Part shown: one piece after another, positions 1 to 64,000 of the stretch
Numbering within the stretch: position 1 is the first letter of the stretch
Layout: each line of letters starts with the position of its first letter
NCBI GenBank assembly: GCA_934183185.1
Contig: CAKPSO010000003.1
Location: forward strand, 3,215 to 67,214
Direction: 5' to 3'
Length of the DNA stretch: 64,000 nt
Source of the DNA: an uncultured Bacilli bacterium
GTDB lineage: Bacteria; Bacillota_I; Bacilli_A; RF39; UBA660
The notes under the pieces: generated by a model
Databases searched by the model: none
Seen by the model: the letters and a program-made list of their open reading frames with translations, nothing else
Told to the model about the DNA's origin: nothing
Position numbers and translations under genes: made by a program

Positions 1-1127
1 CCATTTTCTCCTTTAGTACGAATACCAAGTCTACGAGCTTGAGCATCACCTAGTGTAGAACATGAACCAACTTCAAAATACTTTTTTTGCCTTGGACTCC
101 AAGCTTCTACATCACAAGATTTTACTTTTAAATCAGCTAAATCTCCACTACAGCATTCAAGTGTTCTGACTGGAATATCTAAACTTCTAAAGAATTCTAC
201 TGTATAACTCCACATTTTATTATACCAATCCATTGACTCTTCTGGTTTACATAATACTACCATTTCTTGTTTTTCAAATTGATGAACCCTATATAAACCT
301 CTTTCTTCTATTCCATGTGCTCCAACTTCTTTTCTAAAACATGGTGAATAACTAGTTAAAGTAATTGGTAATTTTGTTTCTGGTACTATCTGCCCTTTAA
401 ATCTACCTATCATAGAATGTTCACTTGTACCTATAAGATATAAATCTTCACCCTCTATTTTATACATCATGGCATCCATTTCTTCAAATGACATAACTCC
501 ATTAACTACATCACTTCTTATCATAAATGGTGGTATACAGTAAGTAAATCCTTTATTGATCATAAAGTCTCTTGCATAAGTAAGCATAGCTGAATGAAGT
601 CTAGCAGCATCACCCATTAAATAATAGAATCCATTACCACTAGTTCTACCAGCACTTTCTTTATCAAGTCCACTAATACTATCTAATATATCAGCGTGAT
701 ATGGAACTTCAAAATCAGGAACTACTGGTTCTCCAAACTTTTCTATTTCTACATTTTCAGAATCATCTTTTCCAACAGGTACAGAGTCATCTATAATATT
801 TGGAATAATCATCATTTTAGCCTTTAAAACCGCTCCCAATTCTGCTTCTTCTTTTTCAATTTCTACTAATCTTTGATTGATTTCCACTACTCTATTCTTT
901 AGTTTTTCAGCCTCTTCCTTCTTGCCTTCTCTCATAAGTTTACCTATTTCACTAGAAGTATTATTTTTCTCACTACGTAAATTATCTCCCTCTAATTTAT
1001 CATTACGTACTTTCTCATCAAGTTCAATTACCTCATCAACAAGTACTAATTTCTGATCTTGAAATTTCTTTTTAATGTTTTCCTTTACTTTATCCTTATT
1101 CTCTCTAACAAACTTAATATCTAACAT
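1..1127 (-). CDS. serS: seryl-tRNA synthetase (C-terminus cut by window edge)
   Basis: Reverse translation begins MLDIKFVRENKDKV (coiled-coil arm) at ATG 1125-1127 and runs to ...YFEVGSCSTLGDAQARRLGIRTKGENG, the class II SerRS motif-3 region. The ORF continues past position 1. Confidence 0.9.
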   Translation of the reverse strand, partial: MLDIKFVRENKDKVKENIKKKFQDQKLVLVDEVIELDEKVRNDKLEGDNLRSEKNNTSSEIGKLMREGKKEEAEKLKNRVVEINQRLVEIEKEEAELGAVLKAKMMIIPNIIDDSVPVGKDDSENVEIEKFGEPVVPDFEVPYHADILDSISGLDKESAGRTSGNGFYYLMGDAARLHSAMLTYARDFMINKGFTYCIPPFMIRSDVVNGVMSFEEMDAMMYKIEGEDLYLIGTSEHSMIGRFKGQIVPETKLPITLTSYSPCFRKEVGAHGIEERGLYRVHQFEKQEMVVLCKPEESMDWYNKMWSYTVEFFRSLDIPVRTLECCSGDLADLKVKSCDVEAWSPRQKKYFEVGSCSTLGDAQARRLGIRTKGEN

Positions 1128-1879
1128 TATATATTCCTTCTTTCTTTTTCATTTTTCAATTTAACTAACTGTTTTCCATACTTTTCTCTAAACCATTCCT
1201 GTTTTTCAAGAGGAAGTTTAACTAACCTATCTTTATCATAATTATTAGTAATATCATTAATCTTTAATCTTAAAGCATTATTATTACCAGAACTAATTAT
1301 AGAATCTATTTCTCTATCATATAATTCTAATTTTTCTGTCTTAGTAAGTTTAGATGTATCAATTAAAGGTTTAGTAACTAAAAATACTACTTCTACAATA
1401 TCTCTAGTAAATCCAACTTCTAATAAGTCCATACAAGTAACATCTGTATCTTCAACTATATCATGTAATAAACCAGCTACCATTACGATATAATTATCTT
1501 CACTATTATTTGTACCACTAGATACACTCTTTAAGTGTTCTATATAAGGATTACCTGATTTATCTTTTATTCCATCAAATACTCTTCTAGTAACTACTGC
1601 CGCCTTTAAGTATAAATCATCACATTCTTTTATTTTTATTAAAGAATCTAAATCAAAATAATCAAGTAAATGATTATCACTAGAAATATTACTATAATCA
1701 TATAAATCAACTATCTTAAATATATTACGAGGAAGAGATAATAAATAAATTCTATTTTTACTACTACTATTAGTAGAACTAGATTCATATATAATCCTAA
1801 TTCCTATTTGTCTAGCTCGCATGCAGTATTCATTCATTCTGTAATAATAACTACCCAAATATAAATTTCTCATAATCAC
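1127..1879 (-). CDS. HD-domain protein resembling RelA/SpoT-type (p)ppGpp hydrolase (small alarmone hydrolase-like) with ~65 aa N-terminal extension
   Basis: Motifs SGNPYIEHL...LLHDIVEDTDVT...VVFLVTK match the RelA/SpoT HD hydrolase domain. Its stop overlaps the serS ATG by 1 nt, so the two are translationally coupled. The likely start is the third ATG (1873). Confidence 0.7.
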   Translation of the reverse strand: MIMRNLYLGSYYYRMNEYCMRARQIGIRIIYESSSTNSSSKNRIYLLSLPRNIFKIVDLYDYSNISSDNHLLDYFDLDSLIKIKECDDLYLKAAVVTRRVFDGIKDKSGNPYIEHLKSVSSGTNNSEDNYIVMVAGLLHDIVEDTDVTCMDLLEVGFTRDIVEVVFLVTKPLIDTSKLTKTEKLELYDREIDSIISSGNNNALRLKINDITNNYDKDRLVKLPLEKQEWFREKYGKQLVKLKNEKERRNI

Positions 1880-1883
1880 ACCC

Positions 1884-2060
1884 TTCGTTAGAAAAAGGAT
1901 GATACCTAAGGAGTCATATAGACGGTACCATCCTTTTATTAACTTAATTTAAATAACGGTATTACCCGGACTCTATTAAAGCCTCTAAGAAAGTAGATTA
2001 AATAGCTTCCAATCTTAGTTTCCACCAGCCACTAAGTCTCTATCAATTTCCACTATTATT
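1884..2060 (-). promoter_or_regulatory. T-box riboswitch leader (probably Ser-responsive) upstream of HD-protein/serS operon
   Basis: The minus-strand transcript contains AAAAGGAUGGUACCGUC (T-box consensus AGGGUGGNACCGCG) at 1921-1937. It forms the 5' arm of a terminator hairpin (GGAUGGUACC...GGUAUCAUCC) followed by UUUUUCU. This sits immediately 5' of the operon start. Specifier codon not assigned with confidence. Confidence 0.65.
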
Positions 2061-2114
2061 AGTTTTCTCATTGATTTACACCACTATTATATGAAAAAAT
2101 AAAATATTTATCAA

Positions 2115-2960
2115 CTATTTTCCATATCTTTTATAAAATTTATCTACTTGACTTATATGTTTTATTTTAGGTTTATCATAACTAGGAGTAATATTAGCTA
2201 CATAAGTACCACTTTTATTATTATATGGATACATCGTAATAATATCATTAGTATTACGTACTGTAACTACATATAAATAATCAACTAATTTACTATCTAC
2301 ATGTCCACAACAGTCATATTTAAATATATAGATATTATCAAAGAAATTACTGTATATTCTACCATCTAATGGTAACAAGTTTCTTAGTTTATAATATACA
2401 TCATTTAAAGGAAAGTTGTAATTAAAGATAGCTGTAGTATCATAATCACTATCAGGCATATGCCTTTCTATATGAGAAATAGCTCTTTCTGAATCATAAG
2501 AAGTAAGCTGTTCTAATAAGTACTTTTCTTTTGTGGATTTATAAGATTTTTCATTACTTTTATTAAGTTTATTTCTAAGAAACATTAAAAATCCTTCGTA
2601 TATCCACATATGATCATAAAATATTTTTATATTATTCATTAATAGTTCATAACACTCATTATATTTTTCTTGACATGAAAGTAGTTTTATCTTAACACGT
2701 AATAATTCGTCCTTTGATAGTTTAGATGTTTTCTCACTTATTTTAGCCATATCTAGTAGCTCACTAGCTTTATCAAAATAACCCTTTTTAATACAAGTTT
2801 CTGCATAATAAGTATAACCACGTAAATCATTAGGATAAAGTTTTATGTAATTATCAAACTGATACATAGCTTCATCTAATCTATATTCTTCAACTAATTT
2901 AATTATTTTAGAAAAATAAGTATTATTAAAGTATTTATTATTTCCTTGCATATAGAACAC
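2115..2960 (-). CDS. hypothetical protein with TPR-like N-terminal region
   Basis: 281 aa ORF. Helical repeat character (YPNDLRGYTYYAETCIKKGYFDKASELL). No recognisable catalytic motif. Confidence 0.5.
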   Translation of the reverse strand: MFYMQGNNKYFNNTYFSKIIKLVEEYRLDEAMYQFDNYIKLYPNDLRGYTYYAETCIKKGYFDKASELLDMAKISEKTSKLSKDELLRVKIKLLSCQEKYNECYELLMNNIKIFYDHMWIYEGFLMFLRNKLNKSNEKSYKSTKEKYLLEQLTSYDSERAISHIERHMPDSDYDTTAIFNYNFPLNDVYYKLRNLLPLDGRIYSNFFDNIYIFKYDCCGHVDSKLVDYLYVVTVRNTNDIITMYPYNNKSGTYVANITPSYDKPKIKHISQVDKFYKRYGK

Positions 2961-3019
2961 CCCTCAAAATTAATTATATATTTTATCATATATTTAATAA
3001 AGTTCAAGAAAAAAAGAGA

Positions 3020-3280
3020 CTAGATAGCCTCTACAATTAGTTTTATTGCTGTTCTTTCCTCTCCATCTATAGTAATATCAGTAAATGCTGGAATACAAAC
3101 TAAATTTTTACCACTTGGTGCTACAAATCCTCTAGCTATAGCTATAGCTTTAATTGCTTGATTTAAAGCTCCAGCTCCAACAGCCTGAATTTCTACACTA
3201 CCCTTCTCACGAAATACGTTAGCTAGGGCTCCTGCTACACTATTGGGATTAGATTTAGATGAAACTTTAAGTGTTTCCAT
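3020..3280 (-). CDS. spoVS: stage V sporulation protein S
   Basis: METLKVSSKSNPNSVAGALANVFREKGSVEIQAVGAGALNQAIKAIAIARGFVAPSGKNLVCIPAFTDITIDGEERTAIKLIVEAI is near-identical to the SpoVS family. The internal Met at 3280 is the conserved start; the ORF track over-extends to 3364. Confidence 0.9.
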   Translation of the reverse strand: METLKVSSKSNPNSVAGALANVFREKGSVEIQAVGAGALNQAIKAIAIARGFVAPSGKNLVCIPAFTDITIDGEERTAIKLIVEAI

Positions 3281-3350
3281 ATTTATTTTATCATTCCTTT
3301 CTACACTTAAGTATATGTAGAAGGCAGAAAAAAAAGACATAAAATTATGT

Positions 3351-4106
3351 CTATAATTCTTCAACTTGTGGTTTAGAAACTTTTTCTACTGGTTTAACTT
3401 CAGGTGTTTCTGAAACTTCTTGACTACTAGTATCAGGTATTTCTACAGGCGCTGCTGGTATTTCAAATGTAAATGGTTGTTGTTGAGTTTCTTCTGTTTC
3501 AGTAGCAACTGGTTTACTTTCTTCAATTTTAGGTATTTCAACTACTGGTTCTTGTACAGGTTCAACAATTTTAATATCATTAATTGCTCCACCATATGGT
3601 ACATGATGTTCTTCCATCTTAGGCAATTTTTGAGTAGCCTCTAATGGATCATTTCCACCATAAATTGTAGGTTTCTTTTCTTCTACTACAGGTATTTCTA
3701 CTTCACTAGGTTTTTCTTCACCATATACAGAAACCATTGTTTGATCTAATTTAGCTTCTTCTACTGGTTTAACTTCAACTTCAGGTAATGTATTAGTTTC
3801 AACTACTGTATTGTCTTCAACTACTGCAGGCTGAACAGTAGGAATATCTTGAACAGTTTCACTAACTTCAGGTTGAGTTTTATCTTCTACTACAGGTTGA
3901 GTACTTGTAACTTGAGTAACAGCTATAGTCTCACTACCATTAGCTTCCTTAGTATTATCTATATCTGACTCTACCTTTTCTTTCTTAGTTCCTTTACTTC
4001 CTGTAATAAATAAGATAAGCGCTACAATTAATAATACAACACCAAGTGATATTAAAATACCAGGAATTGTTGTAAACCAATCTAAACTTAACGCTAAAAT
4101 AAACAT
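3351..4106 (-). CDS. membrane-anchored low-complexity Pro/Glu/Val-rich protein
   Basis: N-terminal TM helix (ILISLGVVLLIVALILFITG), then repetitive PVxE/PEV-rich sequence. Lies immediately upstream of spoVS on the same strand. Confidence 0.5.
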   Translation of the reverse strand: MFILALSLDWFTTIPGILISLGVVLLIVALILFITGSKGTKKEKVESDIDNTKEANGSETIAVTQVTSTQPVVEDKTQPEVSETVQDIPTVQPAVVEDNTVVETNTLPEVEVKPVEEAKLDQTMVSVYGEEKPSEVEIPVVEEKKPTIYGGNDPLEATQKLPKMEEHHVPYGGAINDIKIVEPVQEPVVEIPKIEESKPVATETEETQQQPFTFEIPAAPVEIPDTSSQEVSETPEVKPVEKVSKPQVEEL

Positions 4107-4166
4107 AATTCCATCTCCCTTATTTTATTCTATTAAAATAATAACAAAAAAAAACAATAAATGCAA

Positions 4167-4829
4167 TTATTTTTCGCAAAATAAATTCCAAATATCATTT
4201 TCATTAGGCTTTCTACAAAAAACTAACTTTTCTTTAGTAATAGGATGACAAAAAGAAAGCTTATAACTACATAAAGCAATCTGCTTCTTATCTCTATTTC
4301 CATACCTCTGATCACCAACTAATGGATAACCACGAGATGAGAATTGAACTCTTATTTGATGATGTCTACCAGTAATTAAAGATATTTCTACTAAACTATA
4401 ATTATCTTTTTCAGCTATAACTTTATATTTAAGAATAGATTTTTTACCATTACTAGGAGAAACAACCCTAGTATTGCCATTACTATCTTTAGCTAGATAA
4501 TCGCATAATTCGCCTTCTTTTTCAGGTAAAATACCATTTATAACGGCTAAATACTGTTTAGAAAATTCATGATTTTGAATTTGTTTAGATAATCTACTAG
4601 CAGCTTTACTAGTTCTAGCAAACACCATTACCCCACTAACTGGTCTATCAAGACGATGAACAAGTCCCAAATAAACATTACCAGGTTTATTATATTTTTT
4701 CTTAATATAATCTTTTATAATAGTAAGCATATCAGTATCCCCAGTACTATCAGCCTGGCTTAAGATATTTTCTGGTTTAAATACTACTATAATATGATTA
4801 TCTTCATACAAAACTTCTAATTTATTCAT
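4167..4829 (-). CDS. RluA-family pseudouridine synthase
   Basis: Motif HRLDRPVSGVMVFARTSKAASRL (RluA catalytic Asp). Internal Met 4829 (MNKLEVLYEDNHIIVV) gives a typical length. Confidence 0.8.
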   Translation of the reverse strand: MNKLEVLYEDNHIIVVFKPENILSQADSTGDTDMLTIIKDYIKKKYNKPGNVYLGLVHRLDRPVSGVMVFARTSKAASRLSKQIQNHEFSKQYLAVINGILPEKEGELCDYLAKDSNGNTRVVSPSNGKKSILKYKVIAEKDNYSLVEISLITGRHHQIRVQFSSRGYPLVGDQRYGNRDKKQIALCSYKLSFCHPITKEKLVFCRKPNENDIWNLFCEK

Positions 4830-5691
4830 CAAATATATATCTCCCTGCAACTCCACATGGTAATACTAAATTACTATTTTCTATTTTTAATCCTATCTCA
4901 TCACAGTCAATAGTACCAGGTAAATCTTTAAAGTGTATTTTATATAAATTAGCTATTATCTCTTTAGATAAACCTGATGAATATGAATTGATTAAAAAGA
5001 ATAATGGCTTATCACTAAGTAACTGTCTACACAATGATACAAATGAATCTAAGTCTTTTAAAATATCCCAAACTTCTCCATTAGCACCTCTACCATAACT
5101 AGGTGGATCCATAATAATAGCATCATAATGATTACCACGTCTAATTTCTCTTCTTACAAACTTAAATACATCATCTACTAAATAACGAATCGGTCTATCT
5201 TTTAGACCACTAACTTCTACATTTTCTTTAGCCCAATCTACCATGCCACGTGATGAATCAACATGTACTACACTAGCTCCTGCTTTTAAACTAGCTACAC
5301 TAGCTCCACCTGTATAAGCAAATAAATTAAGTACTTTGATTTCTCTTTTACTATTCTTTATCTTATCCATTATAAAGTCCCAATTAACAGCTTGTTCTGG
5401 AAATAGACCAGTATGTTTAAATCCCATCTGTTTAATCTTAAATGTTAAATCTTTATAATGTACATTCCAAACACTAGGTGTTTTTTTTATATTTTCCCAG
5501 TGTCCACCACCCTGATTACTACGATAATATACCGCATTAATATTCTTATACTTCTCTTCAAGATTTCCATTATTCCATATTACTTGAGGATCAGGTCTTA
5601 ATAAATTTATATTACCCCAAGACTCTAATTTCATACCATTAGATGCATCTATTATCTTATATTCCTGCCATAAATCAGCTATTTTCATCAT
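4822..5691 (-). CDS. class I SAM-dependent (rRNA) methyltransferase, RlmI/YwbD-like
   Basis: LNLFAYTGGASVASLKAG...VDSS...IIMDPPSYG motifs of Rossmann-fold SAM methyltransferases. Confidence 0.7.
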   Translation of the reverse strand: MMKIADLWQEYKIIDASNGMKLESWGNINLLRPDPQVIWNNGNLEEKYKNINAVYYRSNQGGGHWENIKKTPSVWNVHYKDLTFKIKQMGFKHTGLFPEQAVNWDFIMDKIKNSKREIKVLNLFAYTGGASVASLKAGASVVHVDSSRGMVDWAKENVEVSGLKDRPIRYLVDDVFKFVRREIRRGNHYDAIIMDPPSYGRGANGEVWDILKDLDSFVSLCRQLLSDKPLFFLINSYSSGLSKEIIANLYKIHFKDLPGTIDCDEIGLKIENSNLVLPCGVAGRYIFDE

Positions 5692-5712
5692 ACCACCTAC
5701 TATATCATTCTA

Positions 5713-7050
5713 TCATAAATCTTTACTTTTTAAATAGTATTTTTCACTCTCTTTATTAAAATAATCCTTACCTAAATCAATAGTCATAAGTCTATCATAT
5801 ATATCATTCTGATTAACTTGAGCTTCATTTATTAAAGTTAAATATAAACTTCTAAATTTATCATCAACTGAAATATCACAACAGCTAGTATAACTATTCA
5901 TTAATTTATAAATACCATCTACTACTGCTTTATTTCCATATATCTTAGTTAATGAATCATATATTAAAGTATCATCACAAGTACTATAAGCTTCTAACAT
6001 TTTATCAGAACCAATAATTTCACACATCAATCTAACACATATTACTTCTCTTCCATAAGTATCATAAACAGGCTGTTCTTTAAAATACTCTCTCTGTAGT
6101 AAAGCAGTCATTCCCTCATCTAACACTCTATTATTTAAACACCCAGTCTTATGAATCATCTCATGTTCAATAACTACATCTCTAAAACCATCTTTAATAT
6201 GATTAGGATAACAGTAAATAATATTATCATCATAAAAACACGAACCACTAATAGTACCTAAATTATACTTATCATAAATACGTAAAGTTAACATATCATG
6301 AAACAACTTATTACAGTCCAAATATGGATTATCTAAAGCATACTGCTTTAAAGACATTAAAGTATTATAATCTTCCTTTGATAAATATGGATTATTATGT
6401 AAATTATTAAAAATAGTATTAATAGCTTTAACATGGTACTCATCATCAGAAAGTCCATCATAATTATTAGTATCATCAATATCAGTATTTAAAATCTCAT
6501 AATAGTATGGCATAGTAAATATTTGTGGTAAATGCATTGAGTCTAATAAAGTAAGACATGATAATAATAAAATAGCTTTAACTTTTAAACTATGAAATTT
6601 TACTTTTTTAGGAATAAACTTTTTTTCAAAATGAATCTGTCCCATAAATAAAATAGGAAGCCCAATAGATACAAAAGACATAGGTACAAATATCTTACTA
6701 GATATAGCGTCATAAGTAATCAAATGATTAGTTAAAATTTCTATTCCCGAAAAAAGTAAAGATATTTCTGTAATACCATTCTCTATTCCATGTAGTTTAA
6801 CATAATTATTGCAAGCATTAGTTAATTTATTTAATTTACTAAAGTTCTCCTTAATACATGGATAATAAACTATCATGCCATATTCTTCTAACTCACTCTG
6901 ACTTTTACTTTCCTGTTCTTGAAATTGTTTTAAATAACGATCAGCTTTATTACTATATTTAATTCTTTTTACTCTAAAATCTTCAAAAAATACATACATA
7001 TATCTTATTTCTTCTTCTCTTACTAAGAAATAAATCTGTTTTATATCCAT
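5713..7050 (-). CDS. hypothetical membrane protein with HExxH zinc-metalloprotease-like motif
   Basis: Central TM helices (aa ~130-200). Downstream VIEHEMIHKTG followed by DEGMTALL (possible third ligand). Start probably MDIKQIY at 7050, preceded by GGGGGG as RBS. Confidence 0.45.
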   Translation of the reverse strand: MDIKQIYFLVREEEIRYMYVFFEDFRVKRIKYSNKADRYLKQFQEQESKSQSELEEYGMIVYYPCIKENFSKLNKLTNACNNYVKLHGIENGITEISLLFSGIEILTNHLITYDAISSKIFVPMSFVSIGLPILFMGQIHFEKKFIPKKVKFHSLKVKAILLLSCLTLLDSMHLPQIFTMPYYYEILNTDIDDTNNYDGLSDDEYHVKAINTIFNNLHNNPYLSKEDYNTLMSLKQYALDNPYLDCNKLFHDMLTLRIYDKYNLGTISGSCFYDDNIIYCYPNHIKDGFRDVVIEHEMIHKTGCLNNRVLDEGMTALLQREYFKEQPVYDTYGREVICVRLMCEIIGSDKMLEAYSTCDDTLIYDSLTKIYGNKAVVDGIYKLMNSYTSCCDISVDDKFRSLYLTLINEAQVNQNDIYDRLMTIDLGKDYFNKESEKYYLKSKDL

Positions 7051-7100
7051 AATATGCCCCCCAAAAAAGTACATATAGTATACCACATATTTACTTTTTA

Positions 7101-7697
7101 TCAAGAAATATTATGACTCTTATATCTACCAATTATTAAATGTATTATATAACTACTAATTAGTATAACTAATACTGAATATAAAGCCTTTCTTACTCCA
7201 AAGAAGAAACAACCACCTACTATAATTAAGAAATTAATAATAAAGTTAGAAGAAGCAACTTTAATATTTAAATATTTATTAACTAACAGATTAACTGTAC
7301 TAATACCTCCAGAAGAAAATCCTAGTTTATAAATATATCCTCCCGTATTACCACATACTATTCCAGCTATTAAAATAAACACCATTTCCCATTCATGTAT
7401 CAAAGTAAAATCAGGAATAAAACTAGTTATTCTCACAAATAAAGGATATAAAAACGTAGCTGCCAATGAACCATAAGTAACTGATTTATCTAGAAAAAAA
7501 TAGCTAAGAACAAGGGTAATAATATTTATAATTAAAATAATAATAGATGGCTTTAATTTAAATAAATGATTTATAAGTAAAGCTAATCCTTGTGTACCAC
7601 CAGTTACTAATTCTAATGGCTTTAATATAAGATTAAAATTAATAGCCGCTATAAATAAAGCTACTGATAAAAATATATATCTTTTCATATACACCAT
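7101..7697 (-). CDS. YitT/DUF161-family integral membrane protein
   Basis: Multi-TM protein with ...LELVTGGTQGLALLINHLFKLKP typical of YitT-family N-terminal domain. Confidence 0.6.
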   Translation of the reverse strand: MVYMKRYIFLSVALFIAAINFNLILKPLELVTGGTQGLALLINHLFKLKPSIIILIINIITLVLSYFFLDKSVTYGSLAATFLYPLFVRITSFIPDFTLIHEWEMVFILIAGIVCGNTGGYIYKLGFSSGGISTVNLLVNKYLNIKVASSNFIINFLIIVGGCFFFGVRKALYSVLVILISSYIIHLIIGRYKSHNIS

Positions 7698-7766
7698 CCC
7701 ATAACTACATCTATAGTATTATCTATATATTATAAAATATTCCATTAGAAAAAGAGGTGTTCCCCT

Positions 7767-9713
7767 CTAAAAATTAACATACATGAAAGTATTATAAAGT
7801 ACTCCATTTATCTCAATATATATAGAATACTTACCATTCAATCCATCACTATTAATATACTTAGTAATATTAATACCATTTTTCTTTTCATAATCTGTTA
7901 ATAAATCTATACATAAAGCAGTATAAGGCTTTTTACTAATTCTAACATCATAATATTTAGCTACTAAGTCTTTATATAATACCACTTTAATATTATCACT
8001 TTTTTTAAATAAACCTTTAACTACTAATCTATCATATTCTTTAGTAATATTAATATCATAAGCTTCATATATATCATTAATTTTCTTACTATTAATAACC
8101 GCAATCTTACTTTTACTTACCTCTGTTTTACCTAAAGTACCTAATACTTTCATATCACTAAAAGTAAAATTTTCATTTTCATAATACATACTCATCTTTT
8201 CAACGCGATAATTATTAGTAGGTAATTTTAATTCAAATATTACTTCATTATCTAATAATTCAACTGTATCTGATAATAATGTATTATTACTACTAAATCC
8301 TGCTGGCTTGTTTGAATTCTTACCATCTACGTACACAATACCTCCAGAGTGAATTATATAATGATTACTGGCTATATAATCAACATCTGATATATATGGT
8401 GAATAAAAACTACTACCGCGACTCTTACCATATTCAAATACTTGCTTAATAGTCATATCCTTAGTATTTATTTCATACATAACTCCTCTACTATAACTAT
8501 TAGTAGCATCAACATAATTAGATTCATTCTTAGATTTATTATTACCATTATCAAAAATAAATACATACCCTTCAGGTGTAATCATAGCCGCATGTTGACT
8601 CCATTGCCATTCAAAATTATCTCCTATTGGTTTAAAGAAATATTTCTGATACTCACTACTCCAATTAGTAGGATCTCCAATTATCCAATTAAGTTTTCCT
8701 GTATCATAATTAATATTAATTACTGCATCTTGATGTCTCCCAGAAAGAGTAATTGAATTAGTATTCTTATCATACCAAACTGAATTATTATGAAACCAAT
8801 CATAGCTAGTCCAATTTTCACTTTTACCATCTTCCATATTCAATATTTTTTTAAGATCAAACGTTCTAACAGTATCCCCAGTTTTACGATCAAGTTCCAC
8901 AACCACATCTTCTACTGTTCCATCTTCATTATTAAAATCATCACTTGCTACCAATATATTACCATTATCCATTTCAAAATAATCATGATGATAACCACCT
9001 TTTAAACGAAACTCCGTATAAACTTTACCAAGTAAATCAATTTCATATAACCCAGTCATATAATATGGACTATTAATTTGTCTATCACTACTTACTAATA
9101 GATGTCCATTTTCTAATCTATCTATTTTCCACAAAGCATAATTAGTCAAGTACCAACGTACATCACCATTAACATCATAAGCACATGTATAGCCACTACT
9201 AGATGGAGTATAAAAATATAAATCATTATTTAGTTTTTCCTTATTACTTTTAATATAACTAGGTAAAACCATATCATCAGGTAACTTATCAGTTTTAATA
9301 ACTATTTCCTTTTTAATATTCTCATACTCTATAATAACTTTATTATCTGTATCAGCATATAATCCATAAATTGGAAGATAATGCTTTTTGCTAGACTTAA
9401 AATTATGAGTATAAGTAGTTAAAGAATCTTTACCAGATATTGTAACTCTAGGAGATACAGTATCATTAGTACTAAATATAACTAATGCAGTTAGTGGTGA
9501 ATTACCATATGGATTTAAAATAATATTAGGATTGTCTATAGTATATCCATCTATTTTAAATTTCTTTTCCATATCACTTTGCTTATCACTAATACTAAGA
9601 GTAACAGCAACAGATTTACCATTTTCCATTTTCTTATCTAAAATAAATAAGAAACTAATAATAATAAATATAATAATTAAAATAAAAATAAATATTTTTT
9701 TCTTTTTCATCAT
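7767..9713 (-). CDS. arylsulfotransferase (ASST) family beta-propeller protein, N-terminal membrane anchor
   Basis: N-terminal TM, then repeated blade-like segments (NGHLLVSS..., WFHNNSVWYD..., HQDAVININYDTGKLNWIIG..., WQWSQHAAMITPEGYVFIFDNGNN) matching ASST-like propellers. Confidence 0.5.
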   Translation of the reverse strand: MMKKKKIFIFILIIIFIIISFLFILDKKMENGKSVAVTLSISDKQSDMEKKFKIDGYTIDNPNIILNPYGNSPLTALVIFSTNDTVSPRVTISGKDSLTTYTHNFKSSKKHYLPIYGLYADTDNKVIIEYENIKKEIVIKTDKLPDDMVLPSYIKSNKEKLNNDLYFYTPSSSGYTCAYDVNGDVRWYLTNYALWKIDRLENGHLLVSSDRQINSPYYMTGLYEIDLLGKVYTEFRLKGGYHHDYFEMDNGNILVASDDFNNEDGTVEDVVVELDRKTGDTVRTFDLKKILNMEDGKSENWTSYDWFHNNSVWYDKNTNSITLSGRHQDAVININYDTGKLNWIIGDPTNWSSEYQKYFFKPIGDNFEWQWSQHAAMITPEGYVFIFDNGNNKSKNESNYVDATNSYSRGVMYEINTKDMTIKQVFEYGKSRGSSFYSPYISDVDYIASNHYIIHSGGIVYVDGKNSNKPAGFSSNNTLLSDTVELLDNEVIFELKLPTNNYRVEKMSMYYENENFTFSDMKVLGTLGKTEVSKSKIAVINSKKINDIYEAYDINITKEYDRLVVKGLFKKSDNIKVVLYKDLVAKYYDVRISKKPYTALCIDLLTDYEKKNGINITKYINSDGLNGKYSIYIEINGVLYNTFMYVNF

Positions 9714-9770
9714 AACATTCCTCCACCTCCATTATTAATAATATTTTCTATTAAATCAATAAACTTGGAG

Positions 9771-9798
9771 TTGAAAAAACTCAACTAAAAGTTGAGTT
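9771..9798 (-). terminator. rho-independent terminator after membrane XRE gene
   Basis: AACTCAAC-TAAAA-GTTGAGTT hairpin flanked by an A-run on + (T-run on minus). Confidence 0.6.
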
Positions 9799-9799
9799 C

Positions 9800-10516
9800 T
9801 TATCTACTACTTAAACAATTATTTTCTAAAGATAGCGGAATCTTATATGTGGTAATTTTATTTTGATTATCAGTAGCATTAATTTCTAAATATAAACTAT
9901 CTTTTGTATACTTAGAACACTGCTTAGAAAAATCATCTAATTTAATTTCCACATTTTCTAAGAATTTTTCTAATTTAATAAGATTATTATCATCATACGA
10001 ATATTTACCTAAACTAATCTCAGTATCATTAGATTTTCTTTCATATAAAGTACATTCTATACTCTTATAATCAGTATTATCATCACCGCCACAGTACTCA
10101 ACATTAGATATATATAAATATGATTTATTCTTATTATAAGCAATACTACCAGATATAGTAAAATGATTACAGTTAGAAGTAATAGTTTTAAATACAAAAT
10201 CATTATTACCTCTACATAGAATAAAACATACTAAACATATAATTAAAAGTAATACCATTAATCCAACGATTATATAATTATTATTTAATTTTCTATTAAT
10301 TATTTTATTAGTACTACCATTAAGCATTTCATTTATATCTATATTAAAATCCTTACATATCTGAGTAAGTAACGTAATATCAGGTAAATTCTTACCATTT
10401 TCCCATTTACTAACAGCTTGATAACTAACATTATATCTATCTGCAAACTGCGATTGAGTCAAATTATTTTTAATTCTTATTTCTTTAATTAACTTACCAA
10501 CTTTTTCTTGATTCAT
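9800..10516 (-). CDS. XRE-family HTH regulator with transmembrane segment and extracytoplasmic C-terminal domain
   Basis: N-terminal LTQSQFADRYNVSYQAVSKWENGKNLP HTH. TM helix IIVGLMVLLLIICLVCFIL, then a 130 aa Cys-containing domain. Confidence 0.7.
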   Translation of the reverse strand: MNQEKVGKLIKEIRIKNNLTQSQFADRYNVSYQAVSKWENGKNLPDITLLTQICKDFNIDINEMLNGSTNKIINRKLNNNYIIVGLMVLLLIICLVCFILCRGNNDFVFKTITSNCNHFTISGSIAYNKNKSYLYISNVEYCGGDDNTDYKSIECTLYERKSNDTEISLGKYSYDDNNLIKLEKFLENVEIKLDDFSKQCSKYTKDSLYLEINATDNQNKITTYKIPLSLENNCLSSR

Positions 10517-10571
10517 AATATCACTCCACTATCATAATTTTAAACTAAAATAGTAGAAAAGAAAAGATATT

Positions 10572-12611
10572 CTACTCCTTTATAATGTTTTTACTACATA
10601 AATACGTAATTAAAAAATAGCCTCCATAAATAAAAGTTAAAAATATAGCAGTCATTATTATAGAAGAAGCCAGTTTTTCCTTACCAAACATAGAAAGTAT
10701 ATTGACACAGAACTTAATACCAAATACAGAGTGAATTATAGCTAATAATAAAGGAAACATAAAGAATATCCCAATTTGTCTAAATAAAGCTCTATTTATC
10801 ATCTTATCATCAGCACCCAATTTTCTAAGCATCATATATCTTTCTCTATTATCACTAGATTCAGATAATTCTTTTAAAGCTAGAATAGCGGCACTAGAGA
10901 TAAGAAATATAATACCTAAATAAAGTCCTATAAATGTAACTAAAGCCCCTAAACCAATAGATGCATTAGCTATATTTATCTTAGAATTAAAATTAATATA
11001 ACTACTAACATTCCACATGTTGCCAGTAATATCAGAAAGTTCTGCATCTATTTTTTCTCTTTCCGTTTTAGAATTAGCATTATAATTAGCTAATACACCA
11101 TCATATGCTAACTCTAAATCATTAACCGCATTATCAGGCAAAATAATAATACCTGCATTAACATGATTAGAAGATATATCTACAAAACCATCAACACACT
11201 TATCATATTTAGGAATATAATCAGTACCATTTATATTAATACTATTACCACTATTTAAACTAATATTTCTAATATTTATCATCGACTGATAATCCGCAAT
11301 AATCATATATTGATTATCATTTAAAGCATAAGTTGGCATATTATATAATTTAGCTATCTTATTATAATCACTAATACTCATAATATTTTCTAAAGAATCA
11401 TAAGTCAAAAACTTATACTTACTTTTAATCATATCTAAATCAGTACCTAAAGTATCAGCAAAAGTCAAATTAGAATGATATAACTTATATTCAGTATATT
11501 CCTTGAAATTACTTAAATCATAATTAATATTTTTTAATGTATCTATAGTTGAATAATTACCATCTAATCTAATACTATCAATACCACTATTACGAGATAG
11601 AGAAACAGCTTTTACTAACTGTACATCTACAGGTACTAATTCATTTAAATTAGCTATCATAGAATTCTTAATAGATAAAGCACTAGATAATACACAAATA
11701 GTTACAAATAACATTAAACATATAATAGTCATAGAAAAGACCATTGTATTAATTTTAGAACTAACCTGTCTTAGTATAAAACTATTTAAGCCTTTATAAT
11801 AATAATTCTTAATTGACTTTACTATTTTTAAGACTAATCCTGATAAAGAAAAGAAAAGAAAGAATGTAGATAAACTACCAAGAATAATAGGAATTAATAT
11901 ATCAGAATATGATTCAATTCTACCAACATTACCAGTAACTAAATAATAAGCATAACCTAAAGTAATACTAGAAATTATAAAAATAATTATACATAACCAA
12001 GTATTCTTAAGTTTAACTTTTTCAGACTTTTTATTAGCCTGTAACAAATCAATTAACTTACATTTATTAATAATTACAGTGTTAAAAAGCATAACTAATA
12101 AGTACATAACTCCAAAATATATTAAGCATTTTATACAAGCACTAGTAGAGAAAACAAACTGAAACTTAGTCATATCAGCTTCAAACATATTAGCTACTAA
12201 TACACTCATAAATTGAGATAAAATGGTACCTAGCCCTAATCCTATTACTAATGAAATAAGTCCAATTAAAAGCGTTTCAATAAATAATATTAAAGATACT
12301 TTCTTCTTACTCATGCCAAGAGTTAAATAAATACCAAACTCTTTATTTCTTCTTTTAATTAAAAATCTACTAGCATAAATAATTAAAAATCCTAAAATAA
12401 ATGATACAAATACACTTACTCCTGATAACATATTAATCATCAAGTTAATTATTTCATAAGTAGACTTTGATACATTTAACATAACTGTTTGACTACCTAT
12501 AGCATTAAATACATAAAAGATAGCTACTCCTAACACAAGAGTAAAAAAGTAAATAGCATAGTCCTTAATACTTCTTTTAATATTCTTAACAGCCAATTTA
12601 AACAATATCAT
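10572..12611 (-). CDS. ABC transporter permease, FtsX-like (BceB-type, 10 TM)
   Basis: 679 aa with two FtsX-like TM bundles separated by a large extracellular loop. Overlaps the upstream ATPase gene. Confidence 0.8.
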   Translation of the reverse strand: MILFKLAVKNIKRSIKDYAIYFFTLVLGVAIFYVFNAIGSQTVMLNVSKSTYEIINLMINMLSGVSVFVSFILGFLIIYASRFLIKRRNKEFGIYLTLGMSKKKVSLILFIETLLIGLISLVIGLGLGTILSQFMSVLVANMFEADMTKFQFVFSTSACIKCLIYFGVMYLLVMLFNTVIINKCKLIDLLQANKKSEKVKLKNTWLCIIIFIISSITLGYAYYLVTGNVGRIESYSDILIPIILGSLSTFFLFFSLSGLVLKIVKSIKNYYYKGLNSFILRQVSSKINTMVFSMTIICLMLFVTICVLSSALSIKNSMIANLNELVPVDVQLVKAVSLSRNSGIDSIRLDGNYSTIDTLKNINYDLSNFKEYTEYKLYHSNLTFADTLGTDLDMIKSKYKFLTYDSLENIMSISDYNKIAKLYNMPTYALNDNQYMIIADYQSMINIRNISLNSGNSININGTDYIPKYDKCVDGFVDISSNHVNAGIIILPDNAVNDLELAYDGVLANYNANSKTEREKIDAELSDITGNMWNVSSYINFNSKINIANASIGLGALVTFIGLYLGIIFLISSAAILALKELSESSDNRERYMMLRKLGADDKMINRALFRQIGIFFMFPLLLAIIHSVFGIKFCVNILSMFGKEKLASSIIMTAIFLTFIYGGYFLITYLCSKNIIKE

Positions 12612-13365
12612 TTAAATCGCCCCCAAGTAATGTAACAACATCAATTATTTTATTAAAGAATTCACTTCTAGAATCTTCTCCTTTATATATTTCATTAAAT
12701 ATTTTACCATCTTTAATAAAGATAACTCTAGTAGCATAACTTGCAGTAAAAGCATCATGAGTAACCATTAAAATAGTAGTATTAATTTTTTCATTTAAAT
12801 AATTAAACTTCTCAAGTAACATCTTAGAAGACTTAGAATCTAAAGCTCCTGTAGGTTCATCGGCTAACACAAGTTTAGGTTCTGTTATTATAGCTCTAGC
12901 TGAAGCTACTCTCTGTTTTTGTCCACCACTCATTTGATAAGGATATTTTTCAAGTACATCAGTAATATTAAGCTCTCTAGCTACTTTCTTAATCCTATCA
13001 TCTATCAAAGAAGGTTTAACATTCTGAATAGATAATGCTAACGCAATATTTTCATAAGCAGTTAAAGTATCAAGTAAATTAAAATCCTGAAATATAAATC
13101 CTAACTCTTCTCTTCTAAATTTATTTAGATTATTCCCCTTTAACTTAGTAATATCAACATCACCAACATAAATACGTCCTGATGTTACCCTATCAATAGT
13201 AGAAATACAGTTTAATAAAGTAGTCTTTCCAGAACCTGATGCTCCCATAATAGCCACAAATTCCCCTTTATTAACCTCAAAAGAAATATTATTTATAGCC
13301 TTAGTAAGACTAGATTTAGTACCATAATATTTCTCAATTTTCTCAATTTTTAAAATAGTTTCCAT
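12598..13365 (-). CDS. ABC transporter ATP-binding protein (BceA/MacB-type)
   Basis: Walker A GASGSGKTTLLN, signature SGGQKQRV, Walker B LVLADEPTGALD. Confidence 0.9.
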   Translation of the reverse strand: METILKIEKIEKYYGTKSSLTKAINNISFEVNKGEFVAIMGASGSGKTTLLNCISTIDRVTSGRIYVGDVDITKLKGNNLNKFRREELGFIFQDFNLLDTLTAYENIALALSIQNVKPSLIDDRIKKVARELNITDVLEKYPYQMSGGQKQRVASARAIITEPKLVLADEPTGALDSKSSKMLLEKFNYLNEKINTTILMVTHDAFTASYATRVIFIKDGKIFNEIYKGEDSRSEFFNKIIDVVTLLGGDLNDIV

Positions 13366-13453
13366 ATATTTTTTCTCCTTTCACTAACATAATAGCAGAA
13401 TTAAAAATAATAGTCCTTATTTTAATATTACCTAATATTACATTTTTGAAACA

Positions 13454-14470
13454 TTACCTAACAGTATAGAAATCATTCTTTGAAAATACTATACTAACTT
13501 TAGTATAACTACCATATGAAGATTCAATTATAATCTTATGTCCTAGTTTCTGGCATAACCTCTTAGCTATATATAATCCCATACCAGTAGACTTAGCTCC
13601 AATCCTACCATTACGACCAGTAAAAGACTTATTAAATACTTTAATAAGATCTTCTTTAGGAATTCCAATACCATTATCTAAAATACTTAAAATAAGATTA
13701 TTATTATCCGTACTAGTACTAATCTTAATATAAGAAGAAACATTATTATTCTTATACTTAATACTATTATTAATTACCTGATTTAAAATAAATTCTAACC
13801 ATTTTGAATCTGTTAAAACACTCTTATCTAAAACATCAACATATAAATCAATATTATTTTCTAATAAATCATCTTTATTTCTTAATGCTACTTGATTAAT
13901 TATCTTCTTAATTTTATTTTCTTTAATTAAATAATCTTTCTCTGAAAATTCTTCCCTAACATAATATAAAACCTGATCTACATAATCATCTAATCTTTTT
14001 ATTTGATTTAAATATTTTTTAGCCAGTTTATTCTTACTATTATGATTAATTAATAATAGACTAGCTATAGGTATTTTAACTTCATGTATCCACATTTCAA
14101 CATAATCTTTAAAATCATTCATACTAAATTGATACTGATTAACATTCTCTATCATAGATTTATTAGCATCATATAAAATCTGATATAATAGCTCTCCATC
14201 ATAAAAATTAGGTCTATTTAAAGTTTCTAAAATATAGTATTTTTTATCTAAATTATTAAGATTATTTATAAGTTCATTATAAAACCTTCTTTTTCTAAAA
14301 TAATCTATTAATAATATAATTAGTCCGTTAGTAGATAAAATAATTAAAATAATTATTAAAAAAAAGCCCGATACTTTAAAAGCAACTAAAAACATAGTAA
14401 CCACAAAAATATTAAGAATATAAATAATTATCTGAACTAATTTATCATAAATATAATTTAAAAATTTCAT
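13454..14470 (-). CDS. sensor histidine kinase (BceS-like, intramembrane-sensing)
   Basis: Two N-terminal TM helices with minimal loop, H-box MWIHEVKIPIASL, and HATPase motifs (ILDNGIGIP, GMGLYIAKRL). Confidence 0.85.
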   Translation of the reverse strand: MKFLNYIYDKLVQIIIYILNIFVVTMFLVAFKVSGFFLIIILIILSTNGLIILLIDYFRKRRFYNELINNLNNLDKKYYILETLNRPNFYDGELLYQILYDANKSMIENVNQYQFSMNDFKDYVEMWIHEVKIPIASLLLINHNSKNKLAKKYLNQIKRLDDYVDQVLYYVREEFSEKDYLIKENKIKKIINQVALRNKDDLLENNIDLYVDVLDKSVLTDSKWLEFILNQVINNSIKYKNNNVSSYIKISTSTDNNNLILSILDNGIGIPKEDLIKVFNKSFTGRNGRIGAKSTGMGLYIAKRLCQKLGHKIIIESSYGSYTKVSIVFSKNDFYTVR

Positions 14471-15129
14471 AATAAAATATACCCTAAACCCTTCTTAGTT
14501 TCAATTGCATCATCAAGTCCTAATTCACTTAATTTTAAACGCAATCTACTAATATTAACAGTAAGAGCATTATCATTAATATATTCTTGATTATCCCAAA
14601 GATTAGTCATTAAATCACTTCTAGTAACTATTTTATTTCTATTATTAAATAACTGCATAAAAATAATCATTTCATTCTTAGTAAGTTCTATAACTTTATC
14701 AGTACTACTTAAAGTACATCTACTAGGATTAATAGAAATATTATTATAGATTAAGGTATCACTATAATTATTCATACGCTTAAATATATTTTGTATTCTT
14801 AAAAGTAAAATAGTAGGATTATATGGCTTAGTAATATAATCATCAGCTCCATATGACATAGATAATACCTCATCAACTTCATTATTTTTACTAGTAACCA
14901 TTATAATAGGAATATCACTTTCTTTTCTAATATTTTGAAGTAATATTTGTCCATTTAATTTTGGAATGTTAATATCAAGTAAAATTAAATCCGGATTAAT
15001 AGTAAGTATTTTTTCATAAGTAGATGCAAAGTCATCTAAAACTATAGTTTCATAATTAGCATTATCTAATATTTCTTTTAATTCATTTCTAATTACTAGA
15101 TCATCATCGACTATTAAAATTTTTTTCAT
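14467..15129 (-). CDS. OmpR-family response regulator
   Basis: Receiver MKKILIVDDD...D...K and winged-helix C-terminal domain. 4-nt overlap with the kinase gene. Confidence 0.9.
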   Translation of the reverse strand: MKKILIVDDDLVIRNELKEILDNANYETIVLDDFASTYEKILTINPDLILLDINIPKLNGQILLQNIRKESDIPIIMVTSKNNEVDEVLSMSYGADDYITKPYNPTILLLRIQNIFKRMNNYSDTLIYNNISINPSRCTLSSTDKVIELTKNEMIIFMQLFNNRNKIVTRSDLMTNLWDNQEYINDNALTVNISRLRLKLSELGLDDAIETKKGLGYILL

Positions 15130-15265
15130 ATAAACCACCAATAAAAGTATATCAAAAATATTAATAAATTTTAAAAAAATATATTAAAACAATCAATTAC
15201 CTTAGTCTTTTATACAAACATATATATAAATATAAACATATATTACCATAGAAGGAGGATAATAT

Positions 15266-16012
15266 ATGTTTGAAGATAATAAATGTGAACATAAAAAATA
15301 CTGTGAATTACCAAATGGGTGTTACATAATTGGGCCAACTGGACCTACTGGGCCAAGTGGTGGACCAGTTGGACCTAGAGGAGCTACAGGGCCTACTGGA
15401 CCTCAAGGACCTATAGGAAATACAGGGCCAGCTGGACCTCAAGGAACCCCAGGGGAAGCTGGTTTGATAGGACCTACAGGACCAACCGGACCCACTGGAC
15501 CTACTGGGCCTACTGGGCCAGTAGGATTACAAGGACCAGCAGGATTACAAGGAATCAAAGGTGAACAAGGTCCTACCGGACCTACTGGGCCAAGTGCAGT
15601 AGCAGCTTTTGGACGTAAATATGATAATTCAACAAATACCATAAGTCTAGAAGCTAATATAAATAAAGAAATCCCATTAGGAAGTACTGGACCATCATCA
15701 GGTATTACGACTGGTACCCAAAATGCATTAACTATAGTTGATAATGGTACATATAAAATAGATTATTTCTTTTCTGGATCTACTAGTGCTAATGCCAATG
15801 TAACAGTAGAAATAAGACAAAACACAACACCTATTGGTAGTAGTACTATAATTAAGGATACTACTGCTAATCAAGAAGTAGATTTTATAGGTAGTTCAAT
15901 AAATTCATTTGCAGCTGGAGATAAAATTGGTTTAAGTATAGAATCAACTAGTCAAATCACCGTATCACCATCTTCTGGTACTAGTGCATACCTAAATATA
16001 TATAAACTATAA
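15266..16012 (+). CDS. BclA-like collagen-triplet exosporium protein with C-terminal TNF/C1q-like domain
   Basis: N-terminal [25 protein letters not shown], then ~30 GxT/GPx triplets, then a C-terminal domain with [10 protein letters not shown]...AYLNIYKL resembling the BclA C-terminal domain. Good GGAGG RBS. Confidence 0.8.
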
Positions 16013-16036
16013 ACATTAGTGGAAGGAGAAATATAA

Positions 16037-16690
16037 ATGCTTGATAATAAAAAATGCTCTAAAAATAAATATAATCTACCCAGCTCTTGTTATATAATTG
16101 GGCCAACTGGGCCAACTGGTCCAACTGGACCACAAGGTATTAAAGGCAATACGGGACCAACCGGGCCTCAAGGAGCCGATGGTATTAATGCTGTACGCTC
16201 TGCATATCTAGTAACATTCAACCCAAGTACAGAAGAAAATGGAATATCTATTGAACCAAATGGTAGATTACCAATAGACCGAAAAGAAATTGATATTACT
16301 AATTTGATAACACTAAATGATGATAAAACCATCAAATTTAATGAAGCAGGTCACTATAAACTAACATTTATAGTCTCTACATACATTCAAACAAATGATA
16401 TAGCATTTGACCCACATAAAGATTTTATATCTATTGGTTTCAGACAAATAAATACTGATAACATATATATAGGGGCCAGCAAATGGATATTTAATGAAAA
16501 GCCAACACAAATAATAGCACAGGGAATAATTGTTGTAAATGACATAAATAATATATATGAATTAAGTAATCTTGGTAAATTCAAAATATTCTTAAATACT
16601 CCAGATATAATAGATATCAATACACATTCCTATTTTTCTAATGCTTTACTAACCATAAACATAGAATATTTAGATAACCAAAAAGATTAA
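16037..16690 (+). CDS. collagen-triplet (BclA-family) protein with divergent C-terminal domain
   Basis: [29 protein letters not shown]... short collagen region, then a 170 aa globular domain. Confidence 0.75.
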   Translation: MLDNKKCSKNKYNLPSSCYIIGPTGPTGPTGPQGIKGNTGPTGPQGADGINAVRSAYLVTFNPSTEENGISIEPNGRLPIDRKEIDITNLITLNDDKTIKFNEAGHYKLTFIVSTYIQTNDIAFDPHKDFISIGFRQINTDNIYIGASKWIFNEKPTQIIAQGIIVVNDINNIYELSNLGKFKIFLNTPDIIDINTHSYFSNALLTINIEYLDNQKD

Positions 16691-16702
16691 ATAATTAATA
16701 AA

Positions 16703-16737
16703 AAATGATATAGAAAATAACTATATCATTTTCTTAT
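16703..16737 (+). terminator. rho-independent terminator
   Basis: AATGATATAG-loop-CTATATCATT followed by TTCTTAT. Confidence 0.55.
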
Positions 16738-16762
16738 GAATAAAATTAATAGAGGTGTTTAA

Positions 16763-17845
16763 ATGAATAAATATAAAATTAGTGTATATGCTATCTGTAA
16801 AAACGAAGAAAAGCATATAAAAAGATGGTACGAATCAATGAAAGAAGCAGATAATATCTATGTTCTAGATACAGGTTCTACCGATAATAGTGTGAAAGAA
16901 TTAAAAAAACTAGGAGTGCATGTCACCCAAAAGAAAATAGATCCATGGAGATTTGATATAGCCAGAAATGAATCATTAAATCTAGTACCTAAAGATACCA
17001 ACATATGTGTATGTACAGATTTAGATGAAGTATTATTACCAGGTTGGAGAAAAGAACTAGAAAAAATTTGGAAAAAAAATACTACTAGAATATCCTATAT
17101 TTATAATTGGAGTCTTAATAGTAATAATAAACCACAAGTAAGTTTTTACCTAGATAATATTCATAATAGAAAAAACTATAAATGGACTCATCCAGTTCAT
17201 GAAGTATTAACATATACAGGTAATAATAAAGAAATAGTAGAGATAACAAATAACATTACACTTAATCATTACCCAGATACAACTAAATCACGTAGTTCCT
17301 ATTTACCATTATTAGAATTATCAGTAAAAGAAGACCCAGAAGATGATAGAAATATGCATTATTTAGGTAGAGAATATATGTATTATGGTAAATGGAATGA
17401 AGCAATAGACACTTTAATAAAACATTTATCTCTACCAAAGGCAACCTGGAAAGATGAAAGATGTGCTTCGATGAGATTTATAGCAAGATGTTATCAACAT
17501 TTAAATCGTTATGAAGAAGCCAGAATGTGGTTAAATAAAGCTATTACTGAAGCCCCATACCTAAGAGATCCATATATTGAAAAAGCTTTATTAGAATATA
17601 ATTTAGAAAACTGGCAAGAAACAGAAAAAAACTGTCTACTTGCCTTAAAAATAACTGATCATCAAAATACTTATATTAATGAAATATTTAGTTGGAATTA
17701 CACTGTATATGATTTACTATCACTAAGTTATTATTACCAAGGTAATGTTAAAGAAGCAATTAAATATTTGAAAATAGCCATAGAAATGGAACCAAATAAC
17801 GAAAGACTACAAAATAACTTAAAATTAATGAACGAAAAAAAGTGA
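16763..17845 (+). CDS. family 2 glycosyltransferase fused to C-terminal TPR repeats (candidate BclA glycosyltransferase)
   Basis: N-terminal ISVYAICKNEEKHIKRWYESM...DTGSTDNS GT2 motifs. C-terminal TPR-like helical repeats. Lies directly downstream of two collagen-like genes. Confidence 0.75.
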   Translation: MNKYKISVYAICKNEEKHIKRWYESMKEADNIYVLDTGSTDNSVKELKKLGVHVTQKKIDPWRFDIARNESLNLVPKDTNICVCTDLDEVLLPGWRKELEKIWKKNTTRISYIYNWSLNSNNKPQVSFYLDNIHNRKNYKWTHPVHEVLTYTGNNKEIVEITNNITLNHYPDTTKSRSSYLPLLELSVKEDPEDDRNMHYLGREYMYYGKWNEAIDTLIKHLSLPKATWKDERCASMRFIARCYQHLNRYEEARMWLNKAITEAPYLRDPYIEKALLEYNLENWQETEKNCLLALKITDHQNTYINEIFSWNYTVYDLLSLSYYYQGNVKEAIKYLKIAIEMEPNNERLQNNLKLMNEKK

Positions 17846-17873
17846 AAAAGAACACCTCAATAAGATGTTCTTT
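17836..17873 (-). terminator. terminator (mainly for minus-strand surface protein gene)
   Basis: AAGAACA/TGTTCTT hairpin with an A-run on +. Confidence 0.45.
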
Positions 17874-17880
17874 ACTAAAA

Positions 17881-19431
17881 TTATATTGTATGTTTTTTTA
17901 AGTAAATAGCTGTTCCAGTAATTCCAATAAATGAACTACCAAATACCAACCACCAAGATTTAATTCCATCATATGTATTAGGATTATTAATTGTTTCTTT
18001 ATTAGGATTACTGATATTTTCTTGGCTTAGTTCAGCCACTGTATATTCACTAAAATGCTTTGTTTTAAATGTTAAAACATCATTTTCCACTGTAACAGAA
18101 TAAGTTTCTTTATTACCATTTTCATCAATATAATAGACAATGATATTTCTTCCCTTTAAAGTGTCAGGAACAGGTATTTTAACGATAAACTCACCATTAT
18201 CTAATTTTGAAATATAACTATTCTTATTATTAGAGAATAATTTTATATCAAATGTCTTAAAGTTACTAGTTTCTAATAATTTTAATACTTTATTATAATA
18301 ATCTCCAGAATTAATTTCTTCAACACTTAATGAAGTATCAAGTGGAATTATTGAATTATCACTACTAATACTAATATCAGTAATAATATCTTTACCATTA
18401 TAAACAGGATTTTCAACTGTAGATAAATCCTTCTTTTGAATAAAGAATTTAACTTTAGTATTATTTATCGTAAAGACATAATAATTACCATCTGTAGTAT
18501 TAGGATCTAATATTTGGGAATCAACTACTTGTTTGCTTTCATTCAAGGCACAAGTCTCATCACAAGAAATGCTTAAACTCTTATTATAAACTTCATTTTT
18601 TAGAGACTCTAATGTTCCTCCAAGTTTGATATCAACATCAATATTTAGTGTATCTTTAATTCTTTTTTTAGCAGCCGCAATATAACTCTCTGAATTATCT
18701 AAAGTATCATTTGGAATATACAAAACTTTATTTTCTATCATTGCCATATCAGTATATGAATAAGCAACACCATTATAGTAAGCTATCATATATCCAAAGC
18801 AACCACCATATAAGTAATCATCACTTGCAACACCAGCACGCATATCCATTCTATATGTTAAGTTACTACCCTCACTAACTTTATTAAAGTCAGCAGAATA
18901 TTTAATCAAATTACCATAAAAGTCAGTATTTACACCAGAAGTATTCATATTATAATAATAATTAATAAGTCCTAAGTCTTCAATTCTATACCCAGTAAGC
19001 ATCCAGTTATCATCTGAGAAGCTAACCTTTTTAAACTTACCAAGCATAGTATTAACATAATTTAATACTTTAGTATTTGCATCAGTATATTCAAGTTTAG
19101 CATTAAATGACTTACGATCTCCACAAGTTTCATATGTACTAGCTTGTACAACTTTACATATATCAACCTGAATATTAGTAAAATCAGTAGCATTAGGATC
19201 AACAACTGGCATAACCCAATAACCATCACTAGCTAATTTATTAATTTCATAATAAACAAGTGCATCAATATCAGTTGAACTTTTAGCTTGTACAGAGTTA
19301 ACCTTAATAACACCACCAGGTGCAATTCTGTTAAATTCATCATCAAGTTCATCTGCAAATACTACATTAGGTACAAAAAATAATCCGATAACTAAAATAA
19401 ACAATAATCTAAATTCTCTTACCTTTTTCAT
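17881..19431 (-). CDS. secreted cell-surface protein with C-terminal TM anchor, unknown function
   Basis: Signal peptide MKKVREFRLLFILVIGLFFVPNVVFA. C-terminal hydrophobic helix followed by KKHTI. No LPXTG motif. Confidence 0.5.
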   Translation of the reverse strand: MKKVREFRLLFILVIGLFFVPNVVFADELDDEFNRIAPGGVIKVNSVQAKSSTDIDALVYYEINKLASDGYWVMPVVDPNATDFTNIQVDICKVVQASTYETCGDRKSFNAKLEYTDANTKVLNYVNTMLGKFKKVSFSDDNWMLTGYRIEDLGLINYYYNMNTSGVNTDFYGNLIKYSADFNKVSEGSNLTYRMDMRAGVASDDYLYGGCFGYMIAYYNGVAYSYTDMAMIENKVLYIPNDTLDNSESYIAAAKKRIKDTLNIDVDIKLGGTLESLKNEVYNKSLSISCDETCALNESKQVVDSQILDPNTTDGNYYVFTINNTKVKFFIQKKDLSTVENPVYNGKDIITDISISSDNSIIPLDTSLSVEEINSGDYYNKVLKLLETSNFKTFDIKLFSNNKNSYISKLDNGEFIVKIPVPDTLKGRNIIVYYIDENGNKETYSVTVENDVLTFKTKHFSEYTVAELSQENISNPNKETINNPNTYDGIKSWWLVFGSSFIGITGTAIYLKKHTI

Positions 19432-19497
19432 ATATCCTCCTACTTAATCCAAGTATAACATTGTTCTTAGTTAAAAGCAAACCAATTATATAAATTT

Positions 19498-20532
19498 CTA
19501 ATTACTAAACATATTTTCAATAATAGTAATTAAGTAATTAGCTGTATCATCATCAATATTCTTTGCATTTTTAACAAAAGTTCTTATATCAGACAAATTA
19601 AACTTAAATGAGGAAGTATACTCTTTACCAAAGCTTTCAAAGAAAGATTCTATTACTTGTTTTAATTTTTCTTTATCTAACTTTTCTAATCCTAAAATCC
19701 ATTCATGAAACTCCATTGCAGACTTAGAAAATTTATCTTCTATAAAATATTGCCCAAATATATTCCACGATGTTGGATAATGCTGATTAAGAGCTAATTT
19801 ATCACTAGCAACAACTATATAATTATCATTATTAAGAATAGTTCCTACTACTGAAGATGATGGTAATATATTTATTAGTTTAGTTTTTAATTTTTCATAT
19901 TTTAAAGAGTTATATTCTTCATTTCTAAAACCAGGCCCATCAAAATTATAAATCTTTTTAATTTTTTTAAATTTCTTTGATTCCATACTACCTGCCATAG
20001 CTAAATTTCCACCTTTAGAATGACCAACAACATATACATTATTATCAAAGAAATTAATATTTTTATCCAAATAATCTATAGCCTTTTTCTGAGTATAAGT
20101 AGGATATTCATAAATAAGTCTACAATTCTCTAACCAACCTATCATTGAATTATCAGTACCCTTAAAGCTAATAATAGTATCTAGATTAATTCTAAAAGTT
20201 ACAGCTCCAAACTGTGTTTCATTCGTTAAAATATTTATAAAATTACTTATTTCTAATTTTTCATATCTTTTAGAATCTTTGATTAATTCTAATACTTCAT
20301 AAGCCATTGGAATCATCACACTAGGAAAATCTTTTTTAAAATTCAAAGCATAATCATATAATTCATTTATACTTTTTACATCAGCAAAAGAAGATACAGG
20401 TAAATAAACCAAAATAGCACACATTAAACTATCTAGGCTATTCCATTTTACTTCACATAAGGAAGTATTTTTATAATATTTTAAATAATCATATATTGTA
20501 TACATACCTAACTCCATTCTCCTATTAAACAT
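19498..20532 (-). CDS. alpha/beta hydrolase, lipase class-3/DUF2974-like
   Basis: Nucleophile elbow VVGHSKGGNLA (GHSxG). 344 aa. Confidence 0.6.
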   Translation of the reverse strand: MFNRRMELGMYTIYDYLKYYKNTSLCEVKWNSLDSLMCAILVYLPVSSFADVKSINELYDYALNFKKDFPSVMIPMAYEVLELIKDSKRYEKLEISNFINILTNETQFGAVTFRINLDTIISFKGTDNSMIGWLENCRLIYEYPTYTQKKAIDYLDKNINFFDNNVYVVGHSKGGNLAMAGSMESKKFKKIKKIYNFDGPGFRNEEYNSLKYEKLKTKLINILPSSSVVGTILNNDNYIVVASDKLALNQHYPTSWNIFGQYFIEDKFSKSAMEFHEWILGLEKLDKEKLKQVIESFFESFGKEYTSSFKFNLSDIRTFVKNAKNIDDDTANYLITIIENMFSN

Positions 20533-20607
20533 CTATTATCTGAACACATTATAAAATAAAATTATAGTTTTTGTAAATGCCAACATAAAATTTCACATAT
20601 CTAATTG

Positions 20608-20711
20608 TCAATTTTTATTTATTAATCTAGCTATCTCTTTAAATGTTCTTCTTTCCATTAATTTTTTCTCAATATTTAATCTTTCATCAAATGATAAATG
20701 CTTGTTTTTTA
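20608..20711 (-). pseudogene. IS30-family transposase N-terminal HTH fragment
   Basis: Minus-strand translation KNKHLSFDERLNIEKKLMERRTFKEIARLINKN* matches the IS30 transposase HTH region. Truncated, with an upstream stop. Confidence 0.6.
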
Positions 20712-20841
20712 TAATTAATCACCCTTTAAATTTAAGATTACAAGCACTATCAATTGAAATATTATAGTGATTTGTAGGAGTTACTACAATTACTTATTGT
20801 TATTACTGTTGCATTTACTTTTACAATTCAATATTACTACA

Positions 20842-21162
20842 GATAACGGTACTGAATTTTTTAATTTTTTAAATATTATTAAAGATACAAAAACAAAAAT
20901 ATATTTTTGTCATCCCTATTGTTCTGGCAAAAAAGGTACCAATGAAAGGCACAATGGAATAATAAGATATTTTATTTCTAAAAGTTCTTTGATAGAAAAT
21001 TATTCATATAAAGATATAAACAAAATAGCTGAATGGATGAATAATTACCCAAGAAAAATATTAAATTATAAAACTCCCCTTGAAGCACTTCAAGAAGAGT
21101 TTAACAATAAATCAATTTTAAATAAAATTTATAAATTACAAGAAAAGATAAATTGTTTATAG
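20842..21162 (+). pseudogene. IS30-family transposase C-terminal (DDE) fragment
   Basis: DNGTEFFNF...FCHPYCSGKKGTNERHNGIIRYF...NNYPRKILNYKTPLEAL matches the IS30 DDE C-terminus. The N-terminal two-thirds is missing. Confidence 0.75.
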
Positions 21163-21179
21163 TTATTTATTCCAATTTC

Positions 21180-21299
21180 CTTTTGACCAGCAGAAATATT
21201 TTTATTAATTATAATCGTTTAACTGATTATCATTTTCAAAAAATGAAAATAATAATCATAAACTCCATTAAGGTAAAAAATATTTCTGCTGGTCAAAAG
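21180..21299. repeat. 22-bp perfect inverted repeats (CTTTTGACCAGCAGAAATATTT / AAATATTTCTGCTGGTCAAAAG) with nested palindrome, adjacent to IS30 fragment
   Basis: Seen directly at 21180-21201 and 21278-21299. The inner palindrome is TGATTATCATTTTC...GAAAATAATAATCA. Likely IS terminal-repeat remnants. Confidence 0.6.
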
Positions 21300-21374
21300 T
21301 TTACTCGGCATAAAGCACCATATAAGCATATATAGTTTCATTCATAAAAAGTTGCACTTGACTTTTTAATTAAT

Positions 21375-21446
21375 AATTATTTCGATTGATTTCTATATAT
21401 TAAAGTTCGAACAGATTCTCTAATGGTGCCAGCAAGGAGTAGGTTT
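21375..21446. repeat. direct repeat copy A: duplicate of tRNA-Leu 3' terminus (TGGTGCC) plus ~55 bp of its downstream flank
   Basis: ATTTCGATTGATTTCTATATATTAAAGTTCGAACAGATTCTCTAATGGTGCC is ~85% identical to 22815-22887. Confidence 0.7.
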
Positions 21447-21546
21447 AACAACTCCTAGGCAAAAAGATGATAGTAAGCAATAAACTTACTAACTAAACTA
21501 GTTATAATATAAAAGAAAAGAAATGGAAACCCATTTCAATTATTTA

Positions 21547-22089
21547 TTACATAAAATAAATATTTACTATTTCATTAAATCTATCTAATAATTTATTGTT
21601 TTCCACTCTTGCGTTAAATAATTTTTGCAATTCTAAATGAAACCATTTTAATTCTTCATAACTGTTGCATTCTGTAATAAGTGATTCTTTACCTAATTTT
21701 AAATACATATCATAGTCTGAAATTAAATTTTGCAACTTATCTGCAATTTCTACTATCAAAATATTATTACTAACATTTTTCAAACTTTCAATAAACTTTG
21801 TTTTTCTCTCTATATAATTAGAAATATTTTGATCTTCACTTAATTGCAAAACTCCATTTGCAATTTCTTGTCCATATCTATTTAGCAAATCATCATAATT
21901 ATATTCAGTATCTTCAATAATGTCATGTAAATAACCAATGTATACAGTTGTTTCGTCACAACCAACGTTTTTTAACATGTTTCCAACCATAATACTGTGA
22001 AATGATAAGTCTATATTTTCTTTTTTTCTTTTTAATCCATTAAACGCTTTAAAAACAAAATGTATTATATCTTCTTCTTTTGTATACAT
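21547..22089 (-). CDS. HD-domain protein, second RelA/SpoT-hydrolase-like (small alarmone hydrolase-like) paralog
   Basis: YIGYLHDIIEDTEY and downstream helical region typical of HD hydrolases. 180 aa. Confidence 0.65.
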   Translation of the reverse strand: MYTKEEDIIHFVFKAFNGLKRKKENIDLSFHSIMVGNMLKNVGCDETTVYIGYLHDIIEDTEYNYDDLLNRYGQEIANGVLQLSEDQNISNYIERKTKFIESLKNVSNNILIVEIADKLQNLISDYDMYLKLGKESLITECNSYEELKWFHLELQKLFNARVENNKLLDRFNEIVNIYFM

Positions 22090-22338
22090 TATACCACTCC
22101 TTATACCATTAATAATGGTTACTATGTTTTTATAAATCTATCAATTTTTTTAAACCACTTTTTACACTCTCTGATAATCCAAAATCATTACTGCCAATTT
22201 TTAAACAACATCTCATTTATCTATAATTATACACTAAAATCATATTATTTCATATAGTGACTTATCAAAATCATCATTTCTTTTTCTAGAGTTTCTTTCC
22301 ATTGCATTATCATCTTTATCTTTTATATCTTTAATTTT

Positions 22339-22821
22339 CTAATCATTTATAATTACATGAGTATATAAGTCAACTGAAAAGTCATAATACTTATCTTTTT
22401 CTTTTTTATTAAACATTCTATCTTTCAAAAATTTTATAAGTTTATCAAATAGTATTTGTAAATTTTCTAATGAAGTTTTTAACACATTATTTTCTTTTTT
22501 TAATTCATTTATTTTTTCATCTTTTTTCTTTACTTTAGTATCAAGTGTTTTTAATCTCAATTCTAAACTATTATTATTTTAAATTAGTATATTAATTTGT
22601 TTGCGATTATATTTAAGTTCTTCATCGATATTAGTTAATGTTATAGATAATTCTTGTATATTTTGATATTCATTATTTGTTTTATCAACTTTTTCAATAA
22701 AGTTAATTATTTTGTCTTTATCTCCTTGTTTTAAAGATTCTTCAATCTCTAATTCTTTTTTAATAGACTTAATCATAGATTCCACCTTTCTATGATTTTT
22801 TCTAAAACACGAAAAAATCAA
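22339..22821 (-). pseudogene. coiled-coil protein interrupted by a single in-frame TAA (two ORFs of 80 and 73 aa in the same frame)
   Basis: The 22579-22821 ORF ends ...KQINILI*. Exactly 18 nt later, in the same frame, the 22339-22560 ORF continues NNNSLELRLKTLDTKV. Confidence 0.5.
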
Positions 22822-22887
22822 TCATTTCTAATTGATTCTATATATCAAAGTTCGAATAGTTCGAACAGACTCTCTAGTGGTGCCCGA
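22815..22887. repeat. direct repeat copy B (downstream flank and 3' end of intact tRNA-Leu)
   Basis: Partner of 21375-21446. Confidence 0.7.
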
Positions 22888-22963
22888 AGTCGGACTTGAA
22901 CCGACACGGTATTGCTACCAGTGGATTTTGAGTCCACCGCGTCTACCATTCCACCATTCGGGC
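22878..22963 (-). tRNA. tRNA-Leu (anticodon CAA), type II with long variable arm
   Basis: Minus-strand sequence GCCCGAAUGGUGGAAUGGUAGACGCGGUGGACUCAAAAUCCACUGGUAGCAAUACCGUGUCGGUUCAAGUCCGACUUCGGGCACCA. Acceptor GCCCGAA/UUCGGGC, anticodon loop CUCAAAA, encoded CCA. Confidence 0.9.
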
Positions 22964-23020
22964 AAGTACAAGACAAATTATAACATACTTTATATAATTT
23001 GTCCTATAAATTTTAATTTT

Positions 23021-23335
23021 TTATTTAAGTAATAGCCTATGCTTTTTTATCCACAATTCACTAAAACTATAATCAATTATAAATATAATAATTGTAAATA
23101 AGATAAAAGTAAAAATCAAAACTAAAAACATAGCTAAAAGTGCGTTGGTAGGAATAATAGTATAAAAGTTAATAAACACAATGTCTAAAGAAATAAGTGA
23201 AAATAAAAATGTAGTTACGCAAAGAGAAATAAAAATAGACTCATAAATATATCTTATTATCCTCTTTTTTCTTATATCTTTAGCTATTTTAGATCTAAAA
23301 GATTTTTTGCTTTTACTACTTTTCTTATTAGTCAT
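23021..23335 (-). CDS. small membrane protein with basic N-terminus
   Basis: KKSSKSKKSFRSK... followed by two TM helices. 104 aa. Confidence 0.45.
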   Translation of the reverse strand: MTNKKSSKSKKSFRSKIAKDIRKKRIIRYIYESIFISLCVTTFLFSLISLDIVFINFYTIIPTNALLAMFLVLIFTFILFTIIIFIIDYSFSELWIKKHRLLLK

Positions 23336-23515
23336 AGCAACACCTCAATCCCAAAATAAATATATCATGTGTAATGCTATATGTAAACATATTTTATTAA
23401 AACATTATTATTGATATTACATAACACATATTACTTAAAATAATTTAAAAAAAAGATAAAAAAAATGTCCAATTATAAAATAATTGCATATGATGATAAC
23501 AAAGGAGTTTTTGCT

Positions 23516-24082
23516 ATGAATAAAAATAATAATCCTAACTGCTATCCATATTTTCCTGGACCTACTGGGCCAACCGGACCTACAGGATTGCAGGGACCAG
23601 CTGGTATTCAAGGGCCACAAGGTGAACAAGGGCCAACTGGTCCAACAGGTCCTGCAGCAACAAATCCGGCCACATTTGCCTATAAATATAACGACGAGGG
23701 TACAGAATTAAACCTAACAGCCAATAAAACAGATAAAATTGCCTTAAGTATTGCTGGAGAAGCTTCTGGAATATCAGTAACACTAGAAAATAGTATGGTA
23801 ATAAATAGTTATGGAACTTATAAAATAGAATACTTTTTTTCTGGATCAGCTGATAAAAACGTTGGTATAGTAACAGAAGTAGAAGTCAATGACATATCAG
23901 TAAATGGATCAGAAATAAGTAAAGATGTAACTGCTAATAATGAAGCAGATTTTCACGGAATCACAGTAGCAGTTCTTAACCCTTTAGATACAATCTATTT
24001 AGGTATAAGAGCTAATCAAGATACAGTAGTAACACCAGCACCAGATGTAAACGCTTACTTAATTCTAACTAAACTATCTTAA
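23516..24082 (+). CDS. BclA-like collagen-triplet exosporium protein (third paralog)
   Basis: [30 protein letters not shown]... then a C-terminal domain with [10 protein letters not shown]...AYLILTKLS paralogous to 15266-16012. AAAGGAG RBS 8 nt before the ATG at 23516. Confidence 0.8.
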
Positions 24083-24657
24083 TTATCCTCAGATACTTCT
24101 TGGTACTTAGAATGATATAAATCAGTATCAGTAGTATCTTTATTTTCTTCCACAAAATTTTTAATATCAGGTAAATCATCAATAGTAGCTAACCCAAAAT
24201 AGTCTAAAAACTCACTAGTAGTCTTATAAAGAATGGGTCTTCCGATACCCTCACTTCTACCCACTTCCTTTAATAATCCTTTAGCTACTAGTTTTCTAAT
24301 CATCTGGCTACTACTTACTCCTCTAATTTCATCAACCTGTAATCTAGTAATAGGTTGATTATAAGCAACAATAGCTAATGTTTCTAAAGCAGCTTGAGTT
24401 AAAATATTACTCTCAGGATTTTCTATTAATTTCTGAAAATATTGTTTATGTTCTTTTTTACTAGTAAGTTTAAAAGTATTACCTAAAAAATTAATTCTTA
24501 TTCCACTATCATCTGACTCATATTTATCTTTCAAATTACCAAGTACTTGTTTAACTGTATCCATATCAACTCCCAAAATATCCATAAGTTGATTTAAAGT
24601 TAAACCATCTTCTCCTACCACAAATAATAATCCTTCTGTTATTGCTTCTAACTTCAT
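24079..24657 (-). CDS. scpB: segregation and condensation protein B
   Basis: [24 protein letters not shown]... winged-helix ScpB family. Overlaps scpA by 4 nt. Confidence 0.9.
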
Positions 24658-25391
24658 GCTACCACCTCGACTATAATATTATCAAAATCATTTTCTTGAT
24701 AAATAACCAATTCTTTTTTCTTAGCCATCTCCAAAATAGCTAAAAAAGTTACTACTACATATGGTTTATTAATTACTTCAAATAATTCAAAAAAATTAGC
24801 TTTCTTCTTTTCTTTTAATATGTTATGAATAGACTTTCTCCTTTCTTCTACTGTAATTTCTTTCTTAGTTACTGTAGTGGAAAGGGGTTTTTCAGCTTGT
24901 TTACGCTCTAAAAACTTTTCAAATGCTAACATCAAATCATCCAATGTGACATCATTAGAAATCACAGTATTTTCTTCAACATATTCCTTTAAACTTTCAG
25001 GAGCCTTAGTATAAAATTCATGGCGAAGAGATTCCATTTCCTTAAAGTTTTTAGTCATATCTTTATATTTCTGATATTCAACAAGTCTCTGAATCAATAC
25101 TTCTCTAGGATCCTCTTCCTCAATTTCTTCATCATTTTGTTCACGAGGAAGTAACATTTTAGACTTCATTTCTATTAATTCACTAGCCATAACTAAATAT
25201 TCACTAGCTACATCCAAATTTAAATCTTGCATACTTTTAATATAATCTAAATATTGATCAGTTATATCAACTATTTTAATGTCCCATATATCTACTTTAG
25301 ACTCTTTAACTAAGTGTAAAAGTAAATCTAATGGCCCCTCAAAAGCATCTATTTTGACTTTGTAATTCATATTATCATCCACTTTACTCAA
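24654..25391 (-). CDS. scpA: segregation and condensation protein A
   Basis: KIDAFEGPLDLLLHLVKESKVDIWDIKIVDITDQYLDYI ScpA signature. Confidence 0.9.
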   Translation of the reverse strand: MSKVDDNMNYKVKIDAFEGPLDLLLHLVKESKVDIWDIKIVDITDQYLDYIKSMQDLNLDVASEYLVMASELIEMKSKMLLPREQNDEEIEEEDPREVLIQRLVEYQKYKDMTKNFKEMESLRHEFYTKAPESLKEYVEENTVISNDVTLDDLMLAFEKFLERKQAEKPLSTTVTKKEITVEERRKSIHNILKEKKKANFFELFEVINKPYVVVTFLAILEMAKKKELVIYQENDFDNIIVEVVA

Positions 25392-25464
25392 AATATACTA
25401 CCATTATAACATAAACAGGCAAATCTATGATATAATTTTATCAAATCAAAGGAGAATAACTAAT

Positions 25465-25770
25465 ATGAAAAAGTTTATAATGCGTGATGAAGAATTCATA
25501 TGCGAAAATTGTCATAAAAATGTCAATAGACTAAATTATACAGCTAGGGATCATTGCCCTTATTGTTTATACTCTAAACATGTAGATATCACACCTGGTG
25601 ACAGATTAAATGAATGTAAAGGATTACTAGAACCAGTGTCAATAGAAAAGTTTAAAGATACCTATAAAATTGTATATAAATGTAAAAAATGTAAGCAAAT
25701 TCATAAAAATATCATGGCTAGAGATGATGACTATAATAAAATTATAGAATTATCTAAGGCTGAACTATAA
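25465..25770 (+). CDS. RNHCP-domain zinc-ribbon protein
   Basis: CENCHKNV...ARDHCPYCLYSKH...CKKCKQIH: RNHCP motif and paired CxxC. Confidence 0.6.
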   Translation: MKKFIMRDEEFICENCHKNVNRLNYTARDHCPYCLYSKHVDITPGDRLNECKGLLEPVSIEKFKDTYKIVYKCKKCKQIHKNIMARDDDYNKIIELSKAEL

Positions 25771-26394
25771 ATCAGCTACTGTTTTAGCCTGTAGCAATTT
25801 TTCTAAAGTTGTATACTTTGGTGCTCTCAAAGAAGCAGCAGACAAATCTCCTAACTCAATTTTTTTAGGAAGTAATATTGGTTCACCATCAAGTTCAATC
25901 AAATATTTATTAGGATATCTCCTAGAAGGGATATACTTTTTTACTTTAGCATAATATGTAATTCCTGAAACAGGTCTACCTACATAAATAGCCACATACT
26001 TAATTTTATCGATATTTTCCTTACGAATTCTAACGTAATACCAACGATGTTCTCCTAAAAAAGCTTCATTAAAACCATCTTTGTAACCTGGATAAACAAC
26101 TGTATCAAAGTTATCAACTACACCTGATTTATATTTATCAGGTTCATAATCTCCCTTATAACCATCAATAGTTATTCCATAATTTTCTTTCAAAAAAGAA
26201 TCAATCTCTGTAAGATAAGCATCAATTGCGTCTTCAAGTAAGGCATTTCTAGGATAATTCCTCTTATTAATATCATTAAAAATTTCTGAAACTTTATCCA
26301 TTTTATCAATAAGCCCCGAATCAATATTAAACGTTAATTGTTTTCTTTCTCTTGTATTTAATCTTTCTTCAATAATATCTCTTGCGTAATTCAT
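25765..26394 (-). CDS. ribbon-helix-helix (CopG/Arc-like) N-terminal domain fused to ~130 aa Tyr/Lys-rich C-terminal domain of unknown function
   Basis: KQLTFNIDSGLIDKMDKVSEIF...NALLEDAIDAYL gives the RHH beta-alpha-alpha pattern. The C-terminal RWYYVRIRKENIDKIKYVAIYVGRPVSGITYYAKVKKY has no family I can name. Confidence 0.45.
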   Translation of the reverse strand: MNYARDIIEERLNTRERKQLTFNIDSGLIDKMDKVSEIFNDINKRNYPRNALLEDAIDAYLTEIDSFLKENYGITIDGYKGDYEPDKYKSGVVDNFDTVVYPGYKDGFNEAFLGEHRWYYVRIRKENIDKIKYVAIYVGRPVSGITYYAKVKKYIPSRRYPNKYLIELDGEPILLPKKIELGDLSAASLRAPKYTTLEKLLQAKTVADL

Positions 26395-26573
26395 AAATTA
26401 ACCGCCTCCGTTACCTCTTTAACCTTTTTATCCTTAGTTTTGGCTTTAAATACTTTTCTAAAAAATTGCCCCTTTATTTTAGCAGGAAAATTAATAGTAA
26501 TAGGATTAGTTGAACTCTTACCACCAATAATAGTAGTCGTTTTATGGTACTCTTCATGCTCGATTTTGATCAT
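26391..26573 (-). CDS. small basic protein, translationally coupled (ATGA overlap) to the RHH-fusion gene
   Basis: 60 aa, GGAGGG RBS, C-terminal KAKTKDKKVKE. Its stop overlaps the downstream start. Confidence 0.4.
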   Translation of the reverse strand: MIKIEHEEYHKTTTIIGGKSSTNPITINFPAKIKGQFFRKVFKAKTKDKKVKEVTEAVNL

Positions 26574-26696
26574 ATTATCCCTCCTTCATGACTTAAGGAT
26601 AACACACTCTGAAATAAAAATCAACTATAAATTTTTATAGCAGATTTATTTAACTAAGAAAAAGCCCTATTCCCCATTACGAGAAATAAGACTTAT

Positions 26697-27047
26697 CTAA
26701 TTTTTTGGTTTAAAAAATAATGTAAAAATAAAAGTAAATACTATAGCTGCCGTAATACCAGAAGCAGTTAAATCAAACATTCCCATCAAAAGTCCCATAA
26801 TTCCCATATCACTTGCTTTAGCCAAAGCCCCATGGATTAATGAATGACCAAAACTAGTAATTGGTACCAACGCTCCTGCTCCTACGTAATTAATAATTTG
26901 ATCATATATACTAAAAGTATCCAAGAAAGATCCTACTACAACAAATATACTAGTAATATGACCCGCAGATAATTTAGTATTATCTAAAATAATTTGGCCT
27001 ATTAAACAAATAAGTCCACAAAACAAGAATGAATTTATATATATCAT
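26697..27047 (-). CDS. spoVAE: stage V sporulation protein AE (SpoVAEB-type)
   Basis: 116 aa membrane protein, paralogous to the SpoVAC fold, third gene of the spoVA operon. Confidence 0.85.
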   Translation of the reverse strand: MIYINSFLFCGLICLIGQIILDNTKLSAGHITSIFVVVGSFLDTFSIYDQIINYVGAGALVPITSFGHSLIHGALAKASDMGIMGLLMGMFDLTASGITAAIVFTFIFTLFFKPKN

Positions 27048-28042
27048 TATTTAATAACCTCCAAACTAACAGCATGAGCAATACTCAAAATATTTTCATG
27101 TTGAAATACCATTGTAGGAGAAAATAAAGCACCTGTTGCTACTAATAATACTTTTTTAATTTTCTTTTTTCTAAGCATTTCCATTATTAAACTATAATTA
27201 ACTAAAGCACTACATACTGGTCCAGAGCCACCCGCTAATACTTCTTTTTGGGTTTCTAAATCATAAAGCATAACGCCACAATCATTATAATTACTACTAA
27301 TATCTATTCCATATTCAGTCTTCATAAAATCTATTAGGATTTCTTTTCCATATAATCCTAAGTCCCCTGTTAATATAAGATCATAGTAACTAGGTTCTCT
27401 ATTCATATCCTTCAAATGTCTATAAATAGTATCAGCTGCAGCTGGTGCCATAACACTACCCATATTAAGAGGATCAGTTTGATTATAATCAAGTATTCTT
27501 CCAATAGTTGAACTTTCTACTTTAATTCCCGTGTTTTCTAAAGTAAGTAACATACTAGCTCCACCAGTAGCTGTAAATGTAGCTGTTTTAGGTTTAGGAG
27601 CTCCATACTCTGTTGGATTACGAAATTGCTTTTCACTAGACATATTATGGGAAGAAGTTGAAGTAATAACATTTTTAACTTTACCACTATCAATCAAACT
27701 ACTTCCTAAAATAATTCCCTCAATACTAGTAGCACAGGCACTATAAATACCCAAAAAAGGAAAATTAAATTTTTCAGATGAATAACATGAAGAAGTAATT
27801 TGATTCATTAAATCACCCGATATAATAACATCTATATCTTCTTTATTTTTTTTAGCTTTCTTTAAAACTAAACTAATACTTTCTTCTAATACTTTAGCTT
27901 CTGCCGTCTCCCATGATTTTTCACCATTATATAAATTATCAAATGTCTTATCAAAATACTTTTTCAAAGGTCCCTTTGCCTCATATGGTCCAGCTACAGT
28001 ACTAGTTTCATCCACAAATACATTTTTATATTCAAAAGTCAT
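27047..28042 (-). CDS. spoVAD: stage V sporulation protein AD
   Basis: 331 aa thiolase/KAS-like fold (GIYSACATSIEGII, GGSGPVCSA) typical of SpoVAD. Confidence 0.9.
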   Translation of the reverse strand: MTFEYKNVFVDETSTVAGPYEAKGPLKKYFDKTFDNLYNGEKSWETAEAKVLEESISLVLKKAKKNKEDIDVIISGDLMNQITSSCYSSEKFNFPFLGIYSACATSIEGIILGSSLIDSGKVKNVITSTSSHNMSSEKQFRNPTEYGAPKPKTATFTATGGASMLLTLENTGIKVESSTIGRILDYNQTDPLNMGSVMAPAAADTIYRHLKDMNREPSYYDLILTGDLGLYGKEILIDFMKTEYGIDISSNYNDCGVMLYDLETQKEVLAGGSGPVCSALVNYSLIMEMLRKKKIKKVLLVATGALFSPTMVFQHENILSIAHAVSLEVIK

Positions 28043-28044
28043 AA

Positions 28045-28494
28045 TTACCCTCCCATAATAATTAATCTAAGAAGTCCAAAAAACCAAGCTGATACTACTC
28101 CATATAAAATAACACTACCTGCAAGTTTAAATATATTGCTACCAAGTCCAAATATAGGTCCCTCTTTTCTATATTCAATTCCTGCACTAGTCATTGAATG
28201 AGCAAATCCTGTAATAGGAATAATTAATCCACACTTACAGAATGTTACCCATTTATCAAAAAAGCCTAATGCTGTAAATAAACTAGCTAAAAATATTAAA
28301 GTAACTAGCATAAATGTAGATGCATCTTTTGTAGATATATCAAACCATCCTACATAACATTCAGTCAATACTTGTCCTATAACCCCTACTAATCCACCTG
28401 TTACAAATGCTATAAAAGCATTTTGAACCCTTGTTTCAGTAGGTTTATGTTTATTAACTATTTCTTCATACTTCTTTTTTTCCATTTTCATCAC
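28045..28494 (-). CDS. spoVAC: stage V sporulation protein AC
   Basis: 149 aa, 4 TM. AFIAFVTGGLVGVIGQVL and ITGFAHSMTSAGIEY match SpoVAC. Confidence 0.9.
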   Translation of the reverse strand: MMKMEKKKYEEIVNKHKPTETRVQNAFIAFVTGGLVGVIGQVLTECYVGWFDISTKDASTFMLVTLIFLASLFTALGFFDKWVTFCKCGLIIPITGFAHSMTSAGIEYRKEGPIFGLGSNIFKLAGSVILYGVVSAWFFGLLRLIIMGG

Positions 28495-28501
28495 CTACTA
28501 C

Positions 28502-28531
28502 TATTATGTAAATATTTAAATATTTTTATAC
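28502..28531 (-). promoter_or_regulatory. forespore sigma (SigG/SigF)-type promoter for spoVAC-AD-AE
   Basis: Minus strand reads GTATA-N18-CATAATA, ~8 nt upstream of the spoVAC RBS (consensus GnATA-N18-CATnnTA). Confidence 0.5.
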
Positions 28532-28539
28532 AAAAATAA

Positions 28540-28558
28540 AAGAGATATTCAATCTCTT
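28540..28558 (-). terminator. hairpin terminator after sigF
   Basis: AAGAGAT-loop-ATCTCTT followed by a T-rich run on minus. Confidence 0.45.
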
Positions 28559-29225
28559 AAGCAACTTCTTTCCTTAACTTTTGGAGAATCTTACTTTCTT
28601 CTCTTGAAACTTTAACTTGAGAAAGTCCCATCATTTTACTAGTTTCACTCTGAGTCATATCCTCAAAATAACGATACTTAATAAGTCTTTGTTCTTCTTC
28701 TGATAATCTAGTTAAAGCTTCTTTTAAATCAAGTACATCTTCATTGAATCCTTTTTCTTGATATGGAATAGTATCATATAAGTTAACATCTTTATCACCA
28801 TCATCACTATTAACTATATAATCAAAACTAAGTACAAATTGTTTAGACATTAATGCTTCTTGTATTAGTGAAATATCTATTTCAGAAAACAAAGATATTT
28901 CTTCTAATGTAGGTTCTCTTAGTAATTTATGCCTCAATGTATTAGAAACATCTTCTACTATTTTAGCTATTTTAAGTAAATTACGATTTGTTTTAATATT
29001 TCTATCTTCTCTAATATATTTAAGTATTTCTCCTTTAATCCACAAATATGCATATGAAGAAAATTTGGTATTAGAGTTCTCTTTATAGTTATCATAAGCT
29101 TTTTTTAATCCAATCATACCTACTTGTTTTAAATCTTCTATATCGTAATAATAATGAAATTTATTAGCATAAGCTAAAATTAGGTTTTCATATTTAAGTA
29201 ATTCTTCTTCAAAAGTATTAGTCAT
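28557..29225 (-). CDS. sigF: sporulation sigma factor SigF (SigF/SigG family)
   Basis: Sigma-70 regions 2-4 (YAYLWIKGEILKYIR; C-terminal SQVKVSREESKILQKLRK). Lies between spoIIAA and spoVA as in Clostridium. Confidence 0.8.
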   Translation of the reverse strand: MTNTFEEELLKYENLILAYANKFHYYYDIEDLKQVGMIGLKKAYDNYKENSNTKFSSYAYLWIKGEILKYIREDRNIKTNRNLLKIAKIVEDVSNTLRHKLLREPTLEEISLFSEIDISLIQEALMSKQFVLSFDYIVNSDDGDKDVNLYDTIPYQEKGFNEDVLDLKEALTRLSEEEQRLIKYRYFEDMTQSETSKMMGLSQVKVSREESKILQKLRKEVA

Positions 29226-29238
29226 ATTATCATCCTTT

Positions 29239-29589
29239 TTAAATATTTATTAATCGAAAGGCACCAAGTTCATTACTACTACTTTCTATATTCTGAAAGG
29301 CTAAATTAATTTCTTTAGTAACTTTTCTATGTATAATGGAATCATATCCACATACTACTAATTTTCCATCATGCATAATAACATCAAAATAGTGATCCAT
29401 AATACTTTTAATACCGACTTCATCAATGGATGTTAGATTTTCCAGATTAATAACAAAGTAACGTATTCCTTGTTCATATATCATTCTATCTAATTCTTCA
29501 TTTAATTGTTTAGATGTTCTTTCACTAAGAATTCCTTCTAAACGCACAAACAACATACCACGTACAAACTCCATATTAATTTTGAACAT
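29239..29589 (-). CDS. spoIIAA: SpoIIAA-like STAS-domain anti-sigma-factor antagonist with Ser-to-Glu substitution at the phospho-site
   Basis: Aligns to B. subtilis SpoIIAA over VINLENLTSIDEVGIKSIM vs VLNLEDLSFMDSSGLGVIL, so phosphoserine S58 is replaced by E and S59 by V. Confidence 0.75.
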   Translation of the reverse strand: MFKINMEFVRGMLFVRLEGILSERTSKQLNEELDRMIYEQGIRYFVINLENLTSIDEVGIKSIMDHYFDVIMHDGKLVVCGYDSIIHRKVTKEINLAFQNIESSSNELGAFRLINI

Positions 29590-29648
29590 ATCTCACCTCT
29601 TGTTTTATGTATATTTAATATAGCTCTTTTTTAATAATTTTTATACAC

Positions 29649-29655
29649 TTTCGAC
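29649..29655 (-). promoter_or_regulatory. putative Spo0A box (TGTCGAA) upstream of spoIIAA
   Basis: Minus strand reads TGTCGAA about 60 nt upstream of the spoIIAA start. Confidence 0.35.
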
Positions 29656-29720
29656 AAAAGATGTCAAAACTTCCCATAGAAAAATAACTGAACATCAACT
29701 ATTCAGTTATTTATATTTAA

Positions 29721-31451
29721 TTATTCTACAACAAATGGATCAGAACTTGTGCCTATTCCAGAAGCTTTAACATTTGGTTTTATGTTTATTACAGGTCTAA
29801 CAGGACTAGGCATTATTAACAATTTGCTACCTGAAACATTATCTTGATTTCTATAAACGATCCAACCTCTACCATCAGTTTTATCAAAACCGCCTGGATT
29901 AATCATAAATGTATCAATATCACTATATAAATACCATGCAGACATTTTTTTATTTATGTAGCCACCAGCATATACTACTTCATCATATGAAATTAATCCA
30001 ATTTTTTTATATAAAATACCATGATTATTATCATCATTAGTACAAGTAAAATTTACAATATATTTATCATATACAGGTGCAATTATATTATTATATCTAT
30101 AAGTAGAGTTTGCTTTAACCTTCGCTTGTTCACAAAAAATGCCATCAGTTATATAAGAATCATAATTAACTAATTTTAAAGTATACCAATTTTCTAATTC
30201 TTTCAATAAGTTACTGTTAGAAAAATAAAATGTTTCATAATCCGATGTAGTATCCCAAGAATAGGCACTATTATCATTAATGCCTTCTTTCATAATAATT
30301 CTTATCGTTCCATCTTCATTTATTCTTACTATTCTCCACGTAAGCCCTGCAAATGATACATAATTATTTTCTACATTTCCTCTAAAATAATATGTTGGAT
30401 CTCCTGTATTAGTAGCAGTTGATTTATATAAGCCACTTGCATCTCTAGAATCCTCATAAGTAGTAGTTAATGTTGGTTCTGCATCTATTACTTCATATTT
30501 TTTTCCAAATATTGATACTTTCTCTGCCTGCTTTACTTTAATATTAATTTTGTATTCTTTAGTTACTGTTTGATCTGTACTAGTAATAGTTACTTTATAG
30601 ATATTATTACCACCTACTAGACTTACTTCACTATTATTTGATATTACTTGATTATCTTTTTCTATCTTTACATTAGCTAATGAATACTTAGGTACTATAT
30701 TTAACTTAGCTGTTGTATCACTATCTAACTCTACTTCATAGTTCCAGTCTTTATTTTCAACTTTAGTTAAACTGGTATCTCCTATAGTTATATTTTTTAT
30801 ATCAGTATTACTTCTTAATGCTTGTTCTTCTTCTGATATTACTTTAGCATTTGAATATACATTTACTGTTGCTGTAAAGGTTTGTCCTCCTATAACGCTT
30901 AAATCTGCATTTTCATCTAACCACATTTTTAATCTAAATGTCTTTAAATAATTATTAGTATTTCCTGCTACTTCTCCCTTGTAGATACTCTTTTCTACAT
31001 TATTTCCAACATCAGTAGTAGTTTGTACTAATTTACTATATAGGGTTGGTGTTAGTAATTCTGTTTGATCTATCCCATCTTGAAGATATACTTTTATATT
31101 ATCTTCACCCATAGTAGAAGTAGCTTTCTTTCTTAGTGTTACTTCATATGGTATTACTTCATTTCCTGTATTTGTTCCCTCTACTTTGAAATCAAATACA
31201 TTATTATCTCCTACTAATTCTTTACCCTTAGTATCTGATATTGGTTCTGCCTCAGTTATACTTATTCCATTACCATTAGTATTATTTTCTGTATACAAGA
31301 ACTTTAATGTACCAGTGGTAACTACATTATCTGTAGTTCCTTCTTTAGTATAAGTAAATACTGCATATGTTACTCCTATAGTTATTAAAAATAAACTTAA
31401 TATTCCTAATACTGAAAATAATATCTGTTTACTTTTATTCTTATCTTTCAT
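29721..31451 (-). CDS. secreted protein with SipW-cognate (TasA/camelysin-type) signal peptide, TasA-like N-domain and a C-terminal ~270 aa domain of unknown function
   Basis: LITIGVTYAVFTYTKEGTTDNVVTTGTLKF parallels TasA GGTWAAFNDIKSKDATFASGTLDL. The C-terminal domain (GLYKSTATNTGDPTYYFRGNVENNYVSFAGLTWRIVRINEDGTIRIIM...GIGTSSDPFVVE) is paralogous to both halves of 45984-47789. Confidence 0.6.
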   Translation of the reverse strand: MKDKNKSKQILFSVLGILSLFLITIGVTYAVFTYTKEGTTDNVVTTGTLKFLYTENNTNGNGISITEAEPISDTKGKELVGDNNVFDFKVEGTNTGNEVIPYEVTLRKKATSTMGEDNIKVYLQDGIDQTELLTPTLYSKLVQTTTDVGNNVEKSIYKGEVAGNTNNYLKTFRLKMWLDENADLSVIGGQTFTATVNVYSNAKVISEEEQALRSNTDIKNITIGDTSLTKVENKDWNYEVELDSDTTAKLNIVPKYSLANVKIEKDNQVISNNSEVSLVGGNNIYKVTITSTDQTVTKEYKINIKVKQAEKVSIFGKKYEVIDAEPTLTTTYEDSRDASGLYKSTATNTGDPTYYFRGNVENNYVSFAGLTWRIVRINEDGTIRIIMKEGINDNSAYSWDTTSDYETFYFSNSNLLKELENWYTLKLVNYDSYITDGIFCEQAKVKANSTYRYNNIIAPVYDKYIVNFTCTNDDNNHGILYKKIGLISYDEVVYAGGYINKKMSAWYLYSDIDTFMINPGGFDKTDGRGWIVYRNQDNVSGSKLLIMPSPVRPVINIKPNVKASGIGTSSDPFVVE

Positions 31452-31605
31452 TATAAAGAACCTCCTACTACCTATTCTTTACTAAATTATACAAATAATA
31501 CTATCTCTAGCCTCTACTTTATTTATAAATTTATTATACACGTTTTGCGTGTATAATTCAATACAAACTTTCCGTGTATGAGGGAATACCTTAGAGGTGT
31601 AGAAT

Positions 31606-31851
31606 ATGAATAGATTAAAAGATCTCAGAGAAGATAAAGACTTATTTCCAAAAGATATAGCTAAAATTTTAAACGTAACCCAACAACAATATTCTCGCTG
31701 TGAAACTGAAGAAAATCAACTATCATATGATGGATTAATTAAACTAGCATTATTCTACAAGACATCAATCGATTACATCTTAGGAATTACTGATATTAAA
31801 GAACCATATCCAAGACATTCTAAAAATAAAAGAACATTATCTAAAGTATAA
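31606..31851 (+). CDS. small XRE-family HTH regulator, divergent from TasA-signal protein gene
   Basis: LFPKDIAKILNVTQQQYSRCE HTH. C-terminal YKTSIDYILGITDIKEPYP shared with 47900-48124. Palindrome TATACACG-TTTTG-CGTGTATA in the shared promoter region. Confidence 0.7.
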   Translation: MNRLKDLREDKDLFPKDIAKILNVTQQQYSRCETEENQLSYDGLIKLALFYKTSIDYILGITDIKEPYPRHSKNKRTLSKV

Positions 31852-31867
31852 AAAAATAATAATAGAC

Positions 31868-34243
31868 TCAACACCTATCATTATTTTTTTTATTTTCTAA
31901 CCAATCTAAACCATCTAACACTAATTTATTTAATTTCTGAAATATATATAATGAACATATCAATAACACTACAAATATCAAACTAATTTGAAAATTAAGT
32001 GCTGAAATATTGAAAAACTTATATTGAAAAACAGAACAATAAATAAATCCTAATAATAGCATTATCCATAAAGTACGTCTAAACCAATTAAATGGCTGAC
32101 ATAAACGATATAAAAATATAAACCCTGTCATACCAGTTAAAAATACTACTAAACTAGAAACAACATCTTCATTTAAATTAAACCCATATTTAAATAACAT
32201 AATCATAATAACATTAAATACTACAGTAAGTGCAGCTGGTACACTTTTACTAACAACTTTAAGTAAAAAGTTACCCTTAACAATATCAGTATTTGGTTCA
32301 AGTGCTAATACAAATGATGGAATACCAATAGTAAATCCAGTAATTAACGTTAACTGTATTGGAATAAAAAAATATTTGCTAGATAAAAATACACATATTA
32401 GAATCAAAAAAACTGTAAATATAGTTTTTACTAATAATAAAGATGCACTTCTTTCAATATTATTAATAGTTCTTCTACCCTCTCCTACTATATGGGGCAT
32501 AGCTGAAAAATTAGAATCTAATAAAACAAGTTGACTAACATTACGACTAGCCTCCATACCACTAGCCATAGCTATACTACAATCAGCTTCTTTTAAAGCT
32601 AATACATCATTTACTCCATCACCTGTCATTGCAACTGTATGTCCATTAGCTTTTAATATCTCTATAATTCTTTTTTTCTGTATCGGAGTAACTCTACCAA
32701 ATATGTTATATTTCATAACAGCATCTTCTAACTGTTTATCATCTAAAGTACTAGCATCTATTCCATTAACATTTTCAAGTCCAGCTCTCTCTGCTATTTT
32801 AGATACAGTCCTATAATGGTCACCAGATATAATTTTTACTTCAACACCCTGTTTTTTAAAATACTCTAGTGTCACCTTAGCATCACTTCTTACTTTATCT
32901 TGAATCAAAATATAACCAACAACTTCTAAATGTAAAGGTCTTTCTTTAAGTAACTCTTTACTATAAGCAAGTACTAATACTCTATAATCATTTTGGTATA
33001 AAGCAATTTTATCTTTAACTTTATCTACTTCATCTCCTAAAACAAATTCTGGAGCTCCTAAATAATAAGTTCCGATTTCAATAAATGTAACCCCAGAAAA
33101 CTTACGTTGTGAAGAAAAAGGTAATATCTGCTGTGACACCCATTCTTTCTTTACACCACAATCTTCCTCTAAAGCTAAAGAAGTAGAATTACGTTCAGTT
33201 ATAGCACCAAGCATTTCTGCAATAATATTTTTCATTTCTTTTATATCATGCCCATTATCAGCAATAAGATTATTAACTTCCATCTTACCTTCAGTAATAG
33301 TTCCTGTTTTATCCAAACAAATAACGTCAACTCTAGCCAAAGTCTCAATACAATATAACTGCTGCACTAATACTTTATATTTAGATAATCTAATAACACT
33401 AACTGCCATAACTGAACTAGTAAGTAAAATTAATCCTTCAGGTATCATTCCTATTAATGCTGCAACTGTAGAAAATACAGAAGTATATATGTTATTAGTT
33501 ATACTATACTGATTATAGAAAAATAAAATACCTATTGGAACAATAAAGAAAGATATTATTTTTAATAATTTCTCAAAAGAATTTAATATTACCGAATTAC
33601 TTTTCTTATTATATTTAGCCCCACTTGATATTTGAGAAATATAATTATCACTACCAATATGTTCCACCCTAACATAACAATTACCACTAACTACAAAACT
33701 ACCAGATAACAAAGTATCTCCCTTTTTCTTTAATATTGGGTCTACTTCTCCTGTTAAAAAAGATTCATTTACTTCTATTTCTCCATCTAGCAAGGTAGAA
33801 TCTACTACTATTTGATTACCAGTTTCAAAATATAATACATCATCTAAAACAATTTCATTAATTTCTATTTTCTGCTGTTTACCATTACGAATAACTGTTA
33901 CTTTAGAAGATGCTAGTAATGATAATTTATCAATAACTTTCTTAGAAATAATTTCTTGTATCGTACTAATAATAGTATTACATATAATAACACCCATAAA
34001 CAAGCAATTTTTTAATGATTGAAAAATAGTACCTTGTATTACTCCAACCACAATAATAGCAGCACCTAATACTATGTTTAAAAAGTTAAAATATGTAAAA
34101 CAGTTATCTCTAATAATCTTAGGAATAGTTTTGGTAGTAGGCTGATTATCATAGTTAACCATTCCATTTTCTATTCTTTCATTTACCTGTTCTTCTGTTA
34201 ATCCTTCTTTAAAATATGGTTCGTATCTTTCAATTAATCCCAT
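31868..34243 (-). CDS. cation-transporting P-type ATPase (P2/P3-type, MgtA/Ca-ATPase-like)
   Basis: ICLDKTGTITEGK phosphorylation motif, MTGDGVNDVLALKEADCSIAM hinge, 10 TM. Confidence 0.9.
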   Translation of the reverse strand: MGLIERYEPYFKEGLTEEQVNERIENGMVNYDNQPTTKTIPKIIRDNCFTYFNFLNIVLGAAIIVVGVIQGTIFQSLKNCLFMGVIICNTIISTIQEIISKKVIDKLSLLASSKVTVIRNGKQQKIEINEIVLDDVLYFETGNQIVVDSTLLDGEIEVNESFLTGEVDPILKKKGDTLLSGSFVVSGNCYVRVEHIGSDNYISQISSGAKYNKKSNSVILNSFEKLLKIISFFIVPIGILFFYNQYSITNNIYTSVFSTVAALIGMIPEGLILLTSSVMAVSVIRLSKYKVLVQQLYCIETLARVDVICLDKTGTITEGKMEVNNLIADNGHDIKEMKNIIAEMLGAITERNSTSLALEEDCGVKKEWVSQQILPFSSQRKFSGVTFIEIGTYYLGAPEFVLGDEVDKVKDKIALYQNDYRVLVLAYSKELLKERPLHLEVVGYILIQDKVRSDAKVTLEYFKKQGVEVKIISGDHYRTVSKIAERAGLENVNGIDASTLDDKQLEDAVMKYNIFGRVTPIQKKRIIEILKANGHTVAMTGDGVNDVLALKEADCSIAMASGMEASRNVSQLVLLDSNFSAMPHIVGEGRRTINNIERSASLLLVKTIFTVFLILICVFLSSKYFFIPIQLTLITGFTIGIPSFVLALEPNTDIVKGNFLLKVVSKSVPAALTVVFNVIMIMLFKYGFNLNEDVVSSLVVFLTGMTGFIFLYRLCQPFNWFRRTLWIMLLLGFIYCSVFQYKFFNISALNFQISLIFVVLLICSLYIFQKLNKLVLDGLDWLENKKNNDRC

Positions 34244-34249
34244 AATAAC

Positions 34250-34565
34250 ACCACTCTCTAAAGTTATTATAACACGAGAAAAGATAGAATACTAAAAACT
34301 TAAAAAACTACAAGAAAAAAGTGTCAAATGACACTAATTTACTTATTAAAATAGTTTTATCTAAAGTATTTATATCTATCTTCTAGTTTAACCATTTTTT
34401 ACAATGTAGCCTTATAATAAGTTTCTGTTCGTTAGCCCTCGATTTTGTCCCACACTTCCTTTAGCCCCAATATCACTATTGATGCTTTGTGCTTCCCTAA
34501 CACTTCGTCGATACCTACGCGTGTATTGGACTTTCACCAACTAGATATATGCCATGCACGACATA
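34250..34565 (-). promoter_or_regulatory. structured 5' leader with intrinsic attenuator hairpin upstream of P-type ATPase (candidate metal-responsive riboswitch, class unassigned)
   Basis: Locally GC-enriched ~150 nt block (34420-34560) with GUUAGG...GGGCUAAC closing pair. Then AGUGUCAUUUGACACU hairpin plus UUUUUUCUU at 34312-34336, about 70 nt 5' of the ATG. Confidence 0.45.
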
Positions 34566-34566
34566 C

Positions 34567-34601
34567 CAAAAAAAGCTATTAACAATTACCATGTTAATAG
34601 C
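34567..34601 (-). terminator. rho-independent terminator after D-Ala-D-Ala carboxypeptidase gene
   Basis: AGCTATTAAC-9nt-GTTAATAGCT perfect 10-bp stem followed by T7 on minus. Confidence 0.75.
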
Positions 34602-34610
34602 TAATGATAT

Positions 34611-35762
34611 TTAAAAGCTAAGTCTGCCAACCACTATATCTCTTAAATTATCTCCTAATATTTGTAGAAAGTTTTTCTTACTTACATTTTTATTAACTAT
34701 AAGATCATATTTCCCTATCAAATTATTACCATCAAATACCTTTAGTTTGCCAACTACATCATTCTTTTTTAATGGTAAAGAAATTTTATCAAGTTCAACT
34801 TTTTGAGTATATTCTTTAGCTGCCTCATTCTTCTTTTTCAAAATAGAAATTTCTTCTTTAGTAACAATTTCAACTTTCCCACTATTACTACGTTCAACTT
34901 TTACCTTATCGACAACTTCATCTTTCTTTCTTAAAACAGATACCTCGTAAAGATTAAAGCCATAATCAAGTAAGGCTGTTGTTTCCTGATTTCTTACTTT
35001 ACTAACATCTTCCCCTAACACGATAGCTAATATTCGCATACCATTACGTTTACTAGTTACTGCCATACAGTACTTAGCAGCATCAGTAAACCCAGTTTTT
35101 AATCCATCAGCGCCCTCATAAAACCTAACCAATTTATTAGTATTAACTAACCAAAATTTATTAGGAGTATCAACTCTTAAATAATCTTCATATAAAGAAG
35201 AAAATTCAAATATCTGCTCATGCTTCATAAGTTCTCTAGCTATAATACTTAAATCATAAGCAGAAGAATAATGATTATCTTGATCTAATCCAGTAGGATT
35301 AACGAAATTAGTATTTTTAAGGCCTAATTCACGTACCTTATCCATCATCATCTTCACAAAATTATCTTCACTACCAGCAATTCTTTCAGCTAACGCAACT
35401 GTAGCATCATTAGCAGAAGCCATACTAATACCTTTCATCAGATCTCTAACCGTCATTTCTTCACCAGGTTGTAAGTATATTTGAGTACCACCATATCCAG
35501 AAGCATTACTACTTACTTTGATAACTTCATCCCACTTCAAAGTGCCTTTCTCAATACTTTCTAGAATTAATAATTGAGACATCATCTTAGTTAAAGAAGC
35601 AACTGCTACTCTATCGTTCATGTTTTTTTCAAATAATACAGTTCCAGTATTAACCTCCACTAAAATAGCATTTCTAGCATTTGTAGCTAATTTTTCTTCA
35701 GCTCTAACCCAAACAGGAACACTTAATAAAAAAATACTAAAAATAACAAATATTTTTTTCAC
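34611..35762 (-). CDS. serine-type D-alanyl-D-alanine carboxypeptidase (PBP5/DacF-like)
   Basis: Signal peptide, SLTKMM (SxxK), SANDA (SxN), KTGFT (KTG). Confidence 0.85.
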   Translation of the reverse strand: MKKIFVIFSIFLLSVPVWVRAEEKLATNARNAILVEVNTGTVLFEKNMNDRVAVASLTKMMSQLLILESIEKGTLKWDEVIKVSSNASGYGGTQIYLQPGEEMTVRDLMKGISMASANDATVALAERIAGSEDNFVKMMMDKVRELGLKNTNFVNPTGLDQDNHYSSAYDLSIIARELMKHEQIFEFSSLYEDYLRVDTPNKFWLVNTNKLVRFYEGADGLKTGFTDAAKYCMAVTSKRNGMRILAIVLGEDVSKVRNQETTALLDYGFNLYEVSVLRKKDEVVDKVKVERSNSGKVEIVTKEEISILKKKNEAAKEYTQKVELDKISLPLKKNDVVGKLKVFDGNNLIGKYDLIVNKNVSKKNFLQILGDNLRDIVVGRLSF

Positions 35763-35858
35763 TCTTTACACCTCACTTAAAAATATGCTAATAAAAAAAA
35801 GATATTAATATTTTGTAATAAGATAATAAAAAGATGATATTATTAAATAGGTGAGATT

Positions 35859-36677
35859 ATGAAAAAAGCAAATAAACTTATACTTATAATTATTATAATT
35901 ATATTAACCATAGGATGCAGTAAAGATAATAAGCCTACTATTAAAGAAAAAGAAATTAATAATAAAATAAATACTTCTATTTCTTACTATAAAAAAGAAA
36001 ACTATAATCGCTATTTAAATTATAAAAGTAAAAATAAAAATTTAAGTGATGAAGACATAATCACATATGTAAATATTGGACTAGATATGCCATACTACAC
36101 TAATACTAAAGAAACTCCAGACTTAAATAAAATTTATATCCTATCAAATAAATATTTATATATGCCTAGTACTTATACACCAGACAATTTAACTATTATC
36201 AATTCTGAGTACACAAATGGTACTAAAAAATTAGTTAGTTATGCCAAAGAAGCATTTGAAAAACTAGCAACTGATGCCAAAAAAGAAGGTTTTACTATTA
36301 GAGCCATTTCAGCCTACCGTTCCTATCAATACCAAGAAGTTTTATATAATAAATATGTAAGTCAAGATGGAGTAGAAAAAGCTGATACCTACTCTGCTAG
36401 ACCTGGATACTCTGAGCATCAAACTGGATTAGTAGTAGATGTAGATAACGGTATAATTGATTTTAATAAATTTGAAAGCACCAAAGAATTTACTTGGATG
36501 AGTGAAAATTCTTACAAATATGGATTTATTTTAAGATATCCAAAAGATAAAGAAAATATAACTGGATATACTTATGAAGCATGGCACTATCGCTATGTAG
36601 GGCCTGAAATAGCCACGAAAATAAAAAATTTAAATATTACTTTTGATGAATACTACACAAAATATATTAGTAATTAA
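35859..36677 (+). CDS. lipoprotein, M15B (VanY-type) D,D-carboxypeptidase
   Basis: Lipobox LTIGCS. RPGYSEHQTGLVVDV and EAWHYRY zinc-ligand motifs of VanY/M15. Confidence 0.8.
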   Translation: MKKANKLILIIIIIILTIGCSKDNKPTIKEKEINNKINTSISYYKKENYNRYLNYKSKNKNLSDEDIITYVNIGLDMPYYTNTKETPDLNKIYILSNKYLYMPSTYTPDNLTIINSEYTNGTKKLVSYAKEAFEKLATDAKKEGFTIRAISAYRSYQYQEVLYNKYVSQDGVEKADTYSARPGYSEHQTGLVVDVDNGIIDFNKFESTKEFTWMSENSYKYGFILRYPKDKENITGYTYEAWHYRYVGPEIATKIKNLNITFDEYYTKYISN

Positions 36678-36815
36678 AAAGAATATAGGATTGTCTCTAT
36701 ATTCTTTTACTATTTTCTAATTTTTCTTCAATTCTTGAACACTTAGCTGAAATTCTAAACAATGAATAATCAAAAATTAAAATTATTCCAATTAATATGT
36801 ATATCATTTCACACC

Positions 36816-38087
36816 TCATAATATTTCTTCATGTAAGAAAGACTCATCTTCTATGGTATAAAAATCAGTAATATCAATATCAACAGGCTTAGCATCTTCC
36901 TTTAAATATAATGTACATAATACATCACCAATATTAACATTATTACCAATTTTCTTCTTTAAGACTATCCCAACTGATGGATCGATTTTATCCTCTTTAG
37001 TAACTCTTCCACCACCTAAATCAAGTGATAGTTTACCAAAACGATATGCATCCATATCTATGATATGTCCACTCTTAGTAGAAGTTACATCCTGTTTATT
37101 CTTACTAACTCTTAAAGCATCAATATGCCCACCCTGGGCTTCAACCATCTCTAAAAATTTCTGTAGAGCACGCCCACTTTTTAGACTTTCATCTACTCTT
37201 CTAGCTGCTTCTTCTATTGAGATATCTAATCCAAGTTCTACCATTTTACTAGCTAAAGCTTTGCATAAGGCAACTAAATAATTATTTTCCTGATTAGATA
37301 AAATTTTCATTACCTCTAATACTTCTAAGGCATTCCCAATAGAAGTACCTAAAGGTACATCCATATAAGTTATCATCGTTTCTACATCACGATTATACTT
37401 TTTACCAATTAATTTCATAATCTTAGAAATTTTAACAGCATCCTCTTTAGTCTTTAATAAAGCACCCTCACCTACTTTAACATCTAAAACTATCTTTGAT
37501 GCTCCACTAGCAATCTTTTTACTCATAATACTAGAAGCAATTAAAGGGATAGATTCAACAGTACCTGTAACATCACGAAGTGCATAAACCTTTTTATCAA
37601 GTGGAGCTAAATCAGTAGTTTGACTGATAATCGCAAATCCTACAGTATTAAGTTGATTAATAAATTCCTCCGTAGTTAAATTAACTCTAAACCCAGGAAT
37701 ACTCTCAAGTTTATCAATAGTACCACCAGTATGCCCAAGACCTCTACCACTCATTTTAGGAACCTTTACTCCTAAAGAAGCTGCAATACTACCTACTACT
37801 AAAGTAGTCTTATCACCAACACCACCAGTAGAATGTTTATCTACAGTTACACCATTAACTGAACTTAAATCTAATATCTCACCACTCTTAATAAAAATAT
37901 CAGTTAATTCAAATATTTCTTCATTCTCCATTCCACGTAAGCATATTGCCATAAGTAATGAACTCATCTGATAATCTGGTATTTTGCCATTATAAAAGCC
38001 TAAAAAAGCATACTCTAACTCTTCTCTAGTTAATACCATACCAAGTCTTTTCTTATTAATAATATCCACTATTGTCACTATAGCCAC
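36816..38087 (-). CDS. pdp: pyrimidine-nucleoside (thymidine) phosphorylase
   Basis: VDKHSTGGVGDKTTLVVGSIAASLGVKVPKMSGRGLGHTGGTIDKLESIPGF. Confidence 0.9.
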   Translation of the reverse strand: MAIVTIVDIINKKRLGMVLTREELEYAFLGFYNGKIPDYQMSSLLMAICLRGMENEEIFELTDIFIKSGEILDLSSVNGVTVDKHSTGGVGDKTTLVVGSIAASLGVKVPKMSGRGLGHTGGTIDKLESIPGFRVNLTTEEFINQLNTVGFAIISQTTDLAPLDKKVYALRDVTGTVESIPLIASSIMSKKIASGASKIVLDVKVGEGALLKTKEDAVKISKIMKLIGKKYNRDVETMITYMDVPLGTSIGNALEVLEVMKILSNQENNYLVALCKALASKMVELGLDISIEEAARRVDESLKSGRALQKFLEMVEAQGGHIDALRVSKNKQDVTSTKSGHIIDMDAYRFGKLSLDLGGGRVTKEDKIDPSVGIVLKKKIGNNVNIGDVLCTLYLKEDAKPVDIDITDFYTIEDESFLHEEIL

Positions 38088-38164
38088 CTTCTATTCTAAA
38101 TATATTATACTAGATATTATTAAAAAATAATAGACCTAAAAAAAGATAACCATCAGGTTACCTC

Positions 38165-38521
38165 TTAACGTATTCTTCTTTCAATTAAATCAACCATTCT
38201 CTTTGGATCATCTAACATTTTTTCATACAAAGATTGATGATTGCGTAGTTCTTTGATTAATTGCATTTCATTCTTAGCTAAATTAATCCCATATTTTTCA
38301 TCATCACTAGCCACAACATATTCATCAGTACCTAAAAAGTAATTAATTTCTACATTTAATTCATTAGCTAAATCAATTAATGTATCTAACGTTGGGGTTC
38401 TTACACCACTTTCATAACATGAAATACTAGTCTTAGTTAAACCAACTCTGCTTGCAAGTTCTTGCTGAGTTAAATGATTTAACTTACGAACCTCACGAAG
38501 TCTACTTTTAAATAGTAACAT
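38165..38521 (-). CDS. XRE-family transcriptional regulator
   Basis: LTQQELASRVGLTKTSISCYESG HTH. 118 aa. Confidence 0.75.
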   Translation of the reverse strand: MLLFKSRLREVRKLNHLTQQELASRVGLTKTSISCYESGVRTPTLDTLIDLANELNVEINYFLGTDEYVVASDDEKYGINLAKNEMQLIKELRNHQSLYEKMLDDPKRMVDLIERRIR

Positions 38522-38607
38522 ATCGATTCCTCCTAGTTCAATATAGAACCAATTATAGAGAAATCATGTCGTATTTTGGGTTAAGTTAACTAGAAAGAAA
38601 CTTTGTA

Positions 38608-38955
38608 CTAATTATCATGTTTTTCGGGTTCTTCTTTAGATTTAGAAGATAAAAATGTTACTTTTTCAGCAACTACTTCTAAACGATTAACATTACCTGT
38701 CTCTTTTTCTACTATTCTAGATTGAAGTCTACCTTTTACTCCAACAATATCCCCTTTACCACAATACTCAACAGTAGAGGCAGCAACATTATCCCATAAA
38801 AGACAATCAATAAAATCAGTATCATATTCACCATTCATATTTTTAAAGCTACGAGGAACAGCTAACGTTATATAAGACATTCTCTTACCATTTTCTGATT
38901 CCCTTAACTCTGGCTTACGTACTAATCTTCCAACCAAAACCACCTGATTTAACAT
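38608..38955 (-). CDS. single-stranded DNA-binding protein-like OB-fold protein (no acidic tail)
   Basis: MLNQVVLVGRLVRKPELRESENGKRMSYITLAV... SSB OB-fold pattern. Lacks a DDDIPF-type C-terminus. Confidence 0.65.
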   Translation of the reverse strand: MLNQVVLVGRLVRKPELRESENGKRMSYITLAVPRSFKNMNGEYDTDFIDCLLWDNVAASTVEYCGKGDIVGVKGRLQSRIVEKETGNVNRLEVVAEKVTFLSSKSKEEPEKHDN

Positions 38956-39118
38956 ATTATCCCTCCTTTCTGCTCTAATACTACCCTAAACAAAAATTAA
39001 AAGCAAATCGCAGAAATTAAAAATTCTAGACAAAATAAAAGAGAAAAAAGAATTTTCCCTAGGAGAATTTTCATTTTTCTCATTAAAAAGTACCATAAAT
39101 AATTAAAAACATACAAAT

Positions 39119-40435
39119 TTAAATTTTTTTAAGTAATTGATTCAATTCTACTGCATATTCCATAGGTAATTCTTCTCTAAACTTCTCCAAGAAACCTAAA
39201 ATAATAAGTTCCATGGCTCTTTCTCTATCTATACCTCTACTCATTAAATAGAATAATTTATCTTCATTTATCTTTGAAACAGTAGCTTCATGCTCAATAC
39301 TACTACTAGTATTTAAAACTTCATTTACAGGAACTGTATCACTTTTAGAAAGATTATCTAAAATTAAAGTATCACATTTAACCATAGCTATACTATTATC
39401 TGCATCTTTACCAATAGATACTTTACCACGATATGTAGCATTACCACCATTCTTAGCAATACTCTTAGAAAGAATATTACTACGTGTATTTTTTCCAATA
39501 TGAATCATTCTAGCACCTGTATCTTGCTCCTGATGATTAGTAGCAACACTAATCGTAATACAAGTACCATTAGATCTATCACCCTTTAATACACAACATG
39601 GATATTTCATAGTGATGTTACTTCCAATATTACCATCAATCCATTCCATAGTACCATCAGTATCAACTAAAGCTCTCTTAGTAACTAAATTATTAACATT
39701 AGTAGCCCAATTTTGAATAGTACTATAACGGCATTTACTTCTTTTGCCAACATATATCTCAACTACTGCCGCATGCAAACTAGACTCACTATAATTAGGT
39801 GCAGTACACCCTTCAATATAATGAAGTTCACTATCATGATCAACTATAATTAATGTTCTTTCAAACTGTCCCATACTACGACTACTAATACGAAAATAAC
39901 TTTGAAGTGGGCGATCCAACTTAGTATAAGGTGGAATATAAATAAAACTACCACCACTAAATACTGAACCATTTAATGCCGCAAACTTATTTTCAATATT
40001 AGAAACAATTTTCCCAAAATACTTTCTAGCTATATCAGGATAATGTTTTAAACCATCTTCAATAGATGTAAAAATAATATTTTTCTTACGAAGTTCATCT
40101 ATCATATTATGGTAAATTACTTCACTCTCGTATTGAACACCCATTCCATCTAAATGATTTTCACTTTCTAATACTCCTAAATTATCAAGTTCATCACGAA
40201 TCTTCTTAGAAACGTCATCCCAATCACCAGTAATTTCTGAATTATTACTAACATCTTGTCCCTTGTAATAAATAACTTCATCAAAATTAATATCTATTTT
40301 AGGTCCAAATGAAGGTAATTCAATCTTATTAAAATAATCATAACTTTTCTTCCTATAGTCAAGAACCCATTTATCTTCTTTCTTAATATCAGAAATTTTC
40401 TGAATTGTATCACTACTAAGTCCTCTTAATTCCAT
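39119..40435 (-). CDS. sufB: Fe-S cluster assembly protein SufB
   Basis: 438 aa SufB/SufD-family beta-helix, last gene of sufCDSUB. Confidence 0.9.
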   Translation of the reverse strand: MELRGLSSDTIQKISDIKKEDKWVLDYRKKSYDYFNKIELPSFGPKIDINFDEVIYYKGQDVSNNSEITGDWDDVSKKIRDELDNLGVLESENHLDGMGVQYESEVIYHNMIDELRKKNIIFTSIEDGLKHYPDIARKYFGKIVSNIENKFAALNGSVFSGGSFIYIPPYTKLDRPLQSYFRISSRSMGQFERTLIIVDHDSELHYIEGCTAPNYSESSLHAAVVEIYVGKRSKCRYSTIQNWATNVNNLVTKRALVDTDGTMEWIDGNIGSNITMKYPCCVLKGDRSNGTCITISVATNHQEQDTGARMIHIGKNTRSNILSKSIAKNGGNATYRGKVSIGKDADNSIAMVKCDTLILDNLSKSDTVPVNEVLNTSSSIEHEATVSKINEDKLFYLMSRGIDRERAMELIILGFLEKFREELPMEYAVELNQLLKKI

Positions 40436-40455
40436 GATATCACCAACTTTTCTAT

Positions 40456-40875
40456 TTACATTTTATCAATTACTTTTTTCAATGATTCAAACGGTAAGAA
40501 AGCACACTTTTTACGATTAGGTTGTTTATAAATTTCATCATAAACATTTAACTCTCCAAGTATTTCCTTATCATATGGCTTTTCATCTAACATATTTTCA
40601 TACTGTGTTAATATCTGCAAAGCTTCTTCCCTACTTTTTCCAATAAGTAAACGAATCATAATACTAGTAGCACTAGTACTAATAGCACATGCTTCTCCAT
40701 CAAAATGAATATCTTTAATGATTCCATCTTCTAATTGATACTGTATATCCAAATTATCAATACAACTTTCATTATTAGTATTCAATGTAATAGAATTACT
40801 ATCATCTACTAAACCACGATTAAGTGGATTTTGATAATTATCTAGTATAATTTCTCTTCTTATATTAGGATCCAT
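40456..40875 (-). CDS. sufU: SUF system zinc-dependent sulfur-transfer protein SufU (NifU-like)
   Basis: 139 aa with GEACAIS and conserved Cys/Asp ligands. Confidence 0.85.
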   Translation of the reverse strand: MDPNIRREIILDNYQNPLNRGLVDDSNSITLNTNNESCIDNLDIQYQLEDGIIKDIHFDGEACAISTSATSIMIRLLIGKSREEALQILTQYENMLDEKPYDKEILGELNVYDEIYKQPNRKKCAFLPFESLKKVIDKM

Positions 40876-40885
40876 ATTATCACCT

Positions 40886-42079
40886 CTATAATATAATTTT
40901 AAATATATCTTTACTTTCTATTAGTGCCTTTACTAATTGATCAATTTCTTCCTTAGTATTATATAAATAAAAACTAATACGACATGTATTTTTAACATTT
41001 AAATCTTCTTTTAATATTTTAGCACAGTGATTACCAGCTCTAACACAAATATGATAATAATTTAAGTAAACAGCTGTATCTTGACTAAATACATCTTTAA
41101 TATTAAATGCTACTATTCCACCAGGAATATCTTTATTATATACTTCAATATTATCTATATCTTCAAGTTTTGAAACTAAATACTGTTTTAATTCCATTTC
41201 ATAAGCTTGAATTTTATCCATACCAATTTTATTTAAGTAATCGATAGCTGCCCCCATGCCAATCACGCCAGCAATATTAGGAGTACCAGCTTCAAGCCTA
41301 GATGGCAAGTTTTTATATTCTACTACACCAGTACTATCAAAACTAGTATTCATACCTCCACCTACACTAGTAGGATATAAATCTTCTAATAATTCTTCTT
41401 TTCCATAAAGAACGCCTACTCCTGTTGGGCCTAACATTTTATGAGCTGAAAAAGCTAGAAAATCTATATTTAATTCCTGCACATCTACTTTTCTATGGGG
41501 AACACTTTGAGCTCCATCAACTACAAAGTAAATACCTCTATTCTTACATATTTTACCAATATCATAAATAGGTCTAAGATCACCTAAAACATTAGTAACA
41601 TGTGCAAGTGATATAACTTTAGTTCTATCAGTAATACTATTAATAACATTATCAATAGTTACTAAATGATTATCAAGTGGAATATATTTTACTATAATCC
41701 CCATTTCTTTTTCTAACTCCAACCAAGGAAGTACATTAGAAGCATGTTCAGCTTTAGTAATTAAAACTTCATCTCCTGGCTTTAGTTTTCTTTTCATAAA
41801 ACCAAACACAACTCTATTTAAAGAATCAGTAGCACCAGCAGTAAATATAATTTCTCTACTATTATTAGCATTAATAAAATCTCTTACTTTGTCACGAACC
41901 CCTTCATACATAATATCTACTTTTAAACTATTATCATAGTCTCCCCTATGACTATTAGCAGTATACTTAGTATAGTATTCAACAACCTTATCAACTACAC
42001 ATTTAGGTTTCAAAGTAGTAGCCCCATTATCAAAATATATAATACCGGTATCTAATATTTCAAAATCATCACGATTCAT
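40886..42079 (-). CDS. sufS: cysteine desulfurase SufS
   Basis: PLP lysine SAHKMLGPTGVG and active-site Cys region RAGNHCA. Confidence 0.9.
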   Translation of the reverse strand: MNRDDFEILDTGIIYFDNGATTLKPKCVVDKVVEYYTKYTANSHRGDYDNSLKVDIMYEGVRDKVRDFINANNSREIIFTAGATDSLNRVVFGFMKRKLKPGDEVLITKAEHASNVLPWLELEKEMGIIVKYIPLDNHLVTIDNVINSITDRTKVISLAHVTNVLGDLRPIYDIGKICKNRGIYFVVDGAQSVPHRKVDVQELNIDFLAFSAHKMLGPTGVGVLYGKEELLEDLYPTSVGGGMNTSFDSTGVVEYKNLPSRLEAGTPNIAGVIGMGAAIDYLNKIGMDKIQAYEMELKQYLVSKLEDIDNIEVYNKDIPGGIVAFNIKDVFSQDTAVYLNYYHICVRAGNHCAKILKEDLNVKNTCRISFYLYNTKEEIDQLVKALIESKDIFKIIL

Positions 42080-42093
42080 ACTACCCCTCCCTT

Positions 42094-42825
42094 CTATATA
42101 TTATTAATCTTAGAAATAAACTTATCAGTCTCCTCCATAGATAATAACATTTTACCTACTAAAAAGGATTGTATTAATAATAAACGTGCCTTATCTTCAT
42201 CTATTCCTCTACTCATCAAATAAAACATATCATCACTAGAAAACGATCCAATATAAGCAGAATGTTCAGCTTCAACATCATAATTATCAATGAACAAATT
42301 AGGCAAAATTCTTGATAAATTAGCATAATCAGTAATAATTTTATTATCCTGTAAACAAACACATCCAAAACTTTCTTTACTAACTACCCCATTAACATCA
42401 AATATTAGTTTATGATTATCTAACACAAGTCCATTATTAATAAGAGAACTCTTAGTATCACTTTCTTCATGTAAAACTGTAAATTTAACTTTAGAATCCT
42501 TAGAAATAACAGTACTATAAATAAATTCTAAAACAGCACCTCTACCTGATAAAGAAATTCTAACATTATTATTACCATTAAAAATCAAACTATCAACACG
42601 TAAATTACTATTTTCATTTAAAATAATATTAAGATTAGTATTAACATTACTACCAAGTATCTTAACATGACAGTTAACATTATCATTAACCGTAATATTG
42701 ATATCATTTAAATAATCATTAAGTTCCAAATAAACATTACTATCTTCTTTAATAATAATATTTTTCTGTCCCAATAATTTAGCATCATCTACTATTTTAC
42801 CATTGTTCAATAATAGTTTATTCAT
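42094..42825 (-). CDS. sufD: SufD-like protein, unusually short (~243 aa)
   Basis: Positioned between sufC and sufS. C-terminal SufB/D-type segment (FYLMSRGIDEDKARLLLIQSF). About half the length of B. subtilis SufD. Confidence 0.7.
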   Translation of the reverse strand: MNKLLLNNGKIVDDAKLLGQKNIIIKEDSNVYLELNDYLNDINITVNDNVNCHVKILGSNVNTNLNIILNENSNLRVDSLIFNGNNNVRISLSGRGAVLEFIYSTVISKDSKVKFTVLHEESDTKSSLINNGLVLDNHKLIFDVNGVVSKESFGCVCLQDNKIITDYANLSRILPNLFIDNYDVEAEHSAYIGSFSSDDMFYLMSRGIDEDKARLLLIQSFLVGKMLLSMEETDKFISKINNI

Positions 42826-43582
42826 GAGTAGTAGTCCCACTTACATCATTCACACATTCAAAGCCATTTTCTTCTATTTGTTTAGCTAAACTACTCGAAC
42901 CAGTCTCAACAATCTTACCATCTTTCATAACATGAACATAATTAGGGTGAATATAATCTAAAATACGAGAATAATGAGTAATAATTAAAACTGAAGTATT
43001 AGGATTTTCTTTTAAATAATCATTAATATTATCACAGACAATTCTCAAACTATCTACATCAAGTCCAGAATCAAGTTCATCTAATATTATGAAACTAGGT
43101 TTTAAAATCTTTACCTGTAATATTTCATTTTTCTTTCTTTCTCCACCAGAAAAATCTTTATTAATAGAACGATGCATCATAGCAGGATCCATTTTTAATT
43201 CTTTCATGCCTTTTTCCATTAATTGAATAAACTGATAAATCCCGATACTATTACCAATTTTACTAGTAAGTGCAGTTTTCAAAAATTCACTATTACTAAC
43301 CCCATCTATACTTAATGGTGATTGCATAACTAGAAAAATACCCTTTCTACTACGTTCATCTACTTGAAGATTTAAAATAGATTCATCATTATATATAATA
43401 TCTCCACCAGTAACTATATAATCACTACTACCCATAATTACCTTAGATAAGGTACTCTTACCTACACCATTAGGTCCCATAATAGCATGAATACTACCAT
43501 CTTCAATAGTCAAAGAAAAATTATCAAGTATTTTCTTGTCATCCTTTGTAACTACATCTATATTATTAATTACTAAACTCAT
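42818..43582 (-). CDS. sufC: Fe-S assembly ATPase SufC
   Basis: Walker A GPNGVGKSTL, signature FSGGERKKNEIL. Confidence 0.9.
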   Translation of the reverse strand: MSLVINNIDVVTKDDKKILDNFSLTIEDGSIHAIMGPNGVGKSTLSKVIMGSSDYIVTGGDIIYNDESILNLQVDERSRKGIFLVMQSPLSIDGVSNSEFLKTALTSKIGNSIGIYQFIQLMEKGMKELKMDPAMMHRSINKDFSGGERKKNEILQVKILKPSFIILDELDSGLDVDSLRIVCDNINDYLKENPNTSVLIITHYSRILDYIHPNYVHVMKDGKIVETGSSSLAKQIEENGFECVNDVSGTTTHE

Positions 43583-43784
43583 AATCATCACCTATTCTAT
43601 AATATCATTAAAATATATTTCTTTAAAGCAGATATAGTATAACATAAAACAACATATTTTTCTTTAAAAAGATGAATAAAATATATTTTTTTATTTCAAT
43701 ATAATAGTGGATACTCGCTGTATTCACCAAAAATGCTTCGGCATTTTTTATTTTTATGATAAAATTAATTTGGAGAGTGATAAA

Positions 43785-44174
43785 ATGGATTGTTTATTTT
43801 GTAAAATTATTGAAGGTAGTATTCCTAGTAAAACTATTTATGAAGATGATATAGTTAAAGTATTTCTAGATATTAATCCCAATACTAATGGGCATTGTCT
43901 AGTAATACCTAAAAAGCATATTGTAACTATTGATGAAGCAGATGACGAGTTAATTAATCATATATTTAAAGTGATAAAAGAAATGCACAAAATACTAAAA
44001 GAAAAATTAAATATTGAGGGTTTGACTATATGCCAAAATAATAATCTTGGTCAAGAAGTAAAACATCTACATTTTCATTTAATTCCAAGATATAAAGTAG
44101 ATAATTGGAAATTAGAATTTAATCAAGAAGATCTTAAAAATATAGATGAAATATATAATATAATAACTAAATAG
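43785..44174 (+). CDS. HIT-family (Hint) protein
   Basis: MDCLFCKII..., histidine triad HLHFHLIP. GGAGAG RBS before the ATG at 43785. Confidence 0.85.
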   Translation: MDCLFCKIIEGSIPSKTIYEDDIVKVFLDINPNTNGHCLVIPKKHIVTIDEADDELINHIFKVIKEMHKILKEKLNIEGLTICQNNNLGQEVKHLHFHLIPRYKVDNWKLEFNQEDLKNIDEIYNIITK

Positions 44175-44182
44175 TTACATAG

Positions 44183-44212
44183 AAAAAGCAGGAACAAAAT
44201 CCTGCTTTTTTA
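44183..44212. terminator. bidirectional rho-independent terminator
   Basis: AGCAGGA-ACAAAA-TCCTGCT with A-run 5' and T-run 3'. Confidence 0.75.
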
Positions 44213-44332
44213 GCATGATACCCAAGCACCAAGGATAATGGCTAATAGAATATATAATACTATTATGATAACATAACCAGTACCGCAAGGTCTTTGAGAT
44301 TCACATGAAGTTTGAGCTTGCTGACAAGACAT
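44210..44332 (-). CDS. tiny transmembrane peptide, YjcZ-family-like (40 aa)
   Basis: GGAGG RBS. MSCQQAQTSCESQRPCGTGYVIIIVLYILLAIILGAWVSC. Missing from the ORF track (<60 aa). Confidence 0.6.
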   Translation of the reverse strand: MSCQQAQTSCESQRPCGTGYVIIIVLYILLAIILGAWVSC

Positions 44333-44349
44333 AATTACACCTCCTTAGA

Positions 44350-44430
44350 TTAAATCCATGCACCAAGAATAATTACTAATAAAATAAATAATACTAATAC
44401 GATAGCGGAACTTGATACGTAATTACCCAT
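44350..44430 (-). CDS. tiny transmembrane peptide, YjcZ-family-like (26 aa), paralog of 44210-44332
   Basis: GGAGG RBS. MGNYVSSSAIVLVLFILLVIILGAWI. Shares the ...VL(F/Y)ILL.IILGAW core with its neighbour. Confidence 0.6.
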   Translation of the reverse strand: MGNYVSSSAIVLVLFILLVIILGAWI

Positions 44431-44575
44431 AATTCAATTCCTCCTTTTTTTGATTACTCATAGTATTGTATGGAAAAATTAAAAAAAGGTTCATAGTATA
44501 AATGGAATTTTAACAGAAAATATTGTATTTTAGAGGGTAATTTGTTATGATAATAATTGTTAAAAGGAGGATAAA

Positions 44576-45550
44576 ATGAAAAAAATATTAATCAGCATGT
44601 TTGTAGTGCTTCTATGTGTTACAGGATGTGGAAAAATACCTAAATTAGAAAATGGTCAAGAAGCAGTAGTTACATTAAAAGGAGATAACATATCAGTAGA
44701 TTCCTTATATGAAGAAATGAAAGATAAGTATGCACTTAGTGTATTATTAGATATGGTAGATAAACAAATACTAAATGATAAATACAAAGATAGTGATGAA
44801 CAAAAGGAAAGTATTGAAGCTCAAATAAAAGCATGGACTACTCAATTTGGAAGTGAAAGTGCTCTACTACAAAAGACTTCATCTACTTGGGGTATTAATA
44901 CTATGGATGGATTAAGAGAATATTTAAAACTTCAATACAAGAGAAATTTAGCTATTGAAGATTATTCTAAATCAATAGTTACAGATGATGAAATCAATAA
45001 ATTCTATGATGAAAAAATATTTGGTGATATAACTGCAAGACATATTTTAATTGCTCCAGAAACTAATAGTAACATGACAGATTCAGAAAAGACTGCTGCT
45101 GAAGAGGAAGCATTAAAGAAAGCAAAAGAAATCATCACTAAATTAAATAATGGTGAAGATTTTGAACAGTTAGCTAAGGATAATTCTGATGATAAAGATA
45201 CTGCTAAAAAAGGTGGATTATTAAGCAAATTCACTCACGGTAGTATGACAGAGGAATTTGAAAATGCTGCTAAGAACCTTGAAGTTGGCAAATATACTAC
45301 TGAGCCTGTTAAAACAAGTTATGGATATCACATTATTTTAAAGGTAAGTCAAAAAGATAAACCTGAATTAAAAGTAGTAAAAGATGATATTATTGAAGAA
45401 ATAGCTAAAGATAAATTAAGTGAAGACACAACACTACAAGTAACTGCTCTTGAAGAATTAAGAAAAGACTACAAGATTGATATTCAAGATAAAAATCTTA
45501 AGAATCAATATGAAACATATCTAACTAATGCTAAAAAAAGTTCCAATTAA
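44576..45550 (+). CDS. prsA: foldase lipoprotein PrsA (PpiC-type peptidyl-prolyl isomerase)
   Basis: Lipobox LLCVTGCG. Parvulin domain ARHILIAP...GYHIILKV. Confidence 0.85.
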   Translation: MKKILISMFVVLLCVTGCGKIPKLENGQEAVVTLKGDNISVDSLYEEMKDKYALSVLLDMVDKQILNDKYKDSDEQKESIEAQIKAWTTQFGSESALLQKTSSTWGINTMDGLREYLKLQYKRNLAIEDYSKSIVTDDEINKFYDEKIFGDITARHILIAPETNSNMTDSEKTAAEEEALKKAKEIITKLNNGEDFEQLAKDNSDDKDTAKKGGLLSKFTHGSMTEEFENAAKNLEVGKYTTEPVKTSYGYHIILKVSQKDKPELKVVKDDIIEEIAKDKLSEDTTLQVTALEELRKDYKIDIQDKNLKNQYETYLTNAKKSSN

Positions 45551-45592
45551 TAAGTAACTAAAACGTGTATCGAAATAAAAATTGAACTTGTA

Positions 45593-45631
45593 AAAAAAAT
45601 GTAGACACATAAAACGGTCTACATTTTTTTG
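45593..45631 (+). terminator. rho-independent terminator after prsA
   Basis: ATGTAGAC-loop-GTCTACAT followed by T7. Confidence 0.75.
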
Positions 45632-45639
45632 TTATAATA

Positions 45640-45935
45640 AAATTGAAGGAGAAATATATCAAGAATCAGAAAAGAGCCAAATAGATATTTATCAAAAGAA
45701 GATAAGCAAAAAATTATTAATTAAGCATTATTAAATTGTAAATCAGTTGAACAAATTACCAAAGAATATGATATTTCAGGTGAAATACTTAAGTGATAGA
45801 TAATTAAATATAATAAAGAATGTTTAGATGAAATAATTTATGATCATAATTATTTTAGACCAAGTTATACATTAAATTATAAAACCCCAATTGAGTGTAA
45901 AACTCAACTAGGGTTTAAATAAATATTTTTTACTG
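45640..45935 (+). pseudogene. internally deleted IS3-family transposase remnant
   Basis: Translation gives an OrfA HTH-like ...LSKEDKQKII...KSVEQITKEYDISGEILK with stops. It is then joined to the OrfB C-terminal ...IYDHNYFRPSYTLNYKTPIECKTQLGFK*. Confidence 0.6.
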
Positions 45936-45983
45936 TCCACTTTTTATTGACAAGTTCAGTCCATATTCTGACGCAGGTTTATT

Positions 45984-47789
45984 TTATCCAATTACATATG
46001 GATCAGAACTAGTTCCAATTCCTTTAGATATTCCCGTATCAGCTTTTATATTTAAAACTGCTCGAAGGCGATTATTATCTCCAACACTAAAGTAATTGAT
46101 ATTACCAGTTGTATAGACATACCATACATATGAAATTGAGCCAGAGAATCCAGCGGGACTCATTGTCCAAAAATATGTATTTTTATTATATAAATAATAA
46201 TTATTATTGGATTTACCATAATATCCACCAGCATAAACCATTTCGTCATAGCTTAGTAATCCTACACTTGCATTTACCAGTCCTTTTCCATTCCCATCAG
46301 CTGTGCATTTAAAATCAGGAGTATAACTTGAATATAATGTCATTGTTGTACTTCCAGATGTCCAACTTGAATCATATTTAGCTTTTGCCTGCTCACAATA
46401 ATAATTACCACTTGCAACTATACTAGCTAAATCAGTTTTATTTCCTATATTTGTTTGATACCAATTTTCAAGTGATGATTTAACCTGACTATTTGAATAA
46501 TACATAGAACTATATTCGTAATAATTTAAATTATTAAATCTATAATTTGTATTACTATTAATTCCATCTTGCATTACTATTCTAGTAGTTCCGTCTTCAT
46601 TAACCCTAACTATTCTCCATATTTGTCCAGCAAAACTTACATAATTATTATCTACATTTCCTCTAAAGTAATAAGTAGGTTTTCCTGTATTTGTATCAAT
46701 TGATTTATATAATCCACTCTCGTCACTAGTATTATTACTAGAATTAGTTAGTGTAGGTTCTTTTTCAATTAATTTATTATCATTCATTATAGCATCAGTT
46801 AAATCTTTTAATTTAATTACGTATGGATCAGAGCTAGTTCCAATTCCTTTAGATATTTCAGTATCAGCTTTAAGATTAATAATAGGTCTAAGTGTAAGCA
46901 TACTATTAGTAACATATGCATAAATCCTTCCAGAATTATCAATGTGCCAAACTTGTGAATCTTGTGCATCTGATGAGTCAAATCCAGCCGGGCTCATCAT
47001 CCAAAAGAAATTCTTATTATATAAATAATAACTGTCATTAATTTTATAGTAGTAACCACCAGCATAAATTATTTCATCATAAGTTATTAAGCCAATCTTT
47101 GAATTTACTAAGCCTTTCCCATTACCATCATTACTACATTTAAAGTCCGGATTATAGTTATCATGCACAATCATAGAGGCATTACCAGAAGTCCAACTTG
47201 TTACTAGTTTTGATTTAGCAGCCTCACAATAATAACTACCTGATGCCACATGTCGATCTAATAAATTATTCTTCCCTATATTATTGCTGTACCAATTTTC
47301 CAAAGTTGCCTTAGCCTCACTATTTGAATAGTACATATTTAAATAATTATTATGAGTTGTATTAAACCTAAAAGTAGCATTACCATTTATACCATCCTGC
47401 ATAATTAATCTTATTGTTCCATCTTCATTAATTCTTACTATTCTCCATACTTGTCCAGCAAAGCTTACATAATTATTTTCTACATTTCCTCTAAAATAGT
47501 AGGTTGGTTCCCCAGTATTTGTATCAGTTGATTTATATAAGCCACTCTCATCACTGGTATTATTGGAAGAAGTAGTTAATGTAGGTTCCTTTTCTATCAA
47601 TTTGTTTTTCCTTAATACTATACTTCTTAAATTAGAAGTGCTAGCTACACTAGTAATCAAGCTATTTTCCACATTTCCCTTTTCTTCAAATGAAAAAAGA
47701 GCATATGAAAAAGAAAAAAGTAATATACTTATAGTTATACCAATACAACAACCAAAACAAATTAATATCTTTTTTATGTCATATTTCAT
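45984..47789 (-). CDS. secreted protein with SipW-cognate-type signal and two tandem copies of the ~270 aa unknown domain
   Basis: N-terminus ...LLFSFSYALFSFEEKGNVEN. Two repeats, each containing GLYKS(T/I)DTNTG(E/K)PTYYFRGNV(E/D)NNYVSFAGQ(V/I)WRIVR(I/V)NEDGT(I/T)R...KGIGTSSDPYVI. Confidence 0.6.
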   Translation of the reverse strand: MKYDIKKILICFGCCIGITISILLFSFSYALFSFEEKGNVENSLITSVASTSNLRSIVLRKNKLIEKEPTLTTSSNNTSDESGLYKSTDTNTGEPTYYFRGNVENNYVSFAGQVWRIVRINEDGTIRLIMQDGINGNATFRFNTTHNNYLNMYYSNSEAKATLENWYSNNIGKNNLLDRHVASGSYYCEAAKSKLVTSWTSGNASMIVHDNYNPDFKCSNDGNGKGLVNSKIGLITYDEIIYAGGYYYKINDSYYLYNKNFFWMMSPAGFDSSDAQDSQVWHIDNSGRIYAYVTNSMLTLRPIINLKADTEISKGIGTSSDPYVIKLKDLTDAIMNDNKLIEKEPTLTNSSNNTSDESGLYKSIDTNTGKPTYYFRGNVDNNYVSFAGQIWRIVRVNEDGTTRIVMQDGINSNTNYRFNNLNYYEYSSMYYSNSQVKSSLENWYQTNIGNKTDLASIVASGNYYCEQAKAKYDSSWTSGSTTMTLYSSYTPDFKCTADGNGKGLVNASVGLLSYDEMVYAGGYYGKSNNNYYLYNKNTYFWTMSPAGFSGSISYVWYVYTTGNINYFSVGDNNRLRAVLNIKADTGISKGIGTSSDPYVIG

Positions 47790-47899
47790 ATACTACCTAC
47801 TCTCCCATTATCATTGTCTATACAAAATATACACGATATCTCATGTACTGTCAATACATCAAATGTAATGTATGAAAAATGATATAAGAGAGTGAAAAT

Positions 47900-48124
47900 A
47901 TGGAAATAAAAAGATTAAAAGATCTACGTGAAGATAAATACCTATATCAAAAAGAAATAGCTAGTCTATTAAATACAACCCAACAAGTTTACAGTGAGTA
48001 TGAATTAGGAATACGCCTAATGCCTATTGATAAAATTAATATCTTAGCTGATTTTTATAAAACCTCTATAGATTATATAGTAGGTAGAACTGATGTAAAA
48101 GAACCATATCCCAAACGTAAATGA
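47900..48124 (+). CDS. small XRE-family HTH regulator (paralog of 31606-31851)
   Basis: LYQKEIASLLNTTQQVYSEYE HTH. C-terminal YKTSIDYIVGRTDVKEPYPKRK. Divergent from the duplicated-domain protein gene. Confidence 0.7.
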   Translation: MEIKRLKDLREDKYLYQKEIASLLNTTQQVYSEYELGIRLMPIDKINILADFYKTSIDYIVGRTDVKEPYPKRK

Positions 48125-48227
48125 TATTACACATAATTATTTTTTATAGACAAATAATATAAATCGTAGTATAATTTAGTACGGTTGATTCTTTAATATT
48201 AAAAAAGAAAGGAGTAAAAAGAATTAT

Positions 48228-49904
48228 ATGAAACCAAACGCTGAAACAAAAATTATTGTTTTAGGTGGTTTAGGTGAAGTGGGAAAAAACATGTATTGTT
48301 TAATGCATGAAGATGAAATTATTATTATTGATGCGGGAATTTGTTTCCCAGAGGGGGAACTTTTAGGAATAGACTATGTCTTACCAGATTATACATTTTT
48401 AAAAGAAAATCAAGATAAAATTAAAGCTTTATTAATAACACATGGTCATGAAGATCATATTGGTGCAATACCATTTTTACTACAAGAAGTAAATATACCG
48501 GCTATTTATGCACCTAATCAGGCCAAAGAATTAATCGCTATAAAGCTAGAAGATCGTAATATACGTTATGATCACTTGTATGCATATGATGATAAAACTA
48601 TTTTAAAATATAAATATTTTGAGATAGAATTCTTTAGAACAACCCATTCAATACCAGATTCCCATGGTATTTACCTAAAAACACCTAATGGTACCGTTGT
48701 AACGACAGGAGACTTTAAGTTTGACTTAACCCCTATTGGACCAATGGCTGACTTACACAAAATGGCTGAACTTGGAAAAAGAGGTGTTGATTTACTTATT
48801 AGTGACTCAACTAATGCTCTTAACGAAGGAATGTCAATTAGTGAATCAAAAGTAGATAATGTCTTAAATGACATATTTGATCGTTATACTCATAACAGAA
48901 TCATTATAGCTACTTTTGCTTCTAATATTTATCGTCTTAAACATATTTTTGAAACATGCTATAAACATAATCGTAAAATATGTGTATTCGGTAGAAGTAT
49001 GGATAATAATATTCAAATATCTATTAAAGGTGGATATATTGATCACAAAGAATTATTAATAACTGCTGAAGAGGCTAACCGTTTAAAACCTAGTGAAGTA
49101 ACTATTCTTTGTACTGGATCCCAAGGAGAACCACTAGCTGCACTATCTAGAATAGCTGATGGAACTCATAAACAAATAAGTTTAAGACCAGAAGATATAG
49201 TAATATTCTCATCTTCTCCAATTCCTGGAAATGCTTTAAGTATAGCTAGAACTATTAATAAGCTATATTTAAAAGGAGTAAAAGTATTTACTAATACTTC
49301 ACTAAGTGATGTACATACATCTGGACATGCTAACGAAGAAGAATTAAAATTAATGATACGTTTACTAATGCCAAAAAATGTTATGCCTTTCCATGGTGAT
49401 TATCGTATGTTGAAAAGACATGCTAATATAGCTATAGAATGTGGTATACCAAAAGAAAATACTTTCGTTATTGAAAATGGAAACATCTTAATAATGAAAG
49501 ATCATAAAATTACTAAATCTAAAGAAACTGTGCCAGGTGAAGACATATATGTAGATGGTAATCGTATCGGACAAATTGGTAGTGTCGTAATTAAAGATCG
49601 TAAAATGATGGCCAATGATGGTATATTAGTAGTAATAGCTAATGTTAATATGGATAAACGAAAACTACTAATTAAGCCTAATATTACTACTCGTGGTTTT
49701 ATCTTAGTAAATGAAAATGAAAAACTTATCAAACAAATAGAACTTCAAGCAGAAAAAATTATAAATAACTGCTTACAAAATACTAAAGATACTTCTAATG
49801 AAATTAAATCTAAAATAATCTCAGAACTATTAATAGTAACAGAAGATATAACTGGTAGAAGACCAATTATATTGCCTGTAATTATTGACGTAAAGAAAGA
49901 TTAA
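48228..49904 (+). CDS. rnj: ribonuclease J
   Basis: Metallo-beta-lactamase HGHEDHIG, beta-CASP and C-terminal domains. N-terminus KIIVLGGLGEVGKNMY. Confidence 0.9.
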   Translation: MKPNAETKIIVLGGLGEVGKNMYCLMHEDEIIIIDAGICFPEGELLGIDYVLPDYTFLKENQDKIKALLITHGHEDHIGAIPFLLQEVNIPAIYAPNQAKELIAIKLEDRNIRYDHLYAYDDKTILKYKYFEIEFFRTTHSIPDSHGIYLKTPNGTVVTTGDFKFDLTPIGPMADLHKMAELGKRGVDLLISDSTNALNEGMSISESKVDNVLNDIFDRYTHNRIIIATFASNIYRLKHIFETCYKHNRKICVFGRSMDNNIQISIKGGYIDHKELLITAEEANRLKPSEVTILCTGSQGEPLAALSRIADGTHKQISLRPEDIVIFSSSPIPGNALSIARTINKLYLKGVKVFTNTSLSDVHTSGHANEEELKLMIRLLMPKNVMPFHGDYRMLKRHANIAIECGIPKENTFVIENGNILIMKDHKITKSKETVPGEDIYVDGNRIGQIGSVVIKDRKMMANDGILVVIANVNMDKRKLLIKPNITTRGFILVNENEKLIKQIELQAEKIINNCLQNTKDTSNEIKSKIISELLIVTEDITGRRPIILPVIIDVKKD

Positions 49905-49937
49905 AGGAACTGTAATTTTACAGTTCCCTTTTTTATT
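49903..49937. terminator. bidirectional terminator
   Basis: GGAACTG-TAATTTTA-CAGTTCC followed by T6. Confidence 0.75.
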
Positions 49938-50763
49938 CTATTTTAGTTTCTACTTCTATTCTATTGCTTGGAGTTACCTTTTCTTTTGACCATTCACTCC
50001 ACTCTTCATAAACCTTACGTTTACAAGTAGTATAACATGAACTATTTTCCTCAGTACAACCATCTTTCTTACAACGATAGCTTTCTGTCCTAAATTTACG
50101 ATAACGATAATATGTAGTAGTAGCTAAATTCTTAACTATTACCTTTCTTGATTTCTGAGTTATATTTCCAACATAATCAACAGCAGTATAGTTAACAGTA
50201 TACTCACCATCATTAGTAGTATCTATATTAGTAACATCAGCACTATACTCTTTAACCCCAGAACCATCATCAGTAACAGAAATACTCGTTTTATAATTAT
50301 ATACTCCACCTTTTTGAACATATAATGGATCAGTAAATTGAATATTAGGTCCCAAAGTATCGATATTATTAATATTAACACTAGCTTTAGGACTAATTTT
50401 ACCCTTTTCATTCTTAACAACTACTGTATAAGTACCATTTTTATCAATTAAAATAGCATTTTCATTTTGCCATGTCTTACCACCATCAAACGAATAAGAA
50501 ACAAGTTTTACTTTCTGATTATCAACAGTAAGAGTAATAGGATCCTTAGTCCATTCAGTTATAGATAAATGAGTAACTGGCAAAGTAGCATCAGTTTTAT
50601 TAAGTAAAGTATTAACTACAAAGAAAATAACTATTCCTATAATAACTAAAGCTAATATAATACATGCTATAATTATTATTAACTTATTTCTCTTTTTAGC
50701 TTTTTCTTTATCTTCTTTAGTTTCTAATTTAATATCAAATTGATCATCTTCTGTATACATCAA
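49933..50763 (-). CDS. membrane-anchored protein with Ig-like (DUF5011-like) domain and Cys-rich C-terminal WSEWS tail
   Basis: N-terminal TM. YSFDGGKTWQ and DGEYTVNYTAVDYVGN Ig-like motifs. C-terminal YYRYRK...C..C...C..CKRKVYEEWSEWSKEKV. Confidence 0.5.
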   Translation of the reverse strand: MMYTEDDQFDIKLETKEDKEKAKKRNKLIIIIACIILALVIIGIVIFFVVNTLLNKTDATLPVTHLSITEWTKDPITLTVDNQKVKLVSYSFDGGKTWQNENAILIDKNGTYTVVVKNEKGKISPKASVNINNIDTLGPNIQFTDPLYVQKGGVYNYKTSISVTDDGSGVKEYSADVTNIDTTNDGEYTVNYTAVDYVGNITQKSRKVIVKNLATTTYYRYRKFRTESYRCKKDGCTEENSSCYTTCKRKVYEEWSEWSKEKVTPSNRIEVETKIE

Positions 50764-50771
50764 ATGTCACC

Positions 50772-51647
50772 TCAATCTTCTTTTATCATAGTTTCTACTT
50801 CCGTAGTAGCATTAGCTTGAACTTTTTCTTGCTGCCATTCACTCCATTCACCCCATGTTATATTATTACATGTCTTATAACATGTTTGACAGCACTGTTT
50901 ATTTTCATTCATTTTGTATCCAGTTGGACATGTACCAGTTTCTATAGCTGAATATGAAGAAACGCAGTTACATAAGTATGGTTCACATTGAGTAGTTTGA
51001 ACTACACCCTTTCTATAACGATAATACGTTCTACCCTTAATATCTCTAATAATAATAGTACGATTCTTTTCAACAAAATTACCTGCATTATCAAATGCTG
51101 AATAAGTAAGGACATATTCCCCCTCAGCAGATGTATCGATAGTAGCTGGAGTCACTGTATAATTATTATTAAGTCCAGAACCACTATCAGTAACTTGTAC
51201 TCCCATTCTAGGAGAAAAAATACTACCCATCTGAACATAAGTAACACTTTCAAAAGCCATAGTTGGTGGTTCATTATCTATATTATTAACTGATATTACA
51301 TTCTTCTTACTAAGTTTACCATTTTTATCCTTTACTTGAACTACCACTTCCCCATTTTTAGAAACTATATATAATGGACTTTCCTGGAAACTATATCCAC
51401 CGTCAAAAGAATATTCACTTATTTTACTAGTATCATTTTCAACTTTAACAGTTATACTTTCAGACGTCCATTCAGTAGTAGATAAACTAACTACTGGTAC
51501 TTTTACAAGTGGTAAACTCCTTATATATACCACTAATAATACCCCTAATAGTATCATTAAAATAATACAAGTAATAATAACAGCTATAATTATATGTTTA
51601 GTTTTAGTATTTGATATCTTTCTTAATGCCTGCTCTTCATTATACAT
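50772..51647 (-). CDS. paralog of 49933-50763 (membrane anchor, Ig-like domain, Cys-rich WSEWS tail)
   Basis: YSFDGGYSFQ, EGEYVLTYSAFDNAGN, C-terminal 12-Cys region ending WGEWSEWQQEKV. Confidence 0.5.
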   Translation of the reverse strand: MYNEEQALRKISNTKTKHIIIAVIITCIILMILLGVLLVVYIRSLPLVKVPVVSLSTTEWTSESITVKVENDTSKISEYSFDGGYSFQESPLYIVSKNGEVVVQVKDKNGKLSKKNVISVNNIDNEPPTMAFESVTYVQMGSIFSPRMGVQVTDSGSGLNNNYTVTPATIDTSAEGEYVLTYSAFDNAGNFVEKNRTIIIRDIKGRTYYRYRKGVVQTTQCEPYLCNCVSSYSAIETGTCPTGYKMNENKQCCQTCYKTCNNITWGEWSEWQQEKVQANATTEVETMIKED

Positions 51648-51715
51648 GAAATCACCCCTATTTCCTATATATTGAATATACCATAAAAGAAAAAAAAAGT
51701 ATAGAAAAAAGGAGA

Positions 51716-53272
51716 CTATTTTGCCTCCTCTTGAGCTCTAGTTTCACGAACTACAGTAACTTTAATAGTACCAGGATATTGCATAGTTGCTTCTATTTGT
51801 TCTTTTATGTCACGAGCAATTTTATGAGCCATTAAATCATCAACCTCTTCAGGTTTAACGATAACTCTAAGCTCTCTTCCAGCCTGAACTGCAAATGTCT
51901 TTTCAACACCAGCAATACCATTACCAATAGACTCTAGCTGTTCTAGACGTTTAATATAATTTTCTAATGAGTCATTACGAGCACCAGGCCTTGATGCAGA
52001 CAACGCATCAGCTACTGCCACAAGAACAGAAATAACGTTATTAGCTTCATGATCTCCATGATGGGATGCAATAGCATTAATAACTACATCATTTTCATGA
52101 TATTTCTTAGCTATATCAACACCAATCTCAACGTGACTACCCTCAATTTCATGATCAATAGCTTTACCAATATCATGAAGTAAACCAGCTCTTTTAGCCA
52201 TTGTAACATTTTCTCCAAGTTCACCAGCAAGTAAACCAGTTAAATGGGCTACTTCGATTGAGTGCTGTAATGCATTTTGTCCATAACTTGTTCTAAAGTG
52301 TAATTTACCTATAATTTCAACAAGTTCTGGATCAACTTTAGTAATACCTAATTCAAATAAAGCATTATTACCATATTCAATAATCTTAGCTTTCATATCT
52401 TTACTTACTTTATCATATATTTCTTCAATTCTAGTTGGATGGATTCTACCATCTTTTAATAAAGTTTCAAGAGTTACTCTAGCAATTTCCCTACGTAGAG
52501 GATCAAAGCTTGAAAGAACTACTGCTTCAGGTGTATCATCAATAATTAAATCAACACCAGTAATTGCTTCAATAGTACGAATATTTCTACCTTCACGTCC
52601 AATAATTCTTCCCTTTAAATCATCATTAGGCAAATTAACTACTGTAACTGTCTGTTCATTAGCTACATCAGAAGCAAACTTTTGCATAGAACTAACTAAT
52701 AATTCTTTAGCTTTTTTATCTACTTCAAGCTTAGCCTCATTCTCAGTTTCTTTAATATACGCTGATATTTCTTTAGCCATAGCTTCCCTTACCTTAGCCA
52801 TAACCATTTCTTTAGCCTTATCACGTTTAATACCTGATATTTCATGTAATAAATCTAGTTGCTGTTGTTTAATTTCTTCCACTTTTACTTGTTCGTCTTG
52901 GATTTCTTTTTGTTTTTCAAATAATTTATTTTCTCTTTCATCTAAATTAGACTCACGTTTCTGATAAAGTTCATCACGTTTATCCATATTTTTTTCTCTC
53001 TGAATCAAACGTTCCTCTGAATCTTTAATTTCAGCTTTACGTTCTTTAACTTCTTTATCATATTCTAGTTTTAATTTATGTATTTCTTCCTTTGTTTCTA
53101 AAATTGATTCTCTCTTAGCTTTTTCAGCATCTTTTTTAGCTTTTTCTAATAAATCTTTAATTCTATTTGAAGAATTCTTTTCGCGAAAAGAATTCCAAAT
53201 CATATTTAAAACAAATCCTAAAATTAATCCAACGATTAGTAAAATGGAGAAAGTAACTGGGTTCATTTCCAC
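51716..53272 (-). CDS. rny: ribonuclease Y
   Basis: N-terminal TM, coiled coil, KH domain ([11 protein letters not shown]) and HD domain (LLHDIGKA). Confidence 0.9.
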
Positions 53273-53361
53273 ACCTCCATTTTATGTATGTACAATTCAT
53301 TAATTATAACATCTACTTATATTGTAAGTTTTAAAAATGAAGAAGTCAAGAACTTTAAATA

Positions 53362-54204
53362 TTATTTACTACGCCTACGCACAATTTTATTAGATATCAA
53401 CAACCAATCTTCATCATTCAAAGTACTAGCCTGTTTAATTTCTGGTATAACAGGTTCATATTTAGAAGAACGCGAAAAGCGTAATTGTTTTATTTTTCTT
53501 TTAAAAATCATATGAAAAGTACATAGTAATGGTTTATCACTTGTACCTTTAATTACCTTACTATTAGAACGATTAATAATATAATCATAACAACTAATAG
53601 TTAATTCGATTTTTAGATACAAATCACTATCTATCAAACGAGTATCCATAATTTGACAATTTAAAAATTCTTTAACTTGAATAATATGTTGCATATTTTT
53701 TCTACGGAAATAGTCTAACTGTCTAACATTTTCTTGATATAATTCTTTACTCATATAAATAGACGCATCTCGTAAATTATCACTACTATATGATTCAGCT
53801 ATATGTGAATACAAATCAAATACATATAAGTAAAATTGATCAATTTTAAAATCAGGATCAACTGCTAATAATTTAGCATCTACTGTATCTTGGTTAGCAT
53901 CAAGAATATCATCCGTCCATTTTTCATTATTTTTAGGAATATCTTGAAAATCATCGTCTACATCTAATTCATCTGTTACCCAATCATCATTCAATGTATC
54001 AATCTTATTATTAATGATAGGTTTATCATTTTCTTTTAAATAAGATACTTCAATTTCATCAGTATCATCATTAGACTCATAATCATTTTTATTTTTACTA
54101 AAAAGTTTCATAATATTTGGTGTAAAATATAAAAATACACAAAACTCTAAGAAAGCTAAAACTAATATAAAGATTAAAATAGATGAAATACTCATATTAC
54201 TCAC
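53362..54204 (-). CDS. membrane protein with Tim44-like C-terminal domain
   Basis: N-terminal TM, acidic linker, C-terminal ~150 aa resembling the Tim44-like domain (FYLYVFDLYSHIAESY...). Confidence 0.45.
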   Translation of the reverse strand: MSNMSISSILIFILVLAFLEFCVFLYFTPNIMKLFSKNKNDYESNDDTDEIEVSYLKENDKPIINNKIDTLNDDWVTDELDVDDDFQDIPKNNEKWTDDILDANQDTVDAKLLAVDPDFKIDQFYLYVFDLYSHIAESYSSDNLRDASIYMSKELYQENVRQLDYFRRKNMQHIIQVKEFLNCQIMDTRLIDSDLYLKIELTISCYDYIINRSNSKVIKGTSDKPLLCTFHMIFKRKIKQLRFSRSSKYEPVIPEIKQASTLNDEDWLLISNKIVRRRSK

Positions 54205-54353
54205 TCCTATTATTCATCATATGAATTACTATTTTTTAATATAATACCATTTTAGCATAGTTTTATTAATTTTGATATGTATTTTTAACTGTTAAATTTA
54301 GAAAAAAAATATGTAATTATATTTTAAACATAGTTACATATTTTTATATGCAT

Positions 54354-55367
54354 TTATTTAGTATCATTTTTTACAGTAATACCATAGTAAGAACGTACTT
54401 TAGCTTCCAAATCATCACAAATATCTTTATGATCTTTTAGAAATAATTTAACATTTTCTTTTCCTTGACCAATCTTTTCACCATTATATGAATACCAAGC
54501 ACCACTTTTTTCTAATATACCACTATCAGTAGCTAAATCAATAATTTCTCCTTCATGAGAAACACCCTCACCATACATAATATCAACAACGGCACTTTTA
54601 AATGGTGGTGCAACTTTATTTTTAACTACTTTAATAGTTGTTTTATTACCAACGATTCCATCCCCCATTTTTAAAGCTTCACTACGACGTACATCAAGCC
54701 TAATAGTTGAATAGAATTTTAAAGCCCTTCCACCAGGAGTAGTTTCTGGATTACCAAACATAACTCCAACTTTTTCACGTAATTGATTAATAAAAATAGC
54801 TGTCGTTTTTGTTTTACTAATAGTACCAGATAACTTACGTAGTGCCTGACTCATAAGTCTAGCCTGTAATCCTACATGTGAATCACCCATATCACCATCT
54901 ATTTCAGCTTGTGGAACTAAAGCAGCAACACTATCAATAACTACAATATTAACTGCTTCACTTCTAACCAAAGCCTCACATATTTCAAGGGCTTGTTCTC
55001 CCGTATCAGGTTGTGCCAATAATAATTCATTAATATCAACGCCTAAATTTTTAGCATATACTGGATCAAGTGCATGTTCAGCATCGATAAACGCAGCTCT
55101 ACCTCCTCGCTTTTGAACCTCAGCTATTGCATGTAAAGCAAAGGTAGTTTTACCACTAGATTCAGGCCCATATATTTCAATTATACGTCCCTTTGGATAT
55201 CCACCAACACCAAGGGCAATATCTAAAGTTAAGCTACCACTAGGAGTAACATCTAATTCCATATGTTTATTATCCCCTAATTTCATAATGGCACCTTTAC
55301 CAAATTGTTTTTCAATATCACTAAGCACCTTTTCTAGTGCCAAGTCTTTACTATCATTTTTGCTCAT
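54354..55367 (-). CDS. recA: recombinase RecA
   Basis: [13 protein letters not shown] Walker A. Near-canonical RecA throughout. Confidence 0.95.
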
Positions 55368-55473
55368 AATTCCTCCTTAAGTTTATCTACAATCTAATTG
55401 TACTGCATAACTAAAGAAAAAGTCAAGCTTTTTTCAAACAAATGTTTTATTAATTTTTAAATACAAAATAGCA

Positions 55474-55505
55474 TAGAAAAAAGAAAATTCGCTAAGGGAA
55501 TTTTC
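55474..55505 (-). terminator. rho-independent terminator between pgsA and recA
   Basis: GAAAATTC-GCTAAGG-GAATTTTC with T-run on minus. A similar motif recurs at 39040-39090 after the SSB-like gene. Confidence 0.6.
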
Positions 55506-55528
55506 CATTTTCATTACCAAATATAACA

Positions 55529-56116
55529 TTAATTTTCAAAAATGATATTTTTATTAAGATAAAAATATTGAATCATAGACACTAAAGACATAATAGTAGC
55601 AAAATATAAAAAGAATAAATCAACACGTATTCCCATTAACTCAAAAGGCATATTACTAAAGAATAATAAAACCATTCCCGTCATAAGAGAAGCAGTTTTA
55701 ATCTTACCGGATTTAATAGCCGCAACAACTTTGCCTTTAGCAGCAGCCTCCATTTTAATAGTATTAACTACAATATCTCTAACTACAACAACTACTGGTA
55801 CAACTGGACTAAGTAACCCCTCAGCTGAAAATATAATAAGTATAGGATTAACTAAAATTTTATCAGCTATAGCATCTAACATCTTACCTGTATCAGTAAC
55901 CTGATTATTTTTCCTAGCTAAGTATCCATCAAAGAAATCAGTAACTGATGCAATCAAAAATATAACTCCTGCTATAACGTAACGTAAATCCATATCAACA
56001 CCAGCTCTAATAACTGGAATTGAAACACCAATAGCATCAAATGGAAATAATAATAACCCCATAACAACAACAGCTAAAACAATTCTAACTACAGTCAATT
56101 TAGTAGGAAAATTCAT
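55529..56116 (-). CDS. pgsA: CDP-diacylglycerol--glycerol-3-phosphate 3-phosphatidyltransferase
   Basis: CDP-alcohol phosphatidyltransferase motif DFFDGYLARK...GKMLDAIADK. Confidence 0.85.
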   Translation of the reverse strand: MNFPTKLTVVRIVLAVVVMGLLLFPFDAIGVSIPVIRAGVDMDLRYVIAGVIFLIASVTDFFDGYLARKNNQVTDTGKMLDAIADKILVNPILIIFSAEGLLSPVVPVVVVVRDIVVNTIKMEAAAKGKVVAAIKSGKIKTASLMTGMVLLFFSNMPFELMGIRVDLFFLYFATIMSLVSMIQYFYLNKNIIFEN

Positions 56117-56597
56117 AATATACCTCCTTATTTCCCATCAATTCAGTACTAATATTATCATCTCTATTACTAAAACGAATAACCATAAATATAATTAATA
56201 AAATTCCAAACACAATTCCAAGTCCAATAATTATAGATTTATATGGAATATTCTTTTTTTTAGGAATCATTGTATAAGGAGAAGATATTTTCTTTTTTTC
56301 TTCTTCCTGCTTTTTTAAAGCTCTAGCTTCTTTTATATCATCAAGAGAAATCTTAGAAGTATGTTCAAACATAAAATCATTAAATTCATCCATTACTTGA
56401 TTTAATTCTAACCCTAAATATTTAGCATAATCACGCACTAATTCTTTTAAAACAAATACATCCTTAAAAGCTCTAGTGTTACCTTCTTCAATATTTTCAA
56501 GTTGAGTAACAGATAAATTCAAATCTTCGCTAGCTTCTTCCAAACCAACTCCATTATTAATTCTAACATTTCTTAAATATTCTCCAATTTCTTTCAA
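56100..56597 (-). CDS. rodZ: RodZ-like HTH membrane protein
   Basis: HTH IGEYLRNVRINNGVGLEEASEDLNLSVTQLENIEEG, single TM. Start most likely TTG at 56597 (GGAG RBS), not the track's 56696, which would overlap rnpB. Confidence 0.65.
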   Translation of the reverse strand: MKEIGEYLRNVRINNGVGLEEASEDLNLSVTQLENIEEGNTRAFKDVFVLKELVRDYAKYLGLELNQVMDEFNDFMFEHTSKISLDDIKEARALKKQEEEKKKISSPYTMIPKKKNIPYKSIIIGLGIVFGILLIIFMVIRFSNRDDNISTELMGNKEVYYEFSY

Positions 56598-56649
56598 AAT
56601 ATCCACTCCAAACAAAAAACAAAAACCTAAGTTTCTATTTTTAAAATCA

Positions 56650-57005
56650 AAATAATACTTTATAAGCCATGTTCTGTACCTATTACTAGGCGACAAACAT
56701 TTATCTATCAGTTACCTGATCCCCAATTTGGTTATAATTCCCTCCTTGAAGCTCCCCTACCATAATTTGGGTTTCTCACTCGCGGGGTTTACCATCGTTT
56801 CACTTACTTTTTTCAAAGCAATATCGTCACTGTGGCACTTTACAGTTACTAATTCCATATCAAACGACTTAGGAATCTTCACCGCCGTTAGCAAATGCTA
56901 CCTAGGGTTATTTTTTCCCCTAGCACGAACACTAAAAGCATTCCAGCTTTTGTGAGCATGGACTTTCCTCTACATTATAATAAATGTAGCGTTTGTCAAA
57001 GTATT
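56650..57005 (-). ncRNA. rnpB: RNase P RNA (type B)
   Basis: Minus strand contains AGAGGAAAGUCCAUGCUC (P4 5' strand), AAGUGCCACAGUGACGA, CGAUGGUAAACCCCGCGAGUGAGAAACCCAAAUUAUGGUAGGGGAGC and ACAGAACAUGG. Each has a close match in B. subtilis rnpB. P1 pairs AAUAAUACUUU with AAAGUAUUAUU. Sits next to gpsB as in Bacillus. Confidence 0.85.
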
Positions 57006-57321
57006 ATTCTTCTTCTTTATCTTCTTTTCCGTAAACTATTTTTTCTAAATTAGAAACTCGACGAATAATATCTAAATTAGTAATTTCTTTATCTTCAGTT
57101 TTAGCAATATCAATACTCATCTTAACATTTCTAAGTTCCTGCTTTAAATTCATAATTTCTTTAAGCAATCCTTCTTTTTCACCTTCAAGTGTCTTAATCT
57201 TATCATAGAATTGTTCATAATCTCCAATAATCTTATCTAAGAACTGATCAACTTCTTTTAATCGATAACCTCTAGTATCAATTTTAAATTCTTTTTCTAA
57301 GATATCTTGTGGTGTTAACAT
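57004..57321 (-). CDS. gpsB: cell-cycle protein GpsB (DivIVA-domain)
   Basis: LTPQDILEKEFKIDTRGYRLKEVDQFLDKIIGDYE DivIVA N-domain, ~105 aa. Confidence 0.85.
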   Translation of the reverse strand: MLTPQDILEKEFKIDTRGYRLKEVDQFLDKIIGDYEQFYDKIKTLEGEKEGLLKEIMNLKQELRNVKMSIDIAKTEDKEITNLDIIRRVSNLEKIVYGKEDKEEE

Positions 57322-57632
57322 TATCATACACTTTCACCAATCCCTTACACTGCTATTATGACAAAATTTGACTTAAATGTCAATGAAAATCAATCATGAT
57401 GAAGATACACATGTAGCTTAACATATACTATTCTTTTTTCCATCTTATTAAATATTTCCATCAACTGTAAATAATTCATATTATTCACCTCACTACTATC
57501 ATACATTAAAAATATTACTATGTAACAAATTCGACAAAACTAGAATTATTTTTTACATCAAACTAATTAAAAAGAAAAGAAAATAATAGAAAAATAATAC
57601 ATAATATAGTATAATGATATCTAGGTGATTAG

Positions 57633-58220
57633 ATGGAATATAAGAGTACTAATCCATTACAGCAAATTTTAAAGCAAAAGCAAGAATTTCATAATAATCG
57701 TGGAAAAAATCTAGAAAATGATATCAATCAATCAAACCAATATTACGTTGATAGCAAAAAAGCTTTTATATATAAAAAACCTACTCCTATAAAAATATCT
57801 AAGGTTAATTATCCAACTAAAAATAATAGAAGTGGAAAAATAGTTATTACTGAAGCTTATTTTGAAGCACCATCAACTACTGACTATAATGGATTATATC
57901 AAGGAAAATATATTGATTTTGAAGCTAAAGAAACCAATAATAATAGTTATTTTCCACTAGAAAATATTCATCCTCATCAAATAAAACATTTAAAAAATGT
58001 TATCGAAAATGGTGGAATTGGCTTTTTAATAGTAAGATTTACAGTGTACCATAAAACATTCATACTATTTGCTGAGGATTTTTTCAACTATATTGATAGA
58101 AGTCCTAGGAAATCAATACCATATGAATATTTCTTAGAAAAAGGCCATGAAATACAAGAAAAATATAGTCCAAGATTAGACTATTTAGAAATTATTAAAA
58201 AATATATGGAGGTGTCATAA
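57633..58220 (+). CDS. recU: Holliday-junction resolvase RecU
   Basis: GKYIDFEAKETNNNSYFPLENIHPHQIKHLK matches the RecU catalytic region. Immediately upstream of ponA, as in Bacillus. Confidence 0.85.
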   Translation: MEYKSTNPLQQILKQKQEFHNNRGKNLENDINQSNQYYVDSKKAFIYKKPTPIKISKVNYPTKNNRSGKIVITEAYFEAPSTTDYNGLYQGKYIDFEAKETNNNSYFPLENIHPHQIKHLKNVIENGGIGFLIVRFTVYHKTFILFAEDFFNYIDRSPRKSIPYEYFLEKGHEIQEKYSPRLDYLEIIKKYMEVS

Positions 58221-61054
58221 TGGCAACTAATAATAAAAAGAAGCAAACTACAAAAATAACTAAAAAAGAAAATCAAAACTTTATGTTTTTAATTATGGGA
58301 ATTATGTTAATACTACTAGTTATTAGCTATCTAATCATGGGATTAGCATTAACTGTAGTCTTAGGCATTGGTATTGGTATCATCTTACTAATAGCCAGAT
58401 TTTTAGATAAAATAAAAAATAGGCCAAAACAAAGAAAAATATTTAATATTATATTAATTATTTTCTTAGTACTAGCTCTACTAGTTTGTGTAGCTATAGT
58501 TGGTTTTGCAGCATATATCGTTATAAAAGCTCCTAAGTTTGACATAACAGAGCTTGATAAAAAAGAAGCAAGTATTATGTATGCAAGTGATGGTAGTGAG
58601 TACTATCGTTTAGGTGAATTAAGAGAAAATGTAACCTATGATGATTTACCTGAAGTATTTGTAGATGCCCTAATAGCTACTGAGGATGCCAGATATTTTC
58701 AACATAATGGTTTCGATGCACCTCGTTTCTTAAAAGCAACTGCCGGTCAATTAATGGGTAGAAAAAATGCTGGTGGTGCATCAACACTTTCAATGCAAGT
58801 AGTTAAAAATACCTATACATCTAGTGAAGATGAAGGAATAAAAGGTATCATGCGTAAGTTTACTGATATTTATTTAGCCGTATTTAAACTAGAAAAAGAT
58901 TTTACTAAAGAACAAATTATTGAATACTATGTCAATAACCATGAACTTGGTGGCATGACATTCGGGGTTGAACAAGCATCACAAACATATTTTGGTAAAA
59001 GTGTAAAAGACTTAAACTTGGCTGAAGCTGCAACCCTAGTAGGTATGTTTAACGCCCCAACTTATTACAGTCCAATAAATCACCCTGATCGTGCATATAA
59101 TAGACGTAGTACTGTTTTAAGATTAATGGTTAAACATGGTTATATCACCCAAGAAGAAGCCGATGCTGCCAATGCAATTCCAATTACTTCACTTATAAAA
59201 AATGAAACTAAGGAAGGAGCAGCATACATAAGTTATATAGACACAGTTATCGATGAACTTATGGATAAACGTGGTATTAATCCATACATAACTCCAGTTG
59301 AGATATATACTAATATGGATAAAGAAAGACAGCAAAAAGTAGATGATATTTTTAATGGTAATGGTTATACTTGGAAAGATGATAAAGTTCAAAGTGGTGT
59401 TGCCGTTATTGATGTAGATACAGGTAAAGTTGTAGCAGTTGGTGGTGGTAGATTTAAATCAAGTCCAAGAACTACTACTAACTACGCAACACAAGCTAAA
59501 AGACAAATTGGTTCTACTGCTAAACCAATATTCGACTATGGACCTGCTATTGAATATAATAATTGGTCAACATATACTCAAATATTAGACGCTCCATATA
59601 GTTATTCAAATGGAGTTACAGTAAATAACTCAGATAGAGCATATATGGGATGGATAAGTGCTCGTACAGCTCTTGCCCAATCAAGAAATATCCCAGCATT
59701 AAAAGCATTCCAATCAGTAGATAATAAAAAAATTATTGAATTTGCTCAAAATATTGGAATAGAACCAGAAATAAGTAATGGTAAGATCCATGAAGCCCAC
59801 TCACTTGGTTCATTTGACGGTACTACTCCTATGATGATGGCAGCTGCCTATGCAGCATTCGCTAATGGTGGAACATATTATGAACCATTAACTATTAATA
59901 AAGTCATCTTCCGTGAAACAGGCGAAGTTAGAAACTATGAAAGTGAATCAAAGAAAGCTATGAGTGATTCAACAGCATATATGATTACTGATATGTTAAT
60001 AACCGCTGTAGAATCAGGTTTAAGTAGTGGTGCTAGAGTTCCAGGTGTTACCCTAGCTGCTAAAACAGGTACATCAAGTTTTACAGATGAAATAAAGAAA
60101 AAATATAATTTATCAAGTGATGCCATAAATGATGCTTGGATAGTAGGATACGACCCAGAATATGCAATTAGTATGTGGTATGGATATAAAGATGCAAAAG
60201 AAGGTTATAATACAAGTATTCAAGCTGTTAACGGTAGATCTAGATTATACAAAGCTCTAGGTAATGCTATTTTTAATAAAAATGGTCAAACATTTAAAGA
60301 GCCATCAAGTGTAGTAAAAGTTGGTGTTGAAATTGGAAGCAACCCTGCAGCCCTACCAAGTTCTACTACCCCACAAGATCAAATAACATATGAATACTTC
60401 AAGAAAGGTACTGAACCTACTGAAGCATCAACTAAATATAATAAATTAGACACTGTAACTGGACTAAAAGTTAGTTACTCTGAAAGTAAACAAAAAATAA
60501 CTATTACTTGGAATAAACTAAATACACCTACTGCTAACGAAGACTATGGTGAGTTTGGATACAACGTTTACTATGGAGATGTACTTCTAGGATTCACAAC
60601 AAATAATACCTATACAATCGATGCTAATGCAAATATATCAGGTACATATAAAGTAGTTACTACTTTCTCAAATTACTCAAATAATCAAAGTAAACCAGCA
60701 ACATACGAATTTACTTATAATCAATCCTCATCAACACCAACAACTTCACCAAGTGATAATGCTACATATAATTTAAAATTACTAGGAGATGCTACAACTA
60801 CAATCAACGCAACATCAAGTTATTCTGATCCTGCTACTCCTGTAGAATTTCAAAAAAATGGTTCTTCAATAAATAGTCAAATCAATCTAGCTACTTCATT
60901 AAAAACATCTATTAAAGATCCAACTGGTAATACAGTAACAGCTATTACTGGTACTTTAGAAAAGCCATTAACAGTTGGCACATACACAATTACATACACC
61001 TTAACTTATAATGGTAAAACATATACAGCACTTAGAAAAATAAATGTTCAATAA
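58220..61054 (+). CDS. ponA: bifunctional class A penicillin-binding protein 1A with ~250 aa Thr/Ser-rich C-terminal extension
   Basis: GT51 motifs EDARYFQHNGFD and RKFTDIYLA. Transpeptidase SxxK (IGSTAKP), SxN and KTG (AKTGTS). N-terminal TM. Confidence 0.9.
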   Translation: MATNNKKKQTTKITKKENQNFMFLIMGIMLILLVISYLIMGLALTVVLGIGIGIILLIARFLDKIKNRPKQRKIFNIILIIFLVLALLVCVAIVGFAAYIVIKAPKFDITELDKKEASIMYASDGSEYYRLGELRENVTYDDLPEVFVDALIATEDARYFQHNGFDAPRFLKATAGQLMGRKNAGGASTLSMQVVKNTYTSSEDEGIKGIMRKFTDIYLAVFKLEKDFTKEQIIEYYVNNHELGGMTFGVEQASQTYFGKSVKDLNLAEAATLVGMFNAPTYYSPINHPDRAYNRRSTVLRLMVKHGYITQEEADAANAIPITSLIKNETKEGAAYISYIDTVIDELMDKRGINPYITPVEIYTNMDKERQQKVDDIFNGNGYTWKDDKVQSGVAVIDVDTGKVVAVGGGRFKSSPRTTTNYATQAKRQIGSTAKPIFDYGPAIEYNNWSTYTQILDAPYSYSNGVTVNNSDRAYMGWISARTALAQSRNIPALKAFQSVDNKKIIEFAQNIGIEPEISNGKIHEAHSLGSFDGTTPMMMAAAYAAFANGGTYYEPLTINKVIFRETGEVRNYESESKKAMSDSTAYMITDMLITAVESGLSSGARVPGVTLAAKTGTSSFTDEIKKKYNLSSDAINDAWIVGYDPEYAISMWYGYKDAKEGYNTSIQAVNGRSRLYKALGNAIFNKNGQTFKEPSSVVKVGVEIGSNPAALPSSTTPQDQITYEYFKKGTEPTEASTKYNKLDTVTGLKVSYSESKQKITITWNKLNTPTANEDYGEFGYNVYYGDVLLGFTTNNTYTIDANANISGTYKVVTTFSNYSNNQSKPATYEFTYNQSSSTPTTSPSDNATYNLKLLGDATTTINATSSYSDPATPVEFQKNGSSINSQINLATSLKTSIKDPTGNTVTAITGTLEKPLTVGTYTITYTLTYNGKTYTALRKINVQ

Positions 61055-61059
61055 ATAAT

Positions 61060-61087
61060 AAAGCCTGCATTCAAGCAGGTTTTTTAC
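61060..61087. terminator. bidirectional terminator between ponA and ZIP transporter gene
   Basis: CCTGC-ATTCAA-GCAGG with A-run 5' and T-run 3'. Confidence 0.7.
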
Positions 61088-61839
61088 TTTAATAATAAAC
61101 AACTAATATACATAAATATAAAGCCTACTATAAATAAAGTCATGGTTAATTTAGGCTTACTAAATTTAAAACTAGCTGGCAATAACTCATAAATAGAAAT
61201 ATGTATCATAATACCAGCAATAATAGAATATAAACAGCCCATAAATAAATCACTACTAAGCCATGAAAAGAAAATTGAAGCAATAATGGCACCTAAAAAC
61301 TCACTCATACCAGATACTAAAGTATAAATAAAAGCTTTCTTCCTACTACCAGTACTATAATATATAGGAATAGCTACACTAATTCCTTCTGGAATATTAT
61401 GTAAAGCCAAAGCTATAGCTAATGTAATACCCAAACTAAGATTATGATTAGAAGTTAAAAAAGTAGCTATACCCTCTGGAATATTATGTAAAACTATAGC
61501 TATCATAGATATGATACCAACCCTATATAATCCTTTATTCTGATAAGTAGCATTATCAGGTAAATACTTATCTATCATCATTGAAAAGGTTACACCAATA
61601 ACCACAAATAAAGCTACTAACAAAAAACTAGGAATAATATAATAAGTACCACTAATCAAAGAAAAACTAGCAGGGATTAAATCATATATTGAGATTAGAA
61701 GCATAACCCCACTAGCAAAACCTAAAGAACCAACCAATACTCTATTAGTATAATCTTTAAGATAAACAAACAAATAACCAATCATAGTAGAACATCCAGC
61801 TAAAAAGGTAATAATAAAAGGTAGCATATATCTCACCAT
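61084..61839 (-). CDS. zupT: ZIP-family divalent metal transporter (ZupT-like)
   Basis: 8 TM with HNIPEGIA and HNIPEGIS metal-binding motifs. Confidence 0.8.
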   Translation of the reverse strand: MVRYMLPFIITFLAGCSTMIGYLFVYLKDYTNRVLVGSLGFASGVMLLISIYDLIPASFSLISGTYYIIPSFLLVALFVVIGVTFSMMIDKYLPDNATYQNKGLYRVGIISMIAIVLHNIPEGIATFLTSNHNLSLGITLAIALALHNIPEGISVAIPIYYSTGSRKKAFIYTLVSGMSEFLGAIIASIFFSWLSSDLFMGCLYSIIAGIMIHISIYELLPASFKFSKPKLTMTLFIVGFIFMYISCLLLK

Positions 61840-61880
61840 TAAAAATTATGAATATAAACTAAAAAAAATTACTGAGAATA

Positions 61881-62447
61881 CTAATCATCAGTAACTTTTT
61901 TATACATAAAACACTCTCTATCATGTGAATAAATAATACCTATAGCCTGTAAATAAGAATATATAATAGTACTCCCAACAAATTTCATACCTCTCTTTTT
62001 TAAATCACGAGATATATTATCCGATAAATTAGATTTAGTTAAATTTATTTCATAAATAATCTTATTATTAGTAAAAATAGATAAATAATTATAAAAACTA
62101 CCATACTCAGAAACGATTTTCTTAAAAATCTTAGCATTATTAATACTAGCTTGTATCTTTAATTTATTACGAATAATATTCTCATTATTAAGTAAACTAT
62201 CTATTTTGTTGCTATCATAATTACTAACTGCATCTATATCAAAATCATCATATGCTTCTCTAAAAGCCACTCTTTTATTAAGAACACATTCCCATGAAAG
62301 ACCTGCTTGAAAAGATTCAAGTATTAACATTTCAAATAAATATCTATCATCATAATTAGGTACACACCATTCATAATCATGATATAAAACATACTTAGAA
62401 TTATAAAGATTACACCATTTACATCGAGTAATATTTTTATCTGCCAT
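61881..62447 (-). CDS. tag: DNA-3-methyladenine glycosylase I
   Basis: RCKWCNLYNSKYVLYHDYEWCVP matches the Tag zinc motif. Start likely at MADKN (62447). Confidence 0.85.
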   Translation of the reverse strand: MADKNITRCKWCNLYNSKYVLYHDYEWCVPNYDDRYLFEMLILESFQAGLSWECVLNKRVAFREAYDDFDIDAVSNYDSNKIDSLLNNENIIRNKLKIQASINNAKIFKKIVSEYGSFYNYLSIFTNNKIIYEINLTKSNLSDNISRDLKKRGMKFVGSTIIYSYLQAIGIIYSHDRECFMYKKVTDD

Positions 62448-63114
62448 CATATAACCTAGTTTGAGATTCAGCTTGTATTTGACATCCATATTGGAATATA
62501 TAGGCTATACTAAATAAGAATAATACTTCAATTATATTAGAAATTTCTAAACTAACATTTAAATCAAGTCCTAATATTAATTCAAATATGATACCTGCTA
62601 TCCAAGATAATAAAACTGTAGCAAGCATCAAATAAGCAGCCTTTTTAATAAACAATACATTTTCCATAATAAATGGTGTATCTTTATTAAATAAGTTTTT
62701 AAATAACTTTTCCAATGAATTTAATACCATTATCATAAGCACTAAATCAACAATAATTATAATCATACCAACCTCAGATAAAACTAACAACTCAGTTTTA
62801 GAATGATTATTTATCACACTTTGAATATTATCCACTAATTCTGAGCTGGTAATTGTTTGTACATCATCATCATTAAATCTTGCAACTAAGTTATTATTTT
62901 TATCAATATTAAGTACAAAACCTATATCATCCATCTTAATTTGATTCTTACTAATATCAATCTTATTAACAAGAACAGCAAAAGTTATCATAGTAATAAC
63001 TACAAACGGAATAGCTATCATAACAAATATCTTAGCTATCTTAGCAAGTACAGCTAACACCTTATTAATAATAATTAAATACTTTTTTTGCTTATCGGTT
63101 ACTTTATTTTCCAT
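62437..63114 (-). CDS. hypothetical multi-pass membrane protein
   Basis: 225 aa with ~5 hydrophobic helices. No motif recognised. Confidence 0.4.
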   Translation of the reverse strand: MENKVTDKQKKYLIIINKVLAVLAKIAKIFVMIAIPFVVITMITFAVLVNKIDISKNQIKMDDIGFVLNIDKNNNLVARFNDDDVQTITSSELVDNIQSVINNHSKTELLVLSEVGMIIIIVDLVLMIMVLNSLEKLFKNLFNKDTPFIMENVLFIKKAAYLMLATVLLSWIAGIIFELILGLDLNVSLEISNIIEVLFLFSIAYIFQYGCQIQAESQTRLYDGR

Positions 63115-63236
63115 AATACACTCCCTATCCTACATCCACCATAATTTTAACACAAATAACTAAATAACTACAAGAATAATATAATAAAACTTGTTCCTAA
63201 AAAATAATTACTATATAATAAATACAGGAGGGAACA

Positions 63237-63638
63237 ATGAAAAAAATATTAAAAGAATTTAAAGATTTTATAGCTAGAGGAAACGTAATAGACCTAGCCG
63301 TTGGTGTTATTGTTGGTTCTGCATTTGGTAAAATAGTTACATCACTAGTAAATGATATTTTAATGCCAATTATTGGAGTTATCTTAGGAGGAATTGATTT
63401 TACTAATTTAACTATTAAATTTAACGATGCAACTATCTACTATGGAAACTTCATTCAAAATGTAATAGATTTTCTAATAGTAGCTTTCTGTATTTTCATA
63501 TTTGTTAAAACTATTAACACTATTACTGAGAAAACAAAGAAAAAAGAGGAAAAAGAAAAAAAGAAAGAAGAAATTAAAAAAACAGATGAAGTTATTCTAC
63601 TAGAAGAAATAAGAGATCTTTTGAAAAAGAAGAAATAG
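63237..63638 (+). CDS. mscL: large-conductance mechanosensitive channel
   Basis: [34 protein letters not shown] canonical MscL TM1. Confidence 0.9.
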
Positions 63639-63648
63639 GCCCTATACC

Positions 63649-64000
63649 CTATTTCTTCTTTTTATATTTACATATATCTATCAATTTACATTCCGCACAT
63701 TTTGGTTTAACTGCCATACAATAATATCTACCAAACAGCACCATTTGTAAATGTCTTTTTCCCCATAAAGATTTATCAAAACATCTTTGCAGTTTCTTCT
63801 CTACTACTAAAACGCTATCTTTTTCACTAGCTAATCCTAGTCTCTTACTAACCCTTTCTACATGGGTATCAACAGCTATATTAGGCTCTTTAAACCATTC
63901 ACTTAATACAACATTTGCTACCTTTCTACCAACCCCAGGTAACTCCTCAAGTAATTTTCTATCATTTGGCACTTTGCCATCATATTTACTACACAAAGTA
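63649..64000 (-). CDS. nth: endonuclease III (N-terminus beyond window end)
   Basis: ELPGVGRKVANVV, VDTHVERVSKRLGL and C-terminal CxxxxxxCxxCxxxxxC [4Fe-4S] cluster loop. The ORF runs off the window. Confidence 0.8.
   Translation of the reverse strand, partial: TLCSKYDGKVPNDRKLLEELPGVGRKVANVVLSEWFKEPNIAVDTHVERVSKRLGLASEKDSVLVVEKKLQRCFDKSLWGKRHLQMVLFGRYYCMAVKPKCAECKLIDICKYKKKK

Follow-up and report, generated by a model that had tools for sequence, protein, structure and literature searches.

The window, a 64,000-nucleotide stretch of DNA from an uncultured Bacilli bacterium, carries what we consider fairly likely to be a transcription-attenuating T-box riboswitch that reads tRNA-Ser through a UCU specifier and controls an operon of two genes. 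The first encodes an HD-domain protein of the Aph1 family, probably directed at (p)ppApp, and the second is serS, encoding seryl-tRNA synthetase (SerRS). The operon would be bicistronic and translationally coupled, with the HD protein acting as an Aph1-family pyrophosphohydrolase that bears a vestigial NDT-like module at its N-terminus.

The serine-type leader and the HD-serS operon

The T-box leader that a first-pass annotation had placed ahead of the HD gene is borne out by the Rfam T-box family (RF00230), by orthologous leaders, and by covariation in Stem I (Table 1). A local scan matches the window leader to the full model (positions 1-219) at 2080..1906 with 53.7 bits (E 6e-11) and identifies the specifier as UCU, but at Rfam's gathering score for RF00230 (93 bits) the window leader gives no match. 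The low score reflects the absence of Stem III and the shortness of Stem II. Orthologous leaders reach 56-99.7 bits; seven of them, at the same genomic position, lie above the gathering score: L093/L094 (99.7), L099 (95.9), L100 (94.6), L096/L097 (94.1), and L101 (93.5).

Table 1. Features of the leader and the operon in window coordinates
Feature	Position	Strand	Details
Sigma-70-type promoter	2086..2114	(-)	-35 TTGATA 2114-2109; 17-nt spacer; -10 TATAAT 2091-2086
T-box leader RNA	1890..2080	(-)	Stem I, short Stem II, Stem IIA/B-like element, no Stem III, antiterminator/terminator
Stem I distal platform	2014..2041	(-)	AGAGA bulge 2041-2037; helix CUUAG/CUAAG; distal loop UGGCUGGUGGAAA 2031-2019
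Specifier loop 3' side, UAA-UCU-A	1994..2000	(-)	specifier UCU (Ser) 1997-1995; purine A at 1994
T-box sequence and antiterminator	1908..1936	(-)	AAGGA (UGGUACC bulge) GUC-UAUAU-GAC UCCUU
Intrinsic terminator	1892..1937	(-)	AAAAGGAUGGUACC (1937-1924) / GGUAUCAUCCUUUU (1906-1893); 14 bp, one G.U; 17-nt loop; U-run 1896-1892
HD-protein gene, 248 aa	1127..1873	(-)	RBS GAAGGG 1886-1881; stop 1129-1127
N-terminal mini-domain, residues 1 to about 62	1688..1873	(-)	beta-alpha-beta-beta-alpha; predicted remnant of NDT-like domain
serS, seryl-tRNA synthetase, first 375 codons	1..1127	(-)	ATG 1127-1125; runs off window start

Within Stem I, the AGAGA bulge and UGGCUGGUGGAAA align to AGAGA and GgUUGGUGaaA, which are conserved in RF00230, and the helix of the distal platform is 100% paired with three covarying pairs. 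The codon slot of the Rfam alignment is occupied by UCU, followed by A. AAUCU is invariant in 15 leaders, relatives show the canonical GAA-UCU-A, and the serine specifier agrees with the downstream aminoacyl-tRNA synthetase (aaRS) gene, serS. Covariation was scored on an Rfam-derived structure, after automatic RNAalifold on the leader alignment had not recovered the T-box architecture. With this structure, 74.8% of cells in the leader alignment are paired, compared to 45-56% when it is slid, and none of 500 shuffles scores as high; 16 pairs are changed on both sides, and pairing in the Stem I helices amounts to 84-100%, with compensatory changes. The antiterminator helix receives a poor covariation score because MAFFT misaligns its columns, though the helix is clear in each individual sequence. 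These comparisons support the assignment of the leader as a genuine Ser-specific T-box.

When the transcript is cut before the 3' arm of the terminator, its MFE fold is exactly the antiterminator (dG -5.1 kcal/mol), and AGGAUGGUACCG is invariant in 15 leaders. The T-box bulge is 7 nt long, of the UGGNACC type, and starts with UGGU. The terminator 5' arm claimed at first pass indeed pairs with its partner strand ahead of a U-run; the hairpin folds with dG -20 kcal/mol (z -5.17; none of 200 shuffles folds equally well), and its design is common to L081, L082, L083, and L087. In the textbook T-box design, the 5' arm of the terminator is the 3' strand of the antiterminator; in the window leader, this arm is the T-box sequence itself. 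Since the terminator and the antiterminator share the T-box sequence, the two folds are mutually exclusive. Translational control via sequestration of the SD sequence by the CUCCU strand was set aside, as this pairing comprises just 5 bp across a 29-nt loop.

The window leader shares with the aaRS T-box leaders of Firmicutes a Stem I with GA motif, specifier loop, AGAGA bulge, and distal loop, a T-box sequence with the UGGNACC bulge, a competing terminator, and a specifier matching the downstream aaRS. Unlike in those leaders, beyond the differences in Stems II and III, the first regulated gene is not amino-acid-related.

The promoter agrees with the consensus at 11 of 12 positions and is the top promoter-like match in window positions 1-3400 (3.4 kb). 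Both of its hexamers are kept in the leader alignment by the orthologous leaders, and within the operon the same scan of positions 1-3400 gave nothing better than random for an internal promoter. The HD open reading frame (ORF) spans 1127..1879, with ATG 1873, 7 nt past GAAGGG, as the likely start rather than GTG 1879. The overlap of its stop with the serS start, also proposed in the earlier annotation, is present as TAATG at 1129-1125; in relatives with both gene boundaries called, the junction is a 1-4-nt overlap or a 2-nt gap. The serS product contains the Pfam domains Seryl_tRNA_N (4.7e-23) and tRNA-synt_2b (7.6e-29), and SerRS homologs of 428 aa are 100% identical across the 375 residues encoded in the window. 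This arrangement supports one tightly coupled operon of the HD gene and serS behind the Ser T-box leader and, given the specificity of the leader, both genes should be co-induced by uncharged tRNA-Ser.

From this anatomy we infer the following regulation. With charged tRNA-Ser, the 14-bp terminator would form and transcription would stop at the U-run near 1892. With uncharged tRNA-Ser, the anticodon would pair with UCU in Stem I and the free NCCA end with UGGU of the 7-nt bulge. This binding would stabilize the weak antiterminator (-5 kcal/mol) and occupy bases needed by the terminator 3' arm; RNA polymerase would then read through, and both proteins would be made from one mRNA. Bacterial tRNA-Ser normally carries G73, so the UGGU bulge would form a G.U pair with the discriminator base, which counts against this explanation. 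No tRNA-Ser gene was found within the 64-kb window.

Family, predicted substrate, and N-terminal domain of the HD protein

The SGNPYIEHL and LLHDIVEDTDVT motifs are both present in the HD ORF, and the HD region matches TIGR00691 (E 1.6e-13) as well as Rel, SpoT, and Mesh1. The RelA/SpoT-hydrolase HD domain claimed at first pass is thereby confirmed, and the protein falls inside this superfamily rather than with the HD-GYP or YfbR groups. Its top PDB match by sequence (E 2e-9) is 7smg, the (p)ppApp hydrolase Aph1 of Bacteroides caccae (Ahmad et al. 2023, PMC10083569). The AF2 model of the window protein (pLDDT 92) likewise has 7smg as its top fold match (TM 0.88, rmsd 2.3 Å, 30% identity; TM 0.84-0.88 and rmsd 2.2-2.6 Å across the fold searches); the next is Mesh1 with a TM of about 0.6, and the (p)ppGpp hydrolases, RelH included, range from 0.55 to 0.64.

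Both the window protein and Aph1 have the small helical HD-domain fold, the H...HD...D metal site, and the ED dyad. In the window protein, the metal ligands H113, H137-D138, and D207 and the dyad E141-D142 are all present. Across homologs, H113, H137, D207, and E141-D142 are invariant and D138 is nearly invariant, and N211 is also conserved. The Aph signature consists of D24, R96, D116, R119, K133, and Y134 (PMC10083569). Five of these six residues are found in the window protein as D104, D213, R216, K231, and Y232, including both specificity residues (D24 and R119, kept as D104 and R216), with S191 at the position of R96. D213 is replaced by Asn in many clade members, and the clade carries an 11-aa insertion relative to Aph1. 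Mutating D24 and R119 lets Aph1 hydrolyse ppGpp. All 12 tested Aph homologs hydrolysed ppApp; 2 of the 12 showed modest ppGpp activity (PMC10083569). The guanine-stacking Arg (TtRel R43/R44, in the 'RKSG' motif) is absent from the window protein, which reads K-D104-K-S-G.

As judged by sequence and model, the HD protein is placed within the RelA/SpoT-hydrolase superfamily with Aph1 as its nearest relative, and it looks more like an enzyme for (p)ppApp than one for (p)ppGpp. The idea in the first-pass annotation that it hydrolyses (p)ppGpp and serves stringent-response turnover is not supported: Aph1 is closest in both sequence and fold, D104 replaces the Arg, and R216 is present. The small alarmone hydrolases (SAHs) and Rel-SpoT hydrolase domains (Mesh1 3nqw/5vxa, RelH 7qod, PaSAH 6yvc, RelSeq 1vj7) share the superfamily and the catalytic residues with the window protein but differ from it in overall fold similarity, in the guanine-contacting Arg replaced by Asp104, and in the presence of R216. 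Aph1 itself is a 149-aa prophage-linked immunity protein adjoining a (p)ppApp-synthetase toxin (PMC10083569). Unlike Aph1, the window protein has an N-terminal mini-domain, the insertion, and no R96, and it is encoded with serS in a T-box-controlled operon.

The HD enzyme would thus most likely strip the 3'-pyrophosphate from adenosine nucleotides, converting (p)ppApp to ATP/ADP + PPi, rather than act on (p)ppGpp. If (p)ppApp is the substrate, a fall in Ser-tRNA charging would raise SerRS and at the same time clear an adenosine alarmone or by-product which, left in place, would keep the ATP pool tied up. Among about 45 ORFs of the window, no (p)ppApp synthetase, RSH synthetase, or toxSAS was seen. 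PMC7492591 describes ppApp as a product of housekeeping SAS activity in Firmicutes. The window also encodes a second, canonical SAH-like HD protein, 20 kb away at 21547-22089, with K-R-K at the guanine-stacking site.

The N-terminal extension of ~65 aa, described as novel at first pass, is real and conserved in a subclade (L081, L082, L096-L102; pLDDT about 90). It is not novel, however, being homologous to both ends of a larger domain: it aligns to the first ~30 and the last ~30 residues of the ~150-aa N-domain in homologs of 330-345 aa. This N-domain of the long forms matches the nucleoside 2'-deoxyribosyltransferase (NDT) and BcmB CMP N-glycosidase folds (8pqr, 4jen; E about 1e-3, TM about 0.5), an assignment made solely by AF2 model plus Foldseek, since the N-domain has no Pfam match and a PDB profile search by sequence likewise returned nothing. 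The long forms carry 'GGATFLEMYD', which we take to resemble the catalytic-Glu motif of the NDT family. Of this domain, ~60 aa remain in the window protein, namely the initial beta-alpha-beta and the final segment; the Glu motif is missing. Truncation or loss of the N-terminal domain has occurred repeatedly. Alignment and modeling together place the mini-domain as a conserved vestige of an NDT-like domain, which sister lineages retain at full length. In short-form loci, the ORF lying upstream of the T-box was tested as a possible split N-domain and proved not to be a detached NDT-like domain.

Conservation, decay, and loss among relatives

Of 22 related loci with an HD protein of 48% identity or more, 21 keep the order T-box, HD gene, serS; in this set, the HD gene of L102 is followed by a TatD-like gene and the contig of L090 stops at the HD stop. 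When the loci with a degenerate HD gene (L106-108) are added, the order holds in 24 of 25. Synteny extends over L081-L101 and L106-108, and L102 keeps the T-box-HD pair but not serS. Among 28 aligned clade members with only 44-74% overall identity, the metal ligand H213, the HD-motif H233, the ED dyad, and the signature positions D-K, R, and Y are invariant, and D234 is present in all but one.

L109/L110, the nearest relative identified (SerRS 92% identical), has no HD gene; the ~20 nt preceding its serS ATG still match the 3' end of the window HD gene at 15 of 16 positions. In L106-108, an abundant gut lineage, the catalytic residues have decayed (ED to YS, DK to NE, R216 to N), and the HD ORF stays open and overlaps serS despite these changes. 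This absence and degeneration imply that the HD gene is dispensable, and the 'hard-wiring' of alarmone turnover to tRNA charging proposed at first pass is consequently overstated. Counted against our preferred explanation, alongside this dispensability, are the score of the window leader below the gathering score, S191 in place of R96, the Asn at D213 in many clade members, the 11-aa insertion, and the lack of a visible synthetase among about 45 window ORFs.

A scan of genome contigs with the whole-family alignment retrieved a generic LLHDIVED pattern and distant RSH/HD genes, with no close relatives among the matches listed. In 20 Firmicutes loci with distant Aph-like genes, no T-box directed at the HD gene was found. 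One of them, L007, has a single divergent T-box pointing away from the HD gene.

Alternative explanations and biological meaning

A role of the HD protein as a small alarmone hydrolase acting on (p)ppGpp or pGpp, through which deacylation of Ser-tRNA would directly raise (p)ppGpp turnover together with SerRS, is unlikely in our view. Its superfamily membership, including the TIGR00691, Rel, SpoT, and Mesh1 matches, the presence of all catalytic residues common to (p)ppGpp hydrolases, a Ser at the position of TtRel S45 (DKSG), and the modest ppGpp activity of two Aph homologs (PMC10083569) are consistent with this role. D104 stands, however, where the guanine-stacking Arg would be, R216 fills the space that guanine O6 would need (PMC10083569), the protein is clearly nearer to Aph1 in sequence and fold (TM 0.88 versus at most 0.64), and a separate SAH-like gene of the R-K type lies at 21547-22089. 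An action on RNA is very unlikely in our judgment. Here the enzyme would strip the 3'-pyrophosphate put on the tRNA CCA adenosine by toxSAS-type enzymes, give SerRS back its substrates, and so serve the synthetase as a tRNA-repair partner. The SAH enzymes MESH1 and ATfaRel reverse CCA pyrophosphorylation and restore aminoacylation, and toxSAS are known from gut Bacilli, as in Coprobacillus FaRel2 (bioRxiv 10.1101/2021.04.30.441581). Moreover, the modified CCA end is an adenosine 3'-pyrophosphate that fits the adenosine-type signature, and the HD gene is linked to an aaRS as well as to a riboswitch sensing the 3' end of tRNA. Against this, no toxSAS was seen in the window, the HD protein has no tRNA-binding domain, no literature test of the Aph1 family on tRNA was found, and a pyrophosphorylated 3' end would probably mimic charged tRNA at the T-box.

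It is equally hard to credit that the HD gene is an evolutionary passenger without a particular functional link to serine, inserted ancestrally between the T-box and serS, now decaying, and kept mainly for the serS RBS and translational coupling in its 3' end. Its loss in L109/L110 with the HD-like sequence still standing before serS, the decayed yet open and overlapping ORF in L106-108, and the repeated truncation or loss of the N-terminal domain would all fit such a history; it is opposed by the invariance of catalytic and signature residues across the 28 members, by the conservation of the mini-domain as well, and by L102, which retains the T-box-HD pair in the absence of serS. Class II aaRS, including SerRS, make Ap4A, and this would be consistent with a substrate among other 3'-(pyro)phosphorylated adenosine compounds: NADPH (as for MESH1), pAp/PAPS, or SerRS side-products such as ApppGpp and Ap4A derivatives. 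The fold matches include MESH1 in structures containing NADPH and PAPS (5vxa, 9chy), promiscuity of SAHs is reported in PMC9765508, and PMC7492591 describes a rise of ppApp and AppppA upon SasA expression in B. subtilis. The Aph1 match is nonetheless much better than the MESH1 match, and we regard such a substrate as extremely improbable.

T-box riboswitches control aminoacyl-tRNA synthetases, amino-acid biosynthesis, and transport. We found no paper in the searchable literature that combines a T-box with a small alarmone hydrolase or ppApp, and searches pairing alarmone hydrolase with seryl-tRNA synthetase gave unrelated papers only, in line with the first-pass remark that no description of such wiring had been seen. 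A broader conjecture, which is quite unlikely to hold, is that impaired tRNA-Ser charging in this gut Bacilli clade normally gives rise to an adenosine-3'-pyrophosphate signal or lesion, whether (p)ppApp in free form or a tRNA pyrophosphorylated at its CCA end, and that the riboswitch wires the removal of this signal or lesion to SerRS induction. On that conjecture, the Aph-like protein would be a dedicated aaRS partner, the RelA/SpoT superfamily would gain its first T-box-regulated member, and the ancestral fusion to an NDT-like nucleotide N-glycosidase domain would point to complete nucleotide degradation. The repeated decay of the HD gene warns that the link is not essential. The full-length NDT-Aph fusions, mini-domain forms, HD-only forms, catalytically dead forms, and clean deletions provide natural comparison sets. 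(p)ppApp hydrolases were defined only in 2023, with toxin immunity as their known role (PMC10083569); an Aph-like enzyme under the control of tRNA-Ser charging would offer a testable context for housekeeping metabolism of (p)ppApp and adenosine-3'-pyrophosphate.

The serS operon and its T-box leader

All elements under study map to window positions 1-2114 and are read from the minus strand. The open reading frame carries the HD motifs quoted in the first-pass annotation and, given its ribosome-binding site and the ATG at 1873, its product is taken as a protein of 248 aa. The downstream frame, whose start codon it overlaps as originally described, is assigned to serS because it encodes Seryl_tRNA_N and class-II core domains. 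The promoter is the top sigma-70-like match across the first 3.4 kb and stands at the head of the 235 nt preceding the HD gene.

Features in the window; the first ten rows belong to the serS operon
Feature	Position	Strand	Remarks
HD ORF	1127-1879	-	contains the quoted HD motifs
HD ribosome-binding site GAAGGG	1886-1881	-	from sequence
HD start ATG	1873	-	from sequence
HD stop TAA	1129-1127	-	one base in common with serS ATG
serS	ATG 1127-1125, continues past window start	-	Seryl_tRNA_N and class-II core domains
Promoter TTGATA-17-TATAAT	2114-2086	-	sigma-70-like, 11/12 match
AGAGA	2041-2037	-	diagnostic T-box part
Specifier loop, 3' side, UAA-UCU-A	2000-1994	-	RF00230 alignment
Distal loop UGGCUGGUGGAAA	window leader	-	diagnostic T-box part
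T-box sequence AAAGGAUGGUACCGUC	window leader	-	diagnostic T-box part
SpoVS	3020-3364		encoded in window
Protein with BclA C-terminal domain	15266-16012	+	collagen repeats
IS30 transposase fragment	20767-21162	+	flanks second HD gene
Second RSH-type HD protein, 180 aa	21547-22089	-	Pfam HD_4, 33.5 bits, over gathering score
tRNA-Leu(CAA)	22878-22963	-	flanks second HD gene
Collagen-like protein	23465-24082	+	weak collagen-like adhesin matches
SpoVAD	27047-28042		encoded in window
group-II-D1D4-3 Rfam match	34368-34482	-	59 bits, gathering score 32

No T-box match in the window reaches the Rfam gathering score. In a local scan, the whole RF00230 model nevertheless aligns to 2080-1906 with 53.7 bits (E 6e-11; gathering score 93); the shortfall arises because Stem III is absent and Stem II is short. 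Every diagnostic part is present, including the GA motif. Rfam alignments of the window and of one high-scoring ortholog place UCU in the codon slot, followed by A, and the specifier region of relatives reads as the canonical GAA-UCU-A; we thus assign the specifier to Ser, as predicted and in agreement with serS. In relatives L082 and L096-L101, the UCU is followed by C instead of the usual purine (GAA-UCU-C; leader alignment A7, column ~102).

Folding of a transcript that ends before the terminator 3' arm yields a textbook antiterminator, AAGGA[UGGUACC]GUC-loop-GAC UCCUU (-5.1 kcal/mol). With the next 19 nt added, AAAAGGAUGGUACC pairs with GGUAUCAUCCUUUU in a 14-bp hairpin followed by a U-run (-20 kcal/mol, z -5.2). 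The T-box sequence was correctly named as the 5' arm of the terminator and, consequently, the tRNA acceptor end and the terminator 3' arm compete for the same bulge bases. In the short-form clade L091-L094, the terminator is predicted to be a 9-bp helix (AAGACUAAU/AUUAGUCUU; leader ~4940-5000 in L091) that flanks the antiterminator without competing for T-box bases.

Conservation and loss of the HD-serS partnership

Relatives comprised HD-protein homologs examined on their contigs and loci retrieved from metagenomes with an alignment of the C-terminal part only. Wherever the HD homolog shares at least 48% identity, a T-box match lies directly upstream (41-99.7 bits, seven passing the gathering score). 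Directly downstream comes serS, overlapping by 1-4 nt or separated by 2 nt in loci with both boundaries called. Two loci depart from this adjacency: the contig of L090 stops with the stop codon of the HD gene, and in L102 a TatD-like gene follows. L102 (1-1650) holds a T-box cut by the contig end, a 245-aa window-type HD gene whose C-terminus is altered past KYGNN, and no serS at that place; it is either a rearrangement or a case in which the T-box now controls the hydrolase alone.

With the Rfam-derived structure imposed on 15 aligned leaders, pairing is maintained in 74.8% of cells; sliding the 3' partners lowers this to 45-56%. Both sides have changed in 16 pairs, and none of 500 shuffles matched the covariation seen. 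The aligned leaders show no variation in the promoter hexamers, AAUCU or AGGAUGGUACCG. In 20 other Firmicutes loci, distant Aph-like genes are not preceded by a T-box, so the association is clade-specific.

By SerRS searches, the window falls in a well-sampled set of gut MAGs that carry the labels Tenericutes/Mycoplasmatota or Bacilli. The closest relative found (L109/L110, SerRS 92% identical; 2737-3003) has the same Ser T-box leading directly into serS, without an HD gene. The ~20 nt ahead of its serS ATG still resemble the 3' end of the window HD gene at 15/16 positions, which suggests a clean deletion. A very abundant lineage from the human gut (L106-L108, SerRS 88.5% identical; 2450-3007) retains a 185-aa HD homolog that overlaps serS. 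This homolog shares only 35% identity with the window protein, and the residues it has lost include the ED dyad (to YS), the D-K pair (to NE), R216 (to N) and K204 (to M); it may represent a pseudoenzyme or a gene that is decaying. From these comparisons, we judge that the clade inherited the partnership from its ancestor and that purifying selection maintains it in most lineages, yet it is dispensable.

The organism looks like a spore-former from its gene content, although its nearest SerRS sequences are labelled Tenericutes/Mycoplasmatota; PBPs are encoded in the window as well as the Spo proteins. The group-II match sits in a 367-nt gap between genes for a P-type ATPase and a PBP5-like protein, where a complete intron would not fit.

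Origin of the N-terminal module

Homologs show three architectures: an HD core of ~180 aa, a long form of 330-345 aa with a ~150-aa N-terminal domain, and the window type of ~245 aa. The long-form N-domain has no Pfam match and no PDB sequence match; its AF2 model (pLDDT 92) resembles nucleoside 2'-deoxyribosyltransferases (NDTs) and the CMP N-glycosidase BcmB (E ~1e-3, TM ~0.5). The first ~30 and next ~30 residues of the window protein align to the two ends of this domain; its middle has been lost, and with it the GGATFLEMYD segment. AlphaFold confidently predicts the resulting module as beta-alpha-beta-beta-alpha, and the module is conserved across L081, L082 and L096-L102, where SerRS is only ~72% identical over full-length matches. 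The ~65-aa extension reported as novel is present, but it did not arise de novo: it is a stable mini-domain that goes back to an NDT-like domain.

An exhaustive HMMER search yields 50 clusters at E <= 1e-30, together with proteins that match the N-domain alone. These comprise stand-alone forms of ~110-190 aa (P0189, P0204, P0206, P0222, P0226) and P0232, where the domain is fused to a CobU kinase domain; the domain has no significant Pfam match in them. P0042, from a 938-nt ENA contig, joins the first ~60 residues of the window-type HD protein, at 98% identity, to the C-terminus of a HAD-type hydrolase, by either strain-level rearrangement or assembly chimerism.

Probable substrate of the HD protein and a possible role of co-induction

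The first-pass annotation saw a (p)ppGpp hydrolase. Residues 101-228 do match the hydrolase part of RelA/SpoT (NCBIfam, E 1.6e-13; Pfam HD_4 is sub-threshold), but the best PDB sequence match is the '(p)ppApp hydrolase' 7smg (E 2e-9), ahead of Rel, SpoT and Mesh1. Similarly, the AlphaFold model (pLDDT 92) superposes on 7smg with TM 0.88 (rmsd 2.3 A, 30% identity) and on Mesh1, RelH and PaSAH with TM 0.55-0.64, a ranking shared by a long-form relative. 7smg is Aph1 (Ahmad et al. 2023, PMC10083569), whose family signature is D24, R96, D116, R119, K133 and Y134; a D24R/R119A double mutant acquires ppGpp activity, and 12/12 homologs tested hydrolysed ppApp (PMC10083569). By phmmer and MAFFT alignment, the counterparts are D104, S191, D213, R216, K231 and Y232, so that five of six are retained, both specificity residues included. 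D104 occupies the position of the guanine-stacking Arg of Rel enzymes, and conservation extends to the metal ligands (H113, H137-D138, D207) and to the E141-D142 dyad. Adenosine-3'-pyrophosphate hydrolysis is thus the most likely activity, rather than (p)ppGpp hydrolysis. A non-(p)ppGpp role is further supported by the second HD protein, which best matches canonical small alarmone hydrolases (7qoe, 4yf1), with Aph1 the weakest match, and reads K-R-K (R-K motif) where the serS-operon protein reads K-D-K.

The rival readings are (p)ppGpp hydrolysis, as first proposed; other 3'-phosphorylated adenosine substrates; repair of pyrophosphorylated tRNA CCA ends, of which some small alarmone hydrolases are capable (bioRxiv 10.1101/2021.04.30.441581); and a decaying passenger gene. 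We hold the riboswitch and operon to be close to certain, and a (p)ppApp-type substrate to be somewhat favoured.

Neither component is new as a family: one is a T-box leader, and the other falls in the Aph1 branch of RSH hydrolases. In the searchable literature, a T-box/aaRS operon headed by an RSH-superfamily hydrolase, the fusion of an NDT-like domain to an Aph and the reduced mini-domain form all appear undescribed, and we found nothing there joining a T-box with a small alarmone hydrolase or ppApp; the Aph1 paper gives only a generic neighbourhood association with 'translation', tRNA and riboswitches being unmentioned (PMC10083569).

In sum, a transcriptional T-box that senses tRNA-Ser would induce two proteins together, SerRS and a hydrolase of the Aph-like (p)ppApp type, both made from a single, translationally coupled mRNA. 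ppApp can be produced by housekeeping SAS enzymes of Firmicutes (PMC7492591). Its clearance, we infer, would give back adenine nucleotides when charging is limiting.

What the first reader, a model, noticed from the sequence alone, without database searches (positions are those of the whole stretch)
28557..29589. SpoIIAA-like antagonist with Glu at the phospho-serine site, and no spoIIAB between spoIIAA and sigF
The STAS protein aligns residue-for-residue with B. subtilis SpoIIAA around the phosphorylation loop (VINLENLTSIDEVGIKSIM vs VLNLEDLSFMDSSGLGVIL). The phosphorylatable Ser58 is replaced by Glu and Ser59 by Val. Only 13 nt separate its stop from the sigF start, so the SpoIIAB anti-sigma kinase gene that canonically sits between them is absent. 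If the Glu replaces the phospho-serine functionally, the protein would resemble the phosphorylated (inactive) form or a kinase-independent partner. This suggests SigF control here has been rewired. Direct fusion of this module to spoVAC-AD-AE is the Clostridium-type layout.
Basis: partly seen in the sequence, partly recalled or inferred. Interest (0 to 1): 0.72.

Follow-up and report, generated by a model that had tools for sequence, protein, structure and literature searches.

The report
Kinase-less SpoIIAA–sigma F sporulation module
An uncultured gut bacterium, like a wide radiation of its relatives, keeps the sporulation sigma factor F and its small STAS partner as a tight gene pair but has no SpoIIAB kinase gene at the locus and no phosphorylatable serine, so the textbook switch for turning on sigma F cannot work here as described.

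Summary
On the minus strand, a 116-aa STAS protein (29589..29239) aligns without gaps to SpoIIAA. It has Glu57 where SpoIIAA has the phospho-acceptor Ser58. A 222-aa sigma-F-like gene starts 13 nt after its stop, with no gene between them. It is not a sequencing error: the same 1033 nt occur in four independent assemblies.

The feature is clade-wide. All 23 related genome loci and all 6 more distant family members sampled have STAS followed directly by sigma, with no GHKL kinase. A canonical SpoIIAA used as a control is followed by SpoIIAB. Both genes are under strong purifying selection (dN/dS about 0.05) and sit behind a conserved Spo0A box.

The phosphomimetic reading is not supported. Across the wider family, the Ser58 column is hypervariable (E, K, L, I, N, S, D, M and others), while the flanking Asp and Gly are kept. 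Some members without a kinase gene still carry Ser.

My best reading is a degenerate spoIIA operon whose STAS protein now acts without phosphorylation, most likely by binding sigma F directly. That last step is inferred. I could not test genome-wide absence of SpoIIAB. A 2024 survey reports spoIIAB and spoIIE as missing or rare in order RF39. This is a new variant of a known system.

The parts
29663..29668 (-). TTGACA, a -35-like hexamer. With GTATAAA (29640-29646) 16-17 nt downstream it forms a sigma-A-like promoter candidate that has the Spo0A box in its spacer.
   Evidence: Read from the sequence. The relative position recurs as TTGATA, TTGTAA or TTTGAA in related loci. Which hexamers are actually used is not resolved.
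29650..29658 (-). Spo0A box TTTGTCGAA, 61-69 nt upstream of the STAS start codon
   Evidence: An exact TGTCGAA is present at this position in 21 of 23 related loci. The window has only 2 copies against 0.22 expected.
29609..29623 (-). Conserved near-palindromic element CTATATTAAATATAC between the 0A box and the ribosome-binding site. It could be an alternative -10 (TATATT) or an operator.
   Evidence: Conserved as CTATATT(A/T)AATATA in most loci, although the proteins are only 50-78% identical. Function unknown.
29239..29589 (-). SpoIIAA-like STAS protein, 116 aa, not phosphorylatable
   Evidence: There are 32 invariant columns among 25 homologs that go down to 53% identity. dN/dS is 0-0.06 in close pairs.
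29419..29421 (-). Codon GAA for Glu57, at the position of the SpoIIAA phospho-acceptor Ser58
29226..29238 (-). 13-nt intercistronic spacer with the ribosome-binding site for sigma. There is no room for a gene.
   Evidence: The gap ranges from -13 to +62 nt across all 29 related or family loci examined.
28557..29225 (-). Sigma-F-like sigma factor, 222 aa, with regions 2, 3 and 4. It lacks about 25-30 N-terminal residues of B. subtilis SigF.
   Evidence: SigB/F/G subfamily at 158.6 bits. The best equivalog is SigF TIGR02885 at 148 bits, below its cutoff of 321. The best PDB hit is sigma F 1L0O_C at E=7.7e-28. dN/dS is 0.01-0.10. Alignment.
28531..28558 (-). Terminator-like hairpin AAGAGAT-tgaa-TATCTCTT followed by TTATTTTT, overlapping the sigma stop codon
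   Evidence: Read. Different sequences form an equivalent hairpin plus T-run at the same place in other loci (output). The consensus scan does not call it because the stem has fewer than 3 G-C pairs.
28502..28531 (-). Forespore-type (sigma F/G consensus) promoter GTATA-N18-CATAATA in front of spoVAC
   Evidence: Present at the same position in 12 of 18 loci. Within the window alone it is not above chance: 2 found against 1.27 expected.
26697..28494 (-). spoVAC (28494..28045), spoVAD (28042..27047) and spoVAE (27047..26697)
   Evidence: These proteins are 83-99% identical across loci, whereas STAS and sigma are only 48-78% identical.

Best explanation
This is the ancestral spoIIA operon of an uncultured, AT-rich (27.7% GC) gut Bacilli lineage, reduced to two genes.

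Shown:
- The SpoIIAA ortholog is followed directly by the sigma F ortholog. No spoIIAB lies between them, in the rest of the 64-kb window, or in any related locus.
- The pair sits behind a conserved Spo0A box and ends at a hairpin.
- spoVA follows under its own forespore-type promoter.
- Both genes are under strong purifying selection.
- In the wider family the phospho-acceptor column has lost all constraint, while the surrounding Asp-x-x-Gly loop and the R/H-Tyr of helix 2 are kept.

Inferred: the kinase, and by the literature the SpoIIE phosphatase, were lost. After that loss the STAS protein no longer cycles between phosphorylated and unphosphorylated forms. It was kept because it still binds a partner through the canonical STAS face. 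The most likely partner is the sigma factor made with it from the same bicistronic message. On this reading the protein acts stoichiometrically, as a holder or anti-sigma, or as a chaperone. Sigma F activity would then be set by Spo0A-driven expression and by the relative amount or stability of the two proteins, not by a phosphorylation switch.
For: Gene order and absence of a kinase gene:
- 23 of 23 genome loci have STAS followed directly by sigma.
- 6 of 6 diverse family members do too, including ones with Lys, Leu, Met or Ser at the acceptor position.
- The canonical control is followed by SpoIIAB.
- tblastn with SpoIIAB and RsbW finds nothing else in the window or in 349 kb of loci.
- Pfam scans of about 50 window ORFs show no HATPase_c_2 and no PP2C domain.

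Orthology to spoIIA:
- Best family and PDB matches.
- Synteny with a dacF-like PBP5, spoVA and scpAB.
- A conserved Spo0A box.

Both genes are functional: dN/dS is 0-0.10, and the sequence is identical in four assemblies.

The acceptor column is unconstrained while D57 and G60 are kept. R67, a residue in both the SpoIIAB and SpoIIE interfaces (PMC11418112), is R in the family consensus and H in the window protein.

STAS and sigma diverge together and about three times faster than SpoVAD. Mantel r is 0.89, and the partial r controlling for SpoVAD is 0.84 (p=5e-4).

Against: - No direct evidence that the STAS protein binds sigma. No STAS-sigma fusion was found: the longer family members are mis-called start codons.
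- The distance correlation can also come from simple linkage of two adjacent genes.
- Genome-wide absence of a SpoIIAB-like or other anti-sigma could not be tested. Only 64 kb of a 326-kb contig was readable.
- Assignment of this lineage to RF39 rests on my recollection of GTDB and on the matching gene pattern, not on a test.
- STAS and sigma score far below the curated family cutoffs. An equally divergent, unlinked SpoIIAB could have escaped KO-based surveys.
- I know of no precedent for a STAS-only protein binding a sigma factor directly.
- Sporulation has never been observed in this lineage. One predictor gives RF39 a 0% sporulation probability (PMC12536801).
Confidence: 0.4

Rival explanations
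1. A divergent or unlinked anti-sigma still exists elsewhere in the genome. It could be a kinase-dead SpoIIAB-like protein or a non-homologous replacement. The STAS protein would act as its non-phosphorylatable antagonist, so that sigma F release depends only on how much STAS is made. M. tuberculosis RsfA is a comparable case: it antagonises UsfX without phosphorylation.
For: - The canonical STAS interaction face is conserved: the D-x-x-G loop and the R/H-Y of helix 2.
- STAS and sigma are so divergent that homology-based surveys could also miss a divergent partner.
- Unrestrained sigma F is lethal in B. subtilis (PMC11418112), so some restraint is expected.
Against: - No such gene lies next to the pair in 29 loci with varied contexts.
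- No third gene is conserved at the locus.
- In every other sporeformer lineage spoIIAB sits inside the operon.
- A KO survey reports it absent from RF39.
Confidence: 0.22
2. The STAS protein has acquired a job unrelated to holding sigma F. Possibilities include nucleotide binding or regulating another enzyme, as the STAS protein MlaB does for the MlaF ATPase. Sigma F would be controlled only by transcription. The adjacency of the two genes would be inherited, not functional.
For: - STAS-only proteins with partners that are neither sigma nor kinase exist, for example MlaB (PMC7367683, listed).
- The review PMC8256260 lists non-canonical STAS proteins with unknown targets.
Against: - The gene pair stays translationally coupled (gap -13 to +62 nt) across a radiation in which everything else around it changes.
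- The two proteins diverge in step.
- These small genomes would be expected to break an adjacency that had no function.
Confidence: 0.2
3. One reading: Glu57 mimics phospho-serine, so the protein is a permanently 'off' SpoIIAA.
For: - Glu or Asp occupies this column in 46 of 51 close clusters.
- In B. subtilis, SpoIIAA S58D behaves like the phosphorylated, inactive form (my own knowledge of the genetics, not checked here).
Against: - Sister subfamilies with the same gene pair carry Lys, Leu, Ile, Met, Asn, Cys or Gln, or even keep Ser.
- A permanently inactive protein would not stay under dN/dS of about 0.05.
- With no kinase or anti-sigma to avoid, an 'off' state has no meaning.
Confidence: 0.05
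4. The locus is a decaying remnant of sporulation in a lineage that no longer forms spores, and the genes are on their way out.
For: - A predictor scores RF39 as non-sporulating (PMC12536801).
- The lineage has lost many sporulation genes (PMC10868615).
- A more distant relative (L023) has an STAS that lacks even the D-x-x-G loop.
Against: - The ORFs are intact in all loci, and dN/dS is 0-0.10.
- SpoVAC, SpoVAD and SpoVAE are 83-99% identical across species.
- The Spo0A box and the forespore-type promoter are conserved.
- SpoVS and BclA-like exosporium-type proteins are in the same window.
Confidence: 0.05

Closest known systems
Canonical spoIIA operon (spoIIAA-spoIIAB-sigF) of Bacillus subtilis, Geobacillus and Clostridium
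   Same: - Orthologous STAS protein and sigma factor: best family, PDB and fold matches.
- Same chromosomal neighbourhood, downstream of a dacF-like PBP5 and upstream of spoVA.
- A Spo0A box lies upstream.
- The D-x-x-G loop at the N-cap of helix 2 is kept.
   Different: - No SpoIIAB gene.
- No phosphorylatable Ser or Thr at position 58.
- Both proteins fall far below the curated equivalog cutoffs.
- The sigma is about 25-30 residues shorter at the N-terminus.
- SpoIIE is reported absent or rare in the probable order (PMC10868615).
RsbV-RsbW-SigB and other partner-switching modules (BtrV/W, SypA/E, HmpV/W, RbaV/W)
   Same: A small single-domain STAS protein encoded next to a group-3 sigma factor of the SigB/F/G subfamily.
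   Different: All of those modules keep a GHKL kinase and a phosphorylatable Ser (review PMC8256260). This one has neither at the locus.
M. tuberculosis RsfA (Rv1365c), an anti-anti-sigma that is not controlled by phosphorylation (my own knowledge; the related UsfX-RsfB complex 8IH8 appears among the fold matches)
   Same: An STAS antagonist in a sigma F system that works without phosphorylation of the conserved loop.
   Different: RsfA still acts on a GHKL-type anti-sigma (UsfX). No such protein was found here.
MlaB, the STAS-only subunit of the MlaFEDB transporter (PMC7367683)
   Same: An STAS-only protein that has no kinase and works purely by binding and stabilising a partner protein.
   Different: The partner is an ABC ATPase, the context is lipid transport in Gram-negative bacteria, and there is no link to a sigma factor.

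Membership tests
STAS domain / SpoIIAA fold | Pfam STAS match above the gathering score, and a beta-beta-alpha-beta-alpha-beta-alpha fold | tested here: met
   PF01740 at 45 bits against a cutoff of 22.6. The AF2 model has the expected secondary-structure order at pLDDT 71. The top Foldseek hits are SpoIIAA chains at TM 0.65-0.70.
SpoIIAA (anti-sigma F antagonist, TIGR02886 equivalog) | Score above the curated equivalog cutoff | tested here: not met
   48 bits against a cutoff of 114.75. It is still the best-scoring NCBIfam model.
SpoIIAA (anti-sigma F antagonist) | Phosphorylatable Ser at the N-cap of helix 2 (Ser58 in B. subtilis) | tested here: not met
   Glu57 in the window protein. The column is E in 42 and D in 4 of 51 close clusters, and hypervariable in the wider family.
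SpoIIAA (anti-sigma F antagonist) | Encoded immediately upstream of spoIIAB, its kinase and anti-sigma partner | tested here: not met
   A 13-nt gap to sigma in the window. There is no GHKL gene in the window or in 29 related loci. The control locus L034 has one.
SpoIIAA (anti-sigma F antagonist) | Same operon as sigF, next to spoVA, under Spo0A control | tested here: met
   Gene order. The Spo0A box is conserved in 21 of 23 loci. Control by Spo0A itself is inferred.
Sporulation sigma factor SigF (TIGR02885 equivalog) | Score above the curated cutoff, with regions 2, 3 and 4 of the SigB/F/G type | tested here: inconclusive
   148 bits against a cutoff of 321. The score is higher than for the SigG models (119 and 110 bits) and SigB (96 bits). 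Regions 2 and 4 are clear and region 3 is marginal. The best PDB hit is sigma F 1L0O_C. Synteny supports orthology.
Partner-switching module (STAS + GHKL kinase/anti-sigma + PP2C phosphatase) | A GHKL serine kinase/anti-sigma and a PP2C phosphatase present in the same genome | not testable with these tools
   Only the 64-kb window and stretches of 20 kb or less from related genomes could be read, and none contains either gene. PMC10868615 reports spoIIAB and spoIIE absent or rare in RF39 by KO annotation. I did not test the link between this lineage and RF39.

The most novel reading that the evidence does not exclude
In a large radiation of uncultured, genome-reduced gut Bacilli, the three-protein phosphorylation switch that makes sigma F forespore-specific (SpoIIAA, SpoIIAB, SpoIIE) has collapsed into a two-protein system. 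The former anti-anti-sigma now binds sigma F itself. If these organisms still sporulate, this would be a minimal, kinase-free way of timing or confining the first compartment-specific sigma factor.
Probability: 0.3. Interest if true: 0.8.

Novelty: new variant of a known kind. Interest (0 to 1): 0.62.

Why it matters
SpoIIAA, SpoIIAB and SpoIIE are treated as universal in endospore formers. [quoted passage not shown] This module is the textbook example of partner switching and of how cell-specific gene expression is set up.

A lineage that keeps sigma F, spoVA and other spore genes under purifying selection, but has dropped the kinase and the phospho-acceptor, is a natural experiment. It bears on three questions:
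- What is truly essential for sigma F control?
- What else can a STAS protein do?
- Do abundant human and animal gut lineages currently scored as non-sporulating actually make spores? That affects how their transmission is understood.

The STAS-sigma pair is small, clonable and directly testable in vitro or in B. subtilis.

Tried and rejected
1. Genome-wide search for spoIIAB and spoIIE. The single genome-contig scan went on finding related loci. The window covers only 64 kb of a 326-kb contig, and walking the contig would exceed the look-up cap. This remains untested.

2. Per-gene presence tables in PMC10868615. Gene names and KO numbers were not found in the held supplement. Only the list of genomes was held, and it includes just five RF39 genomes.

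3. Taxonomic placement through 'Candidatus Scybalousia intestinigallinarum'. NCBI gives only Bacilli incertae sedis, under the name Ca. Alloscybalousia. The description in PMC8035907 lies beyond the text held. Other papers refer to a Bacteroidales homonym.

4. Rosetta-stone fusions of STAS with another domain. The four longer family members are mis-called start codons or a triple-STAS protein, so they gave no information.

5. A complex prediction with a linker-joined STAS-sigma chain. I did not attempt it.

6. The consensus promoter and terminator scan was uninformative in this AT-rich DNA: 11 promoter-like sites against 10.8 expected, and no terminators because the rule needs at least 3 G-C pairs.

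7. Greater divergence of sigma region 3 as a sign of lost SpoIIAB contact. Identity to B. subtilis SigF is 24-27% in region 3, against 37% in region 2 and 44-49% in region 4. This is consistent with the idea, but region 3 is the least conserved part of sigma factors in general, so I give it little weight.

8. An rsbV-sigB origin for the pair was considered and rejected on family scores and synteny.

Full report
**What is in the window**

Five genes lie head to tail on the minus strand:
- a 116-aa STAS protein (29589..29239);
- a 222-aa sigma factor (29225..28557);
- spoVAC (28494..28045);
- spoVAD (28042..27047);
- spoVAE (27047..26697).

Pfam and NCBIfam identify the last three without ambiguity. 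The first is a STAS domain at 45 bits, and its best NCBIfam model is SpoIIAA (TIGR02886), but at 48 bits against a cutoff of 114.75. The second belongs to the SigB/F/G subfamily at 158.6 bits. Its best equivalog is SigF at 148 bits against a cutoff of 321, ahead of SigG at 119 and 110 bits and SigB at 96 bits.

The STAS stop codon and the sigma ATG are 13 nt apart, and the spacer carries a ribosome-binding site. No ORF of 50 aa or more lies between the genes or antisense to them.

**The serine position**

Three independent gapless alignments place D56-E57-V58-G59 on SpoIIAA D57-S58-S59-G60:
- the alignment to B. subtilis SpoIIAA;
- a family profile against PDB, which hits G. stearothermophilus SpoIIAA 1TH8_B at E=3.5e-18;
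- an AlphaFold2 model at pLDDT 71 and pTM 0.66, in which residue 57 caps helix 57-68.

The best structural matches of the model are the SpoIIAA chains of the SpoIIAA-SpoIIAB co-crystals, at TM 0.65-0.70. The alignment is therefore not ambiguous, and the alternative that the serine sits elsewhere in the loop is excluded.

The feature is not a sequencing error. The 1033-nt STAS-to-sigma stretch is identical in four independent metagenome assemblies. One of them is a 325,945-bp Hadza gut contig, which appears to be the source of the window.

**It is a clade character**

The protein database holds 51 clusters of close homologs, down to 53% identity. In these, the Ser58 column is Glu in 42 and Asp in 4.

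A scan of species-representative genomes returned 22 loci, plus one distant relative (L023). All come from uncultured gut MAGs labelled Bacilli, Bacillales or Tenericutes. In every one, the STAS gene is followed directly by the sigma gene, with a gap of 8-62 nt. Among these genomes the Ser58 column is Glu in 19, Cys in 2 and Gln in 1.

A full HMMER search of 1.84 billion representative proteins gave 859 hits. The best 150 reveal a much larger radiation of STAS proteins of about 110 aa. In that set the flanking Asp (134 of 150) and Gly (129 of 150) are kept. The acceptor column is S 23 (8 of them canonical MDSSG proteins), E 21, K 21, L 16, I 13, N 12, D 8, M 8, T 5, V 5 and Q 4.

I looked at the gene context of six such diverse members. 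They carry Leu, Ser, Ser, Met, Lys and Ser at the acceptor position. All have a sigma gene overlapping the STAS gene or within 13 nt of it, and none has a GHKL gene. The surrounding genes differ from case to case.

As a positive control, a canonical representative (P0142) is followed by an ORF 64% identical to B. subtilis SpoIIAB. tblastn with SpoIIAB and RsbW against the window and all 349 kb of fetched loci finds nothing else. Pfam scans of about 50 window ORFs show no HATPase_c_2 and no PP2C domain. The only GHKL protein is an ordinary histidine kinase paired with a response regulator and an ABC/FtsX transporter.

**It is the spoIIA operon, and it is alive**

The neighbourhood is Bacillus-like. 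A dacF-like PBP5 lies at 34611-35762, followed by the STAS-sigma pair, spoVA and scpA-scpB.

A perfect Spo0A box, TTTGTCGAA, lies 61-69 nt upstream of the STAS start in 21 of 23 loci. The window has only two copies against 0.22 expected.

After the sigma stop there is a hairpin followed by a T-run. Its sequence differs between loci but its shape recurs. After it comes a forespore-type promoter, GTATA-N17/18-CATxxTA, in front of spoVAC in 12 of 18 loci. Within the window alone the motif is not above chance. Its conserved position is what counts.

For closely related pairs of genomes with unsaturated dS, dN/dS is 0-0.06 for STAS and 0.01-0.10 for sigma. The window also encodes SpoVS and three BclA-like collagen proteins. 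Decay is therefore unlikely.

The rewiring of sigma F control is supported. The phosphomimetic idea is not. Subfamilies with Lys, hydrophobic residues or a retained Ser have the same kinase-less pair. The simplest history is therefore that the kinase was lost first and the acceptor position then drifted. Glu became fixed in this particular subfamily.

One further correction: sigma and spoVA are separate transcription units, not a fused module.

**Mechanism**

The shown facts are a translationally coupled STAS-sigma pair, conserved across a radiation in which everything around it changes. The STAS protein keeps the canonical interaction loop. It also keeps the R/H-Tyr at the start of helix 2. 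R67 lies in both the SpoIIAB and the SpoIIE interfaces in B. subtilis (PMC11418112). It is R in the family consensus and H in the window protein.

The two proteins diverge together and about three times faster than SpoVAD. Mean p-distances are 0.38 and 0.40 against 0.13. Mantel r is 0.89, and the partial r given SpoVAD is 0.84 (p=5e-4).

From this I infer that the STAS protein still binds something through its usual face, and that the co-translated sigma factor is the most likely partner. Whether it holds sigma F back or helps it cannot be decided here. Since unrestrained sigma F is lethal in B. subtilis, I favour a restraining role. I put about 0.4 on this whole chain.

The rivals are as follows:
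- A hidden or unlinked anti-sigma (0.22).
- An unrelated new function of the STAS protein, with sigma F controlled only by transcription (0.20).
- A permanently 'off' phosphomimetic protein (0.05).
- A decaying remnant (0.05).

**Relation to the literature**

[quoted passage not shown] Turicibacter, a cultured relative, has both SpoIIAA and SpoIIAB.

[quoted passage not shown] That matches what is seen here, and this lineage is probably RF39. I could not verify that assignment. It rests on my recollection of GTDB, on the 'Tenericutes' and 'Bacilli' MAG labels, and on the 27.7% GC content.

My searches of the held literature found no description of three points:
- the retained, Ser-less SpoIIAA ortholog;
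- its tight coupling to sigF;
- the breadth of the radiation.

I therefore rate this a new variant of a known kind, not something categorically new. I set interest at 0.62. A sporulation specialist would be surprised, and the pair is easy to test. Against that, the key negative (no anti-sigma anywhere in the genome) and the proposed binding are both unproven, and the organisms are uncultured.

Noticed in passing
window 26697-28536; L019 11184-12332; L014-L016: The spoVAC-AD-AE operon is far more conserved than its surroundings. Nucleotide identity is 91% to L019 and 83-85% to L014-L016. The adjacent STAS-sigma genes are 66-69% identical and other flanks 70-77%. In L019 and several other loci, about 4 kb is inserted between sigma and spoVA. 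This could reflect very strong constraint, or exchange of spoVA between species.
   Followed up: partly
window 57530-57538 (-), upstream of 57004-57327 (-): The only other TTTGTCGAA (Spo0A-box consensus) in the window lies about 200 nt upstream of a 107-aa DivIVA-domain protein. That protein is GpsB-like and is placed divergently from recU-ponA, as in Bacillus.
   Followed up: no
window 29609-29623 (-): A near-palindromic element, CTATATTAAATATAC, lies between the Spo0A box and the STAS ribosome-binding site. It is conserved across loci whose proteins are only 50-78% identical. It could be the real -10 (TATATT, which would put the 0A box near -40) or an operator.
   Followed up: partly
L004, L007, L008, L009, L022, about 6352-6413: In one subgroup the STAS-sigma spacer is 55-62 nt long and well conserved (…GTAGGTAGTTGTAGGTCGCAGTCCTTAAATAAAATAAGATAAGGGTGA…). 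This may be an internal promoter or an RNA element between the two genes.
   Followed up: no
L023 6001-6333 (Bacilli bacterium RGIG2101, 751-kb contig): A more distant relative keeps the STAS-sigma-spoVA order. Its STAS protein (110 aa, 29% identical) has lost even the Asp-x-x-Gly loop (…NIEKFEFNFDEW…). Two Spo0A boxes lie upstream.
   Followed up: partly
window 15266-16012 (+), 16037-16690 (+), 23465-24082 (+); 3020-3364 (-): Three collagen-repeat proteins have BclA-type C-terminal domains, suggesting exosporium-like filaments. A SpoVS gene is also present. Both are further signs of a working spore programme in a lineage usually scored as non-sporulating.
   Followed up: no
window 29721-31451 (-) and 45984-47789 (-): A 576-aa protein of unknown function, with a predicted N-terminal membrane anchor, lies just upstream of the STAS gene. 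Its C-terminal domain of about 270 aa occurs twice in tandem in a 601-aa paralog (45-48% identity). Homologs sit next to the STAS-sigma pair only in some loci (L018, L021).
   Followed up: no
window 25765-26394 (-) and 26391-26573 (-): A 209-aa and a 60-aa ORF with no Pfam match follow spoVAE and precede an RNHCP-domain gene. This arrangement recurs in the other assemblies, and a 233-aa ORF with no Pfam hit occupies the same position in L031.
   Followed up: no

Follow-up and report, generated by a model that had tools for sequence, protein, structure and literature searches.

A divergently transcribed XRE gene and a multidomain, probably surface-directed protein with a divergent DUF6273 head in an uncultured Bacilli bacterium

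The window analyzed here is a stretch of 64,000 nt from an uncultured, spore-forming, AT-rich gut bacterium whose label goes no further than Bacilli. As the first-pass annotation had described, it contains two loci at which a gene for a larger protein and a small XRE gene are paired. The first locus consists of the following elements:

29676..29712, minus strand: terminator-like hairpin with an AT-rich stem of 13 bp and a UUUUCU tail, lying between the 576-aa gene's stop codon and the spoIIAA upstream region
29721..31451 including the stop codon, minus strand: ORF of a 576-aa secreted/surface-type protein, AGGAGG 9 nt before the ATG
31606..31851, plus strand: gene for an 81-aa XRE/HTH_3 regulator, a probable repressor (PF01381, E 4e-7; RBS AGAGGTG at 31593-31599)

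The two ORFs form a divergent pair, and the smaller one scores 30.3 bits against HTH_3 (PF01381), for which the gathering score is 23. The start of spoIIAA lies 131 nt downstream of the 576-aa gene, beyond the hairpin, which folds with -12.7 kcal/mol (z-score -2.2) and was missed by a consensus scan because its stem is poor in G-C pairs. As other paralogs adjoin unrelated housekeeping genes, the adjacency to spoIIAA looks incidental, and a functional tie to sporulation through this adjacency was rejected. No riboswitch or other RNA was found in the leader. A homolog search with the 576-aa protein returned more than 1886 homologs. In a scan of a genome collection, matches were seen in three MAGs only, labeled Bacilli, "Muribaculaceae" (probably a binning error) and "bacterium".

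The 576-aa protein was divided into four parts:

31362..31451, minus strand, residues 1-30: Sec-type signal peptide or anchor (MKDKNKSKQ, an 18-residue hydrophobic core, GVTYA)
30816..31361, minus strand, residues 31-212: family-specific N-terminal beta-sandwich domain, from the AF2 model
30495..30815, minus strand, residues 213-319: cadherin-like Ig beta-sandwich (PF12733, E 3e-4, 21.5 bits against a cut-off of 24.2)
29721..30494, minus strand, residues 320-576: predicted DUF6273-type enlarged C-type-lectin-like domain, from the AF2 model, Foldseek and the PF19789 scores of paralogs

The motifs quoted in the first-pass annotation are present (GVTYAVF...GTLKF at residues 26-51, PTYYFRG...GTIR at 352-384 and GIGTSSDPFVVE at 565-576). 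Scans of the protein with Pfam, NCBIfam, PHROGs and PADLOC gave nothing except the sub-threshold Cadherin-like match. This match and the beta-sandwich in the AF2 model (pLDDT 86-96) agree with the Ig-like middle proposed earlier, and homologs carry precomputed PF12733 matches. For residues 31-212 no family match was obtained in Pfam or NCBIfam. In the full-length model the pLDDT was 58-89 for residues 81-200 and below 35 for residues 1-80. The basic n-region, the 18-residue hydrophobic core and the T-Y-A at positions -3 to -1 are consistent with the earlier reading of a secreted or surface multidomain protein, with cleavage predicted after TYA.

In an alignment of 55 homologs G26, T28, Y29, A30 and F32 are invariant. 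Residues 26-56 are invariant among homologs, and residues 31-83 are nearly so, yet they were modeled with low confidence. The signal had been placed in the TasA/SipW class and followed by a TasA-like N-domain. With the signal included, hhalign aligned the junction in register with TasA/CalY (78%, E 1.8e-5): TYA-VF...N....TGTL...P faces TWA-AF.......SGTL...P, so that both proteins have T-aromatic-A|x-F, then N....G-T-L, then a P-containing loop, with a two-residue insertion in the motif of the window protein. About half of this score came from the generic hydrophobic segment. Without that segment the similarity is not significant (probability 2.3%, P 0.02), and the mature parts alone gave 0.8%. 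The first strands are in register, but beyond them the N-domain could not be aligned with TasA. Searches with the SipW-cognate signal model TIGR04088 gave no match in the first 79 residues of the two window proteins at E up to 10, nor in the full 576-aa protein at E up to 0.1. Pfam PF12389 (Peptidase_M73) did not match the window protein and was weakly matched by 2 of 31 diverse N-regions (best E 0.0048). When the full-length model, in which residues 1-83 are poorly modeled, was compared with the PDB using Foldseek, TasA was absent from the top 50 matches and only generic Ig/adhesin matches were seen. The TasA/SipW likeness thus appears to be a motif-level resemblance only.

The statement that the window has no sipW was borne out. 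A scan for the SGSMEP motif, tblastn with a LepB-type sequence and B. subtilis SipW as queries, and the Pfam labels of the genes called in ~1-57.8 kb and 61.6-64 kb revealed no sipW or signal peptidase of any type in the window. The same kinds of evidence (motif, tblastn, Pfam labels of neighbors) gave no SipW-like gene in ~36 related loci, and the sole peptidase adjoining a family gene, in L014, is of the ordinary LepB type.

These data bear on two readings of the N-terminus. The protein could be a TasA-like fiber subunit or a TapA-like cap, in which SipW-type cleavage after TYA would free an N-terminal strand (VFTYTK...GTLKF) to insert into the beta-sandwich of the neighboring subunit by donor-strand exchange, and the extracellular fiber would display lectin-like heads. 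Like TasA, CalY and camelysin, the protein is a (predicted) secreted protein of Firmicutes, and an XRE-family regulator is found in both settings, as SinR controls the tapA-sipW-tasA operon of B. subtilis. The junction alignment and the weak Peptidase_M73 matches point the same way, and invariant residues 26-56 with a monomer pLDDT below 35 are what is expected of a strand that folds only in an oligomer. Both TasA and TapA use strand complementation (PMC9674648, PMC10151520). The curated models without a match, the loss of the hhalign signal without the hydrophobic segment, the N-domain that fails to align, the absence of TasA from the top 50 Foldseek matches and the lack of a SipW-like gene in the window or related loci speak against this reading, as does the LepB-type peptidase. 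The window protein is more than twice as long as TasA, CalY or camelysin, with extra Ig and lectin-like domains. We regard the fiber reading as unlikely.

The second reading is that of an N-terminally anchored membrane protein, in which an uncleaved signal-anchor would be followed by a juxtamembrane motif for membrane or wall positioning and a stalk holding the head off the cell. It is suggested by the single 18-residue hydrophobic segment behind a basic n-region, by the absence of an LPXTG motif, a C-terminal anchor and a lipobox from the 576-aa protein, and by a stalk-plus-head architecture typical of surface-held proteins. The T-Y-A at -3 to -1, however, obeys the signal peptidase I rule, and because the motif does not vary on either side of the putative cleavage point, a processing site is favored over a passive anchor. 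This reading too appears improbable.

The C-terminal domain, which could not be assigned to any family in the first-pass annotation, can now be placed in the DUF6273 (PF19789) superfamily as a divergent member with a predicted C-type-lectin-like fold, of which 9QA6 is a solved example. In the first full-length AF2 run the pLDDT of this domain was below 50 for residues 389-553; a model of the domain alone, built on a 143-sequence alignment, reached a pLDDT of 81.5 and a pTM of 0.84. Searching the PDB with this model using Foldseek yielded 9qa6, in which DUF6273 spans residues 31-322, as the sole significant match (E 7.7e-4, probability 1.0, TM 0.52), and the top matches in BFVD were DUF6273 phage proteins (probability 1.0, TM 0.45-0.50). 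An HMM match of its own is absent. PF19789 matched neither the window C-domain, even at a permissive E-value, nor either C-domain of the second locus. The gathering score of 23.5 bits is passed by the paralogs P0058 (38.7 bits) and P0017 (same genome, 23.9 bits), and 5 of 38 diverse C-domains matched at E up to 0.01. As it is these relatives and not the window domain that match PF19789, the membership is transitive, as a divergent subfamily. When PDB sequences were searched with profiles of the full-length and the C-domain alignments, nothing meaningful emerged. On the model, the domain is a divergent DUF6273 with an enlarged C-type-lectin-like fold. The earlier annotation had allowed that a hit to a well-characterized family would overturn its view of the domain; what was found lies halfway, since DUF6273 is catalogued but functionally uncharacterized. 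The only two cysteines of the 576-aa protein, C440 and C470, both lie in this domain, are invariant in the family and probably form one disulfide.

The core of C-type-lectin-like domains comprises two helices and six strands, and their long calcium/carbohydrate loop carries EPN/QPD and WND motifs. Gut Firmicutes and their phages encode many DUF6273 domains, and we know of none with a demonstrated ligand or function. The solved relative is the N-terminal domain of the Thomasclavelia ramosa IgA peptidase (IgAse/ThomasA, 9QA6), a decorated C-type-lectin-like domain related to Legionella Lcl that lacks the canonical calcium/carbohydrate loop, has a structural zinc site and no disulfides, and is dispensable for IgAse activity (PMC12237041). 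Besides being the only significant solved match, it belongs to the Pfam family that the paralogs match. It shares with the window domain a "double-size" core of ~250-290 residues with irregular decorations, and both proteins are secreted surface proteins of low-GC gut Firmicutes. The IgAse domain is N-terminal, fused to an M64 metallopeptidase and sortase-anchored, whereas the window domain ends its protein, carried on a stalk, and neither an enzyme domain nor an LPXTG motif accompanies it. The identity is only ~13%. The window family also differs in having two cysteines that are invariant. Among solved structures the IgAse domain is closest to the C-terminal domain of Lcl (PF07603, 8Q4E) (PMC12237041), an adhesin head that binds glycosaminoglycans (PMC11162425). 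The window family and Lcl have the C-type-lectin-like core in common, and paralog P0017 has a faint Lcl_C match (E 0.36); no significant sequence or Foldseek match to Lcl was obtained, and Lcl is trimeric on a collagen stalk.

The C-domain matched 3754 cluster representatives. In these relatives it forms the C-terminal part of proteins that begin like type IV pilins (20 of 150 representatives; ~13% of C-domain carriers start with a true GFTLxE pilin sequence) or with a lipoprotein signal, or it is repeated in tandem up to 11 times. These settings favor a display role for the domain. As relatives fuse the same head to pilin N-termini, display on filaments is a recurrent context of the domain, which adds to the points in favor of the fiber reading. 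The arrangement resembles that of modular type IV pilins such as S. sanguinis PilB and PilC, in which a filament or anchor module carries a C-terminal adhesive or lectin module (PMC8179133, PMC9934059). Unlike these, the window protein has an ordinary Sec-type signal, and the G|FTLxE prepilin motif (class III signal, PF07963) is absent from both window proteins.

DUF6273 has been described as a C-type-lectin-like target of phage diversity-generating retroelements (DGRs) (PMC10743442; bioRxiv 10.1101/2024.10.15.618418). The gene could encode a phage-derived receptor-binding protein or DGR target, with the XRE as a prophage repressor. In gut phages, proteins with DUF6273 serve as DGR targets and putatively bind receptors, and the phage "tentaclins" combine a DUF6273 head with Ig-like domains (PMC10743442). 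The top BFVD matches of our model are such proteins, and the 81-aa XRE matches phage repressor-like PHROGs. Variability is concentrated in the head in both groups; in the window family it peaks at residues 521-560 near the C-terminus, where DGR variable regions also sit. Tentaclins, however, are virion proteins diversified by reverse transcriptase, whereas the window genes are chromosomal and encode a bacterial Sec signal, and their diversity comes via paralogs and recombination. The large protein has no PHROG match, and phage structural genes are absent around all five loci, which are flanked by housekeeping genes. The window has no reverse-transcriptase ORF or template repeat. A DGR in the window was rejected, as there is no ORF above 250 aa with YxDD and the 3' part of the C-domain is repeated only in the second-locus paralog. 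We consider a phage or DGR origin of this kind very unlikely.

At least six genes of the family are present in the genome. The second locus of the window holds one of them, with its own regulator and promoter:

45984..47789, minus strand: gene for a 601-aa paralog, whose signal junction (FSYA|LF) is of the same type and leads straight into two C-domains
47826..47873, minus strand: promoter (TTGACA, 17-nt spacer, TATATT) with palindromes of its own
47900..48124, plus strand: gene for a 74-aa XRE/HTH_3 regulator (HTH_3, 33.3 bits)

Its two C-domain copies are 48% and 46% identical to the C-domain of the first locus. Other paralogs in the genome are mosaics relative to the 576-aa protein. Their first 320 residues are 97-98% identical while the heads are only ~49% identical (N-domain 98%, Ig domain 97%, C-domain 49%), and at the DNA level the identity is 95-100% from about 31800 to about 30500 and about 50% thereafter. 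Because the 5' kilobase is near-identical, assemblies of these genomes break at the family genes.

Most family copies in the genome adjoin a small XRE gene of their own. The intergenic region of the first locus contains the following elements:

31533..31557, no strand: candidate operator O2, the perfect palindrome ATTATACACG-N5-CGTGTATAAT, with arms at 31533-31542 and 31548-31557
31533..31561, minus strand: sigma-70-like promoter of the 576-aa gene (TTGAAT, 17-nt spacer, TATAAT)
31561..31579, no strand: candidate operator O1, imperfect, ATACA-N9-TGTAT including a CGTGTAT half-site, abutting the -35

The palindrome reported earlier is indeed perfect and lies between both ORFs, but its arms are 10 nt and not 8: the core first quoted, TATACACG-N5-CGTGTATA at 31535..31555, extends on both sides. 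Allowing up to three mismatches, the pattern occurs once in the 64 kb, against 0.19 occurrences expected by chance. The promoter is the best promoter-like site in 29400..32000, with 10 of 12 positions matched, and O2 fills its spacer and -10. The other arm of O2 carries TATAAT on the plus strand, possibly the -10 of the XRE gene. This placement within the shared promoter region suggests that O2 is an operator for the divergent XRE, as had been proposed.

At the second locus ATACAT-N8-ATGTAT abuts the -35 and TACATG-N6-CGTGTA lies in the spacer. The arms of O2 are kept, with a differing spacer, at the P0004 locus and at L036, and an upstream palindrome equivalent to O1 is found in the w2 and P0017 cassettes as well. 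Four cassettes have this layout in common, in which the first operator adjoins the -35 and the second lies within the spacer. The 74-aa XRE is 58% identical to the 81-aa XRE and differs in the recognition helix, and three operator sequences track three XRE recognition helices. The geometry, with a palindrome in the spacer and -10 and operators that track helices, is consistent with binding of the inverted repeat by the XRE. Conservation of the operators among paralogs could simply reflect recent duplication. One tandem gene pair has kept the operator arms with a changed spacer and has no XRE gene. The XRE pairing is absent in every other genome examined and from the orthologous gene of one other strain, and the XRE is thus not essential to the family.

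A two-gene cassette scattered among housekeeping genes could also be a defense or toxin-antitoxin-like module, in which the large protein would be the effector and the XRE would act as its antitoxin or as a sensor-regulator, and the 81-aa XRE does show weak similarity to the CapH and RmrA HTH models in PADLOC. The large protein, however, has no PADLOC match and has a signal peptide and extracellular-type domains, and the family is mostly found without any XRE. Such a module is extremely unlikely here.

Taken together, we find it somewhat probable that this locus contributes one protein to a repertoire of surface binding proteins whose expression is gated by repressors. From its sigma-70-type promoter (TTGAAT, 17 nt, TATAAT) the 576-aa gene would be transcribed into a product with, in order, a Sec signal with the invariant T-Y-A|x-F junction, the family-specific beta-sandwich, the cadherin-like Ig domain and the C-terminal DUF6273 head, which is most likely a ligand-recognition head. 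Judging from the geometry, the 81-aa XRE would most likely bind the 10+10 palindrome as a dimer and repress the surface-protein gene; it would probably also repress its own gene, since a TATAAT in the other arm of the palindrome points toward that gene. The analysis shows the ORFs, the domains and their fold, where the palindrome lies, the mosaic identity and the pairing of distinct operators with distinct XRE recognition helices; secretion, cleavage, ligand binding and repression are steps that we infer. As paralogs keep the first 320 residues and exchange heads, one cell would own several binding specificities on a common stalk.

A more far-reaching version, which we think quite unlikely, is that the family represents a new filament or cap subunit with a TasA/TapA-like donor strand and exchangeable lectin-like heads, each head variant being gated by a private XRE/operator pair in this lineage, so that together they make up a "choose-your-adhesin" variation system. 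If true, this system would parallel variant surface-protein families, with orthogonal repressors as its building blocks.

The component types are known and leave general principles unchanged; their arrangement, with a common stalk, divergent heads and own repressors, is undescribed. Within one genome, heads with ~49% identity are joined to stalks with ~98% identity, which provides a ready comparison for finding DUF6273 ligands, and three XRE/operator pairs on one promoter layout would illustrate compactly how repressor specificity diverges over paralogous surface proteins.

The divergent gene pair described in the first-pass annotation was confirmed, and its interpretation was partly supported. 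The two ORF calls, together with a second cassette and a tandem family pair from the same sample, are:

29721..31451, minus strand: 576-aa ORF
31606..31851, plus strand: 81-aa ORF, HTH_3/XRE
45984..48124: second cassette, 601-aa protein with divergent 74-aa XRE
L036 1065..4731 (contig NODE_240): tandem family pair, 595 and 576 aa, 10 nt apart

The first two ORFs are separated by 154 nt, and in the HMM scan the smaller matches the HTH_3/XRE model with 30.3 bits (cut-off 23). AGGAGG is found 9 nt 5′ of the ATG of the 576-aa gene, whose leader has no structured RNA and whose end is marked by an AT-rich hairpin (13-bp stem) with UUUUCU directly behind it. All three peptide motifs originally quoted for its product were found (residues 26-51, 352-384 and 565-576). 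A STAS-domain spoIIAA-like gene begins 131 nt downstream. We do not regard this adjacency as meaningful, as it is just one among several unrelated family-gene contexts.

The window has its match in a 326-kb contig of a Hadza gut metagenome; the G+C content is 27.7%. Several neighbors were recorded in passing. The STAS gene is followed after 13 nt by a SigF/SigG-type sigma gene (28557..29589, minus strand) with no spoIIAB anti-sigma kinase gene between them, an order seen in 8/8 strain contexts examined; both proteins score far under the cut-offs of the spoIIAA and sigF equivalog models. In one strain (L030 3085..5946) the sigma gene and spoVAC are separated by an insertion encoding a 953-aa LRR_5 protein. 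An Rfam group-II-D1D4-3 match (34368..34482, minus strand) scores 59 bits against a gathering score of 32; it falls within the leader immediately 5′ of a P-type ATPase gene (31868..34243), with no intron-encoded ORF nearby. A collagen-repeat protein with an exosporium-type BclA_C C-terminal domain (23465..24082, plus strand) is consistent with a spore-forming organism, and two adjoining membrane-anchored proteins of 276 and 291 aa with bacterial surface Ig-like domains (49933..51647, minus strand) are encoded between RNase J and RNase Y.

The C-terminal domain (C-domain) had been considered unassignable, and for the 576-aa protein itself neither Pfam nor NCBIfam gave a match over this stretch. 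PF19789 (DUF6273) was matched by the same-genome paralog P0017 at 23.9 bits, barely above the 23.5-bit cut-off, and by P0058, a homolog with 57% identity, at 38.7 bits. Among 38 diverse C-domain copies five matched DUF6273, the sole other match being one weak DUF1936 (E 0.0062). The C-domain was unresolved in a full-length AlphaFold run; run alone with a 143-sequence alignment it gave a pLDDT of 81.5 and a pTM of 0.84. A Foldseek search of this model against the PDB returned one significant match, 9qa6 (E 7.7e-4, probability 1.0, TM 0.52), and the best matches among predicted viral structures were named “DUF6273 domain-containing.” Through these relatives and its fold, the C-domain is thus placed as a divergent subfamily of DUF6273, a catalogued family of uncharacterized function. 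The only cysteines of the protein, C440 and C470, are both invariant and both within the C-domain, a pattern that fits a putative extracellular disulfide.

9QA6 shows the IgA peptidase of Thomasclavelia ramosa, solved by cryo-EM (PMC12237041). Its N-terminal domain (residues 31-321) is annotated as DUF6273 (PMC12402451) and has an irregular alpha/beta fold around a C-type-lectin-like core, double the usual size and without the canonical carbohydrate loop, with the Legionella Lcl head as nearest relative (PMC12237041). As it is dispensable for IgA cleavage, its function is unassigned (PMC12237041). DUF6273 has also been called C-type-lectin-like elsewhere, and it occurs in phage proteins that diversity-generating retroelements act on (PMC10743442; bioRxiv 10.1101/2024.10.15.618418). 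Such a retroelement is unlikely here, because neither a reverse transcriptase nor a template repeat was found in the window. A phage origin and a defense system were likewise rejected: no phage structural genes surround any of the five family loci, and the 576-aa protein has no PHROG or PADLOC match.

An exhaustive search with the C-domain alone yielded 3754 cluster representatives (E ≤1e-3); tandem copies number as many as 11, in one protein of 4905 aa. In 150 representatives surveyed for architecture it lies nearly always at the C-terminus. In 27 of the 150 by strict pattern (many more by eye) it follows a TM helix and [ST]-[YLF]-[AS]-x-F junction like that of the 576-aa protein. Another 20 have a true type IV pilin signal (GFTLxELL), and a few have that of a lipoprotein; giant repeat proteins form a further group, and some matches contain the N_methyl pilin Pfam domain. 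Since the head is found time and again at the far end of modules for surface display, it would most simply serve in binding. There is a precedent in modular pilins that carry lectin modules (PMC8179133, PMC9934059). At L018 (22..5062, MAG CAKPAQ01), a gene for a protein with two diverged C-domain copies precedes a sortase-B-like gene (TLKTC motif) and one for a 946-aa cysteine-rich secreted protein.

The N-terminus had been read as a TasA-like, SipW-class signal. Residues 1-30 run from a basic n-region through a hydrophobic core of 18 residues to G-V-T-Y-A; all of 55 homologs share G26, T28, Y29, A30 and F32, and most positions from 40 to 56 are likewise invariant. By eye the likeness is reasonable. 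The curated SipW-cognate signal model TIGR04088 gave no match even at E up to 10, and the Pfam camelysin/TasA model was matched weakly by 2 of 31 diverse N-regions and not by the 576-aa protein. Profile-profile comparison of these 31 N-regions with 32 TasA/CalY proteins gave 78% probability (E 1.8e-5) over 63 columns spanning signal, junction and first strands, with a two-residue insertion. Removing the hydrophobic segment left the register unchanged and the probability at 2.3% (P 0.02); the mature parts alone gave 0.8%. The full-length model, in which residues 1-83 are poorly modeled, retrieved generic Ig/adhesin folds and no TasA among its top 50 PDB matches. As first noted, the window lacks sipW, and a motif scan, tblastn and the Pfam labels of genes called over roughly 1-57.8 kb and 61.6-64 kb revealed no signal peptidase of any kind in it. 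Nor was sipW located in ∼36 related loci, where the sole signal peptidase seen is an ordinary LepB-type enzyme. Its gene (L014 3865..4816) shares its strand with a family gene that begins 120 nt further downstream; no other peptidase was seen near a family member. With these weak or absent matches and no SipW-like gene in the window, the TasA/SipW reading stays a lead rather than a finding, and TasA-type fiber formation is possible.

Five loci of the genome together hold at least six family genes: those of the two window loci, the paralogs P0004 and P0017 in other parts of the window's contig, and the tandem pair on a second contig of equal coverage. The 601-aa protein has a signal junction of the first-locus type followed directly by two C-domain copies. 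Between the 576-aa protein and P0004 the N-domains share 98%, the Ig domains 97% and the C-domains 49% identity; their DNA is 95-100% identical from ∼31800, inside the XRE gene, to ∼30500, and ∼50% beyond. With P0017 the identical block begins only at the 5′ UTR. In another strain the orthologous gene has a 100% identical C-domain, while promoter, operator and XRE are swapped for unrelated sequence and the left flank differs. As these breakpoints fall at module boundaries, they indicate recombination or gene conversion among paralogs. That strain's locus (L026 3432..5869, from ERZ27287266) encodes a 578-aa ortholog adjoining spoIIAA, without XRE and operator; its breakpoint is ∼65 nt upstream of the ATG, and mreC, mreD, an M23 peptidase and an M50 (SpoIVFB-like) peptidase replace the P-type ATPase. 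Two other MAGs hold at least 11 and at least six family copies, with contigs often stopping within the conserved 5′ part. MAG CAYRDW01 is labeled “uncultured Muribaculaceae,” yet six or more family genes of the kind typical for low-GC Bacilli were found in it (L004-L007, L009, L013); it is probably a mislabeled or contaminated bin.

The palindrome between the divergent genes is real and longer than claimed, with perfect 10-nt arms ATTATACACG/CGTGTATAAT (31533-31542 and 31548-31557); the 8+8 pattern with ≤3 mismatches has a single occurrence in the window, where chance predicts 0.19. It occupies the spacer and −10 of the 576-aa gene's sigma-70-like site, the top site in 29400..32000 (minus strand, 31561..31533; TTGAAT, 17 nt, TATAAT). 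A plus-strand TATAAT lies in the opposite arm, 48 nt before the start codon of the XRE gene, so that one bound XRE dimer could block both genes. A second, imperfect palindrome abuts the −35. In other cassettes the layout is unchanged and the operator sequences differ:

Operators and XRE recognition helices of the cassettes.
Window locus 1: −35 operator ATACA-N9-TGTAT; spacer operator, shared with P0004, TATACACG-N5-CGTGTATA (P0004: TACACACG); helix, both, VTQQQYSRCE
Second window locus: −35 operator ATACAT-N8-ATGTAT; spacer operator TACATG-N6-CGTGTA; helix TTQQVYSEYE
P0017: −35 operator ACAAC-N5-GTTGT; spacer operator ACAAC-N5-GTTGT; helix YKQQTYSLYE

The promoter of the tandem pair reads TTGAAC, then TATACACG-TTTTA-CGTGTATAAT, with intact arms and an altered spacer. 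As the arms are kept with no adjacent XRE gene, this suggests that the pair may be controlled in trans. Pairing with an XRE gene does not characterize the family as a whole: 14 loci of three other MAGs lack it, as do two further species and the L026 strain variant.

Taken together, this genome's family is best read as a repertoire of binding proteins, either secreted or held at the surface, that is gated by repressors and combines one common stalk with exchangeable heads of the DUF6273 (C-type-lectin-like) type.

Follow-up and report, generated by a model that had tools for sequence, protein, structure and literature searches.

We found that the 601 aa gene of the window, i.e. the whole stretch of 64,000 nucleotides that was analysed, encodes two tandem copies of a divergent DUF6273 / C-type-lectin-like module, and that the cores of these modules are exchanged as sharply bounded cassettes among strains that otherwise share the same locus. 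With moderate confidence, we read the product as an exported two-module lectin-like protein from a multigene family diversified by core-cassette recombination, with the divergent XRE gene as its probable local regulator. The features on which this reading is based are collected in Table 1.

Table 1. Positions in the window of the 601 aa gene, its neighbours and the paralogous locus.
Feature	Position	Strand	Basis or remark
Gene, 601 aa exported two-module protein	45984..47789	-	ORF list
Residues 1-31: basic N-terminus and hydrophobic stretch, end motif FSYA|LF	47697..47789	-	sequence
Residues 32-61: conserved post-signal peptide (LFSFEEKGNVENSLIT...) and linker	47607..47696	-	common to 576 aa paralog and family consensus
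Module copy 1, residues 62-326, DUF6273 / C-type-lectin-like, cassette type alpha	46812..47606	-	HMM envelope, BLASTP, cassette typing
Variable core of copy 1	46908..47438	-	sliding identity, protein and nucleotide level
Module copy 2, residues 338-601, cassette type beta, sequence used for modelling	45987..46778	-	AlphaFold2, Foldseek
Variable core of copy 2	46008..46547	-	allele comparison
Terminator-like hairpin, 15 pairs then T-rich tail, ~70 nt downstream of 601 aa gene	45882..45916	-	
Filler (420 bp) between prsA and 601 aa gene	45561..45980	.	broken transposase-like frames, terminal inverted repeats
Promoter-like site TTGACA-17-TATATT, 11/12 matches, upstream of 601 aa gene	47826..47854	-	consensus scan, pattern match only
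Two overlapping inverted repeats (ATGTAcTGTCAaTACAT, ATACATcaaatgtaATGTAT) over the -35 box	47843..47873	.	candidate XRE operators
74 aa XRE-family helix-turn-helix protein, divergent from 601 aa gene	47900..48124	+	Pfam HTH_3
Paralog B, 576 aa: signal, two beta-sandwich 'stalk' domains, one module (29724-30497)	29721..31451	-	
81 aa paralogous XRE gene, divergent from paralog B	31606..31851	+	Pfam HTH_3, BLASTP

An earlier note on this DNA had described four ORFs (the 601 aa and 576 aa genes and a small XRE gene divergent from each), and all of them were confirmed (Table 1), as was every peptide block that it had quoted as shared. Its claim that the 601 aa protein holds two copies of one domain was confirmed by BLASTP of residues 1–335 against residues 336–601, in which residues 62–325 aligned to residues 338–600 (63% identity, 76% positives, E 4e-110); composition-based statistics were applied in this search, and the repeat is a genuine tandem duplication and not low-complexity similarity. 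The proposed paralogy with the 576 aa protein (paralog B) was also supported, each copy aligning to residues ~313–576 of that protein with 46–48% identity (E 1e-72 and 2e-64). A protein identical to the 601 aa product (P0001) is present in public metagenomes, with an exact match on 10 contigs that have the same neighbours. RNase J, PrsA, HIT and Suf genes flank the locus, with synteny in all strains.

The repeated domain had been called unknown in the earlier note, and this no longer applies: the Pfam matches of its relatives and the fold matches of its model identify it as a divergent DUF6273 / C-type-lectin-like module. With Pfam and NCBIfam, no family was assigned to the module in the window proteins, neither window copy nor the whole proteins matched PF19789 (DUF6273) at E≤1 or E≤0.01, and sequence searches of the PDB with the single protein and with a subfamily profile returned no matches or chance matches only. 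Relatives that are 61–68% identical to the window copies scored above the PF19789 cut-off (gathering score 23.5 bits). In particular, residues 440–615 of P0012 (65% identical) aligned to positions 6–171 of the 172 positions of PF19789 with 26.4 bits, P0009, P0028 and P0045 reached 30.9–35.5 bits, and 8 out of 31 subfamily copies matched DUF6273 (E≤0.01). Through these close relatives, the window module can be placed in DUF6273 as a homolog by transitivity.

The structural comparison pointed to the same family. The AlphaFold2 model of copy 2 (pLDDT 95.9, pTM 0.93) had a sole significant match in a Foldseek search of the PDB, namely 9qa6 (E 4.6e-6, prob 1.0, TMq 0.52 over 285 columns), and the region matched was the DUF6273 N-terminal domain of the Thomasclavelia ramosa IgA peptidase. 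The same model had 14 matches at E≤1e-3 in BFVD, many of which were named DUF6273 proteins of gut phages, and as modelled the window module has the same fold as these DUF6273-annotated proteins. Canonical CTLDs were matched weakly and without significance (E>1) by Foldseek (8q4e with E 1.1 and prob 0.44; MBP-C, CD94 and CD23 with E 2–4), and the C-type-lectin link of the module is taken from the literature, where the 9qa6 N-terminal domain has been characterised as a C-type-lectin-like core with decorations (PMC12237041). That domain was annotated as DUF6273 (PMC12402451); it does not have the long loop of C-type lectins (PMC12237041), is dispensable for enzyme activity, and no function is known for it (PMC12237041, PMC12402451). 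DUF6273 has also been described as a receptor-binding domain of C-lec fold, with the variable region of diversity-generating retroelements (DGRs) at its C-terminus (PMC10743442, PMC11792537, bioRxiv 10.1101/2024.10.15.618418).

Column entropy in the subfamily peaked at module residues 203–240, while the invariant polar residues of the module were R58, N60, C128, C158, D161 and N163, and the two invariant Cys are assumed to form a disulfide. Some lectin-like folds are enzymes, and the modules might themselves be catalytic, for example formylglycine-generating-enzyme-like or glycan-modifying, with the invariant Cys, Asp and Asn as active site. We consider such a role extremely unlikely, since no enzyme family appeared in the Pfam, NCBIfam, PDB sequence or Foldseek results, and variable surface hairpins together with cassette exchange are a signature of recognition domains and not of active sites.

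Evidence that the lectin-like modules are exchanged as cassettes came from the comparison of strains, which bore out the earlier description of an actively diversifying family: locus content varies by strain and cassette replacement is sharply bounded. Between RNase J and PrsA, strains were found with one or with three family genes; in contig L084, an additional 4.3 kb comprises two further family genes together with a double-HTH gene (142 aa). Four core cassettes were detected at the locus in five combinations (alpha-beta, alpha-alpha, gamma-beta, delta-beta and gamma-delta), in alleles that were read from metagenome assemblies, where paralog chimeras are possible, and that recur in several independent samples. 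The replacement tracts are ~500 bp long and have sharp breakpoints within DNA that is otherwise 98–100% identical. In contig L169 the core of copy 1 is replaced by a tract of 50–74% identity, with surrounding DNA 98–100% identical, and the core that replaces it has 97–98% identity with copy 1 of g2, the neighbouring paralog in L084. The core of copy 2 is 98–100% identical in alleles P0003–P0006, but only 43–63% identical in P0002 / L084 g1.

We also searched the window for other sources of variation. No template/variable repeat pair was found in the window, the only repeats involving the gene being the module copies, and a DGR origin of the diversity was therefore dropped. The search for invertible-promoter and phase-variation signatures yielded weak A+T-rich inverted repeats only, and no meaningful simple repeats.

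Under the mechanism that we propose, the two tandem ~265 aa modules would be the ligand-binding, working parts of the 601 aa protein, each adopting a DUF6273-type C-type-lectin-like fold after a conserved ~65 aa N-terminal extension. Paralogs and alleles would recombine homologously to generate the diversity; the homology tracts would be the strongly conserved 5' third and 3' end of each module, with the ~500 bp core between them exchanged as a cassette. Such an exchange would alter the loops most likely to make up the binding surface, i.e. the C-terminal hairpins, which would be the same region that is mutated by DGRs in phage DUF6273 proteins. As a likely outcome, binding specificity and/or recognition by host antibody or phage would differ from strain to strain.

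The module belongs to a large family, represented by 8677 sequences at 50% identity and occurring in arrays of up to 11 copies; tandem repetition of the module is widespread in it, and thus the duplication in the 601 aa gene is not unusual. The family search gave 3554 matches among the candidates scored, and family loci were located on 502 genomic stretches. The best 80 loci among these came from 22 gut MAGs and all belonged to uncultured gut Bacilli, and among them one MAG held at least 14. A contig end cut the 5' side of the gene in 31 out of the 80 loci, which explains the breakage of MAGs at these genes in this lineage. Among 253 full-length members, 238 had an N-terminal hydrophobic stretch and 146 had an xYAxF motif after it, and the fusion partners of the module were Ig-like surface domains. 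The 601 aa protein carries the same kind of export signal in its sequence; its residues 1–31 would serve as a signal peptide, with cleavage predicted after FSYA, or as a signal anchor, and the protein would be secreted or anchored by its N-terminus, with a probable location at the cell surface. The family as a whole may be specific to uncultured low-GC gut Bacilli, its proteins combining a conserved export signal, and often an Ig-like stalk that is conserved too, with at least one variable head.

Paralog B illustrates this arrangement. Its stalk is 97–98% identical to that of P0101 and ~90% identical to that of L084 g3, while the head is only ~45–50% identical; the same pattern, with the stalk kept and the head swapped, was observed within MAGs. 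Exact look-ups of paralog B and P0101 for genomic context gave nothing. A model of residues 1–318 of paralog B (pLDDT 80) matched generic Ig-like sandwiches only in Foldseek, and a TasA-like fold in this N-terminal region was thus ruled out.

The earlier note had also labelled the N-termini as TasA signals, a label that amounts to a sub-threshold resemblance to TIGR04088 (cut-off 19 bits). This model did not match the 601 aa protein, and its scores were 6.7 bits for the 576 aa paralog, 13.7–14.6 bits for relatives and 8.9–14.6 bits for the partners of related XRE genes. TasA and camelysin have similar N-termini, and the tasA operon is repressed by SinR, which is of XRE type; on these grounds, the family proteins could be subunits of a TasA/camelysin-like fibre, in an accessory role or at its tip, with the post-signal peptide as a SipW-type signal plus donor strand and a SinR-like XRE protein. 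The post-signal segment of the 601 aa protein is shared with the family consensus GVTYAFFNYTKEGTTDNTIKTGTITF and with the 576 aa paralog despite its different architecture, the consensus motif occurring in 146 of the 253 members across different architectures; moreover, TIGR04088 was the best or only signal-type model for the relatives of the divergent partners of the XRE subfamily (the 13.7–14.6 bits given above). We nevertheless judge a fibre of this type distinctly unlikely. All the sequences tested remained below 19 bits, the TasA-like jelly-roll region is absent altogether from the 601 aa protein, the N-terminal model of paralog B resembles generic Ig-like sandwiches and not TasA, and the profile search of the PDB returned no TasA sequence. 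Furthermore, a search of all frames of the 64 kb window for the S26-type signal-peptidase motifs SGSM(E/Q)P and GDSMxP, as expected of a SipW, found none, and the XRE protein does not have the SinI/SinR oligomerisation tail.

On the other side of the 601 aa gene lies a filler that occupies the place of the 4.3 kb of L084. The filler ends in imperfect inverted repeats (54 nt, 70% complementary), is 98–100% conserved in L169 and is identical in L001–L003. An IS3 remnant had been proposed here at 45640-45935, but the frame is broken and looks transposase-like by eye only: no Pfam transposase family was detected at E≤1 and no tblastn match was obtained in 72,556 plasmids, while tblastn and blastn searches against all the fetched loci recovered the same stretch in the same strain only. 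The peptide 'YKTPIECKTQLGFK', from which the look of a transposase tail derives, coincides with the terminator-like hairpin (Table 1), and another ORF (20767-21162) that has the motif LNYKTP.E in common with the filler did not match any Pfam family either.

The filler is one of several features that might suggest the remnant of a prophage or mobile element, in which a decayed insertion sequence accompanies a receptor-binding-type gene and its Cro/CI-type repressor. DUF6273 modules are a typical component of the receptor-binding proteins of gut phages (PMC10743442), the best score of the XRE protein was obtained with the phage RstR repressor model (36 bits, below the cut-off of 80), a broken transposase-like frame with 54 nt inverted repeats adjoins the gene, and locus content differs between strains. 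A very low probability is assigned to this origin, as neither flank contains phage structural, integrase or lysis genes and both are made up of the syntenic genes named above (RNase J, PrsA, HIT and Suf), phage tail proteins do not have a Sec-type N-terminus as this protein does, the paralogs number at least 14 in one MAG and carry Ig-like stalks typical of cell-surface proteins, and the insertion-sequence reading received no backing from Pfam or from the plasmid tblastn.

Finally, we examined the XRE genes. Both matched HTH_3 (PF01381; 33.3 bits for the 74 aa and 30.3 bits for the 81 aa protein, cut-off 23), and their paralogy, claimed before, was substantiated by 58% identity (E 5e-26) and by the common tail FYKTSIDYI(V/L)G.TD(V/I)KEPYP. 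An ortholog 97% identical to the 74 aa protein is encoded at the same place in L084. The pairing holds for the syntenic locus in other strains and for two non-syntenic cases in other species, L021 and L115 (XRE identity 59% and 49%, respectively), but not family-wide. Of the 42 loci from other genomes whose upstream DNA was complete, only one showed the pairing, which was thus missing from ~98% of them, and in the reverse direction only one out of 80 relatives of the 74 aa XRE adjoined a family gene; on both counts, pairing as a family rule was ruled out.

The promoter scan gave 28 sites in total, no excess over the shuffled controls (23.1 ± 5.4), and the promoter-like site upstream of the 601 aa gene belongs to this set. 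The candidate operators at its -35 box have counterparts in the other three XRE-gene intergenic regions (the paralog B locus, L021 and L115), where analogous palindromes surround GTCAA, these candidate palindromes being short and set within 72% A+T DNA. Judging from the sequence, the 74 aa XRE most likely controls transcription locally, from the divergent promoter, and, because the palindromes overlap the -35 box, probably as a repressor. It could instead be a mere neighbour or a self-regulator with no regulatory link to the 601 aa gene. We find this somewhat doubtful: it would agree with the 41 family loci that do not have such a gene, with the 79 XRE relatives that adjoin other genes and with promoter-like sites being no commoner than in shuffles, but it leaves aside that paralogous divergent XRE genes stand beside both family genes of the window, that the arrangement recurs non-syntenically in other species, that palindromes lie over the -35 box in all four pairs and that many other members of the XRE subfamily are divergent from genes for signal-anchored proteins.

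A more far-reaching version of our preferred reading can also be formulated, in which a DGR-independent recombination cassette system of an uncultured gut Bacilli lineage reshuffles the lectin-like heads on a scaffold of conserved export signal and stalk, the post-signal peptide is a TasA-like strand by which the heads dock onto a fibre or other surface structure, and XRE repressors choose the locus that is expressed. We hold this version to be unlikely; if true, a commensal would vary its antigens or its ligand specificity by means of the cassette system. DUF6273 occurs in abundance among the bacteria and phages of the gut, none of its members has a known ligand, and the IgA peptidase domain is the sole solved example. 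The strains of this locus offer a natural experiment, as they are 98–100% identical across the compared locus and differ only in the ~500 bp core of one module; the specificity-determining residues are thus already marked, and allele pairs are directly comparable for glycan, mucin or immunoglobulin binding. Exchange of cassettes between paralogs adds to retroelements as a way by which lectin-like heads are diversified.

Among known systems, the SinR / tapA-sipW-tasA arrangement of Bacillus subtilis likewise combines a small XRE-type HTH gene with the gene of an exported protein, whose N-terminus resembles a SipW-dependent signal; the locus of the window differs in its XRE tail, in the absence of sipW from the window and of a TasA fold, and in a signal that stays sub-threshold. 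The IgA peptidase domain (9qa6) resembles the window module in overall fold, both having roughly double the size of a canonical C-type lectin domain, and in its place at the N-terminal, outer end of an exported gut Firmicute protein. The two have 13% sequence identity with no profile-level match, and the domain is an appendage of a peptidase, whereas the window module is repeated and forms the whole functional part of its protein. Phage DUF6273 / C-lec proteins targeted by DGRs ('tentaclins', Mtd-like targets; PMC10743442, PMC11792537, bioRxiv 10.1101/2024.10.15.618418) share the fold family, and their DGR variable regions map to the C-terminal hairpins, towards which the variability of the window module is concentrated too. 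In contrast, the window genes are chromosomal, have a Sec signal and no phage context, and the diversity of their family comes from ~500 bp cassette exchange between paralogs.

Modules swapped like cassettes, as seen at this locus, are what one would expect from a variable adhesin family, and they do not call for a new kind of system. Recombination-driven variable surface families include Neisseria pilE/pilS, Mycoplasma genitalium MgPa/MgPar and Borrelia vlsE, with which it has in common conserved flanks around swapped variable cores, many paralogous copies per genome and strain-level mosaics at a fixed expression locus. The donors in those systems are silent cassettes, whereas here they appear to be complete, separately promoted paralogs; in addition, exchange is seen here between strains, and the unit that varies is a lectin-like fold.

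Both large genes and both small partners were recovered as the earlier note had given them, in a window with a G+C content of 27.6%.

Features of the window considered here
Feature	Position	Strand	Remark
Collagen-repeat protein	15266-16012		BclA C-terminal domain (exosporium-type)
Collagen-repeat protein	16037-16690		BclA C-terminal domain (exosporium-type)
Mbeg1-like protein gene	19498-20532		PF11187, E 9e-56
131 aa ORF	20767-21162		without Pfam family
Collagen-repeat protein	23465-24082		BclA C-terminal domain (exosporium-type)
STAS/sigma-factor/SpoVAC genes	28045-29589		
Paralog B, 576 aa	29721-31451	minus	
81 aa XRE ORF	31606-31851	plus	partner of paralog B
Filler left arm	45561-45614		54 nt inverted repeat, arms 70% complementary
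Filler	45579-45988		~410-420 bp
prsA terminator-like hairpin	45593-45630		perfect, 14 nt; overlapped by filler left arm
Supposed IS3 remnant	45640-45935		
Filler right arm	45927-45980		54 nt inverted repeat
601 aa ORF	45984-47789	minus	
74 aa XRE ORF	47900-48124	plus	divergent from 601 aa ORF, 110 bp between
Anchored protein gene	49933-50763		N-terminal anchor; Bact_surface_Ig-like domain
Anchored protein gene	50772-51647		adjacent to the former; same features

The tandem duplication claimed for the 601 aa protein was borne out by BLASTP of its halves with composition-based statistics: residues 62–325 and 338–600 share 63% identity (76% positives, E 4e-110), so the repeat is long and real, and a low-complexity origin is ruled out. 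Each copy of the module also aligned with the C-terminal ~260 residues of paralog B (46–48% identity, E 1e-72 and 2e-64), which upholds the paralogy of the two loci. The two divergent XRE partners are likewise paralogous (58% identity, E 5e-26), and both matched the HTH_3 Pfam family (33.3 and 30.3 bits; cut-off 23).

The module had been described as an unknown domain, and this label did not hold. In the window's own proteins it matched no Pfam or NCBIfam family, and a search of 5.8 billion proteins returned >3500 relatives, all without a name. Some of these carry the precomputed label PF19789, and scanning of relatives confirmed DUF6273 above the 23.5-bit cut-off; in the metagenomic protein P0012, 65% identical to the window copies, the match spans profile positions 6–171 of 172, while 8 of 31 diverse module copies matched DUF6273 at E<=0.01. 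The ~265 aa unit therefore consists of a conserved N-terminal extension (~65 residues) and a divergent DUF6273 core, and its subfamily is a divergent branch of this known, functionally uncharacterised domain. The AlphaFold2 model of copy 2, built on an alignment of 31 copies (mean pLDDT 95.9, pTM 0.93), had one significant PDB match by Foldseek (E 4.6e-6, probability 1.0, query-normalised TM 0.52), the IgA peptidase of Thomasclavelia ramosa (9qa6); classical C-type lectin domains came next, with weak matches. In that peptidase the N-terminal domain is annotated DUF6273 (PMC12402451, 2025); its C-type-lectin-like core bears large decorations, the domain being roughly double the usual size, and IgA cleavage proceeds without this domain (PMC12237041, 2025). 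That the 601 aa protein is an enzyme is highly improbable. Among predicted viral structures, 14 matched the module model at E<=1e-3, and many of these are gut-phage proteins named DUF6273. In such phages DUF6273 forms a receptor-binding domain of C-lec fold, whose C-terminal part serves diversity-generating retroelements as variable region (PMC10743442, PMC11792537, bioRxiv 10.1101/2024.10.15.618418). Over the 31 module copies, column entropy was lowest at residues 21–70 and highest at residues 203–240, the hairpins immediately preceding the conserved LRPVINLK strand.

Searched with a profile, 1.84 billion 50%-identity representatives yielded 8677 proteins at E<=1e-3, of which 1375 reached E<=1e-30. 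With 1 to 11 module copies per protein, tandem repetition is ordinary in the family; the giants P0126 (4905 aa), P0127, P0128 and P0130 have 5 to 11 tandem copies. The module typically occurs together with a hydrophobic signal at the N-terminus and with Ig-like domains (Cadherin-like PF12733, Bact_surface_Ig-like PF16403), and the model of paralog B residues 1–318 (pLDDT 80), a helix followed by two beta-sandwiches, matched generic Ig-like structures only. The Ig-like domain of the two anchored proteins encoded beside RNase J is the stalk domain of some family members (P0009, P0012).

Two subfamily-specific peptide patterns searched in GTDB (one genome per species) found 502 genomic stretches, the best 80 of which came from 22 gut MAGs with labels such as uncultured Bacilli, 'Tenericutes' UMGS484 and Acholeplasma sp. 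CAG:878, their hosts being humans, rabbits and ruminants among other animals; a single MAG contributed 14 of these 80. A contig end cuts the family gene at its 5' side in 31 of the 80 loci (L004–L083), as expected if repeated conserved signal and stalk parts break short-read assemblies, and the copy number per genome is therefore probably underestimated. As to the organism of the window, its BclA-type collagen genes, which have GPT-rich DNA repeats in common, and its STAS/sigma-factor/SpoVAC genes suggest a spore former.

Export of the 601 aa protein is read from its N-terminus: of the 253 family members whose N-terminus is complete, 238 have a hydrophobic stretch there, followed in 146 of them by a motif with the consensus GVTYAFFNYTKEGTTDNTIKTGTITF, whose counterpart in the 601 aa protein is FSYALFSFEEKGNVENSLIT. 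This motif resembles SipW-dependent signals. The 'TasA signal' of the earlier note was not confirmed: against TIGR04088 (cut-off 19 bits) the 601 aa protein had no match, paralog B scored 6.7 bits and related proteins 8.9–14.6 bits, the window contains no signal-peptidase motif, and neither a TasA fold nor TasA sequence similarity was found. A TasA-like fibre accessory, to which the SipW-like motif could point, is thus unlikely.

The claim that the family is diversifying was supported by gene number, cassette combinations and breakpoints, the comparison sequences being metagenome assemblies throughout. Ten public contigs encode the identical 601 aa protein, and its neighbours there are unchanged (RNase J, XRE gene, PrsA, HIT and Suf genes). 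A prophage remnant, which the gut-phage matches could suggest and these constant neighbours do not, is quite improbable. In the Hadza metagenome contig L084, the RNase J–PrsA interval holds three family genes (599, 601 and 580 aa) against one in the window, the filler standing where L084 has 4.3 kb; its XRE product is 97% identical. The interval also has a second, different XRE-type regulator, absent from the window: a 142 aa double-HTH_3 protein (L084 5838–6266), encoded divergently ahead of the third family gene. When the variable cores of all modules were typed, four cassette types emerged in five combinations: alpha-beta in the window allele, alpha-alpha in L084 gene 1/P0002 (its own two copies 95–97% identical to each other), gamma-beta in P0003–P0005, delta-beta in P0006 and gamma-delta in L084 gene 2/P0007. 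In single-gene alleles, the gamma and delta cores are 97–98% identical to the cores that the adjacent paralog carries in the three-gene haplotype.

Breakpoints between alleles are sharp. Against P0003, the 601 aa protein is 90–97% identical to residue ~117, 32–63% at 146–294 and 97–100% from 355 on; against P0002, identity falls only after residue ~415. At the DNA level, the same single-gene locus in L169 is 98–100% identical to the window in the flanks (filler included) and module 2, and 92–100% upstream of a divergent tract of ~500 bp, roughly 46900–47400, that is only 50–74% identical; the case is clean because, over the locus compared, the strains otherwise hardly differ. The best-conserved DNA between the window's two module copies, the first 247 nt and the last 86 nt (83% each), forms natural homology tracts. 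Paralog B follows the same pattern: its stalk is 97–98% identical to P0101 and ~90% to L084 gene 3, its head only 45–50%, with the break at the module start. Within MAGs, same-class stalks are 75–100% identical and heads 55–67%.

The label of IS3 remnant beside the 601 aa gene remains unproven. Read with stops, this stretch gives a helix-turn-helix-like part and a '...LNYKTPxE...' tail, but neither Pfam (transposase families, E<=1) nor the plasmid collection returned a match, and the supposed tail coincides with a 15-pair terminator-like hairpin of the 601 aa gene. The filler, bracketed by inverted repeats, is possibly a decayed mobile element. The 131 aa ORF carries 'PRKILNYKTPLEA', a short motif common to the tail at 45880–45915.

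The XRE pairing is kept at the syntenic locus of other strains and recurs at two non-syntenic loci of other organisms, L021 (77 aa XRE, 59% identical, adjoining a 569 aa family gene) and L115 (49% identical). As a family rule it is ruled out: among 42 family loci whose upstream DNA is complete, a single one has such a gene, and among 80 metagenomic relatives of the 74 aa XRE, a single one adjoins a family gene. A ~401 aa transposase-like ORF (L021 4–1209, IS110-like by eye) lies ~1.5 kb from the L021 pair, as would fit joint mobility of the two genes. Many XRE relatives are divergent from other signal-anchored protein genes, including the 'MMLETxAGSGxYE...WPT' family, pilin-like proteins ('GITLIALV' N-terminus) and large proteins with a 'TATYAYF' (TYAYF-type) N-terminus (partner lists: L090, L091, L098, L109, L148, L157; L101, L106, L110, L127; L139, L141, L142, L165), which hints at a general switch for surface-protein genes. 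The intergenic region of the 601 aa gene has a TTGACA-17-TATATT site whose -35 box is spanned by two overlapping inverted repeats, and comparable palindromes surround GTCAA in the other three XRE-gene pairs; these signals are suggestive only, since the A+T content is high and promoter-like sites were not enriched over shuffles. As regards the regulatory link alone, mere adjacency of the XRE gene, which its rarity beside family genes could suggest and its recurrence at non-syntenic loci does not, is the less likely reading.

Taken together, we favour, with some reserve, a picture in which an exported protein would present two lectin-like recognition heads, with specificity in the variable core and above all in its C-terminal hairpins. 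Cores would be swapped when paralogs and alleles recombine at the conserved ends of the module, so that strains may differ in binding or in how they are recognised, and the XRE protein would probably repress the divergent promoter. Fold, family membership, cassette exchange and locus variation follow directly from the results, whereas binding, localisation, cleavage and regulation are what we infer here. With conserved scaffolds and swapped heads, this is the same kind of gene family as known variable surface protein families; what is new is that cassette exchange between paralogs here diversifies lectin-like heads of the type that retroelements diversify in phages.
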